From Rothia sp. (in: high G+C Gram-positive bacteria) (GTDB taxonomy: Bacteria > Actinomycetota > Actinomycetes > Actinomycetales > Micrococcaceae): a DNA stretch of 64,000 bases. The notes below the pieces were generated by a model. It was given only the letters and a program-made list of their open reading frames with translations. It made no database searches and was not told the origin of the DNA. The translations under genes were made by a program, and so were the position numbers. The DNA lies in NCBI GenBank assembly GCA_034090985.1, contig JAXDRN010000009.1, forward strand, positions 11,563 through 75,562, read 5' to 3'. This document shows, in pieces, positions 1-64,000 of this stretch; the stretch's first letter is position 1, and each line of letters begins with the position of its first letter.

Positions 1-29
1 GCTCACCCCCCCCTTTTTTCTAGGACCCT

Positions 30-1172
30 CTAGTGATTCATAGCCCCTTCTAGACCCTGGATAATTTCTTCAATAAAGCGCTCTTCACTGAAGCTAGCCA
101 CATGGGCCTTAATCAGCTCAGGGTCAAAGTCTTCTGGCCTATGGGCAAGAACTGCCTGCCTGATGAGCTCTGGGCTGGGTTCCTGAATAAAGGTTCCGTT
201 GATTCCCGGGCTAATGGTGTCAAGGAAGCCCCCGTCTTCTAGGGCGATGGTTGGCTTACCAAAGGCTCCCCCTTCTAGAGGAGTAATGCCGAAGTCTTCG
301 TGAGAGACAGCCAGTAGGGCCTTAGAGTGGGCATAGGCATAGTGCATCTGCTCATCTGAGATGTTACTGGCAAAGGCTACGTTTGGGCTGCTCAAGGCCT
401 TGAGCTCACTGAGCATAGGCCCAGCCCCAATGACCAGTAGCTTCTCGTCAAGGCCGGCAAAGGCCTCTACAGCCTGCTGAACGTTCTTGTAGGGCAGCAG
501 GCGGGAGACAATCATAAAGTAGCCCTCTGCCATGAAGTCTTCCAGGCCAGGGATAGGCTTTTGGTCTCCTTCAGCCCTAACTGAATAGGGGGGGAAGATA
601 ATATCTACCTCTTTGCCGTAGACCTCCCTGATTCGCTGCTGAATAGCAGTTGAGTTAGCTACATAGGCAGGGAATTTAGCGGCTGCTGTCTGGTCCCAGC
701 GCTTGAGGAAGGGTTTGATGGCCCTGAAGGCCAGGGCGATGCTCTTCTTGTGGCTGCTGCCCAGATACTGGTCAGTGAGGTAGATCCAGCGGGCTGGGGA
801 GTGGCAGTAGATAAAGGAGCTAGCTGGCAGCTTAAAGCCGTGGGCCCAGCCGGTGGTTGAAACCAGGGCAGTTTGAGCCCTGACCTTAAGCAGGCTTGAG
901 AAGAAAGGTAGCAGGGGCAGGGCTAGGCGGTGATCCTTACGGAAGAGGGGAATCTTATTCAGGGGGGAGGTGATAATAGTGCAGTCTTTGAACTCCGGGT
1001 AGGTGTTCTCAGGGTCGTAGAGAGTGGTGTAAATGGGAGCCTGGGGGTAGGCCTTATGGAGGGCTAGGACTACTCGTTCAGCCCCTCCCCTCTGGGTGAG
1101 GTAATCGTGGGCAATTGCGATAGGAACCTCTGGGGAGGAGGCACGACTATTTATTGAAAGCCGGGGGGACAT
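30..1172 (-). CDS. Glycosyltransferase family 4 (GT-B; WbaZ/mannosyltransferase-like)
   Basis: N-terminal AHDYLTQRGGAERV; C-terminal EDFGITPLEG (GT4 E-x7-E motif); last visible gene of the polysaccharide operon. Confidence 0.85.
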   Translation of the reverse strand: MSPRLSINSRASSPEVPIAIAHDYLTQRGGAERVVLALHKAYPQAPIYTTLYDPENTYPEFKDCTIITSPLNKIPLFRKDHRLALPLLPFFSSLLKVRAQTALVSTTGWAHGFKLPASSFIYCHSPARWIYLTDQYLGSSHKKSIALAFRAIKPFLKRWDQTAAAKFPAYVANSTAIQQRIREVYGKEVDIIFPPYSVRAEGDQKPIPGLEDFMAEGYFMIVSRLLPYKNVQQAVEAFAGLDEKLLVIGAGPMLSELKALSSPNVAFASNISDEQMHYAYAHSKALLAVSHEDFGITPLEGGAFGKPTIALEDGGFLDTISPGINGTFIQEPSPELIRQAVLAHRPEDFDPELIKAHVASFSEERFIEEIIQGLEGAMNH

Positions 1173-1191
1173 AGACGGGGGATTCTTTCCG

Positions 1192-2136
1192 TTAAAACTT
1201 TTTCTGGGCTCGCTGAGGGTAATTGATTCCAGCGTAACTTGCTGATTCGACCACTAGTGAAACTAGTTTTTCACCAATAGACTGTGGTAAGTAGGGAAGA
1301 AGCTGATCAGTAACTTTGCCCATCACCTGAATGGTCTTCTCAGTGGAAACAGAGGCAACAAGGCGGAGGGCCAGCCCCCAGATTCCCCTAGGATTTACTG
1401 GATTCAAGATATTTTGCCCATGTTTTTTGACAAATAGATTACGTGCAGCTCCTGAATATAGGGCTCGTTTGGCTCTGATAGCTGTTGTTGTTGCAGCAAC
1501 ATAATGGTTAGTTTCCAGGTCAGGGTCAATAATGATCCTCGCACCAGCCTTATAGGCCATATATCCCATATCGACATCCTCCCAACCGTACAGTCTGTAT
1601 CTAGGGTCATAGCCACCTAGCTGATCAAAGAGGTCCTTGGTCATTGAGACATTTCCTGCCCAGTAGATCCAGGACCGGTCCTGGGCAGTAGTGTAAGCAT
1701 CTTCCCTGAACTTTTGATCGCGGTAGTTTCCGTAGGCCTTAGAGTAGGGAGTGTCGGGGAAAATATTTTTATAGAGGCCAATAACACCGACCAGATCCCC
1801 TTCCTGATAGTGCTTGAGGTGCTGGCTTACATAGTGGGGCTCTGGGGCAAGATCGTCATCACAGCGGATAAGTACAGTCGCATCAGCAGCCTGATGCCCG
1901 GCGTTGAGGGCTGCAACCCGCCCACGATTCTCTTCAAAGACAATCATGGAGAGGTTCAGCTCTCCCCTATCAATGTACTCCTGAACAACTCCAGCAGAAT
2001 TATCAATGTCTCCATCAATCACCACAATAACCTGAAAGTCCTTTTCAGTCTGCTGAATTAAGGAGTCTAGGGGGTAGTGAAGTCTAGCGGCACCACCCCG
2101 AGTAGGAATGATGACAGCTGCCGAATACTTACTCAT
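1192..2136 (-). CDS. Glycosyltransferase family 2
   Basis: VIIPT start, VIVVIDGD, DxD-like RCDDD, GGYDPRYRLYGWEDVD typical of GT2. Confidence 0.88.
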   Translation of the reverse strand: MSKYSAAVIIPTRGGAARLHYPLDSLIQQTEKDFQVIVVIDGDIDNSAGVVQEYIDRGELNLSMIVFEENRGRVAALNAGHQAADATVLIRCDDDLAPEPHYVSQHLKHYQEGDLVGVIGLYKNIFPDTPYSKAYGNYRDQKFREDAYTTAQDRSWIYWAGNVSMTKDLFDQLGGYDPRYRLYGWEDVDMGYMAYKAGARIIIDPDLETNHYVAATTTAIRAKRALYSGAARNLFVKKHGQNILNPVNPRGIWGLALRLVASVSTEKTIQVMGKVTDQLLPYLPQSIGEKLVSLVVESASYAGINYPQRAQKKF

Positions 2137-3194
2137 TATTTATTAAGACCTTCTACATTATCAATTATCTGGCTAACCCGAGCTTTACCAGATTCAGGAG
2201 AATAATTCTCGTACCAACGCCAATAATTTCTACTTACAACCTCTTCCAAGGTTTCACTTGAAGTAAGAAGGTGAGAAGAAATATCCATTAAGGTATCTGC
2301 AATTGATTGACTGCTGCCCCGCTGAGCTAGCCAGGGGTAGCCCTCCCCCACGATTGAAGGCAGGGCACCTGAGTTAGTCACCAGCAGGGGCACCTTAGCG
2401 CTCATTGCCTCAGCCGCAACTAGACCGAAGGGTTCATCCCACTGAGAGGGCATGGCAAGGCAATCTACCTGGGCAAAGAAGTCTTCAGGCTCAACCCAAC
2501 CAAGGGTGACCAAATCATCACCCAATCTGGCGAGGGCTTCTTCTACCCGGTTCTGCGCACCTTCCTTAACGAACCTTGCTTCACCACCAATCAGCAGCTT
2601 GAAGTGAATATCCTTCTGCTGCTGGTTGAGCTGGTAGATAGCATCAGCCAGGAGGTCTGTTCCCTTAATTTCTGAAACACGCCCCAGGAAACCTACAGCA
2701 AGCGTTGACCGATCCTGGGTTGTGGATTGAAGGGGTTTAGCTACTTCTGGCACCCAGTTCTCTAGGACGGTGCTACCGGCTACCCGTTCTGCCATAAAGG
2801 CACTAGGCACGAGGGTTAGCAGGGCTCCCCGGCGGGCAATTTTAGCCGCTAGCTTTTGGCCCCCAGTAGGTAGCTGGTGAAGGTGAACAATCCTGGGGCC
2901 TAGGCCTGCTGTTGCCAGGGAGGGAACAAGGCCATTGCACCAGAGCAGTTCCTTCCTGTTACGGCCCCTCCAGAGGCGAAGCTGGGCCATGTAGGACTTT
3001 CGGTCCTGGGCAGGAAGAACTAGGGTGGAAAAACCTTCATCAGCTGCTGCCTCTAGCAGTTCAGCCGGTTGGGCTGGACCAATAATGGTAACTGACTTAC
3101 CAAGGGATCGAAGGGCACGGGCCAGGTGAAGGAGCATAACCTCTCCCCCACCCATATCACCATTATTAGTTGCAATATAAACTTTCTTGCCCAA
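2136..3194 (-). CDS. Glycosyltransferase family 4
   Basis: GGGEVM N-terminal loop, GFLGRVSEIKG, EPFGLVAAEAM motif. Confidence 0.88.
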   Translation of the reverse strand: MGKKVYIATNNGDMGGGEVMLLHLARALRSLGKSVTIIGPAQPAELLEAAADEGFSTLVLPAQDRKSYMAQLRLWRGRNRKELLWCNGLVPSLATAGLGPRIVHLHQLPTGGQKLAAKIARRGALLTLVPSAFMAERVAGSTVLENWVPEVAKPLQSTTQDRSTLAVGFLGRVSEIKGTDLLADAIYQLNQQQKDIHFKLLIGGEARFVKEGAQNRVEEALARLGDDLVTLGWVEPEDFFAQVDCLAMPSQWDEPFGLVAAEAMSAKVPLLVTNSGALPSIVGEGYPWLAQRGSSQSIADTLMDISSHLLTSSETLEEVVSRNYWRWYENYSPESGKARVSQIIDNVEGLNK

Positions 3195-3196
3195 GC

Positions 3197-4441
3197 CTAT
3201 ACCTTTTCCTTTAATAGGGCATCATAGCCAAATCTATCAATATCCTTATTTTCCCTGCTATCGATAATTAAGGTACGAATAACATATCCAAGGCAAATAG
3301 CCCAAGGAAGTGTATAAAACACTTCACCCAAGCGTAAGGAACAGATTAAGATAGCTACCCCAATTCCCTGACCGATAATCTGAGAAGAAGTCCAGCCCGG
3401 ATTCTTAGTCAGTGGCATAACCATCACAAACAGGGTGATAGCCACAAGAGAAATAGCCCAGGGCCAGCCGCCCTCTACGAAGGCTGACCAGTAGGAGTTA
3501 TGGAAGAACCAAGTACGCTCCTGGGCCGTTTCGAATACATAAGCCTCACCTAGCCCCTGCCCAAAAAATCCCGTCTGTTGCACTTTTGCCCATGACATCT
3601 CATCGATACGAGCCCGTAGGGCATCTGTACCGGTTCTATCACCAAAAACAGCGGCATCTGCAAAATCTTCTGTCATGAAACCCAGCAGCCACCAGAAAAG
3701 AGCAAGCAAAGCAACCTTAGCTAGGGGAACCAGGCGGGGGGCCACAAGAATCCACAGATAGGCAAAAAGCAGGGCAGCAAGAGAAGTTCGAGATCCTGTC
3801 TCCCAGAGCAGAAAAGCAGAGAAAAGCAAGGCAAAAATCTGCTGCCAGCGTTTAGACAAGGTTGTAATCACCAGCAGGGCAAAAAGGGCATGGACCAATC
3901 CTGCATAGTTCTTATCCAAGAGGTATCCGGTCAAATAGCCACCATAATTATCTGGGGCGAAGCCTACATAAAAGAGAAGAGCATTAACAATCAGAGCAGA
4001 GGCGTAACCCAGTATTGCCGATCGCAGATGCACGCGCCCAACTGCTATTACATAAATCAGACCGGTTGTAGCAAGAAGGCGAAGAAGGCGCCTGGTCCAG
4101 TCTGATGCGTACTGGCTAGGATCAGCAAGGGCTGAAACTAGCGAAACGTAGGCTAGCAGACAGGCAAGAAGAAGAAAAATCCTCGACCAGTTACCCAGAG
4201 CAAAATTAGGCTTGCGCCTCATAGCAAAAGCAAGAATCACAAAAACCATCAGCTGGTTAAAGGGAAGCCCGATACCAGGAACCGGCTGGGCATAAATCAG
4301 CGCAGCAAACATCAGGAAGTCAGATAACCGTACCTGAGAGGCCTGAACTCTTGCAGCCTCACCAGCCTGGCGGGCTAGGTCACCAACAGTACGGTCAGCA
4401 AGGGTAATTTTCCCCTGATCACTCACACTAACAAGGGCCAT
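3197..4441 (-). CDS. Wzy-like polysaccharide polymerase / O-antigen ligase family membrane protein
   Basis: Many hydrophobic segments, TGSRTS motif, FFHNSYW motif (HN-x-Y of Wzy_C family), inside glycan operon. Confidence 0.7.
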   Translation of the reverse strand: MALVSVSDQGKITLADRTVGDLARQAGEAARVQASQVRLSDFLMFAALIYAQPVPGIGLPFNQLMVFVILAFAMRRKPNFALGNWSRIFLLLACLLAYVSLVSALADPSQYASDWTRRLLRLLATTGLIYVIAVGRVHLRSAILGYASALIVNALLFYVGFAPDNYGGYLTGYLLDKNYAGLVHALFALLVITTLSKRWQQIFALLFSAFLLWETGSRTSLAALLFAYLWILVAPRLVPLAKVALLALFWWLLGFMTEDFADAAVFGDRTGTDALRARIDEMSWAKVQQTGFFGQGLGEAYVFETAQERTWFFHNSYWSAFVEGGWPWAISLVAITLFVMVMPLTKNPGWTSSQIIGQGIGVAILICSLRLGEVFYTLPWAICLGYVIRTLIIDSRENKDIDRFGYDALLKEKV

Positions 4442-4442
4442 C

Positions 4443-5570
4443 TCAGCCTACCTTCTGATATAGGTCAACAAGTTTCTGCCCCATCTCTTCCTTTGTCATC
4501 CAGTCAAAGGAAGGAGCTAGAGACTTCTGGGTAGCTAAAATTTTCTGGGCTACTGCCCCTACAGCCTCTTCTCTGCTCAGCTGCTCAAAAGAGGGTAGCA
4601 GCTCAGAGTCATCAAGAATCTCTGGGTTACCACCCACAGCTGTTGCGACAACAGCCAGGCCTGCGGCCTTAGCGTCCAGCAGGGTATAGGAGCAGTTCTC
4701 CCAGACAGAAAGCTGCACCAGCACGTCCGCCCGGCCCATAGCCTCAATCGGGTCAACAAAGCCAGGGAAGGTAACTACAGCCTCAAGCCCCAGGGCCCGA
4801 GCCTGGTCCTCTAGGGCAGCCTTCAGTTCACCGGAACCAGCAATTTCAAGGCTTGTTCCCGGTAGCTGCTGATGAACCTGGGCAAAGGCCTCAAGAAGAA
4901 TATCCAGGCCCTTCTCAGGGGCAAGACGGGACAGGGAAAGAACCCACAGGCTCCCCTCCCCCGCTTCCTGCCGGTGAGCTGCAACAGCCTGATAGGTTTG
5001 GGCCGCATCAATACCGTTGTAGATTACTTCAACACCCCGGGCCCCCCACTTAGCCTGCATCTGGTCAGCGGTTGACTGCGACACAGCAATCTTGCCGTCG
5101 GTTCCCCACAGACGCACCCGGTGGACGGTTTCCATCAAACGCGAGCGCCAGGAGCTGCCGTGGTAAACAGAATCGTTACCGGCAATACCGTGCTCAGTGG
5201 TGAACAGGGTCGGTACGTAGGTTCCGCGGCGAACTAGTTTACGGGCCTTCCGCAGATTCACCGCGGCAGCCGCAACAACATCAGCGTAAGCCAGGTGGGA
5301 ATGCACGATGGCCGGTTTAAGGTCATCGATGAGGGTATCAAGGGTATGTAAGGACGCCGCGAACCCGGCTCCCGTACCAAAATCGGCTTCGCGCACGTCC
5401 GCACCCAACTCTTTGAGACGAGCAGAAAGGGCGCCTGTGGGGCAGAGCACTACAAGGTGATAACCGGGTAGCCCGGCTTCAGCGATATCGCTAACATGCC
5501 GGGCTACCCCACCAAACTCTGGAACCGGTACGCAGTGCAGGGCGACCGGTAGCTTGGGGTCTAGAGCCAC
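4443..5570 (-). CDS. Glycosyltransferase family 4
   Basis: FGGVARHV, HSHL, TEHG, SRLAPEKG, ENCSYTLLDA (second Glu replaced by Asp). Confidence 0.85.
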   Translation of the reverse strand: MALDPKLPVALHCVPVPEFGGVARHVSDIAEAGLPGYHLVVLCPTGALSARLKELGADVREADFGTGAGFAASLHTLDTLIDDLKPAIVHSHLAYADVVAAAAVNLRKARKLVRRGTYVPTLFTTEHGIAGNDSVYHGSSWRSRLMETVHRVRLWGTDGKIAVSQSTADQMQAKWGARGVEVIYNGIDAAQTYQAVAAHRQEAGEGSLWVLSLSRLAPEKGLDILLEAFAQVHQQLPGTSLEIAGSGELKAALEDQARALGLEAVVTFPGFVDPIEAMGRADVLVQLSVWENCSYTLLDAKAAGLAVVATAVGGNPEILDDSELLPSFEQLSREEAVGAVAQKILATQKSLAPSFDWMTKEEMGQKLVDLYQKVG

Positions 5571-7804
5571 TTTTCCAGCCTATCCAGGGCGGTAAAGAAG
5601 CCCTCACCGTTATTGACATGGCCCTGCCAGATTTCAGGGATGAAGGATGACTTGGGGGTCAGTTCCCGCAGCTGCTTGCCTAGGGCTGCCCAGTCAACGT
5701 CGCCTTCGCCCACCTGAACACCTTCGCCGTCCACGCCGATGCCGTCTACCAGGTGCAGGTGGATGGAGCGGGGGGCCAGAAGCTCAACAGCCTCAGAGAG
5801 GGGGATCTTCAGGAAGTTAGCTGCCAGCATGGTGTGCGAGATGTCCAGGCAGAGGGCGGTGTTGTAGGTGTCAGAGAAGTCAGCAGTGTCCTTGGGGTCC
5901 AGGAAGAGGTTGTGGTACTGCTGGCCACCCATCAGCCAGGGGTAGGGGGGCAGGGTCTGGGCGGCTAGGCGAACGCCAGAGGTATCAAGCTGCTTGAGGG
6001 CCTGACCGATCCGCTCGTACTTTTCAGCCCGGGCTGAGGGGGCAATATGCCCGTCCTTAGTGAAACCGCCCATGGTAACGACCATGACCGGGTCATCATC
6101 TACGGTGAAGTAGCGGGTTAGGTCGCGGGTAATGTCAATGGTCCGCTGAACTTCAGCAATTGACCGCTCCCAGATCTGCTGGTCAGCAGAGGCCAAATCA
6201 ACCAGGAAGTCACCGGCAAAGAGGTCAGGCAGGTGGGTTGTGAAGGACATATCCAGCTTGCGGTCAAAGACCTCATCAATATTGACTTCAAGGTCCTTGT
6301 AAGAGAAGTGGAATTCTAGGAAGTCAGGCTCAGCCCCCTCAATCAGAGGCTTGTAGTCGTGGTAGCGAACCGGCAGACCCCAGGGGCGGTCAAACTTGAA
6401 GTCCCGGCGGGTTACCAGGTCGTCCTTCAGGTCGCCTTCAAAGAAGAAGGAGCCAGCTTCAACCTCTCGCTGCATGGTTCGGCCCAGCAGCTGGGGCAGG
6501 TAGTTAGGCTGTAGGCCCCGACCGGGTGACTTAATCTCAACGTCAGCCTCAGTAACAACCTCGCCCTTAGCGATAGTGCGGGTAGCTACCAGAGACTTCG
6601 CCAGGTTCACCCGGTTCATCAGTTCGCCGGTAGAGACCTCGCGGGGGGCTGAGGTACCAATAGATTCTTCAATCTCACGAATCTGCTGAACCATGGCCTT
6701 GAATTCCTCAGGCAGCAGGGAGACAGTGTGGTCGTTCCCCTCTAGGGTCTTATCAACAGTGAAGTGCTTTTCAATGATCTTAGCTCCGCGGGCTACGGCG
6801 GCAAGGGGCACATGGTAGCCGCGTTCGTGGCCTGAGTAGCCCACCAGGCACTGGCCGATTTCAGCCAGACGGTCCATGTAGGCCAGGTTAACGTCCTTGA
6901 AGGGTGCCGGGTAGGTGGACTGGCACTGCAGCAGGGCGTAAGAAGCACCTAGGGAGCGCAGGAGTTTGACGGATTCACGGATTTCTTCTTCCCGGCTCAT
7001 ACCGGTAGAAACCAGCATGGGCAGGCCGCGTGAGGCCATGTCCCGGAGCAGGTCATGGTTGGTCAGGTCAGCTGAGGCAACCTTAAGGCCCTGCACCCCG
7101 TAGTCAACCAGGGCCTGTACTGAGGGGCCGTCCCAGGGGGTACACATGATGTCCATATCATGCTGCTTGACGTGGTCAAAGACCTCGTACATCTGATCAA
7201 CGGTCAGAGAGAAGCGGGAAAGCAGGTCAAGGGTGTACTGAACGCCCAGGTCTTCGCCGGCCGACTTAGAACCCTTCTGCCGGTAGAGGGCGTCCATATC
7301 CCGCAGCTGGAACTTAACAGCATCAGCCCCGGTGTCAACGGCAAGGTCAACAAGGCGCTTGGCTAGGTCAACATCGCCCTGATGGTTGTTGCCGATTTCA
7401 GCAATGATGAAGGAGGGGGAATCTTCAGTGATTTCGGTGCGGCCAATGCGCAGGATATTCTGCTCATCCATGGCAATAGCAACCAGGTGGCCGCGCTCAT
7501 CGACCAGGGGAAGGTGGCTAATGCCCTTGGCGAACTCGCCCTGAAGGTCTGCCGGTTCTGAACCTAGGGGTGCGGTCTTCACCTGGCGGTTAGCGACCTC
7601 TAGGGTGCTAGTTTCTAGGGAGGCAGTGGGGTTGGCAATGAGCCAGCGGCGAAAGTCACCGTCAGACAGGGAGCCCTGTAGAATGCCTGACTCGTTGACC
7701 AGGAAGATAATGCGCTGACCGTTAGCAGAAATTTTCTGCAGGGCGGTTAGGACCGGGTCCTCTGAAAAAACGATGTAGGGGGTGATATTGCGTTCGATAA
7801 TCAT
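5561..7804 (-). CDS. neuB: Nonulosonic acid synthase (NeuB family) fused to an N-terminal CBS pair and to C-terminal SAF and xylose-isomerase-like TIM-barrel domains
   Basis: IIAEIGNNHQGD, AVKFQ, KVASADL, STGMS, GYSGHE, IIEKHFT motifs; KSLVA...KSPGRGL SAF domain; CBS-like GSLSDGDFRR; C-terminal LDISH...HLHLVDG...PEIWQGH. Confidence 0.9.
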   Translation of the reverse strand: MIIERNITPYIVFSEDPVLTALQKISANGQRIIFLVNESGILQGSLSDGDFRRWLIANPTASLETSTLEVANRQVKTAPLGSEPADLQGEFAKGISHLPLVDERGHLVAIAMDEQNILRIGRTEITEDSPSFIIAEIGNNHQGDVDLAKRLVDLAVDTGADAVKFQLRDMDALYRQKGSKSAGEDLGVQYTLDLLSRFSLTVDQMYEVFDHVKQHDMDIMCTPWDGPSVQALVDYGVQGLKVASADLTNHDLLRDMASRGLPMLVSTGMSREEEIRESVKLLRSLGASYALLQCQSTYPAPFKDVNLAYMDRLAEIGQCLVGYSGHERGYHVPLAAVARGAKIIEKHFTVDKTLEGNDHTVSLLPEEFKAMVQQIREIEESIGTSAPREVSTGELMNRVNLAKSLVATRTIAKGEVVTEADVEIKSPGRGLQPNYLPQLLGRTMQREVEAGSFFFEGDLKDDLVTRRDFKFDRPWGLPVRYHDYKPLIEGAEPDFLEFHFSYKDLEVNIDEVFDRKLDMSFTTHLPDLFAGDFLVDLASADQQIWERSIAEVQRTIDITRDLTRYFTVDDDPVMVVTMGGFTKDGHIAPSARAEKYERIGQALKQLDTSGVRLAAQTLPPYPWLMGGQQYHNLFLDPKDTADFSDTYNTALCLDISHTMLAANFLKIPLSEAVELLAPRSIHLHLVDGIGVDGEGVQVGEGDVDWAALGKQLRELTPKSSFIPEIWQGHVNNGEGFFTALDRLEKWL

Positions 7805-7812
7805 GGGGGGAT

Positions 7813-8535
7813 TTAGCTTTCTTCGTCTTCTGCAGAGGCTAGGGTAGCCAGCAGCTGGTGTTCAGCAAGGGTAAAGTCGATCATGGCGTCAATGTCTACG
7901 CCTTCTACCTCATCGAGCAGGAAAAGCTCAATTTTGCCGCCTAGGCGGTTGTGAAGGCTCTCGTAGAGATCGGTTGAGGTGATGTACATTGAGCCGTTTT
8001 CCCGGTAGCGGAAGGTTTCCCGGGTTAGTTCCTGGCGGCGGGGGCGGGCCATGACCTCATACTGGGCGGTGGGGGGTTCTGTTGCTGCCCAGATGAAGGG
8101 GCCGATGGGAATAACGCCCACCATGGAGTCTGAGTCTGAGCCGGCAAACTGACGGACGGCCCGGGCCAGGGTGCCAGGAAGGCGAACTGGTGAGGTAACC
8201 TGCAGGAGCATCACAGCATCAGGGCGCTGGCCAGCGGCAGTGTAGAAGTCAATGGCGTGTTCAACAACCGGTTCTGTTGCGGTGGTGTCTTCAGCTAGGT
8301 GGGCCGGTCGCATAAAGGGCACCTGGGCCCCGTACTGGCGGGCGATGTCTGCAAGTTCAGCGTCATCGGTTGAGACAACTACATCAAGCTGGTGCTCTTC
8401 TGCCAGTTCTTCCTGGGCAGCGAGCGCCTGTTCAATGGTCCAGGCCAGCAGAGGTTTGCCTGCAATGGGTTTAAGGTTTTTGCGGGGAATTCCCTTGGAC
8501 CCGCCGCGAACGGGTATAAGGCAGAGAATACGCAT
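7813..8535 (-). CDS. neuA: CMP-nonulosonate synthetase (acylneuraminate cytidylyltransferase)
   Basis: IPVRGGSKGIPRKN, VSTDD, LQVTSP, ENGSMY, VDIDAMIDF motifs. Confidence 0.9.
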   Translation of the reverse strand: MRILCLIPVRGGSKGIPRKNLKPIAGKPLLAWTIEQALAAQEELAEEHQLDVVVSTDDAELADIARQYGAQVPFMRPAHLAEDTTATEPVVEHAIDFYTAAGQRPDAVMLLQVTSPVRLPGTLARAVRQFAGSDSDSMVGVIPIGPFIWAATEPPTAQYEVMARPRRQELTRETFRYRENGSMYITSTDLYESLHNRLGGKIELFLLDEVEGVDIDAMIDFTLAEHQLLATLASAEDEES

Positions 8536-9594
8536 CTAGACTGTTGTCTCCTCTAAATAGTGTGCGATTGCGAGTGCTGGGGCCTTCTCAGGCACCTGGG
8601 GGGCGGGGGTTGGGTCCTGACCCCACTGGTTCATGCCGTAGCGTTCCCAAAAGTCAGTTACCCAGGTTGGGGGGTTGGGGTGGTAGACCCAGGAGGGCAC
8701 CCCTCTGAGGGCGGCCTCAAGAACACCTGTTGAAAAGATTGAGACAACAGGGCTTGTGACCTGGTTGAGGGGTTGCTCGCCCGAATCTAAGTCTATCCCC
8801 ATTTTGCCCCACAGACTATGGGTAAGTCTAGAAAGGATGTCCTTTTCTTGGGGGTGAGGTCGATAACGGGCCTGCTGGTCCTTACAGAAACGGTAGCCAG
8901 CCTGGGCGTAGGAGAGGCGGGGCAGCTCAGCCCCGTGCATCTGCCCCAGGAAGACCGGCTGGGCCTGGGGGTCCACTCCTTCCAGGGGTGGCTTTTGGGC
9001 CGCCTCCCAGAAGAGCTGGGAGCCAACGACCTCATAGCTAATATCCTCCCGGCCAGAGATCCAGAAGTCAGCATCAGCCTGGCTAAAGGCCAGCAGGTGA
9101 CTGCCAGGAGCCAGCGGGGGTGCGTAGGGGGTGTGTAGCCCGTGCTGAATAGTGACAAAGCGCAGGCCCCTGCGGTCAGCAAAGCGGTAGGCTGCAGCCC
9201 CCAGGGCCATGTAGTGGCCCAGGGCTAGAACCTGCTGAACCTGAGGTAGGGCCAGCTCTAGGTCAAACTCATTGCAGGGCTTAACAGACCAGCCCTCCCC
9301 CAGGAACTGGCTGGTCATGTCTTCTGGGGCCCAGAAGGCGTAGGGCAGCTGCTCAAGGTAGCCTGCCGGTTTCAGCAGGGAGGCTAGGGAGGTAGGTGAG
9401 AAGGAGTCAAGAACGAAGAGCAGCTTGGCCGCCTCTGGGCCCAGATGCAAGTAGCCCTGCTGGGCTTCCTGGCCCTCGGCTGCCTGAGTCCCTGTGCGCA
9501 GGGAGGTTAGCTTCAGCTTAGCCCTCCGCAGCAGGTGGGCATTGGCCTGCCAGCGGGACCAGGCCTCTAAATCGTTGGGGTAGATTAGGCCCAT
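8536..9594 (-). CDS. Hypothetical protein, probable GT-B fold transferase (candidate nonulosonate transferase)
   Basis: Coupled to neuA; motifs TIQHGL, YRPHP.E and STGVLEAALRGVP resemble the QHG / HP / S-T-x-x-x-E-A signatures of GT-B CMP-sugar and CDP-polyol transferases. Confidence 0.45.
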   Translation of the reverse strand: MGLIYPNDLEAWSRWQANAHLLRRAKLKLTSLRTGTQAAEGQEAQQGYLHLGPEAAKLLFVLDSFSPTSLASLLKPAGYLEQLPYAFWAPEDMTSQFLGEGWSVKPCNEFDLELALPQVQQVLALGHYMALGAAAYRFADRRGLRFVTIQHGLHTPYAPPLAPGSHLLAFSQADADFWISGREDISYEVVGSQLFWEAAQKPPLEGVDPQAQPVFLGQMHGAELPRLSYAQAGYRFCKDQQARYRPHPQEKDILSRLTHSLWGKMGIDLDSGEQPLNQVTSPVVSIFSTGVLEAALRGVPSWVYHPNPPTWVTDFWERYGMNQWGQDPTPAPQVPEKAPALAIAHYLEETTV

Positions 9595-10592
9595 AGGGTA
9601 TCCATTTTCTGTGCTCGATGGTAAAAGGTGTGCTCAGCCTGGCTCCGCTTAAGGCCAGCGGCCCTAATAGAGTCGCTCCAGGCAGGATCAGCTAGAACCT
9701 TCTGGCAAAGCTCAATCAGTTCATCCGTGCTCTGGTAGAGCAGAACCTCTTTACCTACCTCATAGAATTCTTCAACATCTGGCCGGTCAATCAACTGCAG
9801 GCCGTTCATGCCCGGCACTTCGAAGGTCCGCATGGCCAGCCCGGCCTGTAGGCCGTGAATATTGATGGAGGCAGCAGCAGCAGCCTGAACCCGGTAGGCC
9901 TCTGCCAGGGGAATATCCCTTTCAGCTGGCAGGTCAGGCCGCTTGAGTTCCCAGGTACGAAGGCGGTCAAAGGGGTGGTGGGACCAGGCCCTGCCGTAGA
10001 CCCGCACCGGCACGCCGGCGGCCTTGAGGGCCAGCATCATCTCTTCCCGATTCTGATAGCGGGACCCTACAAAGACAATCTCAGGGGTTCGATGGGTAGG
10101 GAAGGCAGCCAGGGCAGGATCATAACCGTTCGGTACGTAGTGGGCCTGAATTCCTTCAGCAGCTAGATCCTGAGCTTCAGAGCGGGCATAGCTAACAATG
10201 CTCGGCAGGCCCCGTAGGAAGTCCTTGCTATAGCGGTGGCGCTTGAGGTCGTCATAGAGCCAAAGAATATAGGGGATTTTAAGGTCAGTAACCTTCTGCC
10301 AGAAATCCTGCCCTAGGGTATCAGCCTTAATAACAATCAGCCGATCGGGCTTTACCTGCTCTAGAACTTCTAGGGCCCGGCTGGTTGCCGCCTTCTCTGC
10401 CGCCTTCTGGCCGTCAAAGCCTACCTTTGAGGGCAGTTCATAGAGGGCCTTATTGCGGATCTTATCTTTGACCGTTTCAAAGGCATCATAGCGGTGAACG
10501 GTCACCTGGTAGCCTACCTGCTTGAAGCCTTCAGCAATGGAGTAGCAGTAGCCGTGGAAGGCTGGGCTGATGATTAATAGTTTTTCGGCCAT
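9585..10592 (-). CDS. CgeB-like glycosyltransferase (Glyco_trans_1_2 type)
   Basis: IVFVGSRYQNRE, VRVYGRAW, SINIH...MRTFEVPG...FYEVGKEVLLY...HTFYHRA pattern of the CgeB family. Confidence 0.75.
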   Translation of the reverse strand: MAEKLLIISPAFHGYCYSIAEGFKQVGYQVTVHRYDAFETVKDKIRNKALYELPSKVGFDGQKAAEKAATSRALEVLEQVKPDRLIVIKADTLGQDFWQKVTDLKIPYILWLYDDLKRHRYSKDFLRGLPSIVSYARSEAQDLAAEGIQAHYVPNGYDPALAAFPTHRTPEIVFVGSRYQNREEMMLALKAAGVPVRVYGRAWSHHPFDRLRTWELKRPDLPAERDIPLAEAYRVQAAAAASINIHGLQAGLAMRTFEVPGMNGLQLIDRPDVEEFYEVGKEVLLYQSTDELIELCQKVLADPAWSDSIRAAGLKRSQAEHTFYHRAQKMDTLWA

Positions 10593-11494
10593 TATTTCTT
10601 CTTCTCTGCTTTCTGAATGTAGGCAAGTTCCTCGCTGAGGATCTTGGTGGGGTCTACCGCCTTGTTACGGATGGAGCGGAGCAGGTTAAAGGCGTAGTTG
10701 GCGTAGCTAACAGCCCGCAGGGCGGTAGCTAGCTGCCGCCCCTCCTGCCACTTGGCGTTGTAGATGAAGCGGGAGTCTAGGACCCACTGGCGGCGCTGGG
10801 CTGAGGCCCCAGAGGATCCGCCGCCTACATGTTCTACGCAGATATCTCCCCTAAAGACCCGTTTGATTCCCTGCTGGGCTAGGCGCCGCTGCAGGTCAGT
10901 TTCTTCGCTGTTCATAAAGAAGCGTTCATCCATGCCCCCTAGGGCTTCGAACTGCTGGCGGGGTAGCATCATGCAGGCCCCCATCAGCCAGTCTGGTTCT
11001 GCCCGCTGGCCTGTAGTGCAGGCTAGATCATGGCCCACCAGGGCATGCCAGAATTTGGTGGGGCGCAGGCGGGCTGCTGGCGTAAACCATTCCCAGGCAT
11101 GGTGGAAGGTTTTTGGGAAGGCCCGCCCTACCCACTGGGATTCCCCCTGGTGGCCCAGGATCTGAGGGGCAATGAGGGCTGGGGCTTCAGCCTGGGCAGC
11201 GTCCATCATTTTTTCTAGGAAGCCGGGGGGCAGGGTCAGGTCGCTGTTAAGAATCAGGAGCCAGTTACCCTGGGCAGCTGCCGCAGCTGAATTGACGTTG
11301 GCCCCAAAGCCACCATTACGGGCCCGGTGGACCACCTTCACCCCTTCTAGCTGGGGGAAGGGCTCTGGGGAGCAGTCATCTGAAACAATGATTTCTGCTC
11401 TGAAGCTATAGGTCTGCTCCTGGAGAGCAGCAACTAAGGCCAGGGTGTCCTGGGGGTCACCGTAGTGAGGTATGAGGATAGATAAATCCAGCAC
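10592..11494 (-). CDS. Glycosyltransferase family 2 (rhamnosyltransferase-like)
   Basis: LSILIPHY, VSDDCS, NGGFGANVN, LNSD, GACMM, FFMNSEETD; start moved to GTG 11494 behind AAGGAAAGG RBS. Confidence 0.88.
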   Translation of the reverse strand: MLDLSILIPHYGDPQDTLALVAALQEQTYSFRAEIIVSDDCSPEPFPQLEGVKVVHRARNGGFGANVNSAAAAAQGNWLLILNSDLTLPPGFLEKMMDAAQAEAPALIAPQILGHQGESQWVGRAFPKTFHHAWEWFTPAARLRPTKFWHALVGHDLACTTGQRAEPDWLMGACMMLPRQQFEALGGMDERFFMNSEETDLQRRLAQQGIKRVFRGDICVEHVGGGSSGASAQRRQWVLDSRFIYNAKWQEGRQLATALRAVSYANYAFNLLRSIRNKAVDPTKILSEELAYIQKAEKKK

Positions 11495-11646
11495 GCGAAC
11501 CTTTCCTTGGGGGCAGGCCCCATAACGGAGCAAAGTGAAAAATCCCTAATATCCCCATAGTAGCCCACAAGATTAGGAAAGAGGGCGCTGACCTGGCCCT
11601 CAGGGCCCAGCCAGCTTAAGGTCACACAAGAACCCCCAAGACCTTT

Positions 11647-13098
11647 TTAAGACTTAAGAGACCTGAAAACCGAAAAAATCTGAAGATAGTCTCTTCTCAC
11701 CGCAGGAAGCAGAGCACAGGCAGCAGCCAGAAGAAGCTGAATCAAAACAGACGCCGCAACATCAAGAAGTAGACCAAGAGATAGCCACTGAACAAGTGAG
11801 TAGTTCAAAAGGCTAACCACTAAGACCAGGCCAAATATTTTGTAGGAGTTAGCCAGCAAACCGCGCGTTGATACTCCGGTAACAGACTGAACATAAAGCA
11901 GGGATAGGGGCCACTGAATTACTACTGCAAAGGCCTGGCCCATTACCGCCCCTAGAGGCCCAAAGATAAGGGCCCCCACAAGAACCCATAGAATCCTATG
12001 CGCAGAACTCACAATTGTAAGATAGAGAATCTGCTGGGTCTTACCCCGAACCATTAAAATCCAGCCAGCTGTCATAGCCAGACAGTTCAGCCCCTCAGCT
12101 ATAGCGACCCAGGCAAAGTAAGGGGCAGCCCCTGACCAATTACCCCCAAGGATCAGAACGACCAGGGCTGGGGAGGCTGCCGCTAAACCACCTGCCAAAA
12201 GAACCAGGGGGTAGGCCAGAAGAATCTGCCCTTTCACGGCCAGCTGGGCAATATCCGACGCTTCCCCGCCCCGCCTGGAGAGGGCTGAAAAGGCAACATT
12301 ATTAAGGGGAGAGCGCAGGCCATTGAGGGGAGTTCTAACAGCCTGAGTGGCCCGGTTGAAGTAGCCTAGCACCTCAGTGCCGCCAATACGCCCAATCAAA
12401 AATACATCTACGAGGGCAGAAAAATAATTGAGCAGGTTGGAGAACATGAGGGGTAGGCCAAAATTCATGAATCTCTTCATGGGAACTGACCGCCGGTAGC
12501 GCCCAGGCAGCCAGCGCGTCTGATAAACAAACAGCAGAAGCGAAACAAGAATAATCACATTTCCTTGGAGCACCAGGGCCCAGACTCCAAAACCCTGAAG
12601 AGCCATAACAATTGCCGAACCCAAGCCAATAAGACTCGAAATAATATTATTGACAGCTATTGCACCAAACTTCATCTCCCTCTGCAGCTGCGCAAAGTAC
12701 TGGGTAGTCATACCTGAAACAATAAAACCTACCGATGAAACTAAGGTGATAGAGAACAAGCGTTCATCATCGTAGATCAAGACCACCAGCGGAGCCAGCA
12801 GGGCAACCACAAGTGCAACAGCTGTACCTAGGCCAGTATTAAGCCACCAGAGATTTGTTCTTTCCTGAGGGGATATAGTTTTAGCCTGAATCGTTGCTGG
12901 CGTTAAGCCAAAATCCCTAAAAACATCAACAATGGCAGTTACAGCCATCACCATTGCAACCAGGCCGTACTCTTCTGGGCTGATCAGCCGGGCCAGGATA
13001 GAGAGTGAAATCAGGCTAATAGCGATCTTCGCTGCCTGCCCGCCTAGGGCATTGACTCCCCCACGTGCGCTTTTCTGAGCCAGACTCTTCTCAGCCAA
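11647..13098 (-). CDS. wzx: Wzx flippase (polysaccharide biosynthesis export protein)
   Basis: LARLISPEEYGLVAM, DFGL, FGLPLM, GYFNRA motifs; multiple TM helices. Confidence 0.85.
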   Translation of the reverse strand: MAEKSLAQKSARGGVNALGGQAAKIAISLISLSILARLISPEEYGLVAMVMAVTAIVDVFRDFGLTPATIQAKTISPQERTNLWWLNTGLGTAVALVVALLAPLVVLIYDDERLFSITLVSSVGFIVSGMTTQYFAQLQREMKFGAIAVNNIISSLIGLGSAIVMALQGFGVWALVLQGNVIILVSLLLFVYQTRWLPGRYRRSVPMKRFMNFGLPLMFSNLLNYFSALVDVFLIGRIGGTEVLGYFNRATQAVRTPLNGLRSPLNNVAFSALSRRGGEASDIAQLAVKGQILLAYPLVLLAGGLAAASPALVVLILGGNWSGAAPYFAWVAIAEGLNCLAMTAGWILMVRGKTQQILYLTIVSSAHRILWVLVGALIFGPLGAVMGQAFAVVIQWPLSLLYVQSVTGVSTRGLLANSYKIFGLVLVVSLLNYSLVQWLSLGLLLDVAASVLIQLLLAAACALLPAVRRDYLQIFSVFRSLKS

Positions 13099-13225
13099 TC
13101 TACCCTCACTTACTCTTTAGCTACAAAAACCAATTCCAGGAACCCTCACAGGAGTATCTTGTTCAACCGACTGAATCATTTCACAGGAACTTGTAGGCAC
13201 TTATACTGACAAGGCTACAAGCAAA

Positions 13226-13257
13226 AGAAGCCCCATGCCATAGGGCACGGGGCTTCT
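13226..13257 (-). terminator. Rho-independent terminator after prs
   Basis: AGAAGCCCC...GGGGCTTCT stem followed by T-run on the minus strand. Confidence 0.75.
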
Positions 13258-13278
13258 CAGCGTGATAATTCTTATGCT

Positions 13279-14262
13279 CTAGTTAGCGCGACCGTCAAAA
13301 AGGCTGGTTACTGACCCATCATCAAAGACTTCCTTGATAGCACGAGCCAGAAGCGGGGCAATAGAAAGAACAGTCAGATTAGAGAAGGTCTGCTCAGGGC
13401 GCAGGGGCAGGGTATTTGTTACCACAACCTCGCTAGCCCCGCAGTTACCTAGAACCTCAGCAGCAGGATCAGAGAAAACAGCGTGGGTAGCGGCAATAAT
13501 AACGTCCTTAGCCCCGTGCTCCTTCAAAACCCGCACAGCACCGGCAATAGTACCACCGGTATCAATCATGTCATCAATCAGAACGCAGGTGCGGCCCTTG
13601 ATATCGCCCACCACAGTCTTAGAAACAGCCTGGTTAGGAACATTCACATCCCGGGTCTTATGCACGAAGGCCAAGGGAGCCCCGCCCAGCAGTTCAGCCC
13701 ACTGCTCAGCAACCCGAACCCGGCCTGTATCAGGGGAAACCACAGTCACGTTATTAACATCAACCCGGCTCGCTACATACTCAGCCAGCAGGGGGATCGC
13801 CATCAGGTGATCAACCGGGCCGTCAAAGAAGCCCTGAATCTGGGCAGTATGCAAATCCACGCTCATGAGCCGGTGAGCACCTGCAGTCTTATAGAGGTCA
13901 GCCATCAGACGGGCAGAAATAGGCTCCCGGCCCTTATGCTTCTTATCCTGACGGGCGTAAGGGTAGAAGGGGGAAACAACGGTAATGGAACGGGCTGAGG
14001 CTCGCTTCAGGGAGTCAACCATAATCAGCTGTTCCATGATGGCATCGTTAATCGGTGCCGGGTGAGACTGAATCACAAAGGCATCAGTACCGCGAACGGA
14101 CTCGTTAAAACGAACATAGGTTTCACCATTCGCAAAGGTGTACGCAGAAGAAGGAAGAACCTCAATCCCCAGTTCAGCTGCAATCTGCTCAGCTAGCTCA
14201 GGGTGGGCCCGCCCAGAGAGCAGGGCCATCTTCTTTTCGCCTGGATTCGTAATCTCAGTCAT
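13279..14262 (-). CDS. prs: Ribose-phosphate diphosphokinase
   Basis: PFYPYARQDKK, VDLHTAQIQGFF, VSPDTG, LIDDMIDTGGT. Confidence 0.97.
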   Translation of the reverse strand: MTEITNPGEKKMALLSGRAHPELAEQIAAELGIEVLPSSAYTFANGETYVRFNESVRGTDAFVIQSHPAPINDAIMEQLIMVDSLKRASARSITVVSPFYPYARQDKKHKGREPISARLMADLYKTAGAHRLMSVDLHTAQIQGFFDGPVDHLMAIPLLAEYVASRVDVNNVTVVSPDTGRVRVAEQWAELLGGAPLAFVHKTRDVNVPNQAVSKTVVGDIKGRTCVLIDDMIDTGGTIAGAVRVLKEHGAKDVIIAATHAVFSDPAAEVLGNCGASEVVVTNTLPLRPEQTFSNLTVLSIAPLLARAIKEVFDDGSVTSLFDGRAN

Positions 14263-15740
14263 TACCGCTTGTCGCTTTCCTCTTCTGGGAAGGCTGAATC
14301 CTGGGCCAGCGCTGCCTCAGCGGCAAGGGCGGCTTCGGTTCCAGCTCGCTTTTCAATAACCCAGCGCTCGATATTACGCTGGGGAGCTTCATTTATGGCA
14401 AGGGCCCCGGCCGGAACGTCCTTGCGAATAACGGTTCCAGCACCAGAATACGCCCCATCCCCAATATGCACGGGAGCAACATACATGTTATCTGAACCCA
14501 TCCGTACATTATTACCAACGGTAGAGCGGTGCTTCTTGACCCCATCATAGTTAACAAAGATTGAGGCAGCCCCAATATTGGAGTTTTCACCGATGGTTAC
14601 ATCCCCGGCGTAAGAAAGGTGGGGCAGCTTAGAACCGGCCCCGATCTGGGCGTTCTTAGTCTCAACAAAGGTGCCGATCTTACCCTGAGGGCCCAGCTCG
14701 GTGCCGGGGCGCAGGTAGGCGAAGGGGCCAACAGTTGCCCCGTCAGCAATCTGCGAATCGTAACCTTCGGTCCTAGAGATCTTCACATCCTTCCCCACCT
14801 GCACATTGGTCAGGCTGGTATCAGGGCCAATAACTGAACCGGTCGCAACATGGGTAGAACCAGCTAGATGGGTTCCAGGCAGAATAGTGACATCACTGTC
14901 AAGAGTGACAGTCACATCAATCCAGGTGCTTTCTGGATCAACAATGGTTACACCAGCAAGCATGTGGGCCCGGGTAATCCGGTCGTTGAGCTTGCGGCCC
15001 AGTTCAGCTAGCTGAACCCGGTCATTAGCTCCCTCAACCTCCCAGCGGTCCTCAATGTCTAGGGCGCTGGTCCGATAGCCGTCCTGACGGGCAATAGAGA
15101 GAACGTCAGTAATGTACTTTTCCCCCTGGGCATTATCGGTTGTTACCCGGGTTAGGGAGTTCCGCAGCACCTGGGCGTCAAAGGCGTAGATCCCAGAGTT
15201 AATCTCGCTAATAGCTAGCTGTTCAGGGCTAGCGTCCTTAGCCTCAACAATGGCAGTAACCTCGCCAGCCTCATTGCGGACGATACGGCCATAGGCCCCA
15301 GGCTCTTCAAGATGGGTGGTAAGAACAGTAACAGCATTCTTGCCTTCCTCATGGAAGGCAATGAGCTTGCGCAGGGTTTCAGCCCTCAGCAGGGGAACAT
15401 CCCCATAGGTCACCAGAACGGTGCCCTCAATAGTGCCCACCTGGGCATCGAGGCCCAGTAGGCCCACTTCAACGGCCCGGCCAGTGCCAGGGATTTCATC
15501 CTGGTCAACAATAGTGACTTCAGAATCAAAGGCGGTGACGTGCGCTGCCACCTTATCCCGCTGGTGGCGGACCACAACAGCTAGGTGGGAGGGTTCCAGA
15601 TCACGGGCCACAGCAACAGCGTGCTCTACCATAGAACGGCCGCCCAGGGGGTGCATGACCTTAGGGGTAGAGGACTTCATACGGGTTCCAGCACCTGCGG
15701 CTAGAACAATGACTGCTGATGGGGTTTGGGTGGGCGTCAC
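14262..15740 (-). CDS. glmU: Bifunctional UDP-GlcNAc pyrophosphorylase / glucosamine-1-P acetyltransferase
   Basis: LAAGAGTRMKS, YGDVP, EINSG, hexapeptide repeats, HLSYAGD; start moved to GTG 15740 behind AAGGAG (the ORF-track start overlaps the tRNA). Confidence 0.96.
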   Translation of the reverse strand: MTPTQTPSAVIVLAAGAGTRMKSSTPKVMHPLGGRSMVEHAVAVARDLEPSHLAVVVRHQRDKVAAHVTAFDSEVTIVDQDEIPGTGRAVEVGLLGLDAQVGTIEGTVLVTYGDVPLLRAETLRKLIAFHEEGKNAVTVLTTHLEEPGAYGRIVRNEAGEVTAIVEAKDASPEQLAISEINSGIYAFDAQVLRNSLTRVTTDNAQGEKYITDVLSIARQDGYRTSALDIEDRWEVEGANDRVQLAELGRKLNDRITRAHMLAGVTIVDPESTWIDVTVTLDSDVTILPGTHLAGSTHVATGSVIGPDTSLTNVQVGKDVKISRTEGYDSQIADGATVGPFAYLRPGTELGPQGKIGTFVETKNAQIGAGSKLPHLSYAGDVTIGENSNIGAASIFVNYDGVKKHRSTVGNNVRMGSDNMYVAPVHIGDGAYSGAGTVIRKDVPAGALAINEAPQRNIERWVIEKRAGTEAALAAEAALAQDSAFPEEESDKR

Positions 15741-15809
15741 GATCGGTTTTCTCCTTGGTGCGAGGACAACCCCAGTGGTGTAAATATTTGCGAAAAATGG
15801 GGTTATGCG

Positions 15810-15881
15810 CTCCGCCACTAGGACTCGAACCTAGAATAACGGCTCCAAAGGCCGCTGTGTTGCCAATTACACCATGGCGGA
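15810..15881 (-). tRNA. tRNA-Gln (TTG)
   Basis: Acceptor stem TCCGCCA/TGGCGGA, anticodon loop CTTTGGA, T-arm GGTTCGAGTCC; CCA not encoded; conserved position upstream of glmU. Confidence 0.95.
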
Positions 15882-16070
15882 TTACTGCCTAGTCCGCACC
15901 CCTCTTATTCCAAGGGAAGCAGGACAGACAGAAAGATACTATCAAACCCCAGCCCAAGAAAGAAAGCCAAAACCGCCTCAGCCCCGCTCTGGCCCTCCCT
16001 AGGCCCTGGAGCCAGGGGAAAGCCGTCCCCCAAAGAGGGGGGAGGCGGTGAGGAAGGCGAGAGCTAGAGG

Positions 16071-16661
16071 CTAGGCCCCCAGCCAGGGAATCAAAACCTT
16101 CAGGGCCTCTTCAATTTCCTCGACCGCAACCCGGGCAGCCTCAGGCCCCTTCCGGTAGGGGTCAGCGATCCCATCCCCCTTGCGGGGGGCCTCATCATGC
16201 AAGTGCATAAAGGCAACAGGATCAACCCGGCGACCAGCCTGCTGACGGAGGCGGGCTACCTGGCCCAGCAGGTGAATTTTTGATCGGTGCTGGGGCCACT
16301 CATGAACCAGCCAGTTAAGGTGCTCCTGCTCCATGACAAGAATCAGAGAGGCCTCTGACACTAGCTGCTGAGTAATCTGCTTGGCCCGGTGGGTCGAATA
16401 GTCAACCCCCCGCCGGTCAAGCTCCTGATCAATGTGGGGGGCAACAGGTGCGCCCACTACCGCCCCCACCCCAGCGCTATCGAAGGTCCAGCTAGAATCC
16501 GGCCCTGCCATAGCTAGCGACAGGTACTGGGCTGAAGCGCTTCGGGCAATATTCCCGGTACAAACATAAAGGATTTTCTTACTATCCTGAGAGTCTGCCG
16601 CAACAGCCTGCTTTCTGTCACCCAATCTATGGATGAGCGATGAAACATTAAACTGCGCCAC
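16071..16661 (-). CDS. Low-molecular-weight protein-tyrosine phosphatase (Wzb/ArsC fold)
   Basis: VCTGNIARS P-loop, SAG, DLILVM-like SLILVM, IADPY. Confidence 0.85.
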   Translation of the reverse strand: MAQFNVSSLIHRLGDRKQAVAADSQDSKKILYVCTGNIARSASAQYLSLAMAGPDSSWTFDSAGVGAVVGAPVAPHIDQELDRRGVDYSTHRAKQITQQLVSEASLILVMEQEHLNWLVHEWPQHRSKIHLLGQVARLRQQAGRRVDPVAFMHLHDEAPRKGDGIADPYRKGPEAARVAVEEIEEALKVLIPWLGA

Positions 16662-16680
16662 AGCAGGCCTTTCTTCTAAA

Positions 16681-16827
16681 GAGGCTTATTCATAAGGGTA
16701 GGTGAAGCAGGTTCACAGCGAAGCTGCTGGCTCGGCGGCTGGCGTGAATCGCCTTGTGAGCGAAGCGAACCAGGCGAGAGGGTTGGCTGCGAGCGTGAGC
16801 CTGCGGAACCCCTTATGAATAAGGTTC
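16681..16827. mobile_element. MITE-like element (147 bp) with IS-type terminal inverted repeats
   Basis: Ends GAGGCTTATTCATAAGGG ... CCCCTTATGAATAAGGTTC; same termini at 54414, 54840 and 58255; flanked by AAA/AAA (possible 3-bp duplication). Confidence 0.75.
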
Positions 16828-16980
16828 AAAGTAGTCAGTAAGTTTTAGGACTTCTACAGTCTATCTACCTGTAGCTACTCTGGCTGACCATATGAGGGTA
16901 GTTTTCCCCATAGGTCTTTTTGCTGCCCCCACCCCTGTCAGTCTTTTATCTTTTATTTAAGCAGCCTGTACCCTAGAGAC

Positions 16981-18810
16981 GTGGCACATCTACTTGGCGG
17001 CGAAGAGCTGCATATCGAATTCGCAACCCGAACCATCTTTGAGGGAATCACCCTTGGCCTCAATGAAGGCGACCGGATTGGCATTGTCGGCCGCAACGGC
17101 GACGGCAAGTCAACCCTCCTCGCCCTGCTCGCTGGCCAGCTCCAGCCAGACTCAGGCAAGGTTACCCGCCGCTCAGGCACCCGGGTTGGCTACCTCAACC
17201 AGTCAGACCTGCTCGATAACAGCCTCAGTGTAGGCCAGGCCATCGTAGGGGACACCCCTGACTATATCTGGGCCTCAGACCCTAAGATCCGTGACGTCAT
17301 TAACGGCCTGGTAGCAGACCTGCCCTGGGAGGCTCCGGTTGCCTCCCTCTCTGGCGGCCAGCGCCGCCGGGTATCCCTGGCCGCCCTCCTAGCCGGTGAC
17401 TGGGATGTTCTTATGCTTGATGAGCCCACCAACCACCTTGATGTTGAGGCCATCACCTGGTTGGCCAACCACCTTAAAACCCGCTGGTCTAAGAACTCTG
17501 GCGGCCTGCTCACCGTCACCCACGACCGCTGGTTCCTTGATGAAATCTGTACCGGCACCTGGGAGGTACACGACGGAATCGTTGAACCCTTCGAGGGAGG
17601 CTACGCCGCCTACATCCTACAAAGGGTTGAGCGGGATAGGCAGGCTGCAGCCAGCGAAGCTAAGCGGCAGAACCTTATGCGCAAGGAACTAGCCTGGCTT
17701 CGCCGCGGGGCCCCTGCCCGAACCTCAAAGCCCAAGTTCCGCATTGAAGCTGCCAACGCCCTGATTGCTGATGTTCCACCGGTTCGCAATAAGGTGGAGC
17801 TTTCCCAAATGGCAGTCTCCCGCCTGGGTAAGGACGTCGTTGACCTTGAAGAGGTGAGTGTCAGCTACCCTGACGCCAGCAGGCCCGGGGAACATAAGGA
17901 CGTTCTCAAAAAGGTTACCTGGCGCATTGCACCGGGTGAACGAACCGGCATTATGGGGATTAACGGTGCCGGTAAATCAACCCTGCTAGGTCTAGTAACC
18001 GGCTCAGTAGAGCCCACTGGCGGACGGGTTAAGCATGGAAAAACCGTAAAAATTGCCACCCTCACCCAGCAGCTAGATGAACTACGGGAGGTTGAAAACG
18101 ACCGGGTTTCAGACCTGATTGGCCGTAAAAGAAGCAGCTATCTTACCGGCGGTAAGGAGCTGACCCCCGGCCAGCTCTTAGAGCGCCTAGGCTTCAGCTC
18201 AGCCCAGCTCTCTACCCCCGTCAAGGACCTCTCTGGTGGCCAGAAGCGGCGCCTGCAGCTACTACTGATCTTGCTTGATGAGCCCAATGTGCTGATCCTT
18301 GATGAGCCCTCTAACGACCTAGATACAGACATGCTAGCTGCCATGGAGGACCTGCTAGACACCTGGCCAGGAACCCTGCTGGTGGTCTCCCACGACCGCT
18401 ACCTGATGGAACGAGTCACCGACCAGCAGTACGCCCTGATTGATGGCAATTTTAGGCACCTGCCAGGGGGTGTAGATGAGTACCTAGAGCTTTCAGCAGC
18501 TGCCTCAACTAGCCCCTCAGCCAAGGCGGCGACCTCTTCTCCCCTAGGAAAGCAGGAGCCTACTGGCAGCCCGACTGCTAAGGCCAATGGGGCGCAGGTG
18601 CGGGCCGCCCAGAAGGAAATCAACCAGATTGACCGCAAGTTAGCCAAGCTAGCGGAGCAGAAGGACCGCCTAGAGGATCAGATGGCCGCCCATGATCCAA
18701 GTGACTACAGCGGGCTTGGGGAACTAAGCCAGAAGCAGCAGGCTCTAGTGCAGGAGATTGAGGAACTTGAACTGCGCTGGATGGAGCTGAGCGAAGTCCT
18801 AGAAGGCTAG
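16981..18810 (+). CDS. ABC-F family ATPase (Uup-like)
   Basis: Two ABC domains (GRNGDGKST/LSGGQRRR and GINGAGKST/LSGGQKRR), no TM domain, C-terminal coiled coil. Confidence 0.92.
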   Translation: MAHLLGGEELHIEFATRTIFEGITLGLNEGDRIGIVGRNGDGKSTLLALLAGQLQPDSGKVTRRSGTRVGYLNQSDLLDNSLSVGQAIVGDTPDYIWASDPKIRDVINGLVADLPWEAPVASLSGGQRRRVSLAALLAGDWDVLMLDEPTNHLDVEAITWLANHLKTRWSKNSGGLLTVTHDRWFLDEICTGTWEVHDGIVEPFEGGYAAYILQRVERDRQAAASEAKRQNLMRKELAWLRRGAPARTSKPKFRIEAANALIADVPPVRNKVELSQMAVSRLGKDVVDLEEVSVSYPDASRPGEHKDVLKKVTWRIAPGERTGIMGINGAGKSTLLGLVTGSVEPTGGRVKHGKTVKIATLTQQLDELREVENDRVSDLIGRKRSSYLTGGKELTPGQLLERLGFSSAQLSTPVKDLSGGQKRRLQLLLILLDEPNVLILDEPSNDLDTDMLAAMEDLLDTWPGTLLVVSHDRYLMERVTDQQYALIDGNFRHLPGGVDEYLELSAAASTSPSAKAATSSPLGKQEPTGSPTAKANGAQVRAAQKEINQIDRKLAKLAEQKDRLEDQMAAHDPSDYSGLGELSQKQQALVQEIEELELRWMELSEVLEG

Positions 18811-19709
18811 TTTTCAGCCTCATAGGGGTCGTAGAGCTGGCGGGCGGGCTGCTGCCTGAGAACCTGGTAGCGTAAGGCCCCCTCCAGGCGGCCCAGATTC
18901 CACCAAAAGCCCTGGTAGTCCCCCTCATCAGCCCTTCTGCTGATCAGGGGGGCCGCTGCCCCAGCCAGCTGGCGAACTAGGCGGCGCACAGGGGGCTGCT
19001 GGCCCCTAAAATCCTCTGAAAAATTCTGGCCCAGCTGAATCCAGGTTCGCCCATAGGAGCGGATCTGCCGGCCCCGGCTGGCCTGATGGGGCCGCTGCCG
19101 GTAGGCGATCAGGGCAGCAGGAATCCACTCCATCTGATAACCGGCTCTCAGGGCCCTGAGGCAGAAGTCAACCTCATCATGCCCGCCCCGGTAGGAGCAG
19201 TCAAAGCCAGAAATGGTATCAAAGACCTCCCGCCGAAAGCCCATGCTGGCGCCCAAAAGATAGGGTTTACCTGCCAGAACCTCTGGCTGGTCAGTGACCA
19301 GCTCACCTAGGCGGTAGCTAGCGGTCTCAGGCTCATAGACCAGTTTCCGGTGGCCGCTACCGACCAGGTCAGCCTCCTCTAGGCCAGCGGCCATTCTCTC
19401 AAGCCAGTCCCTCTCAACCCGATCGTCAGCATCACAGATCAAGATGTACTGGCCTAAGGCAGCTGCAACCCCCAGATTACGGGCATAGTTCACCCCCTGC
19501 TGGGCTGAAGAATCAACAATCCTCAGCCGGGGGCAGCTAAGCTGGTAGGCCTCAAGTAGGGCCAGGGTCTGATCCCTTGACCCATTATTCGAGACGATAA
19601 TTTCATCAGGCAGGCGGCTGCCAGCCATCAGAGCGTCTAGCTGCTCAAGAATAAAATCCTGAGCATTATAGGTAGGAATAACAACAGAAACCTTAGGCCT
19701 GGGGGGCAC
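18807..19709 (-). CDS. Glycosyltransferase family 2
   Basis: VSVVIPTYN, NNGSRD, ARNLG, CDADD, GGHDEVD. Confidence 0.88.
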   Translation of the reverse strand: MPPRPKVSVVIPTYNAQDFILEQLDALMAGSRLPDEIIVSNNGSRDQTLALLEAYQLSCPRLRIVDSSAQQGVNYARNLGVAAALGQYILICDADDRVERDWLERMAAGLEEADLVGSGHRKLVYEPETASYRLGELVTDQPEVLAGKPYLLGASMGFRREVFDTISGFDCSYRGGHDEVDFCLRALRAGYQMEWIPAALIAYRQRPHQASRGRQIRSYGRTWIQLGQNFSEDFRGQQPPVRRLVRQLAGAAAPLISRRADEGDYQGFWWNLGRLEGALRYQVLRQQPARQLYDPYEAEN

Positions 19710-20898
19710 CGTACACCTCCTGAACCCGCCGCCGGTAGGCGGCAGATGAATAGTAGTTCACTGCCTCAACCCTGCTTGAAGCAGCCTGAGACCGATAGGG
19801 GGCAGGATTTGCTAGAACCTGATTGACCGCCTCAGCAAAGGTCTGGGGCAGATTTGTCACCGCAGCAGCCCAGCTGTTCTTGCCAACCCCCTCCATTCCG
19901 GCCCAGGTTGAGACAAGGGGTAGGCCCCGCAAGAGAGCATCTAGGGTCTTAAACTTAACCCCGCTACCTAGGTGAATGGGGGCAACAGCTAAGCTGGCCC
20001 GGGCGTAGACCGGTTCAAGGTCATCCACAAAGCCAAGTAGCTCAATTCGCTGATCCTGGGCAGCCGTGCTCACCAGCTCATCCAGGGCACCAGCACCTGC
20101 TATCTTCAAGGTTGCTAGAGGGTGCTCCTTCCAGACCTTGGGCAGGACCTCCCTAATAAACCAGATCATGGCCTGATGGTTTTCCCAGCGGTACATAGTA
20201 CCCACAAAAAGGATTTCCTTCCCCTCTGTCTTAGGGGGCAGAACCTTCTGCTGATCAATATAAACAGGCGGAGCTAGCACCTTAATCTTAGGCCGATCAT
20301 GGGGGCGTAGGGGCAAAAGCTTCCGGTCCTTTTCTGAAAGAACCAGGGCCTGGTCCAGGTATCTGCCAGCTAACCGATCAAAGAAGGCAGAACCCTTCCC
20401 CTGCAGAGTCCAGGTCAGGGCCTTAAGCTGCCCCTTAAAGTCCTTACTCTCCTGCTGACTCCTGCGATCCATCCGCTGCTGGTTAACGTCGTGAAAGGTA
20501 GCCAGCAGCTGAGCTGAAGGATTAATCCTAGCCAGGGCGGGGGCCAAGGCTGCGATAGAAGACCACTGCAGGTCAATGATCGAGGCCTGGGCAAGGAGCC
20601 TTCGGGCCTGAGGGTCTGACGTCAGCACCTGAAGAATACCTAAGGAAGGCATCCAGGTATTGAAGCGGGCCTTTAGGCGGTCAAGCCTAGCTAGCAGGGC
20701 TGAGGGTTCTGGAAGGAAATAATGCTCCACATCGTACTGCCCCTCAAAGGCCTGCCGGGGCCTAGGTGCCATAAAAATTGGCCGGTGCCCTAGGTCTACT
20801 AAGGTCAGATAAAGCTCACGAATGAGCCGCTCACCAGCACTTGTTGGCTCAGGCTTAGGAACTTCAGGGGAAAGAATAACTACAGAATACTGGTTCAT
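19693..20898 (-). CDS. Glycosyltransferase family 4 (Glyco_trans_1_4 type)
   Basis: ILFVGTM...N..AM.WF, LGFVDDL, GSGVKFKTLDAL. Confidence 0.82.
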   Translation of the reverse strand: MNQYSVVILSPEVPKPEPTSAGERLIRELYLTLVDLGHRPIFMAPRPRQAFEGQYDVEHYFLPEPSALLARLDRLKARFNTWMPSLGILQVLTSDPQARRLLAQASIIDLQWSSIAALAPALARINPSAQLLATFHDVNQQRMDRRSQQESKDFKGQLKALTWTLQGKGSAFFDRLAGRYLDQALVLSEKDRKLLPLRPHDRPKIKVLAPPVYIDQQKVLPPKTEGKEILFVGTMYRWENHQAMIWFIREVLPKVWKEHPLATLKIAGAGALDELVSTAAQDQRIELLGFVDDLEPVYARASLAVAPIHLGSGVKFKTLDALLRGLPLVSTWAGMEGVGKNSWAAAVTNLPQTFAEAVNQVLANPAPYRSQAASSRVEAVNYYSSAAYRRRVQEVYGAPQA

Positions 20899-22682
20899 GC
20901 TAGCTTCCCCAATTCAACGAGTTCCCTAAAATCAGGTTCGCTAGCTACCAGCTCTTCAAAGCTTCCCTGGGCCTTCAGTCTGCCATCGGCTAGATAGAAG
21001 ATCAGGTCTGCTCCCTTAATGGTCGATAGGCGGTGAGCCACCATAATGATGGTCATATCCCCCTTGAGCTGCTCAATCGTTTGGGTGATCTTGTGCTCTG
21101 TCTTGTTATCAAGGGCAGAGGTAGCTTCATCGAGCACCAGCAAACTGGGCTTGCGGTAGAGGGCCCGGGCAATGCCCAGCCGCTGCCTCTGGCCGCCAGA
21201 AAGACGGGCCCCATCTTGACCTAGTTCCTGATCCAGGCCCTGGGGCAGGCTAGCCAGCAGATCACCTAGTTCAGCAGCCTCAAGGGCCCGAAGAACCTGG
21301 TCACGGTCAATCTGCTCTTCAGGAAGGCCAAAGGCCACATTGTGGGCTAGGCTGCCAGGAAGAACATACACCTGCTGGGGAACAACCCCTGCAGCCCTCT
21401 GCCAGGCTTTCAGGTCCTCTTTGAGGGGGCTTCCCCCGCAGAGAATCTGCCCCTGGTCAGGCTCTAGCAGGCCCAGAATAAGATCCACCAGGGTAGACTT
21501 ACCCGACCCTGAGGGCCCAACAAAGGCGACTGTGCTCTTTTCTGGGATAGTCAGGCTCATCTGCTTAAGGACCGGCTCCTGGTCTGCCTGGTAGGCATAG
21601 GTGACCCGATCAACGACAAGGTCCCCCTGGGGGCTCTTACCCCCGCTGGGTAGGTCTGAGTAGAAGGATAGCTGGCGCAGGGATTCAATCTCCCGGTTAA
21701 TGAGGGTCATGCCGGCAGACCCAGCCCTGATAACGTTCATCGAGGCCATAGCAGCGTTGATGGCAGGAATCAGACGCACCGCTGCCACGCTAAAGACGCC
21801 CATGGTGGCCAGGGCCTGAGCCTGATCCTGAGTAGAAAAGAGAAAAATTGCCAGTAGGGCTAGGCCTAGAACAAATACAATTTCAATAATGTATCGGGGA
21901 AGTTCGGTAAGAATTGTCTGCTCACGCTGCCCTTTGGCGCGAATAGACACACCCCTGTCGTACTCATCAGTAAAGTACTTTGCTACACCAAAAAGGCGCA
22001 TTTCCCTAAATGCAGTAAGAGCCGGCATTGAAGAATACCAGTTAATATAGTCTGATTCTGTGTACTGATGACTAATTGCAACCAACCGCCGCTTCAGAAG
22101 GGCAGGAACCAGGTAACCAGTACCAGCAAACAATAGCAGGGCCACCAGGGCAGCAAGAGGGGAAACCCAAAAGACAATTACAAAGATAAAAGTAACGGTC
22201 AGCAGGTTAGTCAGCAGGCTCAAGGATCCAAAAAAGGCCTGACCAAAGCTCTGGGGGATCGCTGTTGCCAGGTTGGTATGCAGGGTAGAAAGATCCCTCT
22301 GCCGGTGCACCTGGTAGGGGCTATCAAGATAAAGAGAGAGCAGTTTTACCCGAGCAGAACGCTCAACCTTGACCATAAATCCAGCCTGCCACCAGCGAAA
22401 GGCGATGGTAACAAGACCCTTGAGAACAAAGGCCGCCACCACCAAGCAGGCCACCAGGCTAATGAGCTGCTGACGTTCCTGTAGGCCAGTTAGGTTGACG
22501 AGGACCTGAATCAGTGGATTATCCAGGCCCTGGCCAGAGGCCAACAGGAGCAGAGGGTAGGTGGCCAGAACTCCGGTGAGCTCCAGCAGGGAGACCACAA
22601 AGGCCCCCAGGACAGAAAGGATTATCCTTGATTTGACCGGGTAGTCAACAAGGAAAAATAGGGTGCGGAAACTATTCAACAT
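20895..22682 (-). CDS. ABC exporter, fused TMD+NBD (PglK/MsbA-like glycan flippase)
   Basis: N-terminal TM helices; GPSGSGKST, LSGGQRQR, LDEATSALD, VAHRL; co-transcribed with two glycosyltransferases. Confidence 0.85.
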   Translation of the reverse strand: MLNSFRTLFFLVDYPVKSRIILSVLGAFVVSLLELTGVLATYPLLLLASGQGLDNPLIQVLVNLTGLQERQQLISLVACLVVAAFVLKGLVTIAFRWWQAGFMVKVERSARVKLLSLYLDSPYQVHRQRDLSTLHTNLATAIPQSFGQAFFGSLSLLTNLLTVTFIFVIVFWVSPLAALVALLLFAGTGYLVPALLKRRLVAISHQYTESDYINWYSSMPALTAFREMRLFGVAKYFTDEYDRGVSIRAKGQREQTILTELPRYIIEIVFVLGLALLAIFLFSTQDQAQALATMGVFSVAAVRLIPAINAAMASMNVIRAGSAGMTLINREIESLRQLSFYSDLPSGGKSPQGDLVVDRVTYAYQADQEPVLKQMSLTIPEKSTVAFVGPSGSGKSTLVDLILGLLEPDQGQILCGGSPLKEDLKAWQRAAGVVPQQVYVLPGSLAHNVAFGLPEEQIDRDQVLRALEAAELGDLLASLPQGLDQELGQDGARLSGGQRQRLGIARALYRKPSLLVLDEATSALDNKTEHKITQTIEQLKGDMTIIMVAHRLSTIKGADLIFYLADGRLKAQGSFEELVASEPDFRELVELGKLA

Positions 22683-22770
22683 AGCCTTAAATTATGAGTG
22701 TGTTTACGAGTGATACACCCATACTAGCGGCTATGGCAAATATATGCACCCACCCAAAATATAAAACAAA

Positions 22771-23682
22771 CTAAAAAATGTAGACAATTGTGGGGCCAGA
22801 GCCAGAAACAAGACTAGTCACACCGGGATTTTCCTGCTCAGTAACTTCTAAAACTTTTTTCAACTGAGGCTGAAGAGTCAGGGCAGGGGCAGCCAAATCA
22901 TTCCGAACAAGAGAAGCCAAAGCAGGCAGCCGCTCAGCCTTAGGAGCCCTAGAGGTCAAAAGATCCAGCAGCTCAGCCGGAACCTCTAAATTCTCATCCG
23001 CAGCAGGGTAGCGGCCAGCAGCCCGCCCAGCATCCAGCTCCCTAAAAACAGCAGGCGTAGAAAGACCTTCAGAAGAGGGAACAAAACCAAAACTCAAAGG
23101 CTCAACCCCCGCAGGAAGCTCAAGGGGAGTCAGCTGATCGCCAACCCCCCGCCCCAGGGCCAAACCACCCAGCAGGGCAAAGGGAACATCGGCCCCCAGG
23201 GGGGCAGCTAAGTCTAAAAGACGCTCAAGAGGCAGAGGCTCCGAGGCGTAGCCCTCCCCCACCAGGTAGGCGTCCATAGCCTTCATAGCAGCAGCAGCAT
23301 CAGCAGAGCCACCACCCATACCGCCAGCTACCGGCACCGCCTTCTCAATATGCAGCTCCAGGGCAAGGTCAGCTACCTTCAGCCCCCTTTCCCCCAAAAC
23401 CGCCTCAGCCCCCCGGTAGGCCAGGTTACTCTCATCCAGGGGAACCTGGGCAGGGTCAAAGGCGCCAGCAGCAACCTGCCGAGCCACAGGAGAATCAGGC
23501 TGAACACTCATAGTCTGCTTCAGACCAGGCAGAGTCCCCCGACTCATAGTGACCCGCTCCTCTAGCTGGGTAGCGGCATAAAGAGAAGCAACCTCATGGT
23601 AGCCATCTGCCCGAAGGGGGCCAACAGCCAGGTAAAGATTCACCTTGCCAGGAGCACTTGCCCTATAGGTAGAAGCTTGCAT
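22771..23682 (-). CDS. ispE: 4-diphosphocytidyl-2-C-methyl-D-erythritol kinase, apparently missing its C-terminal tail
   Basis: PGKVNL, KAVPVAGGMGGGSADAA, LGADVPF, NDL, VSGSGPT; stop follows only 5 residues after SGSGPT. Confidence 0.88.
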   Translation of the reverse strand: MQASTYRASAPGKVNLYLAVGPLRADGYHEVASLYAATQLEERVTMSRGTLPGLKQTMSVQPDSPVARQVAAGAFDPAQVPLDESNLAYRGAEAVLGERGLKVADLALELHIEKAVPVAGGMGGGSADAAAAMKAMDAYLVGEGYASEPLPLERLLDLAAPLGADVPFALLGGLALGRGVGDQLTPLELPAGVEPLSFGFVPSSEGLSTPAVFRELDAGRAAGRYPAADENLEVPAELLDLLTSRAPKAERLPALASLVRNDLAAPALTLQPQLKKVLEVTEQENPGVTSLVSGSGPTIVYIF

Positions 23683-23683
23683 T

Positions 23684-24583
23684 CTAGGCCTCCTTCCCCT
23701 CTAAGGGCTGATTCTTGAAGGCCCGAGCTGCCTCAGCGATCTTAATAAAGTCAAAAATATCCAGCTTCTCCCCCCTCAGCTGAGGATCAATCCCAGCCAG
23801 CTGCAGAATCTCACCGGCCCGAGCAGCTGAGCCGGCCCAGGTGGCCAGGGCAGCCCTCAGAGTCTTCCTCCGCTGGGCAAAAGCAGCATCAATGAGGGCA
23901 AAAACCTCTTCCCGGGGAAGGTCAGAAAGCAGGTGGGGGCGACGTTTGAAGGCCACCAGGCCCGACTTAATCTTAGGGGCAGGCCAAAAAACATTAGTTC
24001 CAATCACCCCGGCCTTTTCTACCTGGGCAAACCAGTTAGCCTTCACCGAAGGCACCCCGTAAATCTTCGACCCCGGCTGGGCTGAAAGCCGGTCAGCGAC
24101 CTCGTCCTGAACCATCACCAGGGCATGCTCAATAGAGGGGAAGGTAGCAAACATGTGCAAGAGCACCGGAACAGCCACATTGTAAGGCAGGTTTGCGACC
24201 AGGGCTGAGGGGGTGCGGGGCAGGTCAGTTACCTTCATAGCATCCGATAAGACCACATCAAGGCGGTCCTCTGAGCCTGGGCGAAACTTAGCTATCGTAG
24301 CCGGCAGCTGCTGGGCTAGGGGTGGGTCAATCTCAACAGCAACCATGTCACGGGCAGCATCCAAAATACCTAGGGTCAAAGAACCCAGGCCGGGGCCCAC
24401 CTCAACCACGGTCTCATCAGGGCTAATTTGAGCCGCTGCAATAATACGCCGGATCGTGTTTGGGTCAATCACGAAGTTCTGCCCCAGGGTTTTAGTGGGG
24501 CGAATTCCCAGCTGGGCAGCCAGGTCACGGATTTCTTGGGGTCCAAGCAGGTTTGAGCTTGCAGAAGATTGCTGTTCAGTCAC
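23684..24583 (-). CDS. rsmA: 16S rRNA (A1518/A1519) dimethyltransferase
   Basis: [34 protein letters not shown]. Confidence 0.96.
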
Positions 24584-24633
24584 CCCCCTAGTCTACCGGC
24601 GGAGCCAGAAGAAAGGGTAGCCCCCGCCCCCGC

Positions 24634-25713
24634 CTAAAAGCCCTCAATCCCCCAAGAACCATAGGCAGCCACAGAGTTCTCTCTAATATTCCGGCACAGT
24701 TCAGCCAAATCAGCCCCCAGATAATCGGCCATAAAACGAACCGTATAGTTCGTCATATAGCTAGCATTCGGCCGCCCCCTAAAGGGGTGGGGGGTCAAGA
24801 AGGGGGCATCAGTCTCAGCCAAAATCAGCTCCCGGCGGGCCAGTTTCAAGGACTCCTGGATCTGCTGAGAATTCTTGAAGGTCACAGTCCCAGCAAAGCT
24901 CATATACCAGCCCCGCTCATTACAGATTTCAGCTAAGTCCGGTCCCCCTGAGTAGCAGTGAAAAATGACGGTCTCTGGGGCGCCCTCATCCTCAAGGATT
25001 CTTACAACCTCCTGGTGGGCATCTCGATCATGAATCTGCACCGCCTTGCCGTGCTTTTTAGCCAGACGAATATGGGCCCGGAAGGACTCCTCCTGGGCAG
25101 CCCTACCCTCTTCCCCGGTCCTAAAAAAGTCAAGACCGGTCTCGCCCAGGGCCCGAACCCGCGGCTCAGCAGCCAGCTGATCAATGACCTCTAAGGCCTG
25201 GCCCAGAAGGCCAGCTTCAGCCAGCTTGGGAGCCTCATTAGGGTGAAGGGCCACCGCCGCTAAAACCCGCCGGTCAGCCCGGGCAGCCTGCACCGCATAG
25301 AGGGAGCTTGGAAGGTCACAGCCCACCTGCACAATAGCCCCAATGCCCAGGGCCTGGCCGGTATCTAGGGCGTCCCGGGCGCTGATAGCAACCTCGCCAT
25401 CCAGCAGGTCCATGTGGGTGTGGTTATCAGCAATCGGCTCAGGTAGGGGGGCTGGGGCGGGGGGAAAGAGCAGGTTGCGGCGGCGGCCGTCCTGGCCAGT
25501 TTGCCCCCGGCGGCGGGTGCCCTCCCCGCTCGGTTCCGGCTCAAGCCGGTAGCGTTCAGCCTGGTAGGCTGGGGGGATTTCTCCCTCTTGAATCGGCTCA
25601 GGGCTGCTGAAGATACTGGCCCTCTGCTCGGCCTCACTGGGCAGGTAGGCTGCCAGGCTCTGGGCTAGTTCAAGCAGATCAGCTTCACTTAGCGTCTTCT
25701 CACTGGTGCACAT
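24634..25713 (-). CDS. tatD: TatD family nuclease with N-terminal extension
   Basis: DNHTH, LHPN, GETGLD, IHDRDA, HCYSG, ETDAPF. Confidence 0.92.
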   Translation of the reverse strand: MCTSEKTLSEADLLELAQSLAAYLPSEAEQRASIFSSPEPIQEGEIPPAYQAERYRLEPEPSGEGTRRRGQTGQDGRRRNLLFPPAPAPLPEPIADNHTHMDLLDGEVAISARDALDTGQALGIGAIVQVGCDLPSSLYAVQAARADRRVLAAVALHPNEAPKLAEAGLLGQALEVIDQLAAEPRVRALGETGLDFFRTGEEGRAAQEESFRAHIRLAKKHGKAVQIHDRDAHQEVVRILEDEGAPETVIFHCYSGGPDLAEICNERGWYMSFAGTVTFKNSQQIQESLKLARRELILAETDAPFLTPHPFRGRPNASYMTNYTVRFMADYLGADLAELCRNIRENSVAAYGSWGIEGF

Positions 25714-25719
25714 TCTGAT

Positions 25720-26679
25720 CTAACCTTCCTGGTCTTTGAGGGCCAAGGTGGCCTGGTAGAGGTCCCGCTTTGAGACCCTGTGGCTTTCTGCAACCTGGGC
25801 GCAGGCCTCCTTGAGGCGCAGGCCGCCAGCTACAAGCTCTAGAACTAGGCCGGTCAAATCTGCCGCCTCTTCAGCCTCAGGGGCAGCTGCCCCCTCTAGC
25901 ACAAGCGCAATTTCGCCCTTAATCTGCTTAGATTCTGCCCAGCTGATGGCCTCTTCTAGGCTGGCACGAACCACTTCTTCATGGAGCTTAGTCATTTCCC
26001 GGCAGACAGCTACCCGCCGCTGGGGGCCAAAGGTCTGGGCAAAATCCTTCAGGGTAGCTAGTAGCCGGTGGGGGGACTCATAGAAAATCATGGTCCGCTC
26101 CTCGTGGGCAAGCAGGGCCAGGCGGCGGCTACGATCGCTACCCTTGCGGGCCAAGAAACCCTCAAAGGTGAAGCGGCCGCTGGGCAGGCCTGAAAGGGCC
26201 AGGGCAGTAATGGCAGCTGATGGGCCGGGCAGGGCGGTGAGGGGAAGGTCGGCTGCGGCGACGGCGGCTGCAGCCAGGTAGCCGGGGTCAGAAACTGCTG
26301 GCATACCCGCATCTGATAGGAGCAGGACAGTCTGACCGGCAGCTACGGCCTCAGCGATCTGCTGGGCCCTGACCGCTTCGTTGTGGTCGTGGTTGACCAG
26401 AACCCTTCCCCGGGTGCTGACCCCTAAGCCTGCAGCTAGTTTCTTGAGGGTTCTGCTATCTTCAACGGCAAGGATGTCGGCGCTGGCTAGGGCCTCTTTG
26501 AGGCGGGGGGAGGCGTCAGAAAGGTTGCCGATGGGCGTTCCGCCCAGGATCAAAATCCCTTCAGCTCCTTGCCCTAAGGCAGCTTCCTTAGGCTGCCTAG
26601 CCTGCTCTTCTGAGGCTGAGCCTTCTTCAGGCCTGCCTGCGCCTATCTCATGTGCTTTCTTGCTCTTCTGGGCTTCCAT
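25720..26679 (-). CDS. rsmI: 16S rRNA C1402 2'-O-methyltransferase
   Basis: TPIGNLSD, EDSR, SDAGMPAVSDPG, PGPSA, YESPHR, REMTKLHEE; start moved to ATG 26679. Confidence 0.93.
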   Translation of the reverse strand: MEAQKSKKAHEIGAGRPEEGSASEEQARQPKEAALGQGAEGILILGGTPIGNLSDASPRLKEALASADILAVEDSRTLKKLAAGLGVSTRGRVLVNHDHNEAVRAQQIAEAVAAGQTVLLLSDAGMPAVSDPGYLAAAAVAAADLPLTALPGPSAAITALALSGLPSGRFTFEGFLARKGSDRSRRLALLAHEERTMIFYESPHRLLATLKDFAQTFGPQRRVAVCREMTKLHEEVVRASLEEAISWAESKQIKGEIALVLEGAAAPEAEEAADLTGLVLELVAGGLRLKEACAQVAESHRVSKRDLYQATLALKDQEG

Positions 26680-26751
26680 AGTTTCTAACCCTACTACCTT
26701 CCCCGCCCTCGCGCTCCCCTGCCCGGCCGCCCCCTCATCCCCCGCCCCCAA

Positions 26752-26818
26752 CCCTATGTACCAGCTCAGTCTGTAAATCCTCAGATTCTCTGCGGATTTA
26801 CAGAGCCTGTTGGTACAT
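26752..26818. repeat. 67-bp palindromic direct repeat, copy 1
   Basis: CCCTATGTACCAGCTCAGTCTGTAAATCCTCAGATTCTCTGCGGATTTACAGAGCCTGTTGGTACAT, identical to 27990-28056; internal arms ATGTACCA/TGGTACAT and TCTGTAAATCC/GGATTTACAGA. Confidence 0.92.
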
Positions 26819-27053
26819 TGCCGGATGGAGGGCAGCGGAGGCCGTGCAGGAGGCCGAGCAGGAAGCCGCGCAGGAGGCCGCAGGAACCAGGTAACCTGTG
26901 GACAAAACCTGCCCCAGTAAAGCAACATTCCTTCACCCTTTCAGCTCCTTACGCCTGCCCAGGGGGCCTTTCGCCCTCAAAAGCAGGCCTAACCCTTATC
27001 CACTGCTCACAGGCAAAGCATCCCCTCCTCCCTCAAGGAACCATACTTGCAGC

Positions 27054-27953
27054 ATGAATTTCACCAGCATCCTCACACAAGTTTTTAGCCATCGAGACCT
27101 GATCAAGCTAGGCTACAGCGCCGGAGGAATAGCCCAGCAGGTCAAGCGCCAGCAGCTTCTACCCCTGCTCCCTGGAACCTACACCACGGACCCCAACTAC
27201 AAGCAGCTCAAGCCCTACCAGCAGTACCCCTATTTTCTTGCCGCTGCCTACCGCAAAAATCCTGCCACCGTCTTCACCCACCAGTCAGCAGCCTGGCTCC
27301 ATGGCCTAGCCCTTCTGGGGCAAGGCCCAGTTGATATTTACAGCCCACCTAACTCCCGGGGCCGGCCCCAGGGAATCCGCAAACACTACTGGAGCAAACC
27401 CCCACAGATCCTGCTAACCCCTGAGCTCATCAGGATTACTTCATTGGAGCAAACCTTACGGGACTGCTGCTGCTTTCTAGGGCCGGCGGCCGCCCTTATC
27501 ACCGTTGAATCAGCTCTTTTTCAGGGTAAGTGCCAGGCTGAAGACCTTGCCCCCTTTCTGGCCCGGGCAGCCGGACGGGGTCGGGCTAAGGCCCGGCTGA
27601 TTGCCCACATTATGAGTAAGCTCAGCGAAAGCCCTGGTGAGAGCCTGCTGAAGTGGATCTTACATTCTAGCCATTTGCCCATGCCCGAACAGCAGGTTGA
27701 GGTTTCTGCTGGCGGGGAAAGGTTCCGTCTTGATTTTGCCTACCGTGAGCAGAAGCTGGGAATCGAGTTTGATGGGCAGGTGAAGTACTTTGACTATGGG
27801 AACACTTCTCAGGCGGTCTATGATGAACTGCGCCGGGAGAAGAAGTTAAAGAATGAAGGCTGGATGATCTTGCGCTTTGACTGGTCTGATGTTTATAGCC
27901 GCCCAGATTCAGTCATCTTTCAGCTGGCCCAGGCTCTTCACAGCCGCAGCTAG
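27054..27953 (+). CDS. AbiEi-like wHTH + DUF559/Vsr-like PD-(D/E)XK endonuclease family protein
   Basis: FTHQSAAWLHGL, TSLEQTLRD, SESPGES, RLDFAY...IEFDG, GWMILRFDWSDV; start moved to ATG 27054 (CATACT-N6-ATG). Confidence 0.75.
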   Translation: MNFTSILTQVFSHRDLIKLGYSAGGIAQQVKRQQLLPLLPGTYTTDPNYKQLKPYQQYPYFLAAAYRKNPATVFTHQSAAWLHGLALLGQGPVDIYSPPNSRGRPQGIRKHYWSKPPQILLTPELIRITSLEQTLRDCCCFLGPAAALITVESALFQGKCQAEDLAPFLARAAGRGRAKARLIAHIMSKLSESPGESLLKWILHSSHLPMPEQQVEVSAGGERFRLDFAYREQKLGIEFDGQVKYFDYGNTSQAVYDELRREKKLKNEGWMILRFDWSDVYSRPDSVIFQLAQALHSRS

Positions 27954-27989
27954 CCCTCCCCTCCTCCCACACCTCTCCCCCTCCTACAC

Positions 27990-28056
27990 CCCTATGTACC
28001 AGCTCAGTCTGTAAATCCTCAGATTCTCTGCGGATTTACAGAGCCTGTTGGTACAT
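27990..28056. repeat. 67-bp palindromic direct repeat, copy 2
   Basis: Identical to 26752-26818, same orientation. Confidence 0.92.
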
Positions 28057-28099
28057 AGCAGAGAGGGGTTGGTTAGCTGGCGGTGCTAGCATAGCTAGG

Positions 28100-29707
28100 G
28101 TGAATAACCAAGCCGCCTCAACCGTCCTCAGCCTCAAAGAGGCCTTCACCGAGCAGGCCCTCAAAGCCCGCCTAGGCGTCCATGACCTAAGCCTGCCAGC
28201 CCGGGGCTGGATCCCCCTGCTGCTCGTCTTCCTCTTTGCCGCCCTACTGCGCTTCTACAACCTGGCCAACCCCAACGCCATTGTCTTTGACGAAACCTAC
28301 TACGCAAAAGACGCCTATTCCCTGCTCCACTACGGCTACGAACGCAACTGGGCTGAAAACGCCAACCAGTCCTTCGTTGCCGGGGCCCCCAGCGGAATCC
28401 TCGACAGCGCCGAATACGTTGTTCACCCTCCGGTCGGCAAATGGATGATTGCCTTCGGCATGGCCCTCTTTGGGGACGATAACCCCTTTGGCTGGAGGTT
28501 CGCCGCAGCCCTCACCGGCACCCTCTCCATCGGCCTCGTAATGCTAGCAGCCTGGTTCCTCTTCCGCTCCCTGCCAGTAGCGAGCCTGGCTGGTTTTCTA
28601 CTCGCTATTGACGGGCTGCACCTGGTTCAGTCCCGCTTTGCCCTGCTCGATATTTTCCTCATGTTCTGGCTCCTAGCCACCTTCCTGGCCCTCCTGGCAG
28701 ACCGCCACCAGGGGCGAAAAAGGCTAGCCCAGGCAATCGCCGCCCGGGCCCAGGCCCAGGGGGGCCTAGCTGACCAGGACTATATGCGCTACGGGCCCTT
28801 CCTGGGCTTCCGCTACTGGAGGTTCCTGGCAGGTATCTGCGCTGGCCTGGCAGTGGGCGTCAAATGGAATGCCCTCTTCTTTATTGCCATTTTTGGGATT
28901 CTGACCGTCCTCTGGGACGCCCAGGCCCGCCGTCTAGCTGGAGTTTCCCGCTGGTATCTGGCAGGCTTCTTCCGCGATGGCTTTTTTGCCTTCTGCTCCC
29001 TGATTGGGGTTGGCCTCATTACCTACCTGCTGACCTGGTCTGGCTGGCTTCTGACTGACTCTGGCTACCACCGCCAGTGGGCGGCCGAGCACCCCCAAGA
29101 GGGCCTACTCTGGTTGCCTGAGTCCCTGCGTTCCCTCTGGGAGTACCACCGCTCTGCCTACACCTTCCATTCCGGCCTGGATTCTGACCACACCTATGAG
29201 TCCCCGGCCTGGCAGTGGCTCCTCTTGGGCAGGCCCACAAGCTACTACTATGAGTCACCCAAGCTGGGAGAAAATGGCTGCCAGGTAGATTCCTGTTCAG
29301 AGGCTGTCTTAAACATTGGCAACCCCCTGATCTGGTGGGCTTTTATCTTTGTTCTTCTCTTTGCCCTCTTCCTGCTTCTGCTACGGCGGGACTGGAGATT
29401 CCTGGCCCTGCTGGCCGTCTTTGCAGCTGGCTACCTTCCCTGGTTCGCCTACCCTGAGCGCACCATGTTCTTCTTCTACGCCCTCTCCTTTGAGCCCTAC
29501 CTGGTTCTGATGCTAGCTGGTCTGCTGGGCTTTGCCCTAGGCAGAAGGGAAGATAGCCTCAAGCGCAGGCGTCTAGGCCTGCTCCTAGTCGGTCTCTACC
29601 TGGCTGCTGTGCTGCTGGTTTCTATCCATTTCTGGCCGATTTGGGTGGCTGAGACGATCCCCTACAGCCAGTGGCGGGCCCGTATGTGGTTTAGCGGCTG
29701 GATCTAA
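28100..29707 (+). CDS. pmt: Dolichyl-phosphate-mannose-protein mannosyltransferase (protein O-mannosyltransferase)
   Basis: VFDETYYAKDA, VHPPVGKWMIA, SRFALLDIF, H.YES.AWQW; many TM helices; divergent from rsmI as in other Actinobacteria. Confidence 0.92.
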   Translation: MNNQAASTVLSLKEAFTEQALKARLGVHDLSLPARGWIPLLLVFLFAALLRFYNLANPNAIVFDETYYAKDAYSLLHYGYERNWAENANQSFVAGAPSGILDSAEYVVHPPVGKWMIAFGMALFGDDNPFGWRFAAALTGTLSIGLVMLAAWFLFRSLPVASLAGFLLAIDGLHLVQSRFALLDIFLMFWLLATFLALLADRHQGRKRLAQAIAARAQAQGGLADQDYMRYGPFLGFRYWRFLAGICAGLAVGVKWNALFFIAIFGILTVLWDAQARRLAGVSRWYLAGFFRDGFFAFCSLIGVGLITYLLTWSGWLLTDSGYHRQWAAEHPQEGLLWLPESLRSLWEYHRSAYTFHSGLDSDHTYESPAWQWLLLGRPTSYYYESPKLGENGCQVDSCSEAVLNIGNPLIWWAFIFVLLFALFLLLLRRDWRFLALLAVFAAGYLPWFAYPERTMFFFYALSFEPYLVLMLAGLLGFALGRREDSLKRRRLGLLLVGLYLAAVLLVSIHFWPIWVAETIPYSQWRARMWFSGWI

Positions 29708-29711
29708 AGAG

Positions 29712-29742
29712 AAGGACCCCAGGCTTGGCTGGGGTCCTTTTT
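29712..29742 (+). terminator. Rho-independent terminator after pmt
   Basis: AAGGACCCCA...TGGGGTCCTT followed by T-run. Confidence 0.75.
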
Positions 29743-29767
29743 CTTGCCCTGGTTTCTTGCCCTGGGC

Positions 29768-30922
29768 TTAGGCGCTGAGGAATTCTTTGACTTCCTGGCG
29801 CTGGGCCCGCCGCCGCTGGGCCTCTAGCCGCCTGCCCTTGGTAGGCCAGGTCAGAATGAGTAGCAGGACGGTCAGCAGCAGGCTCAGGCCAGCTAGGCCG
29901 ATTGCTGCGTCAATCCAGAACTGAGGCGGGTAGAGGCGAATGAGGGTGTCTGAGAGCCTGAACTGCCAGTTGCCCTGGGGGAAAAAGATCTGGTGGAAGT
30001 GGGTAAAGAAGCCTTCCCAGCCAGTTAGGCCAATGAGGCCTAGGGCTAGCAGAAGCAGAAGGCTGAGCCAGGCTCCCCCAAAGAGGCTGCTGCGGATGAC
30101 CCCCGGAGCCCGGCGCCTCAGGCCGGTGGCTGCAAGCAGGGCCAGCAGGAGGGTCAGAAGGGCTAGGGCCCCGCTCAGGTGCATCAGCTCTTTGACGTCT
30201 GTCATGTGGGCTACTTCTGTAGCCTGAAAGATGAGCTTGCCCTGGCTACTGATCTCTGAAAGGTAGCTGGCCGGGGCAAAGTTGAGAATGTAGTCTAGCC
30301 CGTAGGAGCCCAGGCGGAGTCTTTCCTGGCTATCAAAGCCGTAACTATCTGCCGGGAAGCCTGGCCGCTGGTATTCAAACCAGAGGAAGGGGTGGCTGGC
30401 GATAGCCCGTATAGACAGGCTGAGGGTGAGCAGGGGAACAGCCAGGGCAAGCAGGGCCCGGCGGGCCCAGAGCAGGCGGGGCCTATCTTCTAGGGCCTCC
30501 TGCCGCAGGGCCTGCACCTTTTCTTCTGCCTCTTGTTCAGCCCCTGAGCTAGCTTCCGCTGCCCTGGAGTAAGAAGCTGACTCTGAGCTTAGCAGGGGAG
30601 CTGCTTCAGAAGGTCCCACCTGAGGGCCGCTAGCCTCCTGGCCCTTCTGCTGGGGCTGGTCAGCCCCCTGGCCCCCGGCAGGCTGGGCGCTAGATGGCTG
30701 GGAGCTAGGCACTTGCGCCCTAGCCCCTGGGGCTGCAACTTCTGGGCCAGCAGCTTCTGGGGCTGCGGCTTCTGAGGCCAGGCCCCGCTCAGCCCGGCGG
30801 GCTGATAGTAGGCTGTCGGCTGCTGCCGGTTGCAGGGCCGGAGAGAGAACTTCCCAGTCCTTAGCCCCTTCTGGCCCTCTGTCTGCTCGGTCGGCAGCTC
30901 TCTTGCTAGCATCAGGGTCCAT
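29768..30922 (-). CDS. TIGR01906/DUF1461-type membrane protein with low-complexity N-terminal extension
   Basis: HMTDVKEL, FFTHFHQIFF..GNW.F..DTLIRLYP.QFW. Confidence 0.75.
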   Translation of the reverse strand: MDPDASKRAADRADRGPEGAKDWEVLSPALQPAAADSLLSARRAERGLASEAAAPEAAGPEVAAPGARAQVPSSQPSSAQPAGGQGADQPQQKGQEASGPQVGPSEAAPLLSSESASYSRAAEASSGAEQEAEEKVQALRQEALEDRPRLLWARRALLALAVPLLTLSLSIRAIASHPFLWFEYQRPGFPADSYGFDSQERLRLGSYGLDYILNFAPASYLSEISSQGKLIFQATEVAHMTDVKELMHLSGALALLTLLLALLAATGLRRRAPGVIRSSLFGGAWLSLLLLLALGLIGLTGWEGFFTHFHQIFFPQGNWQFRLSDTLIRLYPPQFWIDAAIGLAGLSLLLTVLLLILTWPTKGRRLEAQRRRAQRQEVKEFLSA

Positions 30923-31022
30923 GATTTTTTCTCCCTAGGGATTAGTGCGTGGGCTCTTGAGGGCTGAGGGGGAAGAAGGGGGGCTGGGAAGTGCGGCAGG
31001 GGTTTCTAGCGGCCTGTAGGGG

Positions 31023-32261
31023 CTACCAGTTGCCCCTCCAGCTGGCGTCCTGGTAGTTGGCGAAGGGAATGTTCCAGTCCCCGTAGCCATCGTCCGGGTC
31101 TGCCTGGGGGTAACCGGTATTCACTGTTTCTACAATGTCTCCTACCCCAAAGGTGTCGTAGAAGAATTTCACGTCTTCAGGCAGCATACCGATACAGCCG
31201 TGGGAGGCATTGGCGTAGCCCACTACCGGCCAGGCACTCGGTAGGGCCTGGTGAACAAAGACGCCGCTTTGGGTCAGACGGGAGGTCCAGGAGGCCCAGA
31301 AGGGCTCGTAGTAATGGGGGTCGCCCTCTTCAAGGTCCAGGGAGCCTGGGTTGAAGTAGTAGCTTTCTGCCTTCTCAATAATGGGTAGCTGACCCACAAC
31401 TGAGGGCCACTCGGTGTTGCCAAGGGTGATGGGAGATTCCCTGACTAAGACATCATCAACATACATTTTGATGGTCTTGGTGTAGTTATCTGCCAGGGCG
31501 TAGCGCTTATTCCAGGTCTTAAAGCTGCGGGTAGTGGTGTGGTTACCAATCATCCCGTTACCGATATCTAGGCCAAAGAGATCTACGGTCAGGGTAACAG
31601 TTGAGTTAGGAGCCCACTTATTTTCAGGCCGGTAGCGGACCATGTAGTCGTTGTACCAGCGGAACTTACCTGCCTGGTCGCCACCGCCGCTTACCTTGAT
31701 CCGCTTCTCAACTTCTGCCTTGTTAATGACCGGCTCAGAGAAGTTCAGTTCAATAATCTTGCCAATGCCGAAGCTGGCCCCGTCCTCAAAGTTAATGAGG
31801 GCGTTAGCCTCGTAGGGGGCTGATGTGGTTGAGAAGCTGCTCTCCCCCTGGCCGCTGGCCCCTTGGGCGTCCTGAGCCTGCCAGCTGACGGTGTAGGTGC
31901 TGTTAAAGGTCATGTTGGCCTTTGAGGTCCAGCTCTTGCCGTCTTCAGCAAGCTGCCCTTCAAGTTCCTGGCCCTGGTCGTTGCTGACCTTGACCTGAGT
32001 CAGGGTGGAGTCGCTGCTGGTCACCTGCACAAGCTCAATGGGGTTGACCTCTAGCTGGTCTAGGGCAGGGCTTACAAGGACCGTACCGCTAAAGGCCCGG
32101 CTGGGGCTGGGGGTAGAGCTTGCGGTAGCTGATGAGCTGGGGGCTGCTGCCTGCTCTTGGGCAGGGCTACTGCAGGCGGCAAGGGTCAGGCCGCCTAGAC
32201 CGCCGACTGCGACGAAGGCCCGGCGGTTAAAAACCTTCTGGGGGGAGTGAGGCTTTACCAC
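31023..32261 (-). CDS. L,D-transpeptidase lipoprotein (Ig-like + YkuD domains)
   Basis: Twin-Arg RRAF plus lipobox LAAC; GVFVH...ASHGCIG catalytic motif. Confidence 0.88.
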   Translation of the reverse strand: MVKPHSPQKVFNRRAFVAVGGLGGLTLAACSSPAQEQAAAPSSSATASSTPSPSRAFSGTVLVSPALDQLEVNPIELVQVTSSDSTLTQVKVSNDQGQELEGQLAEDGKSWTSKANMTFNSTYTVSWQAQDAQGASGQGESSFSTTSAPYEANALINFEDGASFGIGKIIELNFSEPVINKAEVEKRIKVSGGGDQAGKFRWYNDYMVRYRPENKWAPNSTVTLTVDLFGLDIGNGMIGNHTTTRSFKTWNKRYALADNYTKTIKMYVDDVLVRESPITLGNTEWPSVVGQLPIIEKAESYYFNPGSLDLEEGDPHYYEPFWASWTSRLTQSGVFVHQALPSAWPVVGYANASHGCIGMLPEDVKFFYDTFGVGDIVETVNTGYPQADPDDGYGDWNIPFANYQDASWRGNW

Positions 32262-32278
32262 GAATTGTTCTCTTTCCT

Positions 32279-32524
32279 CTAAAGGGTGGTGGTGTTCTGG
32301 GACTGGTCAGTAGCTAGCTGGCTGCTGACCCCCTGGCGAAGGACGCTCCAGCCCTGGGGGGCGGTAAGTCGGTCTGCATGGAACTGGCAGAGGTCGTAGG
32401 CGTGGGGCTCCCGGTGTTCAGAAAGGGGGCCGATCACTGCCGTTGATTCTGCGTAAGCATAGGTGAGGGTGTAGATAGCCTCACGCTGGCAGGTTTGACG
32501 TGAGCACTGGCGGCTGGATGCCAT
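32279..32524 (-). CDS. DUF3499 family protein
   Basis: RQCSR..C...A..TLTYAY..STAVIGPL...EPHAYDLC..HA.RLTAP.GW; start moved to ATG 32524. Confidence 0.8.
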   Translation of the reverse strand: MASSRQCSRQTCQREAIYTLTYAYAESTAVIGPLSEHREPHAYDLCQFHADRLTAPQGWSVLRQGVSSQLATDQSQNTTTL

Positions 32525-32543
32525 GAGGGGACGTCCTTCTTTC

Positions 32544-33011
32544 TTAGATCGTTTGCTTACGGAGGCGGCGGCGTTCCCGCTCTGATAGACCGCCCCAGAT
32601 GCCGAAGCGTTCGTCGTTTTCCATGGCGTATTGAAGGCAGGCTTCCCTGACGGGGCATTCGCTACAGACCCTCTTGGCGTCCCGGGTCGATCCGCCCTTT
32701 TCGGGGAAGAAGGCTTCAGGGTCGGTCTGGGCGCAGAGGGCATCTGCCTGCCAGGATAGTTCCCCTTCGTCTCCTTCAGTGCTATAGATTCCAGCAGCCT
32801 GCTGCCAGAGTGAGAGGGTGTCTTCGTCTGAGGCGAACAAATCAGTTGAAGCACCCGATGAGCTTGCCCGGCCCCGCCCCTTAGGGGCAGCAGCCTTGAG
32901 CAGAGCATTGGCTTGTTCTTCGAGGTGGTGGGTGGAGTGCATGGTCTGGTGTTGGGCCGATCCGGAGCGATAGCCGGCAGCGTCCTGGGTGAGGCGACTG
33001 TGTAGGCCCAT
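32544..33011 (-). CDS. whiB2: WhiB family Fe-S transcription regulator (WhiB2/WhmD ortholog)
   Basis: WQADALCAQTDPEAFFPEKGGSTRDAKRVC..C.V...CL..A..NDERFGIWGGLSERERRRL. Confidence 0.9.
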   Translation of the reverse strand: MGLHSRLTQDAAGYRSGSAQHQTMHSTHHLEEQANALLKAAAPKGRGRASSSGASTDLFASDEDTLSLWQQAAGIYSTEGDEGELSWQADALCAQTDPEAFFPEKGGSTRDAKRVCSECPVREACLQYAMENDERFGIWGGLSERERRRLRKQTI

Positions 33012-33174
33012 TGTATTCCCTTTCATATCCCGTGGAGGACTGAATCTTGAACGAAAGGGCCCACAGTGTAGGCCCCAACGATGGTTACTGCTATCCGGCC
33101 TATTTTCTGCTCACGACCCGTGGCGGGCTAGGCAGAGGGATAGGTCAGTAGCTAAAAAATATTCCCTGCACCTA

Positions 33175-33204
33175 ATTACACGCGTGTTGCGCCCCATTCG
33201 TCAA
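33175..33204 (-). promoter_or_regulatory. Putative housekeeping-sigma promoter for whiB2
   Basis: TTGACG-N18-TGTAAT on the minus strand, with palindrome ACACGCGTGT overlapping the spacer and -10 box. Confidence 0.5.
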
Positions 33205-33323
33205 GCTGAGAGGAAAAATTCATCTGAAACCTAAGTTTTTTAGACAAAAATTTGCGTTTCCCTGTGGTATATGCAAAGAATTTGCCTCTTGGGTTCTGGC
33301 CTCAGCTGCCTTAGAGTTAGGGC

Positions 33324-34094
33324 ATGACTACTCAGAGCCCCTTTAAGTCCTTTCCTGCCTTCTTCGACCAGTTGGCCCGCCGGCAGGAACCTGCCCTGAT
33401 CTGGTACTCAGAGCCTGGCGAGCGCCTGGAATTTTCTGGCCGGGTCTTAGATAACTGGGTGGCTAAGACTCTTGGCCTGCTTGAGGAGGAGGGGGAGCTT
33501 GAGCCCGGCTCCTGTCTGCTGCTGCCTAAGGAGCTTCATTGGAGGTCTCTGCTGCTGGCCTTAGCTGCTATTAGGTTGGGTGCCAGGGTGGTTTTCGCCG
33601 CTGAGCTCTCTGCTGCTGAGCTTGCTGAGCTTAGCCCGGGCCTGCTGGTGACTTTTGATCCTTCTGATCTTGATCCGGCCTTGGCTAGCTGGCGGGTTTT
33701 GGCCCTGCCCCGTCAGCCCCTGGCGACTTCTTTTGGGTCTGCCCTGCCTGCTGGTGTTCTTGATTATGCAGCATTGGTTCCGGCTTTTCCTGATCAGGTC
33801 TGGTCTGTGCTAGAGGCTGAGCCTGCTGATCTGCTGCTGGGGGATTTGAGCCTTGGGCAGGTCAGTGGGCAGCTGGGTGTGAGGGCCGCTGAGGTGCGGG
33901 CCTTAGCTGCCCAGGAGGGGGTGCTTTCCTTCTGGGGTCAGGGGGAGGTCTTGGGGACCTCCTTCTTGCTTGAGGCTTTGGCTGTTTGGGCTGCTGGGTC
34001 TGGTTTTTTGCTGCTTGATCCGGCTGCTTCTTGGCCCAAGGAGCGGCTTAGTCGAGTTTTGGGCGACGAAGGGGCCCGGCCTCTTCTGGCCTGA
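33324..34094 (+). CDS. TIGR03089 family protein (acyl-CoA synthetase-like fragment)
   Basis: PALIWY...GERLEFSGRVLDNWVAKT...LL; LPxHWR; divergent from whiB2. Confidence 0.75.
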   Translation: MTTQSPFKSFPAFFDQLARRQEPALIWYSEPGERLEFSGRVLDNWVAKTLGLLEEEGELEPGSCLLLPKELHWRSLLLALAAIRLGARVVFAAELSAAELAELSPGLLVTFDPSDLDPALASWRVLALPRQPLATSFGSALPAGVLDYAALVPAFPDQVWSVLEAEPADLLLGDLSLGQVSGQLGVRAAEVRALAAQEGVLSFWGQGEVLGTSFLLEALAVWAAGSGFLLLDPAASWPKERLSRVLGDEGARPLLA

Positions 34095-34623
34095 TGATCG
34101 GTAGGGAGCCGGTCATGATTTTGGTGGCTTCTGTGAGCAGTTCGGCTCTTTCTTCTTCTGCTGTTTTATCTGCTAGGTGTTTTCTAGATTGGGAGAAGAC
34201 CCAGAACTTGTAGAGGAAGTAGCGGACGATGGTGCCTAGGATGGTGCCGATGATGGTGCCAGAGATGAAGGAGGCGGTGGGGCTTGTGAGGTGTAGGACG
34301 TAGACGCTAAAGAGGACGCAGGCTGCTTCTACGCCGATGCCGATGGCGTTGACGATGCCAAATTCGATGGCTTCTCGGACCTTGTTACCGGTTCGTTTTT
34401 CTCTGAAGGTCCAGAGGCGGTTAGCTATCCAGGAGAAGATGGTGGCGACGATGCCTGCTACAACCTTGGCCTTGGCGTGGCCGTCGGCGAAGATGGAGTG
34501 CATCAGGCTCCAGGTGACCAGGGAGTTAATCAGGAAGGCTAGTCCGCCGACGGTGAGGAACTGGAGGACTTCCCTACCGTGGCTTGCCCAAAGTAGGCCC
34601 AGTCGTTGGCTGAGTGTCTTCAT
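34048..34623 (-). CDS. GtrA family small flippase-like protein
   Basis: QFLTVGGLAFLIN, ANRLWTF, RYFLYKFWVF; start moved to ATG 34623. Confidence 0.82.
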   Translation of the reverse strand: MKTLSQRLGLLWASHGREVLQFLTVGGLAFLINSLVTWSLMHSIFADGHAKAKVVAGIVATIFSWIANRLWTFREKRTGNKVREAIEFGIVNAIGIGVEAACVLFSVYVLHLTSPTASFISGTIIGTILGTIVRYFLYKFWVFSQSRKHLADKTAEEERAELLTEATKIMTGSLPIIRPEEAGPLRRPKLD

Positions 34624-34864
34624 GCTTTCTCCCTTGCGTGGCCTAACGGGTGCTCTAGCTGGTCCCGCTTGTGTCAGCTGCTTGCCTTTTCTGGGTCTGG
34701 CGGGTTGGGGTAGAGCATTGTTCACCATGATACAGCTGTGGGCTTCTTCTTTTCTGCCTGCTCTGACTGAGTGTTTTCTTATAGGGCCCTGATTGCCCGC
34801 TTCTGGGGGTATCAGGATTTAGGAGGGCTTTTACAAGGGCCTTGTGGCCCGGTAGCCTGGTAGT

Positions 34865-36058
34865 GTGACTTACCCTATGACTGGACCTGTAATTGGTGTT
34901 GTTGGTGCTGGCCAGCTGGCTCGGATGATGGCCCCTGCTGCTACTGAGCTTGGTTTTGACCTGCGGATTTTGGCTGAGGATGAGACTTCTTGTGCCCGGC
35001 GGGCTGTGCCTGATGCCCCTGTTGGTGATTACCGGGATTATGAGACTCTGGCTGCTTTTGCCCGGCAGGTGGATGTTTTGACCTTTGACCATGAGCATGT
35101 TCCTACTGAGTTTTTGCTCCGGCTCATGGATGAGGGGGTCAACGTTCAGCCTAGGCCTTCTGCCCTGGTCTACGCCCAGGACAAGCTTGAGATGAGGAAG
35201 GCTGTTGACCGTTTGGGTCTGCCTAATCCCCTCTGGGCTGAGGTGAAGACCTTAGATGAGCTTCTTTCCTTTGGTCAGGAGCATGGCTGGCCCCTGGTGC
35301 TGAAGACCCCTCGGGGTGGTTATGACGGGAAGGGGGTTATGGTTCTGGATGATGAGGCCCAGGCCCGTAGTCTTTCTGCTGCCTGGTTTGAGCAGCTTCC
35401 TGATCGTAGTGATTTTTCTGCTCTTTTGGTGGAGCAGAAGGTTCCCTTTAGCCGGGAGCTCTCTGCCCTGGTGGCCCGGCGGGATTCGGGGCAGGTTGTG
35501 CCCTGGCCGGTGGTTGAGTCTATTCAGGTGAATTCTGTCTGTGATGAGGTTCTTGCTCCAGCTCCTGGTTTGCCTGCTTCTGTGGCTGAGGCTGTTCAGG
35601 CGGCGGCTGTGAGGGTTGCTAGTGAGCTGGGTGTTACCGGTGTGATGGCCTTGGAGCTTTTTGAGGTTCCGGGTTCTGAGTCTGGTTTTATGATTAATGA
35701 GTTTGCTATGCGCCCCCATAATTCGGGCCACTGGACCCAGGACGGGTCTGTGACAAGCCAGTTTGAGCAGCATTTGCGGGCTGTGGCTGATTTCCCCCTG
35801 GGGGCAACTGATGTAAAGGGCCAGTATGCCCTGATGAAGAATTTCTTGGGTGGTTCTCAGCAGGATATTTTTGGGGTTTACCCTCAGCTGATGGAGGCCT
35901 ACCCGCAGGCTAAGGTTCACTTTTACGGTAAGGCTGTTAAGCCTGGTCGGAAGATTGGCCATATTAACATGGTTGATTCTGGGCAGGGTCTTGATCTTAT
36001 GCGGCAGCAGGCTCAGGCGGCGACCTCTTTGCTGACCGATGGGCCTGCTAGTTCTTAG
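34865..36058 (+). CDS. purK: 5-(carboxyamino)imidazole ribonucleotide synthase
   Basis: GAGQLARMM, TFDHEHV, QDKLEMR, GGYDGKG, NEFAMRPHNSGHWT, KPGRKIGH. Confidence 0.95.
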   Translation: MTYPMTGPVIGVVGAGQLARMMAPAATELGFDLRILAEDETSCARRAVPDAPVGDYRDYETLAAFARQVDVLTFDHEHVPTEFLLRLMDEGVNVQPRPSALVYAQDKLEMRKAVDRLGLPNPLWAEVKTLDELLSFGQEHGWPLVLKTPRGGYDGKGVMVLDDEAQARSLSAAWFEQLPDRSDFSALLVEQKVPFSRELSALVARRDSGQVVPWPVVESIQVNSVCDEVLAPAPGLPASVAEAVQAAAVRVASELGVTGVMALELFEVPGSESGFMINEFAMRPHNSGHWTQDGSVTSQFEQHLRAVADFPLGATDVKGQYALMKNFLGGSQQDIFGVYPQLMEAYPQAKVHFYGKAVKPGRKIGHINMVDSGQGLDLMRQQAQAATSLLTDGPASS

Positions 36059-36130
36059 TTTTTTGGTCGTGTGAACCGGGCCCTGCCCTGGGTTTGGCTC
36101 CTGGTTCACTCAATAGTAAGGAGAGTTCCT

Positions 36131-36742
36131 ATGTCTTCCCCCTATGATTCAGCTCAGCCCCTGGTCGGTATTGTGATGGGCTCTGATTCTGACTGGCCTG
36201 TGATGGAAGCTGCCGCCCAGGTCTTGGAGGAGTTCGGTATTCCCTATGAGGCGGATGTTGTTTCTGCCCACCGGATGCCTGAGGATATGGTGGCCTATGG
36301 CCGTTCTGCCCATCAGCGGGGTATTCGGGTCATTATTGCTGGGGCTGGTGGGGCTGCCCACCTTCCTGGCATGCTGGCCTCTTTGACTCCCCTGCCTGTT
36401 ATTGGGGTTCCGGTCAAGCTGAAGAGCCTTGATGGGATGGATTCCCTGCTCTCTATTGTTCAGATGCCTGCTGGTGTTCCGGTTGCTACCGTCTCAATTG
36501 ATGGGGCTAAGAATGCCGGCCTTTTGGCCCTGCGAATCTTGGGGGCCGCTTCTGATTCTTTTGCCCAGCAGGTGCGCTCTGATTTGGTTGATTTTTCTGC
36601 CTCCTTGCGCCAGGTTGCCCTGGATAAGGGTGCAGCCTTGCGGGCTAAGGTTCAGGAGGCCCAGCAGGAGGGCGGCTCTGCCCCCGCCCCGCTAGCGCCT
36701 TCTACTTCTGCTGCCCCGCAGAAGACCCCTTACGCCCCCTAG
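36131..36742 (+). CDS. purE: 5-(carboxyamino)imidazole ribonucleotide mutase
   Basis: [36 protein letters not shown]; start moved to ATG 36131. Confidence 0.95.
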
Positions 36743-36888
36743 GGTTAGGTCTCTGGGCTTCTGGCTGGCAGGGTCCTAGGGGCTTGTATCCGGCCTTCGC
36801 CCAGCTTGTGCCGCTAGAGTGGTTGAGCAGTTGATTCTGCTCAACTGCTTTCCTTATTGTTTCAATCCGCTGACTGCAGGGGGAGAAG

Positions 36889-38466
36889 ATGCCTGGTCAG
36901 AAGAGGCCCCTGGGCCTTCCTAGGCCCATTACTGCTGTTCGGGGTAGGGGGCAGAGCCTTCTTGAGCCCCGTTTTACTGATCCCTTGCGTCACCCGGAGC
37001 TGGCCTCTGAGCAGGCTAGGGTTCGCCGGGCCTGGGTTCTGCTGCTGCTGACCTTCCTCTTGCCCGGTAGCGCCCAGCTGCTGATGGGCCAGCAGAAGCT
37101 GGGCAGACGGGCCCTGCTGGTGACAGCTAGTTTTTGGGCTTTTCTGCTCTTTCTGGTCTTTGGCTGGTTCAATCAGAGGGCCCTGCTGCTGTCTGTGCTG
37201 ACTCATTCTTTTGTGCTTCTGCTGCTGAGTCTTTCCCTGCTGCTGCTAGCTGTCGGTTGGATCTTTTTGCTCCTGCATACAGCCCGCCTGATTCGGCCGC
37301 TGAGTCTGCCGGCCCGCCCTCGGGCCCTGATTTCAGCTCTTGTGGTTGCCTCCCTCATCGTCACAGGCGGGGGCCTAGGCTATGGGGCCTATGTGACCTG
37401 GTTGGGCCGGGGGGCCTTGGGGGCTATTTTTGCTGGCTCCTCTCCCCTAGCTGAGCAGGAGGGCCGCTACAATATTCTGCTCATGGGTGGGGATGCCGGT
37501 TCTGATAGGGTGGGCCGCCGCCCAGACTCTATGACGGTTGTTTCTATTGACGCTCAGAGTGGTCAGGCTCTGACTATTTCTGTTCCCAGGAACCTGCAAA
37601 ACGCTATTTTTGAAGAGGGCTCTCCCCTCTGGTCTGTCTACCCTGAGGGTTTTAACTGCGGGGATGAGTGCATCCTCAACGCCCTCTACCCAACGGTGGC
37701 TACCTCTTATGCTGACCTTTACCCTGGGGCTGCTGACCCTGGGGCTGAAGCTACCTTAGACGCTGTTTCTGGGGTTCTGGGGATCCGGGTGGAGCACTAT
37801 GTTCTGGTGGATATGTCTGGCTTTGAGAACCTGATTGATGCCCTAGGCGGTATCAGCATTGAGGTTGGTGGGCCTGTTCCTATTGGGGGCGGAACAGATC
37901 CAATCACCGGCCTGCCTAACCCTATTGAGGGCTATATTCAGCCCGGCCTGCAGCATCTTGATGGCTACCATGCCCTCTGGTATGCCCGTTCTAGGGAGGG
38001 GGCCTCTGACTATGACCGGCAGGCTAGGCAGCGCTGTGTGCAGGCTGCTATGCTCAAGCAGCTTGACCCGGCTAACGTGCTGACTAAATTTGCTGATATT
38101 ACAGCTGCCGGTGAAGAGGTCATTGAGACTAACATTCCCCAGGCTGGTCTTGCCGCCCTAGCTGATGTGGCCCTGAAGTCTAAGCAGTATGATTTGATTC
38201 AGTTTGCTGCTGGGCCCCCCTATTTTGATGATCTTTTCCCCACCTACCCTGATTTTGATCTGCTACAGCAGAGGGTTGATCAGGTCATTGCAGATTCGGC
38301 CCAGGGCATTTCACCTACACCCCTGAGCCAGGCTGCTGCTAGCAGCTCTAGCCCTACGGTCCCTGAGGCTGGGTCTGAATCTGGGGCCCTGGTTCTTGAG
38401 CTAGCTAGCTACCGGGTTCAGCTGGTCTCTGAGCTGAGCGCGAATGGAACCTGTTCCGTTCCCTAG
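36889..38466 (+). CDS. LCP (LytR-CpsA-Psr) glycopolymer transferase
   Basis: NILLMGGD, RPDSM, SVPRNL, LWYARSR, DYDRQARQ; N-terminal TM helices. Confidence 0.9.
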   Translation: MPGQKRPLGLPRPITAVRGRGQSLLEPRFTDPLRHPELASEQARVRRAWVLLLLTFLLPGSAQLLMGQQKLGRRALLVTASFWAFLLFLVFGWFNQRALLLSVLTHSFVLLLLSLSLLLLAVGWIFLLLHTARLIRPLSLPARPRALISALVVASLIVTGGGLGYGAYVTWLGRGALGAIFAGSSPLAEQEGRYNILLMGGDAGSDRVGRRPDSMTVVSIDAQSGQALTISVPRNLQNAIFEEGSPLWSVYPEGFNCGDECILNALYPTVATSYADLYPGAADPGAEATLDAVSGVLGIRVEHYVLVDMSGFENLIDALGGISIEVGGPVPIGGGTDPITGLPNPIEGYIQPGLQHLDGYHALWYARSREGASDYDRQARQRCVQAAMLKQLDPANVLTKFADITAAGEEVIETNIPQAGLAALADVALKSKQYDLIQFAAGPPYFDDLFPTYPDFDLLQQRVDQVIADSAQGISPTPLSQAAASSSSPTVPEAGSESGALVLELASYRVQLVSELSANGTCSVP

Positions 38467-38562
38467 CAGGTTTGCTCTCCTGGCTTCTGCAGTTCCCCAG
38501 CTCACTGCCCTGCCTTCTGCTGGAGGAGCCTTAAGGCCCTTTCAGACGGTAAGCTGGTTTGC

Positions 38563-39597
38563 ATGAGTACTATTCTGCAGTCAGAGATTTGGGCTAAGTT
38601 TCAAGAAGCGAACGGCCATAAGGTCCTCAAAGACCAGGGGCCAGGCTGGCACTTTATTGCAACCGTTGAGGGGGGCCGGACCGGCCGCTACCTCTACTGC
38701 CCCTACGGGCCTGAGGCTGAAAGCCCCCAGGCCTTTGACCAGGCCGTTGCCCGCCTCAGGGAACTAGCAGCAGCCCAGGGTTGCTGGTTCCTGCGGGTTG
38801 AGCCCACTAACCCTGCTCTTTGGGCTAGCTACCCTTCTGGCTCTGCCTTCCTGGCAGCCCGGGGCTTTCGCCTTTCTCCCCGCCAGATTCAGCCCTCCCA
38901 CACCCAGATCATTGATCTGACCCTGAGCCAAGAAGAACTCTTGAAGGATATGAAGGCCACTAACCGCAACCTTCACCGCAATATCCATAAAAAGGGTGTT
39001 AGCTTTGAGACCTCCCAGAAGCCAGAGGACCTACCCATCCTCTTAGGTTTCTTGCAGGAGACCGCTGGCCGGGTTGGCTTTAACCGCCAGCAGGATGCCT
39101 ACCTGACTAAGGTGGCCCAAGTACTCATGCCAGCTGATGCGGCAACCCTCTACATTGCCCGTCTTGAGGGTGAACCGGTTGGGGCGGCCCTGGTCTACGA
39201 TTCAGATGACACCCGGGTCTATGCCCATGCGGCCACCTCTTTTGCCCACCGTAAGCTGCAGGTGGGCAATCCCCTGCTCTCTACGATTATTCTGGATGCC
39301 CAGGCTAAGGGCCTGAAAACGATGGACCTTTTTGGGATTGCCCCTGATGATGACCCTGAGCATGAATGGGCCGGTTTCACCAAGTTTAAGAAGTCCTTTG
39401 GGGGTAGGTCTGTCAGCTACCCTGGCACCTGGGATCTGCCGATCTCAGCCGCAGGCTACCGGGCCTACCTAGCGAGCCGGCAGGCCCAGCAGGGCCTGGG
39501 CCAGGCCCGCAGCCTAGCCCAGACTAAGCTACTGCCCCAGGCTAAGAAGCTCCTAGCCCAGCTTGAGCAGAAGGTAGGCAAGAAACCAGCCCAGTAA
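38563..39597 (+). CDS. FemAB/FemX family peptidoglycan bridge aminoacyltransferase
   Basis: LQSEIWAKF, LYCPYGP, LRVEP, IIDLT, MDLFGI, FTKFKKSFGG. Confidence 0.85.
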   Translation: MSTILQSEIWAKFQEANGHKVLKDQGPGWHFIATVEGGRTGRYLYCPYGPEAESPQAFDQAVARLRELAAAQGCWFLRVEPTNPALWASYPSGSAFLAARGFRLSPRQIQPSHTQIIDLTLSQEELLKDMKATNRNLHRNIHKKGVSFETSQKPEDLPILLGFLQETAGRVGFNRQQDAYLTKVAQVLMPADAATLYIARLEGEPVGAALVYDSDDTRVYAHAATSFAHRKLQVGNPLLSTIILDAQAKGLKTMDLFGIAPDDDPEHEWAGFTKFKKSFGGRSVSYPGTWDLPISAAGYRAYLASRQAQQGLGQARSLAQTKLLPQAKKLLAQLEQKVGKKPAQ

Positions 39598-39615
39598 GAC
39601 TAGCCCTAGCTGTAC

Positions 39616-39667
39616 AAAGTTTCAGCCCCTGCCCCACCTCTTCTGAGGGGGCAGGGGCTGAAACTTT
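39616..39667. terminator. Bidirectional terminator between femAB-like gene and glpX
   Basis: 20-bp inverted repeat AAAGTTTCAGCCCCTGCCCC/GGGGCAGGGGCTGAAACTTT between convergent genes. Confidence 0.75.
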
Positions 39668-39706
39668 TAAGGCTTACTTAAAAGGTCTGGGGGTGAAATA
39701 AGAGCC

Positions 39707-40696
39707 TTAGTAGCGGTTTGCAATCATCGCCTGGTAGCGGGGTAGGTTGTGTTCAGCTTCAATCAGGCGAACGGTACCAGAGAGGGAGCGCATCACCAGG
39801 GACTGGGTTGTTACCCGGTCCCGGCCGTAGCGGACCCCCCGCAGGAGCTTGCCGTCAGTAATGCCGGTTGCCGCAAAGAAGCAGTTATCGCTGGTAACCA
39901 GCTGGTTGGTTGTCAGCACAGCATCTAGGTCATGGCCAGCGTCCAGGGCCTTTTGCTTCTCAGCTTCGTCTACCGGGGCAAGACGGCCCTGAATAATTCC
40001 CCCCATAGCCTTAATGGCGCAGGCAGCAACAATGCCTTCTGGGGTTCCACCAATACCCATCATCAGATCCACCCCGGTTCCCTCCCGGCAGGCGGCAATA
40101 GCTCCGGCAACGTCCCCGTCTAGGATCATGCGGGTCCTAGCCCCGGTTGCCCGGATTTCCTCGACCAGGCCAGCGTGCCTAGGCCGGTCAAGAACACAGA
40201 CCGTCAGCTGGCTGACGCTAGTTCCCTTAGCCTTAGCTACCAGGTGCAGATTCTGCTTAACAGGCAGGCGTAGGTCCACCAGGTCAGCTGCCTCTGGGCC
40301 GGTAACTAGCTTTTCCATGTAGAAAACAGCTGAAGGGTCAAACATAGTTCCCCCTTCAGCTACAGCGATGACCGATAGGGCATTATCCATGCCCAGGGCT
40401 GTCAGGCGGGTTCCGTCAATGGGGTCTACGGCTACATCGAAGCTATCGCCGCTGCCGTCGCCTACCTGTTCACCGTTAAAGAGCATGGGGGCTTCGTCCT
40501 TCTCCCCCTCACCGATCACTACCCGGCCGTTAAAGTGAACGGTCTTGAGCCGGGCCCTCATGGCATCAACGGCAGCCCCGTCAGCCATGTTTTTATCACC
40601 GGCACCCACCAGGGGGGCTGAGGCAATGGCTGCTGCCTCAGTTGCCCGAACCAGCTCCAGGGCCAAATTGCGCTCTTCAAAGCCTGTAGTTGACAT
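39707..40696 (-). CDS. glpX: Fructose-1,6-bisphosphatase class II
   Basis: [45 protein letters not shown]. Confidence 0.96.
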
Positions 40697-40916
40697 ATCC
40701 TCACCTTCGAGTTATTTCTGGGATCCTGACTGTTCAGTAACCTAGGCGCAACCCTGCGCCTACAGTTTCTAGCCTACCCCCTCTAGGGATCCGCTTCTAG
40801 AGGGGCTGGGGCCGGTCTTAGAATATGACCTTCCCTTACCCCCCTCTTAGCCTTCTTGACCCTTCAGGTCCCCCTTGAGTTAGGACAAAACCCTAAGGTG
40901 TACCAGAATAGAAGGC

Positions 40917-41603
40917 GTGACATCTTCAAATTCCTCAGATTCTGCCCTTCCAGCCTCTGAGCAGGAGGGAGCCCAGCTGGCAGACCAGCAGGTTCTGCCC
41001 CAGATTACCCGTAAGCAGGCCGAACGGATTAACGCCCCGGCCCGCAACATGGTCATTTCCATGCTGGTGATGATTGCCCTGCTCCTGCCGGTTATCTGGC
41101 TCATGCCTCAGCCCAATAAGAACCCCTACCGGCCCACTGTTGATCTGCCCCCTATCGCCTACGAGGCCTCAGCCCAGGCCGGCTACCCGGTTGCCGCCGC
41201 CCAGCAGGAGGGCTGGCACTACAACTACGCCCGCTGGGTTACCGGCCAGGCCGACGGCATTAACTACTGGTCTACTGGCCAGGTCACTCCCTCTAACCAC
41301 TTCATTGAGCTGATCCAGGCCCAGGGCACCAACCCCACCTGGGTTGCCCAGTTCCTTGGCCAGGCCCAGCCTGAAGCCCAGGTACGCCTGGGCGAGGTCG
41401 ACTGGCAGGTTCGTAGCCTGATTGATCCTGATGACCAGCAGAAGGTCACCACCTTCTATGTTGGCCAGGTTCAGGGCAGCACCATCATCTTGAAGGGGCA
41501 GGCTGATGGAACTGAGTTTCAGGCCCTGGCCCAGGCCAGCCAAGACTATATGAATTCCCCCTCCCTGACCGCCTCCCCTAGCCCTGCCGGTGGTATCCAG
41601 TAA
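40917..41603 (+). CDS. DUF4245 family membrane-anchored protein
   Basis: NMVISM + single TM helix, NYARW; divergent from glpX as is typical in Actinobacteria. Confidence 0.7.
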   Translation: MTSSNSSDSALPASEQEGAQLADQQVLPQITRKQAERINAPARNMVISMLVMIALLLPVIWLMPQPNKNPYRPTVDLPPIAYEASAQAGYPVAAAQQEGWHYNYARWVTGQADGINYWSTGQVTPSNHFIELIQAQGTNPTWVAQFLGQAQPEAQVRLGEVDWQVRSLIDPDDQQKVTTFYVGQVQGSTIILKGQADGTEFQALAQASQDYMNSPSLTASPSPAGGIQ

Positions 41604-41643
41604 TCCCTAGCCCCTCTAGGAAGCAGCCCCAAGGAGTAGACCC

Positions 41644-42264
41644 ATGACAGCTATCAGCACCCCTGCCCAGGCCTGGGCCCGACTGACTGAGGGTAATGCC
41701 CGCTTTGTTGAAGGCAACCGCTCCCACCCTAACCAGGATGCGGCCCGCCGGGCTGAACTTGTTGCAGGCCAAAATCCCTTTGCAGCTATCTTTGGCTGCG
41801 GGGACTCCCGCCTGGCAGCTGAGATTATTTTCGACCTAGGCTTAGGGGATGCCTTTGTGGTGCGCACAGCCGGTCAGGTTCTTGATGACGCTGTTCTAGG
41901 TTCCCTGGAGTACGCCGCCGGTGAGCTGCACACCCCCCTGATTATGGTCCTGGGCCATGACTCCTGCGGGGCTATTAGCGCCACCCACCAGGCCCTGACC
42001 AGTGGGCATATGCCCCCCGGCTTTATTCGCAATCTGGTTGAGGGAATCCTTCCTTCGGTTATTTCTACCCAGCTGCCTGAGAACCCCAGCATCAATGACA
42101 TGGTGGTGGAGCATACCCGCCAGACTGCTGCCCGCATTGCAGAACAGTCAGGAATTATCCGCCAGTCTATTGAGGAGGGCAGGCTGGCTGTAGTGGGTGT
42201 CTTTTACCATCTGGCTGATGGAAAGGCGGATTTGGTCTATTCTTCTTCTGCAGAGATTAGTTAG
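41644..42264 (+). CDS. Beta-class carbonic anhydrase
   Basis: GNARF, FGCGDSR, GSLEYA, LGHDSCGA zinc motifs. Confidence 0.92.
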   Translation: MTAISTPAQAWARLTEGNARFVEGNRSHPNQDAARRAELVAGQNPFAAIFGCGDSRLAAEIIFDLGLGDAFVVRTAGQVLDDAVLGSLEYAAGELHTPLIMVLGHDSCGAISATHQALTSGHMPPGFIRNLVEGILPSVISTQLPENPSINDMVVEHTRQTAARIAEQSGIIRQSIEEGRLAVVGVFYHLADGKADLVYSSSAEIS

Positions 42265-42324
42265 CCCTGTAATCCTTCCGCCTTAATGCGACAGAGGTCA
42301 CGGAATCCTAGTAGACTAGCTTCT

Positions 42325-43731
42325 ATGGCAGATAACACTGAATACCGCATTGAACACGACACCATGGGCGAAGTCCGCGTACCGGCTCAGGCCCTCTACC
42401 GGGCTCAGACCCAGCGTGCCGTTGAAAATTTCCCCATCTCTGGCCAGACACTGGAGTCTGCCCACATTCGTGCCCTAGCCCTGATTAAGAAGGCAGCTGC
42501 AAGCGCGAATGAGGAGCTTGGTGTTCTGGATTCAACCCGGGCTGCTGCTATCCGCGAGGCTGCAGATAAGGTAGCTGCTGGTGACTACGATGAGCATTTC
42601 CCCATTGATGTTTTCCAGACCGGCTCGGGTACATCATCCAACATGAACACCAACGAGGTTCTAGCTACCCTAGCTACCCAGGCCCTGGAAGGCCAGGGGA
42701 TCGAGGTTCACCCCAACGACCATGTGAATGCCTCCCAGTCCTCTAACGATGTCTTCCCCACCTCAGTGCACGTAGCAGCAACCGAGGCCCTACTCAAAGA
42801 CCTTGTCCCAGCCCTGGACTACCTAGCTGAGTCCCTGGAGCGGAAGGCCCTAGAGTTCAAGGACGTTGTCAAGTCTGGCCGTACCCACCTGATGGATGCC
42901 ACTCCCGTAACCCTGGGCCAGGAGTTCTCTGGCTACGCAGCCCAGGTTCGCTACGGTGTGGAACGTATCCAGGCCTCCCTACCCCGAGTAGCTGAGGTTC
43001 CCCTAGGCGGCACTGCTGTGGGCACCGGCATTAACACCCCTGACGGTTTTAGCGCCCGCGTCATTGAACTGCTGGCTGAAGAGACCGGCCTGCCCCTGAC
43101 TGAGGCCCGTAACCACTTTGAGGCCCAGGCCAACCGGGATGGTCTCATTGAGGCCTCTGGCCAGCTGCGCAATATCGCCTACTCTCTGATGAAGATCAAC
43201 AACGATATTCGCTGGATGGGTTCTGGCCCCAACACCGGTCTGGGCGAGCTGCATATTCCTGATCTGCAGCCTGGCTCATCCATTATGCCCGGTAAGGTCA
43301 ATCCCGTTATCTGTGAGGCGGCCATTATGGTGTGCGCTCAGGTGATTGGTAATGACACCACCATTGCCCTCTCCTCCACCAACGGTGCCTTTGAGCTAAA
43401 CGTAGGTATCCCGGTTATGGCCGCTAACCTGCTCCAGTCCATCCGCCTGCTGGCCAACACCAGCCGGGTGATGGCCGATAAGATGATTGACGGCCTTGAG
43501 GCTAATGTGGAGCGGGCCCGCTTCCTGGCTGAGGCTTCCCCCTCAACCGTGACCCCCATGAATAAGCTCATTGGCTATGAGGCAGCTGCCAAGATCGCCA
43601 AGCACTCAGTGGCTCATAAGACCACTGTGCGCGAAGCCGTGATCGCCCTAGGCTACCTGGAGCGCGGTGAAGTGACCGAAGCTCAGCTCGATGAGGCCCT
43701 GGACGTCACTAAGATGCTGGGTAACTTCTAA
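42325..43731 (+). CDS. fumC: Fumarate hydratase class II
   Basis: [37 protein letters not shown]; start moved to ATG 42325. Confidence 0.96.
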
Positions 43732-43805
43732 GGCTTAAGGCTTTAGAAAGCCTATGAAGCAGGCTCACACCCCTGTGAGCCTGCTTCACTCTTTAAAACA
43801 GGTTT

Positions 43806-44999
43806 CTATTCAGCCCGAAGAATCAGGGCATCGCCCTGCCCTCCCCCACCGCAGAGAGCCACAGCCGCATAGGTCAGCTCAGGATTCTGCTTCAGGGCGT
43901 GAGCTGCATGAACCACCAGCCGGGCCCCAGAAGCCCCCACCGGGTGCCCCAGGGCAATCGCCCCGCCCTGAGGGTTCACCTTCTCTAGCATTAAGCCAAG
44001 TTCCCGGGCAGAGACAGCTGACACCGCCGCAAAGGCCTCATTGATCTCCACATGGTCAAGGTCAGCAGCTTCCAGCCCGGCCTTCTTCAGGGCAGCCCTA
44101 ATAGCCCGCGAAGGCTGATAGTGCAAAATATTTTCAGGACCAGCAGTATTAGCCCAGGTCAGAAGAGTGGCTAGCGGTTTAATTCCCTGACTTTCGGCAA
44201 ATTCCCGGCTGGCAAGGACCAGGGCAGCGGCCCCATCAGAGAGGGGAGAAGCGTTCCCGGCAGTAATAGTGCCCTGCTGGTCAAAGGCAGGCCTTAGCTG
44301 AGCCAGCAGCTCAACCCTGCTGCCCTCACGCACCCCCTCATCGGTTTTCACCTCACTGATCTGCCCCTTGGGCCCCTGGATCTGAACAGGGGCGATTTCA
44401 GCCTCAAAGAGCCCTGCAAGGGCCGCGGCATGGGCCCGCTGGTGAGAGGCAGCAGCGATTTCGTCCTGCTCCTGGCGGCTAAGCCCAAAGCGGTCCTTAG
44501 CTCTCTCAGTGAGCAGGCCCATAGACTCCCCCGTCTGGGCATCGGTGAGGGCATCACGTTCAAGGGCATCGAGCAGGGTGCCGGCCCCAAAAACCCTGCC
44601 CGAACGAAGGTCAGGCAGCAAAAAGGGAGCCTGAGACATAGACTCCTGGCCCCCGGCAACTGCCACCTGCACCTCACCTGAACGAATCAGGCGGGCTGCA
44701 TCTATCACTGCCCGCAGGCCTGAGAGGCAGACGCTATTGACTGTAAGCGCCGGGGTAGTGAGGGGAATTCCGGCAGCGCTGGCAGTCTGCTTAGCCGGGT
44801 TCTGCCCGGCCCCAGCCTGAACCACCTGGCCAAAGATAACAGTCTCAACCAGCTGGGGGTCAAGGCCGCTTGTGGCTAGGGCTTTTTTGAGGGCTATAGC
44901 CCCTAGATCAACGGCCCTAAGGCTAGAAAGGGAGCCCATGATTTTCCCCTGAGGGGTTCTGGCTGCTCCGATAATGACAACGTCCTTGTTGGCTTTCAT
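43806..44999 (-). CDS. Acetyl-CoA C-acetyltransferase (thiolase)
   Basis: NSVCLSG, GNAS.LSDGAA, EINEAFA, GHPVGASG, CGGGG. Confidence 0.93.
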   Translation of the reverse strand: MKANKDVVIIGAARTPQGKIMGSLSSLRAVDLGAIALKKALATSGLDPQLVETVIFGQVVQAGAGQNPAKQTASAAGIPLTTPALTVNSVCLSGLRAVIDAARLIRSGEVQVAVAGGQESMSQAPFLLPDLRSGRVFGAGTLLDALERDALTDAQTGESMGLLTERAKDRFGLSRQEQDEIAAASHQRAHAAALAGLFEAEIAPVQIQGPKGQISEVKTDEGVREGSRVELLAQLRPAFDQQGTITAGNASPLSDGAAALVLASREFAESQGIKPLATLLTWANTAGPENILHYQPSRAIRAALKKAGLEAADLDHVEINEAFAAVSAVSARELGLMLEKVNPQGGAIALGHPVGASGARLVVHAAHALKQNPELTYAAVALCGGGGQGDALILRAE

Positions 45000-45136
45000 C
45001 CTGATCCCTTCAGGCGCAGTTTGACCTACGCCACACAGTTATAGGTTACTTGCCAGGCTACAGGCCCCCATCCTGACGGTCAAGACTAGACCGCTTTAAG
45101 ACGGCCTGAGCATACAAGAGGCGGGCAGCAAGCAGC

Positions 45137-45619
45137 TCAGCGGGCCTCAAGATCAAAGCGGGCCCCCTGCTGCCAGTTCAAGGCCGCATCAATCCGATCG
45201 AGCATCCGCTCGCTACAGTAGGCTGGCAGGTCTATCGGATCAACCCAAGCCACCTGGCTAGATTCCTCATCGTTCACCCTAGCCTGTCCCGATAGGTAGC
45301 GGCAGTAGAAGGTGTGGTCTAAGAACTGGCAGCGATCCCCGTTCTCAAAGGTCATGGCAGGGTCAGCCTTCACCTGGGCCAAGGCCAGCACCTCAATCAT
45401 CACCCCGGCTTCTTCTTCTGCCTCCCTCAGGCAGGTCAAGGCCGGGTTCTCCCCCGGATCAACAATGCCGGTCACCGGCGTCCAGGCCCCAGTATCACTG
45501 CGCTTGACCAGCAGAATCCGCCCGTCCTGGCGCTGAATAACCGCTGTAGCACCCGAAAGCCAGAGCAGGTCATGGCCAATCCGGGCCCGAAGGCTACTAA
45601 TAAATTCAGGTGTTGGCAT
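45137..45619 (-). CDS. NUDIX hydrolase
   Basis: Nudix box GIVDPGENPALTCLREAEEEAG; start moved to ATG 45619. Confidence 0.88.
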   Translation of the reverse strand: MPTPEFISSLRARIGHDLLWLSGATAVIQRQDGRILLVKRSDTGAWTPVTGIVDPGENPALTCLREAEEEAGVMIEVLALAQVKADPAMTFENGDRCQFLDHTFYCRYLSGQARVNDEESSQVAWVDPIDLPAYCSERMLDRIDAALNWQQGARFDLEAR

Positions 45620-45629
45620 AGGAATCCTT

Positions 45630-46163
45630 TCAAGAAGCAGGAAAGAGAAGGGCCAAACCAGCCCCCAGAAGCATGTAGGGACCAAAGGCCAGGTGGCTAG
45701 AGGGGCGAATCCGGCCGGTCAGGAGCAGAAAACCAGCAACCAGCCCAGCTAGTAGGTAGATCAGCAGGTTAGCCCACAGAAGGTTCCACCAGGAAAAATA
45801 CACCGCAAGGGCCCCCAGCAGGGGCGCTAGCTTAACGTCCCCCAGGCCCAGGCCCCGGCCCGAAAGCAGGCGGGTCAGCCAGTAGAAGGCCCCCATGAGC
45901 CCGGCCCCAGCCAGGATCCTTCCCAGCCCGGCAAGGCCAGCACCCTCTAGGAAGTTAGCTACAAGCAGGGGCAGGCCCAGTTTCCAGTAGAGGGGGAAAA
46001 CCAGGGCATCAGGCAGCAGGTGGGAGCGCAGATCAATCAGGGCCAGCCGGTAGGCCCAGTAGCTGTAGGCGAGCAGAACCCAGGCCAGCAGCAGGGCGCT
46101 CAGGGCTGAGGGCAGATGGCCAGCTAGGCCACTAGCTCCTAGGCTGATGATCCGCTCAAGCAT
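45630..46163 (-). CDS. Prepilin peptidase A24 family membrane aspartic protease
   Basis: IDLRSHLLPD and GLGLGDVKLA catalytic Asp motifs, AFGPYM. Confidence 0.82.
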   Translation of the reverse strand: MLERIISLGASGLAGHLPSALSALLLAWVLLAYSYWAYRLALIDLRSHLLPDALVFPLYWKLGLPLLVANFLEGAGLAGLGRILAGAGLMGAFYWLTRLLSGRGLGLGDVKLAPLLGALAVYFSWWNLLWANLLIYLLAGLVAGFLLLTGRIRPSSHLAFGPYMLLGAGLALLFPAS

Positions 46164-46171
46164 CTAAGACC

Positions 46172-46933
46172 TTAAGAGCCAAAGCGCCGCTGACGCTGGG
46201 CATAATCCCGCAGGGCCCGCAGAAAATCGACCCGGCGGAAGTCAGGCCAGAGGGCCTCGCAGAAGTAGAACTCAGAGTAGGCTGACTGCCAGGTCATAAA
46301 ACCTGAGAGCCGCTGCTCACCTGAGGTGCGAATCAAAAGATCAGGGTCAGGCATTCCCCGGGTGTAGAGGTGCTGGGAAATGTCATCAATAGTGACCTTC
46401 TGGGCCAGTTCCTCTAGGCTTTGGCCCTTCTGGGCTGCCTCACGGAGCAGGCCGCGAACGGCATCTACAATTTCCTGCCGGCCCCCGTAGCCTACAGCGA
46501 TATTGATGTGAAGCCCCTGGCAGCTAGCTGTCTGCTCCACAGCCCTTGCAAAGGCAGCCTGCAGACTAGCTGGAAGGGATTCAAGCTGACCAACGGGCCG
46601 AATAGAACCCAGGCCCTGGTCAGCTAGCTGGCCCAGGAAGGACTCAATAACCTCAACCAGGTCATCAAGTTCCCTACTGCTGCGCTTCAGGTTCTCTGTT
46701 GAGAGCATGTAGAGGGTCACCATAGGAATTTTTAGGTCAGCGCACCAGCCTAAAAATTCTATAATCCGGGCGGCACCAGCCTGGTGGCCGTGCTTGGTCG
46801 TCTGCCCCAGCAGGGCAGCCCAGCGCCGGTTGCCGTCAACGAGCACCCCGATATGGGCCGGTAGCTTCTCTGCCGGGATTCCAGTTGCCAGAGAGCGCTC
46901 ATAGACTGAGTAGAGGGATTGCGGTAGCTTCAT
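46172..46933 (-). CDS. cis-isoprenyl diphosphate synthase (UppS/Rv1086 family)
   Basis: DGNRRWA, LSTENL, YGGRQEI, RTSGEQRLSGF, WPDF. Confidence 0.93.
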   Translation of the reverse strand: MKLPQSLYSVYERSLATGIPAEKLPAHIGVLVDGNRRWAALLGQTTKHGHQAGAARIIEFLGWCADLKIPMVTLYMLSTENLKRSSRELDDLVEVIESFLGQLADQGLGSIRPVGQLESLPASLQAAFARAVEQTASCQGLHINIAVGYGGRQEIVDAVRGLLREAAQKGQSLEELAQKVTIDDISQHLYTRGMPDPDLLIRTSGEQRLSGFMTWQSAYSEFYFCEALWPDFRRVDFLRALRDYAQRQRRFGS

Positions 46934-46950
46934 GAACTTCTCCTGCCCTT

Positions 46951-47250
46951 CTAGGACTGGTTAGTTTCAGCTGCCTGGGCTGCTGCCCTCTCTTCGGCCT
47001 CACGGGCCTGGGCGTATTCGGCCCGGTAGCGTAGGCGGCGGGAGCGGCGGGTCAGGTCTAGGCCCAGCAGGATAATGATGACCCCAAGGATGAAGAAAAC
47101 GGCAAAGCCCAAGATTCCTGGTGATCCTCTGAAGGTGCCGTCCGGGTTCAAGGTGGTCAAGACTGTGGGGGTAGCCTCAGCGGCGTAGAGAGCCAGGTCT
47201 GTGGGAGTCAGAGTGGGCACGGGTAGGGCATCCTTCGTAATAAGACTCAA
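46951..47250 (-). CDS. Small single-pass membrane protein
   Basis: SPGILGFAVFF TM helix followed by basic tail, upstream of the isoprenyl transferase. Confidence 0.55.
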   Translation of the reverse strand: MSLITKDALPVPTLTPTDLALYAAEATPTVLTTLNPDGTFRGSPGILGFAVFFILGVIIILLGLDLTRRSRRLRYRAEYAQAREAEERAAAQAAETNQS

Positions 47251-47343
47251 AAGGGCAAGACCCTAAGGGGTCAAAACCCATTCTACCGCCTGCCCCCTAG
47301 CTTGGAGCCAGGAAGCCCAGAGCTGCTGAGGGAAGGCAGGCAG

Positions 47344-48303
47344 CTAGCTGGCAAAATCAATACCCTGGGCCCAGCAGGTTTCAGGCAGCTGGGTGGGCAC
47401 CCTGGAGTGGGCTAGGACGTAGTCCTCTACCGGCCAGACCTGGGCCTGGGCCTGGGGGGTGAGGGCGAAGAAGGGTGAATCTGGGGCTACCTGAGACCGG
47501 TGGGCCAGCAGGGCCTGGTCCCTGAGCTCAAAGTAAGCAGCTGAGCTGATTCTTGTAGTGGTCTGGTGCCTAGAAACTGGGGGCTGGTGGCCCTCTGGGT
47601 CTTCTTCTAGGGACAGGGCCAGCCACTGGGCGAAGGGGGACTCTAGGCCGGCGGCCTCAAGGTAGTGGTGGAAGGCTTCAACCCGGTCTAGGCTAAAGGC
47701 CCGGTCGTAGTAGATTTTTTGAACCTGCCAGGGCTCTCCAGTGCCCGGGTAGGCCTTGGGGTCCCCGGCCTTTTCAAAGGCTTCCATAGAAACCCGGTGG
47801 GTCATAATGTGGTCCGGGTGGGGGTAGCCGCCAATTTCGTCGTAGGTCAAAATCAGGTGGGGCTTGAAGTCCCTCACCAGGCGGATCAGGGGGGCTGCCG
47901 CCTGTTCTAGGGGCAGGGTGGCAAAGGAGCCAAAGGGCAGGGGTGGGGTGGGATCCCCCTCAGGTAGGCCGGAGTCTGTAAAACCGATCCAGCGGTGTTC
48001 AATACCTAGAACCTGGGCAGCCTGGGCCATTTCAGCCCGGCGAACACCAGCTAGGTCCCGGTAGGCTGCTGGGTTGGTTTCCACCTCGGGGTTGAGAATA
48101 TCGCCCCGCTCACCGCCGGTCATGGTAGCTACAAGAACCCTAGCTCCCCGGGCGGCGTAGGCGGCCATGCTGGCAGCCCCCTTGGATGATTCGTCATCGG
48201 GGTGGGCGTGTACGGCCAGGATTCTTAGGCCCCGATAGTCCTCTTTCAGGGGAGCTAGCAGGCTAGTGTCAAGACCAGATGGGTGAGAGGGGCTAAGGCT
48301 CAT
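47344..48303 (-). CDS. mca: Mycothiol S-conjugate amidase
   Basis: VHAHPDDESSKGA, TGGERG.ILNP, GFTDSGLPEG, YDEIGGYPHPDH. Confidence 0.93.
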   Translation of the reverse strand: MSLSPSHPSGLDTSLLAPLKEDYRGLRILAVHAHPDDESSKGAASMAAYAARGARVLVATMTGGERGDILNPEVETNPAAYRDLAGVRRAEMAQAAQVLGIEHRWIGFTDSGLPEGDPTPPLPFGSFATLPLEQAAAPLIRLVRDFKPHLILTYDEIGGYPHPDHIMTHRVSMEAFEKAGDPKAYPGTGEPWQVQKIYYDRAFSLDRVEAFHHYLEAAGLESPFAQWLALSLEEDPEGHQPPVSRHQTTTRISSAAYFELRDQALLAHRSQVAPDSPFFALTPQAQAQVWPVEDYVLAHSRVPTQLPETCWAQGIDFAS

Positions 48304-48447
48304 GACAGAACTCCAGTTGCTCTAGAACTAAGGTAGGGGGCTGGCGGTGAGGTATGGTAAGGAATGGAAGGGACCAAACCGCTCCTCCAATTCTACCCGC
48401 CAGCCTTCTAAGCTCGTAGCCTAGATGACGTAGTATGAAAGGCTTCC

Positions 48448-48858
48448 ATGTCTACCCCTGACCTTGCTGCCCGCTACGGGCGTTCGCAGGCTAAGGCCCC
48501 TAAGCCCCGTTCCTTCTGGTACGGCCTGACCGCCCTTGGTCTTTTACTGGCTCTGGCCTTTGTTCTCTGGATTCAGCAGGACCAAAGTAGGAACCCGGTG
48601 GGTCGGGATGTGGGCTTTACTCTCACCAGCTCCGATGAGGTCAGTATCACCTTTGAGGTGAGTAAAAGACCTGAAGACACCGCCATTTGCATCCTTAAGG
48701 CCCTCAATACGGCCGGGGCCCCCGTTGGCTGGAAAGAGGTAGCTATTGGCCCTTACACAGACCCTCAGGGCACCGGCATTTCTGTGCAGAGCACCCAGCT
48801 GCGGGTCTTAGGCCCGGCCACCACCGTGACGGTAGATAGCTGCCAGCTTGCCTCTTAG
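48448..48858 (+). CDS. DUF4307 family protein
   Basis: LAARYG N-terminus, single TM helix, two Cys; located between mca and greA. Confidence 0.72.
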   Translation: MSTPDLAARYGRSQAKAPKPRSFWYGLTALGLLLALAFVLWIQQDQSRNPVGRDVGFTLTSSDEVSITFEVSKRPEDTAICILKALNTAGAPVGWKEVAIGPYTDPQGTGISVQSTQLRVLGPATTVTVDSCQLAS

Positions 48859-49025
48859 ACCCCGGGCCCTGGCAAGGAGCTAGGCTGGAGTAGCCTTCTA
48901 GGACAGGGTAGACTTAGGCAGAAGATTTTAGGCGGCCCTCCTGCCGCCCAGCCTTACCCCTCAGCGGCTGGGGCCCTGCCCGGTCGGCCGTTTCTTAGAT
49001 TTTTAGTATTAAAGGAGTACCCCCT

Positions 49026-49526
49026 ATGGCAGAAAGCCAAGGCGCCTGGCTAACCCCCGATGCCTACGCAAAGCTACAGGCAGAGCTAGAGCATCTTTCT
49101 GGCCCCTACCGTCAGGAAATCATTGACCGTATCTCAGCAGCCCGCGATGAGGGGGACCTGAAGGAGAACGGCGGCTACCATGCGGCCCGGGAAGAGCAGG
49201 GCAAGAACGAGGGCCGCATTAAGCAGCTCAAGCACCTGCTAGAGAACGCCCAGGTCTCTGACACCCCAGCAGCCGATGACGGCGTAGTAACCTCAGGCAT
49301 GGTGGTTGAGGCTGAGATTATGGGTAAGACCATGACCTTCCTGCTCGGTTCCAGGGAGGTTGCTGACACCCTTGTAGGCGGCTCAGACCTTCAGGTCTTC
49401 TCAGAAAAGTCCCCCATGGGGGCAGCCATTAAGGGCCATAAGGTAGGGGAAGAAACCAGCTACCTTGCCCCTAACGGTAAGGAAATTCCGGTCAAGATCC
49501 TTTCGGCCACCCCCTTCCAGGGCTAA
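49026..49526 (+). CDS. greA: Transcription elongation factor GreA
   Basis: ARDEGDLKENGGYHAAREEQ, SPMGAA. Confidence 0.96.
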   Translation: MAESQGAWLTPDAYAKLQAELEHLSGPYRQEIIDRISAARDEGDLKENGGYHAAREEQGKNEGRIKQLKHLLENAQVSDTPAADDGVVTSGMVVEAEIMGKTMTFLLGSREVADTLVGGSDLQVFSEKSPMGAAIKGHKVGEETSYLAPNGKEIPVKILSATPFQG

Positions 49527-49550
49527 GGGCAGATCTCAAGGAAAAACAGA

Positions 49551-49588
49551 AGAGGCAGGCAGGTGGACTACCTGCCTGCCTCTTTTTA
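49551..49588. terminator. Terminator between greA and ilvA (probably bidirectional)
   Basis: AGAGGCAGGCAGGT/ACCTGCCTGCCTCT stem with T-run. Confidence 0.75.
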
Positions 49589-49613
49589 TTCAGCAGAAAG
49601 TAAGCTCTAGGCC

Positions 49614-50870
49614 CTAGCTGACCACAATCGGCTGGTAGCCCTGCTCCTCAAGGGCTGCAATGACCTCCTTGCAGTGGTCGGCCCCCTTCGTTTCCATATC
49701 AATGGTGATAGAAACATCTCCCATCGACAGAGCCCCGCCCAGGCGAGTGTGGTCCACACCGGTAACGTTAGCGTCGTGTTCAGAGATAATCCGGGAAATC
49801 GTGGTGAGCTCACCGGGCCGGTCGTTGAGCATCAGTTTAATGGTCATGAAACGGCCGGCTGCAGACAGACCCCTCTGAATCACCTTGAGCATGAGCATGG
49901 GGTCAATATTGCCCCCCGACAGCAGGCAGACGGTCGTGCCCAGGTTGCCGTACTTTTCCGTCAGAGACCCGCTCATCAGGGCAGCTACTGAAACTGAGCC
50001 GGCAGGCTCAACCACCAGCTTGTTCCGTTCTAGCAGGAAGATCAGGGCCCGGGCGATTTCGTCTTCAGAGACCGTATGAACGTCATCAACCAGGTTTTTG
50101 ATAATGGTGAAGGGTAGCTGGCCGGGCCTACCAACAGCAATACCGTCAGCGATGGTGGAGACCTTCTTCAGGGGCACCAGGGCATCAGCTGCGAGGGAGG
50201 GCGGGTAGGCCGCTGCGTGTTCAGCCTGCAGGCCAATAATGCGGATTTTCTTGCCCAGCTCCTTTTCCTTGGCCCGTACAGCCAGGGAAAGGCCTGCTAG
50301 CAGGCCGCCGCCGCCTACACCCACCAGGATGGTATCTACGTCTGGAACCTGTTCTAGGATTTCTAGACCTAGGGTTCCCTGGCCGGCGATGATGTCCTCA
50401 TTGTCGAAGGGGTGCACAAAGACAGCCCCACTTTCTTGGGCAAAGCGTTTGGCCTCTGCCAAAGCCTCATCAACATTCACCCCGTGCAGAACCACCTCAG
50501 CCCCGTGGGAGCGGGTCGCTGCGATCTTAGGCAGGGCAGCGCCCTGGGGCATGTAGATCCGGGCTGACAGGCCCAGGCGGGCAGCAGCTAGGGCCACACC
50601 CTGGGCGTGGTTACCTGCTGAGGCTGCCACCACCCCGGCAGCCTTTTCCTGTTCGGTAAGCTTGGCCATGCGAACGTAGGCCCCGCGCACCTTAAAGGAG
50701 CCAGAGCGCTGCAGGTTCTCGCACTTGAGATAGACTTCTGAACCGATGTATTCGCTCAGGGCCCGGGAGTGGGCTACGGGTGTGCGCTCAATAACCCCTT
50801 CCAGCAGGGCTGAGGCTTCTTCAATATCTGCGATGCTAACTGGCAGGTCAGCTGAGGTAAGTGTATGCAC
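49614..50870 (-). CDS. ilvA: Threonine ammonia-lyase with C-terminal ACT domain
   Basis: KCENLQRSGSFKVRGA, SAGNHAQG, GGGGL, VEPAG, LSGGNID; ACT DRPGEL. Confidence 0.93.
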   Translation of the reverse strand: MHTLTSADLPVSIADIEEASALLEGVIERTPVAHSRALSEYIGSEVYLKCENLQRSGSFKVRGAYVRMAKLTEQEKAAGVVAASAGNHAQGVALAAARLGLSARIYMPQGAALPKIAATRSHGAEVVLHGVNVDEALAEAKRFAQESGAVFVHPFDNEDIIAGQGTLGLEILEQVPDVDTILVGVGGGGLLAGLSLAVRAKEKELGKKIRIIGLQAEHAAAYPPSLAADALVPLKKVSTIADGIAVGRPGQLPFTIIKNLVDDVHTVSEDEIARALIFLLERNKLVVEPAGSVSVAALMSGSLTEKYGNLGTTVCLLSGGNIDPMLMLKVIQRGLSAAGRFMTIKLMLNDRPGELTTISRIISEHDANVTGVDHTRLGGALSMGDVSITIDMETKGADHCKEVIAALEEQGYQPIVVS

Positions 50871-50898
50871 CTGGTTCCTTTGGGTTGGTGGGGTGGGT

Positions 50899-52170
50899 CT
50901 AGCCCTGGCTCTTTGATCCAGCCTCAGCAGGCTGCTGGCTTGCCGCCTCTGATTCCTTGATCCTCTCTAGTCTTTCTTTGACGACCTCAGCAATGGCCTT
51001 CTTCTGAAGTCTGCGCTGTTCGTGGGGGTAGAGGAACTCCTCTTCCCGAATATCTGGGTCCTTTTCCCATTCTCGACCAGCTAGGTAGCGGATCACCGTA
51101 TTGGCGATAGCCAGGAAGGGCACAGCAAAGAGGGCCCCCACGATCCCGTAGAGCATTGATCCAGCCAGGACCGCTACCACCACAGCTAGGGGGTGAAGGG
51201 AAACGGCCTTACCCATGACCAGCGGCTGAAGGATATTGGATTCGATCTGCTGAACGATCAGAACCATAATGAGCATAATCAGGGCGTTGACCAGGCCGTT
51301 AGCCACTAGGGCCAGCAGGACTGCGATAGCGCCGGTCAGGAGGGCGCCAATGATAGGAATGAAGGAGCCTAGGAAGACCAAGACGCCCAGGGGCAGGGCC
51401 AGGGGTACTCCCAGGAAAAAGGCTGAGAGGCCAATGCCTACAGCGTCAACCCCGGCTACGAAAACCTGAACCCGAACATAGGAGACCAGGGACTTCCAGC
51501 CCTTACGCCCGGCCCCATTGACAGCCCGGCGGGAGGCCTGGGGAAAGAGCTTGACGATAAAGAGCCAGATCTTTTCACCCTCCATCAGGAAGAAAATCAG
51601 GGTGAAGAGAACAACGACGGTGCCGGTGCCCACATCAGCTGCCCTTGAGCCGAGGCTAGCTACCCCGCTGAGGATTCCACCAGCATTGTTTTGCAGGCTG
51701 CTTATGAGCTGGTTCATGTACTGGTCGATTTGGTCAGCACCCAGGTCAAAGGGCAGGTTATTGAGCATGGCTACAATCTGGTTCCAGCCCTTGACGACCT
51801 GGTCTGAGAGGGAGGCAAAGCCTGCCGTTAGCTGCTGGCCGACCATTGCAAGGAGGCCAATGACCGTAGCGATGAGGCCAACTTCAGTAATGAAGGTAGC
51901 TATGGCGGCGTGGACCTTATGGCGGCGAAGGAAATAAACCACAGGCGAGAGCAGGCCTGCTAGAAGGGCTGCAATCATGATTGATACAACGATCAGGGAG
52001 ACCTTGGCTAGGCCCCAGAAGAGACCGTAGGCCAGGAGAGCAACCAGAATGAGCCGCCAGGCCCAGGCGGCGCTAATCTCTAGGGCAAAGGGAACAGGGC
52101 TAGAAGCTGGTTTCTTCTGGGCTTCTACCTGCTCGCTAGCTGAAGGGGTAGGGGCAGTCATGCCTTCCAT
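50899..52170 (-). CDS. AI-2E family transporter
   Basis: FIPIIGA, QQIESNILQPLVMG..V.LHP, GIVGAL.AVP. Confidence 0.88.
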   Translation of the reverse strand: MEGMTAPTPSASEQVEAQKKPASSPVPFALEISAAWAWRLILVALLAYGLFWGLAKVSLIVVSIMIAALLAGLLSPVVYFLRRHKVHAAIATFITEVGLIATVIGLLAMVGQQLTAGFASLSDQVVKGWNQIVAMLNNLPFDLGADQIDQYMNQLISSLQNNAGGILSGVASLGSRAADVGTGTVVVLFTLIFFLMEGEKIWLFIVKLFPQASRRAVNGAGRKGWKSLVSYVRVQVFVAGVDAVGIGLSAFFLGVPLALPLGVLVFLGSFIPIIGALLTGAIAVLLALVANGLVNALIMLIMVLIVQQIESNILQPLVMGKAVSLHPLAVVVAVLAGSMLYGIVGALFAVPFLAIANTVIRYLAGREWEKDPDIREEEFLYPHEQRRLQKKAIAEVVKERLERIKESEAASQQPAEAGSKSQG

Positions 52171-52339
52171 CTTCCCATGTTTAGAGGCCCCCGGTCACCT
52201 GCCGAGCACCCCAGGGCAGTTTCAGGTGACTAATGTCACCGCCACTCCCCTTCTGGGCTGGCTGGGCCAGGCAGAAAAAAGGGAGGGAGGGGCTCACTTG
52301 AGCTCCTCCCCCCTTCAAGGGCTAACTAAGGGCCTTGGC

Positions 52340-53296
52340 TTAGTCGTCTGCTAGGGCCCGAACATAGTAGAGAACCCGCAGGATCTCAATGTAGAGCCAG
52401 ACCAGAGAAACAATCAGGCCAAAGGCAATCCGCCAGGATTCCCGCTCAGGCTGACCCATGCGAACAGCTTCACTGGCCTGAGTGAAGTCAAGGAGCAGGG
52501 AGTAGGTTGCCAGCAGAACGGCAAAGAGGCCAATAATCAGGCCCAGGGGAATACCCATAACCTCAACACCGCGGGCGTTGAAGTTAAAGAAGATGGAGGC
52601 TACAAAGTTAATGAGGCAGAAGACGGCGTAGGAAATCATGGCGATCATGAAGAAGCGGGTCAGCTTGGGAGTTGCCCGCACCTTGCCTGATGAGTAGAGG
52701 CCCAAGATAGTGCCAAAGACAATCAGGGTTGCCAGAACAGCCTGAACCACGATGCCCGGGTATGAGGCCTCAAAGATAGAAGAAATGCCACCAAGGAGCA
52801 GGCCTTCCATGACCGAGTAGGCCATCACTAGGGCCGGTGATACCTTCTTCTTGACGGAGTTGACGATACCAAGAACCAGACCGCCTAGAGCACCAACCAG
52901 GGCCAGGGCAGGTAGGTTCCAGGAGACCAGGGCAGCTAGAAGAACCAGACCCAGGTTCAGGCCGGTCTTCATGATGATGTCATTGATGGTAAGCCGGTTG
53001 GTCTGAACCGGCCCGGCAGTGCCGGCCCTGTACATGTCATTGAGCTGATCAGCTGAAAGCTGCTGGTTCTCATAACCGTAGGGAGCCTGCTGGCTGTAGT
53101 TACCCTGCTGGTAACCGCCGTAGGGGTTCTGGGTCTGCTGACCGTAGCCTGCCTGACCGTAGGGGTTCTGGGCCTGCTGACCGTAGCCAGCCTGACCGTA
53201 GGGGTTAGCGGTGCCAGCGCCAGCTGCACCAAACTGGCCAAAGCGGGGGTCCCCGCTGGGCTTAGTCATGCTGCTAAGAAGTGGATTGCCTGCCAC
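52340..53296 (-). CDS. Bax inhibitor-1/YccA family membrane protein
   Basis: T.NDIIMKT, YSVMEG..LG.IS, LDF, AFGL.VSLVWLYIEILR; Gln/Gly/Tyr-rich N-terminus. Confidence 0.82.
   Translation of the reverse strand: MAGNPLLSSMTKPSGDPRFGQFGAAGAGTANPYGQAGYGQQAQNPYGQAGYGQQTQNPYGGYQQGNYSQQAPYGYENQQLSADQLNDMYRAGTAGPVQTNRLTINDIIMKTGLNLGLVLLAALVSWNLPALALVGALGGLVLGIVNSVKKKVSPALVMAYSVMEGLLLGGISSIFEASYPGIVVQAVLATLIVFGTILGLYSSGKVRATPKLTRFFMIAMISYAVFCLINFVASIFFNFNARGVEVMGIPLGLIIGLFAVLLATYSLLLDFTQASEAVRMGQPERESWRIAFGLIVSLVWLYIEILRVLYYVRALADD
53118..53206. repeat. 39-bp intragenic tandem repeat (about 2.3 units; NPYGQAGYGQQAQ)
   Basis: CCGTAGGGGTTCTGGG(T/C)CTGCTGACCGTAGCC(T/A)GCCTGA repeated. Confidence 0.8.
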
Positions 53297-53404
53297 GGCT
53301 TCTAATCTCCTAGAGGTGAGTCGTTGAAAAGGTCTTGTGCTCTACCCTAACGGAAGACAGGCAGCTTGTCTTCCTATTTTTCTTAGGGCGTGAGCAGCTG
53401 CGGT

Positions 53405-54283
53405 TTAGGCGGTCAGTTCAGCTTCAAGGAAGTTCAGAACGGCCCCGTCCTTGTTCGAGCCAATGGTCAGATCGCTCACCGGGGCAAGAGCCGGGTCAGA
53501 GTGCTCCATGGCAATAGCTCGCCCTGCGTAGCTAAACATTTCAAGGTCATTGCCAGAGTCACCAAAGGCTGTAGTCTGCTCAGCCTCTAACCCCAGGTGA
53601 TCAGCCAGCCAGGCCAGGCCGTGGCCCTTATGGTTGCCCTCAATAATCAGGTCGATAGCGCCAAAGCCGCTGGAGGTAGCTGCAACCCCTGCCGGTAGGG
53701 CAGCCTGAAGTTTCTCAATGGTCTGGTAGATACCTTCAGCAGGGTCAGCGTTCAGGGCAATCTTCACCACGGTCTCGCTTATAGTGCTCGGATCATCAAT
53801 GGCTTGCGCATTAGGGTAGAAAGGACGGATAGCCGTGATGGGGTCCTGCGGGTCCCAGCCGGGCAGATCAACGCCAATCTTAGTCACCTGCTCATAGACC
53901 CTGCCAGCGATAGCTGCCAGGCGGTCACTGGGCACAAAGGAGTGCTGGCGGCAAGAGAGAATAATGCCCAGGGCTGGGAAGCCTTCTAGGGCCGTCAGGC
54001 AGTCTTGAACCAGTTCAGGGCTAAAACCCCAGAGGGCTAAATCAGTGCCCTGGTTATGAATAATGGCACCGTTCTCTGCAATATAGTAGAGGTTCTTATG
54101 CTGCTCATGCCCGGCCAGGTACTGCTCAATCTTCGGCATTTGGTTACCCGTTGCTACCGCCAGGTAGGAGCCCTGCTCAGCAAGTAGGGAAAGAACCCGA
54201 TCAAACTGCTCATGATTGTAGGTTTTGTGGTCGGTGAGCAGGGTTCCATCAAGGTCAACAGCATAGAGGTGAGGTGTCTTCAT
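53405..54283 (-). CDS. Cof-type HAD-IIB hydrolase
   Basis: AVDLDGTLL, ATG, AENGA, KGHGL, AFGDSGNDLEM; start moved to ATG 54283. Confidence 0.92.
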   Translation of the reverse strand: MKTPHLYAVDLDGTLLTDHKTYNHEQFDRVLSLLAEQGSYLAVATGNQMPKIEQYLAGHEQHKNLYYIAENGAIIHNQGTDLALWGFSPELVQDCLTALEGFPALGIILSCRQHSFVPSDRLAAIAGRVYEQVTKIGVDLPGWDPQDPITAIRPFYPNAQAIDDPSTISETVVKIALNADPAEGIYQTIEKLQAALPAGVAATSSGFGAIDLIIEGNHKGHGLAWLADHLGLEAEQTTAFGDSGNDLEMFSYAGRAIAMEHSDPALAPVSDLTIGSNKDGAVLNFLEAELTA

Positions 54284-54413
54284 AGCTTCTACTCTATCGA
54301 AAACCTGTGGGATCACAGCTACTGCCGCCCAGCTTGGCTACAAAACCCCTTAGGGACTCAAAGCTAACGTGGAAAAACTCGCAAAGGCCCTCAGAGAACA
54401 GTCCGGAGATACT

Positions 54414-54489
54414 GAAGCTTATTCATAAGGAGTTCCGCAGGCTCACGCTCGCTGTGAACCTGCTTCACCTACCCTTATGAATAAGCCTC
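54414..54489. mobile_element. Minimal MITE (76 bp)
   Basis: GAAGCTTATTCATAAGG ... CCCTTATGAATAAGCCTC; matches the reverse complement of the 16681 element with its middle deleted. Confidence 0.75.
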
Positions 54490-54493
54490 ATAT

Positions 54494-54772
54494 TCAATAT
54501 CTTCCCGACTGGGCAGCAATAACAGACGCCAGGAGAAAAGCAAACGGTATAGCAAAGACCGCCAATACTGCGCTTACAATAGCCATCTTTCTATTTTCTC
54601 CAAAGGCAAACAGGAAGAAGGATAGGGCAAAAAGAAAAGTAAGAGAGACTACCGTGATAAAAGTCTGAAAAGGAGTTTCGGTTCCCGTCAACAAAAGATA
54701 TATGTACCAAACAACAGTGGGGGCCAAAACTAGAAACCCCATGCACGAAAGAATCTTTTCTCTATTTTTCAC
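54494..54772 (-). CDS. Small 3-TM membrane protein of unknown function
   Basis: 92-aa ORF, GTG start with GGAG RBS, three hydrophobic stretches, AT-rich, between two MITEs. Confidence 0.6.
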   Translation of the reverse strand: MKNREKILSCMGFLVLAPTVVWYIYLLLTGTETPFQTFITVVSLTFLFALSFFLFAFGENRKMAIVSAVLAVFAIPFAFLLASVIAAQSGRY

Positions 54773-54839
54773 TGTTCATGCTCCATCTCAGACTTAAGGA
54801 TTCATATCTTATGCAAAGGGGTTACATACAGGATGCATG

Positions 54840-55160
54840 GAAGCTTATTCATAAGGGGTTCCGCAGGCTCACGCCTTCGCAAACTCAGGTGATTCCGCTC
54901 ACTCTTGAGTGCTGACGCACCCGCTTCGCTTCATCTACCGACTCTCTCGCCTGGTTCACTAGCTGGCTCGCAAGCTCGCCAGATTCACGCCCCGCCTTGC
55001 GGCGGATTCCGCACCCTCTTGTGTGCTACATCTTCGCTCGCCAGATGATTCACAACAGTTTCTTTTTTGCCTGCGGGCGGAAACTGTTGTTCATCCCGGT
55101 CACTTCATCCGGGCCAGCAACTTCGCTGCGAACCTGCTTCACATACCCTTATGAATTACC
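54840..55160. mobile_element. Long MITE variant (about 320 bp)
   Basis: Left end GAAGCTTATTCATAAGGGGTTCCGCAGGCTCACG; degenerate right end GAACCTGCTTCACATACCCTTATGAATTACC; internal blocks shared with the 16681 element. Confidence 0.7.
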
Positions 55161-55168
55161 ATCGATTA

Positions 55169-55255
55169 TTAAAAATGAATTACATGACAGATTCCACTGC
55201 CGCGTCAACTATGTTTCCGCTGGTTTCCATTTGACAGCAACACTTTGAGCATCAT
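55169..55255 (-). pseudogene. Second copy of the putative RiPP precursor, interrupted by TGA (MMLKVLLSNGNQRKHS*RGSGICHVIHF)
   Basis: Codon-by-codon homology to 58037-58141 with six synonymous third-position differences; TGA at 55205-55207 aligns to Arg CGA. Confidence 0.7.
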
Positions 55256-55315
55256 CGACCCTGAGTAAATATTATTTGAAAAAATGATTTAGATTATATT
55301 TGTGAAATATTTTAT

Positions 55316-55343
55316 ATTATCGCAAGATCTCCTGCTCTGTCAA
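55316..55343 (-). promoter_or_regulatory. Putative sigma70-type promoter for the second precursor copy
   Basis: TTGACA-N16-GATAAT with extended -10 TG, about 60 bp upstream of ATG 55255. Confidence 0.45.
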
Positions 55344-55367
55344 TGGGAAACTCTATTTATTTATAAT

Positions 55368-56627
55368 TTATGTTGATGGCGGCAAAGATGCCAAATATTT
55401 TGCCCAATCTTTCTGGCAGGGCATACCCATTAGATGAATATTTTTCATAGTAAAAATAGTGGCTATTAATATAAGTATGAAACACCAGATTAGAACCAAT
55501 GGTCGAGAAACATAGTACAATATAAATCCAACAAAAATTGGAGATAAAGAAGAACTTCCAAGGTTAATCAACGAAGCTGCGCTATTAACGCGCCCAATAA
55601 TGTCATCAGGGACAAGTAAGATTAAGTAACTCATTAGAATAACATTGATAGAGGGGACTAAAAAGAATATCAAAAAGGCACTTATGATATGCGCATAGTA
55701 GCTCTCTGTTAGAGAGTTTAAAATGATTTGAATTAATATTAAAAGAAATGAAGATGAGATAATTATTTTTGGTCGGAATCGATTAATAAAATAATTAGAT
55801 GCAAGTGACCCAATAAGCATGCCAGCACCCAAAGAGGCTGAGAAAAGTCCGATTTTCTGATAGTTTTCACCTTGCATCTGCATTGAGTATATATTTGTGA
55901 TCATAAATGCTGATATTGAAAAACTTACAATAACAGAGCCAATAAGAGTAGTAGATACACCCTTGGTGGTAAAAATCCATCTGAAACCGATGAGAATATT
56001 ATTCCAACTTGAAATTGAAGTTTCGGGGTTTGGTTGAAGGAACTTATTAAATGTTTTTTTCCGTAAAAGTATATTACTTAATAATGAAATTATTTCTAAA
56101 ATAAAAAGAGTTGAATAAACAAAAATAGTGCCAAAACTTACTAGTAACCCCCCTAATGGACCACCTGTTAAGGAGACAGAGGCATCCCTGGTCTGGTTAG
56201 TAGATAGAGCAGTTCCCAGCCTTTCTTCTGGTACAATATCCACTAGGGCAGCAGTGGAAGAAGAAGATGAATATCCACTACGTGCACCCATAAAAATATT
56301 TGCTATTAATAAGATAGCAAAAGATATCTCAAAAAATAACTCAAAGAAAAATAAAGATCCAGTAACAAGAAGACCCGCAATAGATGAATAGACTAAAATT
56401 TTTATTCTGTTCCATTTATCTGCGTGAATCCCCCCTATGAAATCAAAAATTCCTTCTGCTAGTACTCCTGCTGCAGCTATGAAACCAGCATAAATCGGGT
56501 TACCTGTAAGGTTCAGACAAATTAGAGGAATAATAAAGTTTCGTAGTGCTCCTAAAAGTTGTGCTGAAGTATCAGCACAGAGCCACGAAAGGTACCCTTG
56601 AACCTTTAATAATTTTTTCTCACTCAT
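55368..56627 (-). CDS. MFS exporter (MefA/EntS-like, DHA3-type)
   Basis: About 12 TM helices, motif A GGIHADKWNR, IVPEERLGTA.S, VPDDIIGRVNS; AT-rich; 5 bp downstream of the rSAM gene. Confidence 0.85.
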   Translation of the reverse strand: MSEKKLLKVQGYLSWLCADTSAQLLGALRNFIIPLICLNLTGNPIYAGFIAAAGVLAEGIFDFIGGIHADKWNRIKILVYSSIAGLLVTGSLFFFELFFEISFAILLIANIFMGARSGYSSSSSTAALVDIVPEERLGTALSTNQTRDASVSLTGGPLGGLLVSFGTIFVYSTLFILEIISLLSNILLRKKTFNKFLQPNPETSISSWNNILIGFRWIFTTKGVSTTLIGSVIVSFSISAFMITNIYSMQMQGENYQKIGLFSASLGAGMLIGSLASNYFINRFRPKIIISSSFLLILIQIILNSLTESYYAHIISAFLIFFLVPSINVILMSYLILLVPDDIIGRVNSAASLINLGSSSLSPIFVGFILYYVSRPLVLIWCFILILIATIFTMKNIHLMGMPCQKDWAKYLASLPPST

Positions 56628-56632
56628 TATCT

Positions 56633-57973
56633 TTATTTAACCCTTAAACCGCTGAGCATAGCTATATGGTCAAGACGTTTCTGAGGCGCATACTTATATG
56701 AAGGACAGGGAGAAACGTTATTATGCCATTGCTTTGGGCAGCTTCCTCCGCAAACCGGAAAAAAACTACATTTGTTACAGGGAAAATTACCCTGTTCAAT
56801 GTCAATAAGCCAGTCATCAAATTGATGTTTTGGCCTTAGCGTTGGTATTCCTAAGCTAATCAGATTTGTAAGAGAATCATTCTTTTCATGCTCAACTACT
56901 AATGGATATTCTGTGCAAGAAAATATGTTTCCGGTGGCACTAACCACTTCAGAATTTCTGGTAACAGCTGAACAAAGAACACCCATGGGGCGATCGGGGA
57001 ATACATTGTAAAAAAAACCGTATTTATTGAGATCATTAAATATATCGAGTTCAATGTTAGAAAATTCTTCTTGTGAAAGTTCAATAGATGAAATATCATT
57101 ACTCCAACTATAAATTGGTGCAATATTGAATTCGAAGCGTGGTGAAACCAAATCTTTGTCATATAGATATTTAACAAGATTTTTTATATCGCGGTAATTT
57201 CTATTGTCTAGATTTACCCGAATAATTACAACGGGCTCAACAGTAAAACGCCCGTTTTTAAATATCCTGAGGGAATCTATGATTTTATCAAAAGACCCAC
57301 CTGGTTTTTTTGATGGCCTATGACTATCATGAGTTTCTTTTGTTCCATCAATTGTAATATCAAATCGTGTAATATTACAATCATTTATAAGTGAATATAT
57401 TTTATCTTCCGTCAATAAAGATCCATTAGTTACAATATGGGCTGAATAATTGCAGGTACCTTCAGCTTCGCTTATAAATTCTTTGCTCAAATCAAGTATT
57501 GCTTTATAAGCTACGAGAGGCTCGCCTCCAAACCATCCAATTGATACAGTATTGACTGATTCAGTATTTATAGCCTCAAGAACTCTGCGTCTAACGATCT
57601 CTCTATGGTTTTTTGAAAGAGGCGATCTAAAATGACTTTGGCCGCAATAGTCACAGCCAAGGTTACACCATTGTGTTGGAAGTAGAATAAATGATCTAAA
57701 TGTGGGGTCTTCTGCGTTTAAACGTTGAAATTCTATAGCGGCATATAATTCTTCATCGTAGTTTTTATCAGTTAAAAACTTATTTTTTATGAGATAATTT
57801 TCTATATCATTAGGAATTTCTTTTAAATTCCCGCTAAGGATTTCTTCATGGTGGCTAGTTTTAATGGCGATGGATTTTGCACTCAGGGTATTATAGTATA
57901 TTTTGTAATTCTCATCTTCGCCGCCTCTTGTATATGAATTATTAGATATAATATTGTATCTACTTAATTTCAT
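56633..57973 (-). CDS. Radical SAM/SPASM-domain protein, probable RiPP maturase
   Basis: CNLGCDYC, WFGGEP, IVTNG, ITIDG; SPASM Cys array C...C...CNKC-x5-C-x3-C-x10-C; about 90-aa N-terminal extension resembling an RRE. Confidence 0.92.
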   Translation of the reverse strand: MKLSRYNIISNNSYTRGGEDENYKIYYNTLSAKSIAIKTSHHEEILSGNLKEIPNDIENYLIKNKFLTDKNYDEELYAAIEFQRLNAEDPTFRSFILLPTQWCNLGCDYCGQSHFRSPLSKNHREIVRRRVLEAINTESVNTVSIGWFGGEPLVAYKAILDLSKEFISEAEGTCNYSAHIVTNGSLLTEDKIYSLINDCNITRFDITIDGTKETHDSHRPSKKPGGSFDKIIDSLRIFKNGRFTVEPVVIIRVNLDNRNYRDIKNLVKYLYDKDLVSPRFEFNIAPIYSWSNDISSIELSQEEFSNIELDIFNDLNKYGFFYNVFPDRPMGVLCSAVTRNSEVVSATGNIFSCTEYPLVVEHEKNDSLTNLISLGIPTLRPKHQFDDWLIDIEQGNFPCNKCSFFPVCGGSCPKQWHNNVSPCPSYKYAPQKRLDHIAMLSGLRVK

Positions 57974-57996
57974 TTTATTTGGCCAATCTTAAAGGG

Positions 57997-58022
57997 GATG
58001 GGGGTGGAAAACCACCCCCATC
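57997..58022 (-). promoter_or_regulatory. GC-rich stem-loop between precursor and rSAM gene
   Basis: Perfect 11-bp stem GATGGGGGTGG-AAAA-CCACCCCCATC in AT-rich DNA. Confidence 0.7.
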
Positions 58023-58036
58023 TTGAAACCTAAAAT

Positions 58037-58141
58037 TTAGTTTTCTTCGGAATCAATCATGGTTTTTACAATAATGCAGAGACCGTTGCCTCGTCGGCCG
58101 TGTTCCTGCTGGTTTCCGTTTGACAGAGATACCTCGAGCAT
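58037..58141 (-). CDS. Putative RiPP precursor peptide, 34 aa (MLEVSLSNGNQQEHGRRGNGLCIIVKTMIDSEEN)
   Basis: AAGGAG-N5-ATG; lies directly upstream of the rSAM gene; reading frame supported by the homolog at 55169-55255; absent from the ORF track because it is under 60 aa. Confidence 0.78.
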   Translation of the reverse strand: MLEVSLSNGNQQEHGRRGNGLCIIVKTMIDSEEN

Positions 58142-58175
58142 CTTTACTCCTTAGCAATTCCAGAGGCTATTGTGC

Positions 58176-58200
58176 CCCAAGTCATATTTATGACTTGGGT
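58176..58200. promoter_or_regulatory. Operator-like palindrome upstream of the precursor
   Basis: CCCAAGTCATA-TTT-TATGACTTGGG, perfect 11-bp arms, no U-tract on either strand. Confidence 0.5.
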
Positions 58201-58254
58201 AGAGCATAGCATGATTGATGCCAATCTGGTTCTTTATGCTATCCGACACGCCGT

Positions 58255-59064
58255 GAGGGTTATTCATAAGGGGTACCCCACAGCCCAAAAGAGCAACCCA
58301 TGAACAACTGGAAACACCCGCCCATACAAGCCCAACGGACACCTGAAGCCTGTATGCAGAACCTGCCAGGTGCAACACCAGCGCGATGACCCGCTCTACC
58401 ACCGACCGTAGCTGATTGAGCACCCGATTATTTTCTTTCTGCTCCTTAGTTAGCCTCACCCCAGGCTTGCGCTTTGTCGGTATGGCCAGTCCCAAACCTA
58501 CCTAGCCCTTATCAGCCAAAGTCGAAGAATCAAGAAACTGATCTAGCCCGTGGGCTCTGAAGGGATAAGCATCATCTCTAGCTCCAGGTAACGGTTCTGT
58601 GATAGCTAAGAGCCTGCCATCGAGGGTGCAGATCACCTGATGGTTAAATCCTGCTCTTTTATACTGACCAGAGAAATTGTTTTTCCCTTGTGAGCGCCAG
58701 TTCCAGGTAGGGACAAGGGTTCGGTCAATCAGAAGAGAGCCAGGTGTTTTCAGGCTCTCTTCTCAGCTAGGGGACTAGTGGAGTGAGAGCTTTTTCTAGG
58801 GCCTGGGTCAGGGTGAGCCTGCTGGTTTTTGGTGTGGTTTGGTCTGGTTTAATCTGGTTTGGTCCAGGTGAGGTGGCTGGTGAGGGCTGTGATGAGTGTG
58901 GCGAATTGCGTAGCTGTTAGCCCGGTTGCACGCTGGTGTGGCAACAGTCTTTCCTGGTATGGTTTGAGAATATTTCTGGCGATTTATCCTCAAGATTGCC
59001 TGCAGGGTGGGGCCGTTGACTAGTTGGTGGGGGTTGGGGTGTGGACCCCTTATGAATAAGCCTC
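58255..59064 (-). mobile_element. Defective IS5-family-like (ISL2/IS1381-type) insertion sequence, 810 bp
   Basis: TIRs GAGGGTTATTCATAAGGGG / CCCCTTATGAATAAGCCTC enclosing transposase remnants. Confidence 0.8.
58270..58950 (-). pseudogene. DDE transposase pseudogene (DDE_Tnp_4-like); boundaries approximate
   Basis: Fragments TGLTATQFATLI, LLIDRTLVPTWNW, GFNHQVICTLDG, PGARDDA, LADKG*VGLG, RSVVERVIA; in-frame TGA and TAG plus frameshifts. Confidence 0.78.
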
Positions 59065-59430
59065 ATCATCGGTCAATTCAAGAACTTCGGAGCCATCGTC
59101 AATCTGGCTTTTCTTTTTGGAAGATACCCTGATTCGTCCATCCAGCCCCTCAGAGATAGTTTCATCTTCTAAAAGACCTTGTTCCTGAGCTTCGGCTACG
59201 CCACGGACGACTGTGGCATGGTGAATACCCATAACCGCGCTGATAGCTCGGGTAGACATGCCTGCTGTGGTGTACTAGGCGATAGCTGCCACCCGTTCTT
59301 CTTTGGGTGGGTTCAGTTTTCTAGGCCCGTTAATTCGTAGGTAACGTATGTGCATTCCAGCTTTTGTAGCCCCATGCTATCCAGACCTTCTTTTCGTAGG
59401 CTTCAATCACCATTCGAGCATGCTAGGAAT
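59065..59430 (-). pseudogene. Degraded HTH-containing gene of phage/integrative-element type
   Basis: Frameshifted fragments AYEKKVWIAWGYKSW and MSTRAISAVMGIHHATVVR; 3' end cut by the IS; family assignment from memory only. Confidence 0.45.
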
Positions 59431-59507
59431 CACTCTAGGAGAGCTTCTTGGAGAAGGAATTATTAACGCAAAAAATTCCCCTAGTCTCACTAGGTGGAGG
59501 AGATAAG

Positions 59508-59544
59508 AAAAACGCCCCGTTCGGTTTCAAACTAAACGGAGCGT
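59508..59544 (-). terminator. Terminator downstream of tRNA-Leu
   Basis: ACGCTCCGTT...AACGGGGCGT followed by T-run on the minus strand. Confidence 0.65.
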
Positions 59545-59553
59545 CCTATCAAG

Positions 59554-59630
59554 TGGTGCCCCCACTGGGACTCGAACCCAGAACACAAGGATTTTAAGTC
59601 CTCTGCCTCTGCCAATTGGGCTATGGGGGC
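59554..59630 (-). tRNA. tRNA-Leu (TAA)
   Basis: GCCCCCA/TGGGGGC acceptor stem, loop CTTAAAA, GGTTCGAGTCC, encoded CCA; short variable arm. Confidence 0.95.
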
Positions 59631-59698
59631 CAGCCTGGGCGCCCGCCGGGTGAAGCCCGGCGAGCGCTCTTGCTTATACATTTATACCAGAAAAGTTC

Positions 59699-61084
59699 CT
59701 AGAGCTTTGCCTTGGCCTTATCGGGTGCAGTCCCAGTTGCCTGCTGGAAGGCCAGGCGGGGTGAACGCTGGTGGCGCACAGAAGAGGTGTCCCGGCCAAA
59801 GATCTGGTTCAGGGCCCAGGTGGTCATAACCCGGGCAGTGCGCTCAGTGGTGGGGATAGCAGTGCCGTGGTAGCCGCGGTGCATCAGCCAGGCCAGGGGG
59901 CCGCCAATGGTCTTGCCCTTGAAGTTAGCAACGCCCTTCCAGAGGCCCAGGCCAGCTACAACACCAATGGTCTCGTGGTAGTAGTCGGTCAGAGCTTCGC
60001 CCCGGCGCTTGGCCAGGATGTTCTCAGCCAGCTTCAGGGCCTGGCGGGAGGCGTGCTGGGCATTAGGAACGCAGAAGCCGCCAACGCCGCCACCGGAAAG
60101 GTCGGGAACAGCAGCGTTATCGCCAGCAGCCCAGGCGTCTTCGATAACGCCTTCATCACCGGCAACCCGCAGGTCAGCCTGAACGCGAACACGGCCGCGC
60201 TCGTCAATGGGGAAGTCGGTCTCCTTGAGCATGGGGGAGGCAGCAACACCGGCAGTCCAGATCAGGGTGTCGGTATCCAGCTCACCGGCAGGTGACTTAT
60301 CGCCCATGTTGATCAGCTGCAGGTGGCCACCGGTTGCATCTGAAAGGGAGGTGTTGAGCAGAACCTCAATACCGCGAGCGCGTAGCTCTGCAACGACCTT
60401 CTCGGCCCGGTCAGCAGGAACTTCAGGCATGATGCGGGGGGCTGCCTCAACCATAACGAAGCGCAGGTCTGAGACCCGCAGGCGGTCGTTGCGACGAACA
60501 GCGGCGCGGGCCATGTCTTCAAGTTCAGAGATGGTTTCAACACCGGCAAAGCCGCCACCAACAATGACGAAGGTTAGGGCCCGGCGGCGCTCTTCTTCGT
60601 CCTGGGCGATGGAGGCTACTTCGATCCGCTCTAGAACCCAGTTGCGAACAGAAACTGCTTCTTCAACGGTCTTCATGCCAATGGCAACATCTGCCAGGCC
60701 GGGGATGGGGAAGGCGCGGGTCACGGCGCCAGCGCCTAGGACGATTTCGTCGTAGGTCAGTTCGAAGGTTTCACCGGCGTTGATGGGCTCAACGGTGGCG
60801 GTCTTCTGGGCATGGTTGATAGCGATGACTCGGCCACCGATGATTTCGGTATCACGCAGGTGCTGGCGCAGGGGAACGGTCGCGTTGCGGCCTTCCATGG
60901 AGCCAGCGGCAACCTCGGGTAGGAAGGGCTGGTAGGTCATGTAGGGGTTGGGGTCAACAACGGTCACTACGCCGCCGGTTTCCTTGATGACCTTCTGAAT
61001 CTTCTTAGCTACGGTGAAGCCAACGTAGCCGCCACCGACGATGAGGATGCGGGGGCGGTCTTGCGCGATTTTGTTAAATGCCAT
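59699..61084 (-). CDS. ndh: NAD(P)/FAD-dependent oxidoreductase (type II NADH dehydrogenase family)
   Basis: ILIVGGGYVG, VIVGGGFAGVE, IWTAGV, WAAGD; start moved to ATG 61084. Confidence 0.85.
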   Translation of the reverse strand: MAFNKIAQDRPRILIVGGGYVGFTVAKKIQKVIKETGGVVTVVDPNPYMTYQPFLPEVAAGSMEGRNATVPLRQHLRDTEIIGGRVIAINHAQKTATVEPINAGETFELTYDEIVLGAGAVTRAFPIPGLADVAIGMKTVEEAVSVRNWVLERIEVASIAQDEEERRRALTFVIVGGGFAGVETISELEDMARAAVRRNDRLRVSDLRFVMVEAAPRIMPEVPADRAEKVVAELRARGIEVLLNTSLSDATGGHLQLINMGDKSPAGELDTDTLIWTAGVAASPMLKETDFPIDERGRVRVQADLRVAGDEGVIEDAWAAGDNAAVPDLSGGGVGGFCVPNAQHASRQALKLAENILAKRRGEALTDYYHETIGVVAGLGLWKGVANFKGKTIGGPLAWLMHRGYHGTAIPTTERTARVMTTWALNQIFGRDTSSVRHQRSPRLAFQQATGTAPDKAKAKL

Positions 61085-61190
61085 GCGGGATTTTCTTCCT
61101 CTAGGGTTAGGCCCGGGGTTCGGGTAAAAAGTCGTCAAGCTAATCTTGCCACTTTAAGGGCCCTTAAGCATAGTTTTTCGCTCTAAGAAC

Positions 61191-62645
61191 TCAGCCTCTA
61201 GGTTTTTGTGGGCGTTTTGGTGGGCCTGAGTTTCTGCTGACAAGGTCCCCGAGCTGGCGGATGCTTCCGAAGGTAATAATGGCCACCCAGAGGGCGAAGG
61301 CTAGCAGGATCAGCAGGGGCAGGGTTCCGCTGCTTTCAACCGGTCGGCGGGGGGTTGGGGCTGTGGGAGCGGCCAGGGTCTCCCCCTCCTGGTGGACCGG
61401 TTCTTGGCTCAGGCTGGGGCTGGGACTGGGGGTGCTTTTCCGGTGAACTGAGATCCAGTCTTTCATGGACCCTAGGGGGTTGCTCTGGGTTTCATCTGGG
61501 GTGTTTTCGGCCAGGGCAGCGGCAGGGTTAAGGATTCCATAGCCGTAGTGGGCATCGCGCCCCTCTTCACCGGCATCGTCAGCTGAAGTGATGATTCGCT
61601 CAATAACCTGGTTGCTGGTCAGCTGGGGGTATTTTTCCATGATAAGGGCAGCTGTTCCGGCCACCAGGGGCGCTGCTGCTGAGGTGCCTGACCAGGTGGC
61701 GTACTTGTTAGAGGGGATGGCCCCAATCATGGCCTCACTGGGGGCTAGGACGGCCAGGGAGATACCTTGGGAGGAGGAGCTGAGGGACTCTTGGCCCTCT
61801 TGGTCCACCCCGCCTACGGTCAGAACTCCTGGCATGGTGGCTGGGGCCCCTACCTGGGTGAGGCCAGCGCCCCGGTTGCCTGCTGAGGCAACGATCAGAA
61901 CTCCCTTTTCTTCAGCGTAGGCGAAGGCTGAGTCCCAGGACTGGGGCCAGCTGGTGGTCTTAGAGCCAACGGAGAGGTTGATGATGTCGGCTCCCTGATC
62001 TACTGCGTAGCGGACAGCATCAGGTAGCTGCTCGTCGATGGAGCGGCTATTGGCGCTGCTGACCCCAAGTTCTAGGGAGATGGGCAGGATTTTGGCCTCA
62101 GGTGCTACCCCCATTATCCCTGCTGGCTGACCGGGCTGGCCCGGGTTGCTGGGAGTGGTTCCGTCTGCGTGGCCGTGGCCAGCTATGACGGAGGCTACAA
62201 GGGTGCCGTGTTCGGGTTCTACCCCTAGGCCCTTCCAGCCCTTATTCGCTGTGCTGGCCTTGGAAGCGTCGTAGCCGCTGAGCACGTTCGCCGCTAGGTC
62301 CTGGTGGTTCCCGTCTACCCCGGTGTCGATGACAGCTACAGTAATCCCCTTTCCGGTGGCCTCTTTCCAGAGGTTGATAAAGCCGTACTGGGTGAGCCAG
62401 TACTGGCGGGCCCGGATTGAGTCTCCAGCTGGGGGGCTGGCGCTAGCTGAGGGACTGGGGCTTGCTGAGGGGCTGGCGCTATTCCTTGCCAGGGAGCTCG
62501 CTGAGGGGCTAACCCTGGGGCTAGCTGTGCTAGTTGCCGCTGGGCTGGGGCTAGCGGAGGGGCTGACTGCCCCTGCCGGGTAGCTGAAAAGGAGAAGCAG
62601 GCAGCTGAGGATAGGTAGTAGCAGGAAGCGGAAGGAGGGGGGCAT
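61191..62645 (-). CDS. Membrane-anchored subtilisin-like S8 serine protease (mycosin-like)
   Basis: Signal peptide, VIDTGVD, HGTLVASVIAG, SAGN, GTSAAAP, C-terminal TM helix. Confidence 0.88.
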   Translation of the reverse strand: MPPSFRFLLLPILSCLLLLFSYPAGAVSPSASPSPAATSTASPRVSPSASSLARNSASPSASPSPSASASPPAGDSIRARQYWLTQYGFINLWKEATGKGITVAVIDTGVDGNHQDLAANVLSGYDASKASTANKGWKGLGVEPEHGTLVASVIAGHGHADGTTPSNPGQPGQPAGIMGVAPEAKILPISLELGVSSANSRSIDEQLPDAVRYAVDQGADIINLSVGSKTTSWPQSWDSAFAYAEEKGVLIVASAGNRGAGLTQVGAPATMPGVLTVGGVDQEGQESLSSSSQGISLAVLAPSEAMIGAIPSNKYATWSGTSAAAPLVAGTAALIMEKYPQLTSNQVIERIITSADDAGEEGRDAHYGYGILNPAAALAENTPDETQSNPLGSMKDWISVHRKSTPSPSPSLSQEPVHQEGETLAAPTAPTPRRPVESSGTLPLLILLAFALWVAIITFGSIRQLGDLVSRNSGPPKRPQKPRG

Positions 62646-62650
62646 TGGCC

Positions 62651-63610
62651 TTAGGCGAGACCTGCCCGCTGGGCTACTGAAAGGGCCAGGCCGTCAAGGA
62701 TGTCCTTTTCAGAGGTGATGGCGCTTTGGATTCGCCCGCCGCTTGCCTTACTGACCTGCTCTAGAATCCGAGCCCAAACCAGGGAGCCTGCGGGAATCAC
62801 GTCAGCCCGGCCCGGGTGCATGTAGGGCAGGGTTAGCCGCTGGGCCCGGGTCATGCCCACAAAGTCAGCTGCGGCCCGGGAAATCTGCTTCAGGCTAATC
62901 TCAGACTGGTCAATGCGGGCCGGGTCGTAGGCATCAAGGTTCAGGGCGTGGGCGGCAACGGTGGTGATGGTGCCAGCAACGCCTACTAGCCTGGTTGCTG
63001 CCGAGAAGTCAACAGTAGCCCCGGCCCTGGCGAGGGCCTGATCGGCATCTGCAATGACCCTGGCAATCTGGGTTACGCTGGCCGGGTCAGAGCTAATGTG
63101 CCGCTCGGTCATGCGCACGCAGCCAATATCAACTGACCTAGCTGCCCTAACGCCCTCTTCGTTGCCTAGAACGAACTCGGTTGAGCCACCACCTAGGTCA
63201 ACGACCAGGGTCATGTCCTGGCTGTTGCCTACAGAGGAGAGGGCCCCGGCGAAGGAAAGTTCAGCCTCTTCAGCGCCACTGATGACCTCTGGTTCAACGC
63301 CCAGGATCTGCTGGATCCCGCGGGTGAAGATGGCCCGGTTTCCGGCGTCCCGGGTGGCGCTGGTTGCAGCGAAACGTACCTGATCTACCTGGTAGCGCTC
63401 TAGTAGTTCAGCGTAGCCCCTAGCTGCCTCAAAGGTCCGGTCCAGGGATTCTTTGGCCAGCCAGCCGGTTGCGTCGACCCCCTTACCCAGGCGGACGATT
63501 TTCATCTGCCGCTCCAGATCGGTCAGCTCTAGGCCCTTCGGGCCTTCCTCTACTTCTGCAATCAGTAGGCGGATTGAGTTTGTTCCGCAGTCAATGGCTC
63601 CAACGCGCAT
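62651..63610 (-). CDS. ppx: Ppx/GppA family exopolyphosphatase
   Basis: AIDCGTNSIRLL, ATSATRDA, VDLGGGSTE, GCVRMTE, KDILDG. Confidence 0.93.
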   Translation of the reverse strand: MRVGAIDCGTNSIRLLIAEVEEGPKGLELTDLERQMKIVRLGKGVDATGWLAKESLDRTFEAARGYAELLERYQVDQVRFAATSATRDAGNRAIFTRGIQQILGVEPEVISGAEEAELSFAGALSSVGNSQDMTLVVDLGGGSTEFVLGNEEGVRAARSVDIGCVRMTERHISSDPASVTQIARVIADADQALARAGATVDFSAATRLVGVAGTITTVAAHALNLDAYDPARIDQSEISLKQISRAAADFVGMTRAQRLTLPYMHPGRADVIPAGSLVWARILEQVSKASGGRIQSAITSEKDILDGLALSVAQRAGLA

Positions 63611-63657
63611 GATCATCCTTCTTAGCTAGGTGTGGTCAAGGGCTCCTTTAGGCCCTC

Positions 63658-64000
63658 TTAGTCGTCCTGACCCCAGGCTGGGTCGCAGTGGCAGCTGTCG
63701 GGGGTCCACCAGGGGGCAATGAGGTCTAGGGTCTGATCCCCGTAAGGGTTAGTGCCCCGACCTACTGCCAGGGTGTGGCCCAGCAGGGCGTGAAGGCACT
63801 TAACTCGGGTGGGCATACCCCCGGCAGAAACACCGGCGATTTCTTCTACCTGCCCTATTCCAGCCTTCTGGCCGATCCGCTGACGGTGGGCCAGGTAGTT
63901 TTCGTGGGCCTGCTGGTAGGCTTCGGCCTTCTGGGGGTCTTCGCCTAGTTCATCGGTCATCTCGTACATCAGGCCTTCAGCTTCTAGGCGGGAGGCCGCT
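63658..64000 (-). CDS. DUF501 family protein (5' end outside the window)
   Basis: SRLEAEG, AGGMPTRVKCLHALLGH..A.G.G.NP.GD; upstream of ppx. Confidence 0.85.
   Translation of the reverse strand, partial: AASRLEAEGLMYEMTDELGEDPQKAEAYQQAHENYLAHRQRIGQKAGIGQVEEIAGVSAGGMPTRVKCLHALLGHTLAVGRGTNPYGDQTLDLIAPWWTPDSCHCDPAWGQDD

What the first reader, a model, noticed from the sequence alone, without database searches (positions are those of the whole stretch)
55169..55255. Hidden second precursor copy, recently inactivated, that defines the conserved motif
MLKVLLSNGNQRKHS*RGSGIC aligns without gaps to MLEVSLSNGNQQEHGRRGNGLC. Six aligned codons differ only synonymously (GTA/GTG, AAC/AAT, CAC/CAT, CGA/CGC, GGT/GGA, TGC/TGT), direct evidence of protein-level selection in this frame. 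The single stop is a CGA-to-TGA transition, and conservation continues past it. The consensus is ML-x-V-x-LSNGNQ-x-x-H-x-x-RG-(N/S)-G-(L/I)-C. It has its own TTGACA/GATAAT promoter candidate. The cluster evidently once made two peptide variants.
Basis: partly seen in the sequence, partly recalled or inferred. Interest (0 to 1): 0.68.

Follow-up and report, generated by a model that had tools for sequence, protein, structure and literature searches.

The report
Dead second precursor gene, RiPP cassette
The flagged stretch is a real but broken second copy of a tiny precursor-peptide gene in a three-gene, horizontally acquired peptide-modification cassette of a Rothia bacterium; an unbroken version survives in a related metagenome contig, so this is an ordinary pseudogene in a rare, uncharacterised cassette.

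Summary
On the minus strand, 55255..55169 reads MMLKVLLSNGNQRKHS*RGSGICHVIHF*. It aligns without gaps to the first 22 codons of a 34-codon ORF at 58141..58037 (48/66 nt; best of 200 shuffles 36).

The two copies bracket a radical-SAM/SPASM gene and an MFS exporter gene. This cassette is about 34% G+C in a 57% G+C Rothia genome and sits between two copies of one IS/MITE family.

Related cassettes keep the upstream peptide almost unchanged, with differences mostly at third codon positions. One contig (L001) carries an intact copy 2 with CGA where the window has TGA.

The enzyme is 35% identical over its full length to SycC of Streptomyces ureilyticus. Peptides next to 54 of 80 relatives of the enzyme share an N-x-x-C motif. 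The paralogues' common NG[LI]C is therefore the predicted Asn-Cys thioether site.

The window copy also has Asn19 changed to Ser and an altered ribosome-binding site.

"Recently inactivated" is not secure. The same TGA occurs in a lineage 7% diverged (L004), which is closer to the intact allele than to the window.

Chemistry, expression and the function of the product are untested.

The parts
55169..55255 (-). Copy 2 (A2), a pseudogene of a second precursor peptide: MMLKVLLSNGNQRKHS*RGSGICHVIHF*. The premature TGA is at 55207..55205 (codon 16). The Asn19-to-Ser change (AGT) is at 55198..55196. Cys22 is at 55189..55187. The final TAA is at 55171..55169.
   Evidence: Searches cover sequence, alignment and chance level. 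Searches cover the alleles in L001 (intact) and L004 (same TGA). Searches show the TGA in 13 runs.
55316..55343 (-). Sigma-70-type promoter candidate for copy 2: TTGACA, a 16-nt spacer, then TG-C-GATAAT.
   Evidence: One search gives 11 of 12 matches with TG, the best in 54700-58800. In one search the -35 box is invariant in the window, L001, L004 and L005. The -10 box is GATAAT in the window and L001 and GATAGT in L004 and L005, and the spacer varies at four positions. One search gives the chance estimate.
55256..55263 (-). Ribosome-binding region of copy 2. It reads AGGGTCG in the window and AGGGGTG in L001 and L004.
   Evidence: Searches show two window-specific substitutions in the purine-rich stretch. 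That these weaken translation is an inference.
58037..58141 (-). Copy 1 (A1), the intact 34-codon precursor gene MLEVSLSNGNQQEHGRRGNGLCIIVKTMIDSEEN*, with AAGGAG six nt upstream. Asn19 is at 58087..58085 and Cys22 at 58078..58076.
   Evidence: Orthologues are present in L001, L002, L003, L004 and L006. Window against L002 has 15 of 17 differences at third positions, pN 0.04 and pS 0.97. No gene with this product is on record in the public gene collection.
57997..58022 (-). G+C-rich hairpin between the precursor gene and the radical-SAM gene (11-bp stem).
   Evidence: One search gives -25.3 kcal/mol with z -3.0. Hairpins of unrelated sequence sit at the same place in L002 (z -5.7) and L003 (z -4.9).
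56633..57973 (-). Radical-SAM/SPASM peptide maturase, 446 aa, intact.
   Evidence: PF04055. The best NCBIfam matches, TIGR04463 and CefB, fall far below their cut-offs. The CxxxCxxC motif and seven C-terminal Cys are invariant or nearly invariant in 24 homologues. It is 35% identical to SycC over 447 aa, E 8e-102. The AF2 model has pLDDT 92.5 and an N-terminal three-strand, three-helix domain. The top PDB fold match is CteB 5WHY, E 1e-16.
55368..56627 (-). MFS transporter, 419 aa, intact; the presumed exporter.
   Evidence: PF07690 and PF05977. It matches the H+ antiporter and EntS-like NCBIfam models below their cut-offs. It follows the radical-SAM gene in L001-L006.
54848..55155 (.). 308-bp MITE-like element with inverted ends TTCATAAGGGG / ACCCTTATGAA and TTA on both sides. 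It begins 13 nt after the copy 2 stop codon.
   Evidence: (I4, D2). The same end sequence continues into unrelated DNA in other runs (loose ends).
58263..59056 (.). 794-bp remnant of an insertion sequence of the same family, with a DDE_Tnp_4 transposase fragment. It bounds the cassette on the copy 1 side.
   Evidence: One search gives PF13359 at E 2e-4, below the cut-off, as a fragment with stops. (D2, I6) and 75 support the ends.
58178..58197 (-). Palindrome CAAGTCATAAATATGACTTG upstream of copy 1, a possible operator or -10 region.
   Evidence: It is conserved in the window, L001 and L004 and partly in L002. Its function was not tested.

Best explanation
The stretch is the pseudogene of a second precursor peptide (A2) belonging to a compact peptide-modification cassette. 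The cassette runs A1 precursor, radical-SAM/SPASM maturase, MFS exporter, A2 precursor.

Shown:
- A2 is a paralogue of A1 over exactly the first 22 codons and evolved under purifying selection as a coding sequence.
- An intact allele, MMLKMSLSNGNQRKHGRRGNGICHVIYF, exists in a related cassette.
- The window allele carries a premature TGA at codon 16, upstream of the conserved NG[LIV]C. It also carries Asn19-to-Ser and two substitutions in the ribosome-binding stretch.
- A1, the enzyme gene and the transporter gene are intact.

Inferred:
- In the intact state, A2 is transcribed from its own promoter.
- Its N-terminal roughly 18 residues, about 80% identical to those of A1, are bound by the enzyme's N-terminal recognition domain.
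- The enzyme abstracts the beta-hydrogen of Asn19 and joins it to the thiol of Cys22. This gives a four-residue thioether ring, as the homologue SycC and the analogue NxxcB do.
- The MFS protein exports the product.
- A1 and A2 would then yield two products with the same ring and different C-terminal tails: IIVKTMIDSEEN for A1 and HVIHF or HVIYF for A2.
- No LanD-type flavoprotein is present and Cys22 is not C-terminal. The ring is therefore expected to be a saturated thioether, not the aminovinyl form made by the syc cluster.
- In this Rothia strain only the A1 product can be made.
For: Paralogy beyond chance:
- 48/66 nt against at most 36/66 in shuffles.
- The same pair is reported independently as repeat D1.

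Coding constraint:
- A1 orthologues have 15/17, 11/13 and 13/16 differences at third codon positions, with pN 0.04-0.06 and pS 0.7-0.98.
- A1 against the intact A2 has 11/15 at third positions, pN 0.11 and pS 0.61.

Alleles and population:
- L001 has an intact CGA allele. L004 has the same TGA.
- The TGA is present in contigs from 13 runs.

Enzyme family:
- PF04055, with invariant CxxxCxxC and SPASM cysteines.
- 35% identity to SycC over the full length, E 8e-102.
- L042 is the S. ureilyticus YC419 syc locus. It holds the 22-aa SycA, an MFS gene, the radical-SAM gene and a PF02441 flavoprotein, as described in PMC10989515.
- The AF2 model has an N-terminal three-strand, three-helix domain, and its best PDB fold match is the thioether synthase CteB.

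The motif as family signature:
- Small ORFs next to 54 of the 80 related enzymes end in or contain N-x-x-C.
- All 30 peptides found in loci with a SycD-like flavoprotein end at that Cys.
- 23 of 24 peptides in loci without the flavoprotein have residues after the Cys, as here.
- The window and L001-L006 have no such flavoprotein.

Chemistry precedent:
- NxxcB links Cys-S to Asn-C-beta (PMC9389541, PMC8326336).
- SycC abstracts the Asn19 beta-hydrogen and links it to Cys22 (PMC10989515).

Promoter.
Against: - No expression data exist; no RNA run could be listed.
- No product has been observed, and the chemistry is inferred from a 35%-identical enzyme.
- pN/pS among the three A2 alleles is 0.4-0.7 but rests on 5-7 differences. 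Relaxed constraint is suggested, not demonstrated.
- Which residues form the leader and which form the released product is not known.
- The cassette encodes no protease.
- Persistence of an otherwise clean ORF with the same TGA in two lineages 7% apart is slightly odd for a neutral pseudogene.
Confidence: 0.85

Rival explanations
1. A2 is not a second substrate of this enzyme. It is the orphaned first gene of a neighbouring cassette (A2, enzyme 2, transporter 2) whose remainder was deleted by the insertion-sequence or MITE activity next to it.
For: A2 has its own promoter and sits where a following operon would begin. An IS or MITE end lies within 13-45 nt downstream in every allele. A1 and A2 are saturated at synonymous sites (pS 0.6-0.7), so the copies are old.
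Against: Three lineages share the same short tail, the same stop and the same downstream junction, so any deletion predates them. The first 22 residues are 17/22 identical between A1 and the intact A2, including the whole SLSNGNQ and HGRRGNG[IL]C blocks, so the resident enzyme would be expected to accept A2 in any case. No fragment of a second radical-SAM or MFS gene is present.
Confidence: 0.08
2. The TGA allele is still functional. The stop might be read through, or the 15-residue N-terminal fragment (MLKVLLSNGNQRKHS) might itself be a product, for example a leader-only peptide that titrates or regulates the maturase. The TGA/CGA difference would then be a selected on/off polymorphism.
For: The same TGA is present in two lineages 7% apart, while the rest of the ORF, the promoter -35 box and the spacing stay intact. 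The tree ((L001, L004), window) requires either two independent CGA-to-TGA events or one reversion.
Against: The window allele has further damaging changes exactly where function would need conservation: Asn19-to-Ser and the ribosome-binding stretch. Codon 15 differs in all three alleles: GGT, GAT and AGT. One run carries an additional Arg12-to-Trp change. CGA-to-TGA is a C-to-T transition at a CpG, one of the easiest nonsense mutations. I did not check for selenocysteine or recoding signals.
Confidence: 0.05
3. The similarity is a non-coding direct repeat, for example recombination sites bracketing the mobile cassette, and the reading frame is coincidental.
For: The two copies lie at the two ends of the low-G+C cassette in direct orientation, next to IS ends.
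Against: Differences are concentrated at third codon positions in this frame, both between paralogues and among orthologues. The frame is open in L001. L002 and L003 carry the cassette with A1 only and no IS ends. The repeat ends exactly at the start codon and at Cys22.
Confidence: 0.02

Closest known systems
syc cluster of Streptomyces ureilyticus YC419: SycA precursor, SycB MFS, SycC radical-SAM, SycD LanD-like flavoprotein (AviCamCys formation; PMC10989515)
   Same: The maturase is homologous over its full length (35% identity, E 8e-102). Both have a short precursor with Asn19 and Cys22 in the same register, and an MFS exporter in the cluster. The reaction proposed for the window (Asn beta-carbon joined to Cys sulfur) is the one reported for SycC.
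   Different: There is no LanD-like flavoprotein. Cys22 is internal, followed by 12 residues in A1 or 5 in A2, so oxidative decarboxylation to an enethiol is not possible as such. The MFS proteins are not detectably orthologous (no tblastn hit at 1e-5). The leader sequences are unrelated. The host is an animal-associated Rothia, and the cassette is a 34% G+C insert. There are two precursor genes.
NxxC subfamily of streptococcal RaS-RiPPs: NxxcA and NxxcB of Streptococcus orisratti and S. porci (PMC9389541, PMC8326336)
   Same: Both have an N-x-x-C motif with the Cys three residues after the Asn (Asn20-Cys23 there, Asn19-Cys22 here). Both have a single SPASM radical-SAM enzyme and no flavoprotein. 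A saturated beta-thioether is the expected product in both. Both occur in animal, including pig, microbiota.
   Different: No shp/rgg quorum-sensing genes adjoin the cassette. The host phylum differs.
CteB and PapB ranthipeptide (SCIFF) synthases
   Same: CteB is the best structural match (5WHY, Foldseek E 1e-16) and the second-best profile match to a solved structure. The domain order is the same: recognition domain, radical-SAM core, SPASM domain.
   Different: Sequence identity is only 18-19%. SCIFF precursors have six Cys with Thr or Asp acceptors. The NCBIfam PapB and SCIFF maturase models score far below their cut-offs.
RiPP clusters with several precursor genes, some decayed (general knowledge)
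   Same: One enzyme set serves paralogous precursors that share a leader and differ elsewhere. Loss of individual precursor copies by nonsense mutation is ordinary.
   Different: Here the second gene lies downstream of the transporter gene under its own promoter, not in tandem with the first.

Membership tests
SycC-like / NxxC-type radical-SAM thioether RiPP cassette | Radical-SAM core with a CxxxCxxC motif plus a SPASM domain with auxiliary-cluster cysteines | tested here: met
   PF04055 at E 7e-19. C103, C107 and C110 are invariant, and C334, C353, C399, C402, C408, C412 and C423 are invariant or nearly invariant in 24 homologues.
SycC-like / NxxC-type radical-SAM thioether RiPP cassette | Full-length homology of the maturase to a characterised member (SycC) | tested here: met
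   35% identity and 54% positives over 447 aa, E 8e-102, against the radical-SAM gene of the S. ureilyticus YC419 locus L042.
SycC-like / NxxC-type radical-SAM thioether RiPP cassette | Precursor peptide with Asn three residues before a Cys (N-x-x-C) | tested here: met
   A1 has NGLC at residues 19-22. All orthologues and the L001 and L004 copies of A2 have NG[ILV]C. The motif is present in peptides beside 54 of 80 related enzymes. The window A2 itself has SGIC after a stop, so the pseudogene no longer meets the feature.
SycC-like / NxxC-type radical-SAM thioether RiPP cassette | N-terminal peptide-recognition (RRE-type) domain in the maturase | tested here: met
   The AF2 model (pLDDT 92.5) has strands at 7-9, 22-28 and 33-38 and helices at 39-47, 55-63 and 72-87 ahead of the core. 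The full-length fold match is to the RRE-bearing CteB. No RRE profile was run.
SycC-like / NxxC-type radical-SAM thioether RiPP cassette | Asn C-beta to Cys S thioether actually formed | not testable with these tools
   This needs co-expression or an in vitro assay with mass spectrometry and NMR.
syc (AviCamCys) clusters in the strict sense | LanD-like flavoprotein (SycD) in the cluster | tested here: not met
   tblastn with SycD found no hit in the window or in L001-L006 at E 1e-5, but found hits in 32 of the 80 actinomycete loci.
syc (AviCamCys) clusters in the strict sense | The Cys of N-x-x-C is the C-terminal residue of the precursor | tested here: not met
   A1 continues for 12 residues and A2 for 5. 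All 30 peptides in SycD-positive loci end at that Cys, and 23 of 24 in SycD-negative loci do not.
Streptococcal NxxC RaS-RiPP subfamily (NxxcA/NxxcB) | Enzyme orthologous to NxxcB | not tested
   No NxxcB sequence could be obtained. No supplements were held for the papers tried, and there is no NCBIfam model or PDB entry for it.
Streptococcal NxxC RaS-RiPP subfamily (NxxcA/NxxcB) | Adjacent shp/rgg quorum-sensing operon (PMC11851443, PMC13361665) | tested here: not met
   The cassette holds only A1, the radical-SAM gene, the MFS gene and A2, between IS/MITE ends. No regulator gene lies inside it. The small ORFs were not individually screened.
Pseudogene of a once-functional gene | The disabling mutation is real and not an assembly error | tested here: met
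   The TGA is present in contigs from 13 runs, with no alternative base at 55207.
Pseudogene of a once-functional gene | An intact orthologue exists, and the past history shows purifying selection | tested here: met
   L001 carries an intact allele. A1 against A2 gives pN 0.11 and pS 0.61, with 11 of 15 differences at third positions.
Pseudogene of a once-functional gene | Relaxed constraint since inactivation | tested here: inconclusive
   All four window-specific substitutions in the ORF are non-synonymous (S5L by 2 nt, G15S, N19S). pN/pS among alleles is 0.4-0.7, against 0.04-0.18 historically, but rests on only 5-7 differences.

The most novel reading that the evidence does not exclude
The A2 stop codon may not be simple decay. 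Given the cassette tree ((L001, L004), window), the same CGA codon was either knocked out twice independently or knocked out once and restored. Either history would mean that selection acts on whether the second peptide is made. The cassette would then be a MITE-flanked, horizontally mobile producer of a new flavoprotein-independent Asn-Cys thioether peptide pair in animal-associated Rothia.
Probability: 0.15. Interest if true: 0.55.

Novelty: new member of a known kind. Interest (0 to 1): 0.35.

Why it matters
The finding itself is modest: RiPP clusters often carry extra or decayed precursor genes. Its practical value lies in three points.

First, comparing the two paralogues with relatives of the enzyme pins down the functional unit of an unannotated precursor. 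That unit is 22 residues with Asn19 and Cys22, in the same register as SycA. The public gene collection I queried holds no gene with the A1 product.

Second, it identifies a rare cassette. Only one true peptide cluster was found among 1.84 billion representative proteins. The cassette belongs to the SycC-like enzymes without a LanD partner, and I found no characterised member of that subclass outside streptococci.

Third, the intact L001 allele gives a natural second substrate with a different tail for testing the enzyme.

The host group, Rothia near R. nasimurium, is a core member of the pig tonsil microbiota (PMC11954270) and is of interest for antimicrobial production (PMC9676035).

Tried and rejected
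- A degenerate DNA pattern for N-G-x-Q-x-x-H-x-x-R-G-N-G-x-C scanned against JGI metagenome contigs gave 0 hits.
- No RNA-seq run holding the cassette could be listed, so transcription of either copy is untested.
- The genome-contig scan with the enzyme alignment returned only relatives of 31-40% identity, and no GTDB species-representative genome carries this cassette.
- An exact look-up of the A1 peptide found no called gene.
- Gene conversion from A1 was considered as the source of the CGA in L001 and rejected. The base between the two L001-specific 'A1-like' positions (third position of codon 15) remains the A2 state.
- A 17-nt inverted match between the A2 promoter and the A1 coding sequence (I7) was considered and set aside. 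By my own rough estimate, not a tool result, about 0.6 such matches are expected by chance in this region.
- P0252, the second hit of the representative search, is an unrelated repetitive ORF.

Full report
**Observation**

The finding lies on the minus strand. Positions 55255..55169 read MMLKVLLSNGNQRKHS*RGSGICHVIHF*. They align without gaps to the first 22 codons of a 34-codon ORF at 58141..58037, MLEVSLSNGNQQEHGRRGNGLCIIVKTMIDSEEN*.

- the six purely synonymous codon pairs;
- TGA (55207..55205) opposite CGA;
- similarity continuing past the stop.

Identity is 48/66 nt. The next best ungapped match in the window is 35/66, and 200 shuffles reached at most 36/66. The repeat finder reports the pair independently (D1). 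The flanks do not align, so the repeat is confined to the region from the start codon to Cys22.

The promoter candidate is TTGACA-16-(TG)C-GATAAT at 55343..55316. It is the best consensus match in 4.1 kb. A match of that quality turns up somewhere in about 17% of shuffled regions. Its weight therefore comes from lying in the 112-nt gap just upstream of the ORF.

**Anatomy of the locus**

Read along the minus strand, the locus contains, in order:
1. a 794-bp insertion-sequence remnant (59056..58263) with a DDE_Tnp_4 fragment;
2. copy 1 (A1), preceded by AAGGAG;
3. a strong hairpin (58022..57997);
4. a 446-aa radical-SAM/SPASM gene (57973..56633);
5. a 419-aa MFS transporter gene (56627..55368);
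6. the promoter candidate and copy 2 (A2);
7. a 308-bp MITE-like element (55155..54848), starting 13 nt after the A2 stop codon.

These features rest.

The MITE-like element has the same terminal inverted repeat as the IS remnant (TTCATAAGGGG). That repeat gives 9 matches in the window against 1.4 expected by chance.

The two large genes are 34.5% G+C in a 57% G+C genome. The host is a Rothia of the R. nasimurium group: its threonine ammonia-lyase is 90-92% identical to that of R. nasimurium.

**Comparative evidence that both copies are, or were, genes**

The enzyme has very few close relatives. They are 96% (L001, L004, L005, L006), 69% (L003) and 64% (L002) identical, and everything else is at 40% or below.

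A1 is present upstream of the enzyme gene in every contig that reaches that far:
- L001: MLEVSLSNGKQQEHGRRGNGICVIVKTLIDSEEN
- L002: MLEVSLSNGSQQEHGRRGNGICIIVKTLVDEEND
- L003: MFEVSLSNGNQQEHGRRGNGVCIVVKTLDVSEEE

The nucleotide differences are almost all synonymous. Window against L002 has 15 of 17 differences at third codon positions, with pN 0.04 and pS 0.97.

A hairpin follows the stop codon in all three cassette types. The hairpin sequences are unrelated, with z-scores of -3.0, -5.7 and -4.9. This is the usual arrangement for over-producing a precursor transcript relative to its enzyme transcript.

A2 is found downstream of the MFS gene only in the window, L001 and L004. L002 and L003 have no second copy.

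In L001 the A2 gene is intact: MMLKMSLSNGNQRKHGRRGNGICHVIYF*, with CGA where the window has TGA.

A1 against the intact A2 has 11 of 15 differences at third positions, with pN 0.11 and pS 0.61. A2 was therefore kept as a coding gene for a long time after an old duplication.

**What the cassette is**

Pfam and NCBIfam place the enzyme among SPASM peptide maturases, but it falls below the cut-off of every named family.

A scan of species-representative genomes returned 80 relatives at 31-40% identity, mostly actinomycetes. One of them, L042, is the syc locus of Streptomyces ureilyticus YC419.
- The review PMC10989515 describes that locus as a 22-aa SycA, the MFS protein SycB, the radical-SAM enzyme SycC and the LanD-like SycD.
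- There, SycC abstracts the beta-hydrogen of Asn19 and links it to the decarboxylated C-terminal Cys22.
- I confirmed the gene content of L042.
- The window enzyme is 35% identical to SycC over 447 residues, E 8e-102.

Small ORFs beside 54 of the 80 relatives carry N-x-x-C at or near their C-terminus. Examples are ...NQVNVLC...SVNVFC...HVNIAC...GLGNGICG and ...VNAGCAEH.

A clean rule emerged from these loci:
- All 30 peptides found in loci with a SycD-like flavoprotein end at that Cys.
- 23 of 24 peptides in loci without the flavoprotein have residues after it.

The Rothia cassettes have no flavoprotein and an internal Cys. In both paralogues the Asn and Cys are residues 19 and 22, as in SycA.

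The streptococcal enzyme NxxcB makes a saturated beta-thioether between the Cys and the Asn of an N-x-x-C motif without any flavoprotein (PMC9389541, PMC8326336). That is the chemistry I infer here.

An AlphaFold model of the enzyme (pLDDT 92.5) has an N-terminal three-strand, three-helix domain of the peptide-recognition type. Its best PDB fold match is the thioether synthase CteB.

**State of A2 in the window**

Besides the TGA at codon 16, the window allele has three further kinds of change:
- Asn19-to-Ser at the predicted acceptor residue;
- Ser5-to-Leu in the conserved SLSNG block;
- two substitutions in the purine-rich stretch before the start codon.

All four window-specific substitutions within the ORF are non-synonymous.

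Contigs from 13 independent runs carry exactly this allele. One of them has an extra Arg12-to-Trp change.

L004 carries the same TGA but keeps Asn19. Codon 15 is different in each of the three alleles: GGT, GAT and AGT.

Over the whole cassette, L001 and L004 are 97% identical to each other and 93% identical to the window. Taking A1's CGA as the ancestral state, two histories are equally parsimonious:
- the stop arose twice; or
- the stop arose once and reverted in L001.

'Recently inactivated' is therefore not established. The data fit either an old lesion or a mutational hotspot, since CGA-to-TGA is a C-to-T change at a CpG.

**Mechanism proposed**

Shown:
- paralogy of the two copies;
- past purifying selection on both;
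- the disabling changes in A2;
- intact A1, enzyme and exporter genes;
- homology of the enzyme to SycC.

Inferred:
- Residues 1-18 act as a leader, which the enzyme's N-terminal domain binds.
- The enzyme makes an Asn19-Cys22 thioether ring.
- The MFS protein exports the product.
- An intact cassette makes two peptides with the same ring and different tails.
- This strain makes only the A1 peptide.

**Rivals**

- *Non-coding repeat.* This is refuted by the codon-periodic substitution pattern and by the open frame in L001.
- *Sequencing error.* This is refuted by agreement across 13 runs.
- *A2 as the orphaned first gene of a lost neighbouring cassette.* This remains possible (about 0.08). It would not change the conclusion that A2 is now a pseudogene.
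- *A functional TGA allele* (read-through, or a leader-only peptide). This is unlikely, given the additional damage at Asn19 and the ribosome-binding site (about 0.05).

**Novelty**

The kind is known: a precursor with N-x-x-C, a SPASM radical-SAM enzyme and a transporter.

This cassette differs from the characterised members in five ways:
- it lacks the flavoprotein of the syc cluster;
- it lacks the shp/rgg context of the streptococcal family;
- it has C-terminal follower sequences;
- it has a second, separately promoted precursor gene;
- it is a low-G+C insert between IS and MITE copies.

In L002 and L003 the cassette is likewise a low-G+C insert (0.38-0.40) in 0.59-0.61 G+C flanks, but without those IS ends.

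The peptide family is very rare. Only one true cluster was found among 1.84 billion representative proteins, and the A1 product is not on record as a called gene.

I found no paper describing the cassette in the library searches I ran.

The pseudogene itself is ordinary, so I score interest at 0.35.

Noticed in passing
window 16689-16819, 54422-54481, 54848-55155, 58263-59056: There is a family of elements with terminal inverted repeats TTCATAAGGGG, giving 9 matches against 1.4 expected by chance. It comprises three MITE-like copies (131, 60 and 308 bp) and one 794-bp remnant with a DDE_Tnp_4 transposase fragment. The 308-bp copy is flanked by TTA on both sides. The last two elements bracket the cassette like a composite transposon, and L001 and L004 have the same ends beside their cassettes.
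   Followed up: partly
window 58178-58197 (minus strand); L001, L004, L002 upstream of copy 1: The palindrome CAAGTCATAAATATGACTTG lies about 40 nt upstream of the A1 start codon. It is conserved in the close cassettes and partly in the 64%-identity cassette. It could be an operator overlapping the A1 promoter.
   Followed up: partly
window 57997-58022; L002 2068-2100; L003 121-152: A hairpin sits between the precursor gene and the radical-SAM gene. It is conserved in position and strength but not in sequence (z -3.0, -5.7 and -4.9). No equivalent hairpin follows copy 2.
   Followed up: yes
L007-L086 (80 loci with relatives of the enzyme): A rule holds across the relatives of the enzyme. Loci with a LanD-like flavoprotein have precursors that end exactly at the Cys of N-x-x-C (30 of 30). 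Loci without it have residues after that Cys (23 of 24). This suggests two chemical subclasses: an aminovinyl thioether and a saturated thioether.
   Followed up: yes
L002 2125-4725; L003 196-2800: The same cassette with A1 only occurs as a low-G+C insert (0.38-0.40) in 0.59-0.61 G+C flanks, in two other contexts without the IS ends. It has therefore spread between high-G+C hosts more than once. The donor is unknown.
   Followed up: partly
window 58037-58141: The intact precursor gene A1 is not on record as a called gene anywhere in the public gene collection (exact look-up). Only the L002 and L003 versions were called. The cassette in this genome is therefore probably annotated without its substrate.
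   Followed up: partly
L001 about 3180-3190, against window 55201-55212: The intact allele contains the palindrome GTCGAC (GGT CGA C). Both TGA alleles have lost it (GTTGAC and ATTGAC). Whether restriction-site avoidance or methylation-driven C-to-T mutation contributes to the recurrent change was not examined.
   Followed up: no
window 55335-55351 against 58112-58128: There is a 17-nt inverted match (88%) between the copy 2 promoter region and the SLSNGN-coding part of copy 1. My own rough estimate, not a tool result, is about 0.6 such matches by chance in this region, so it is probably a coincidence.
   Followed up: partly
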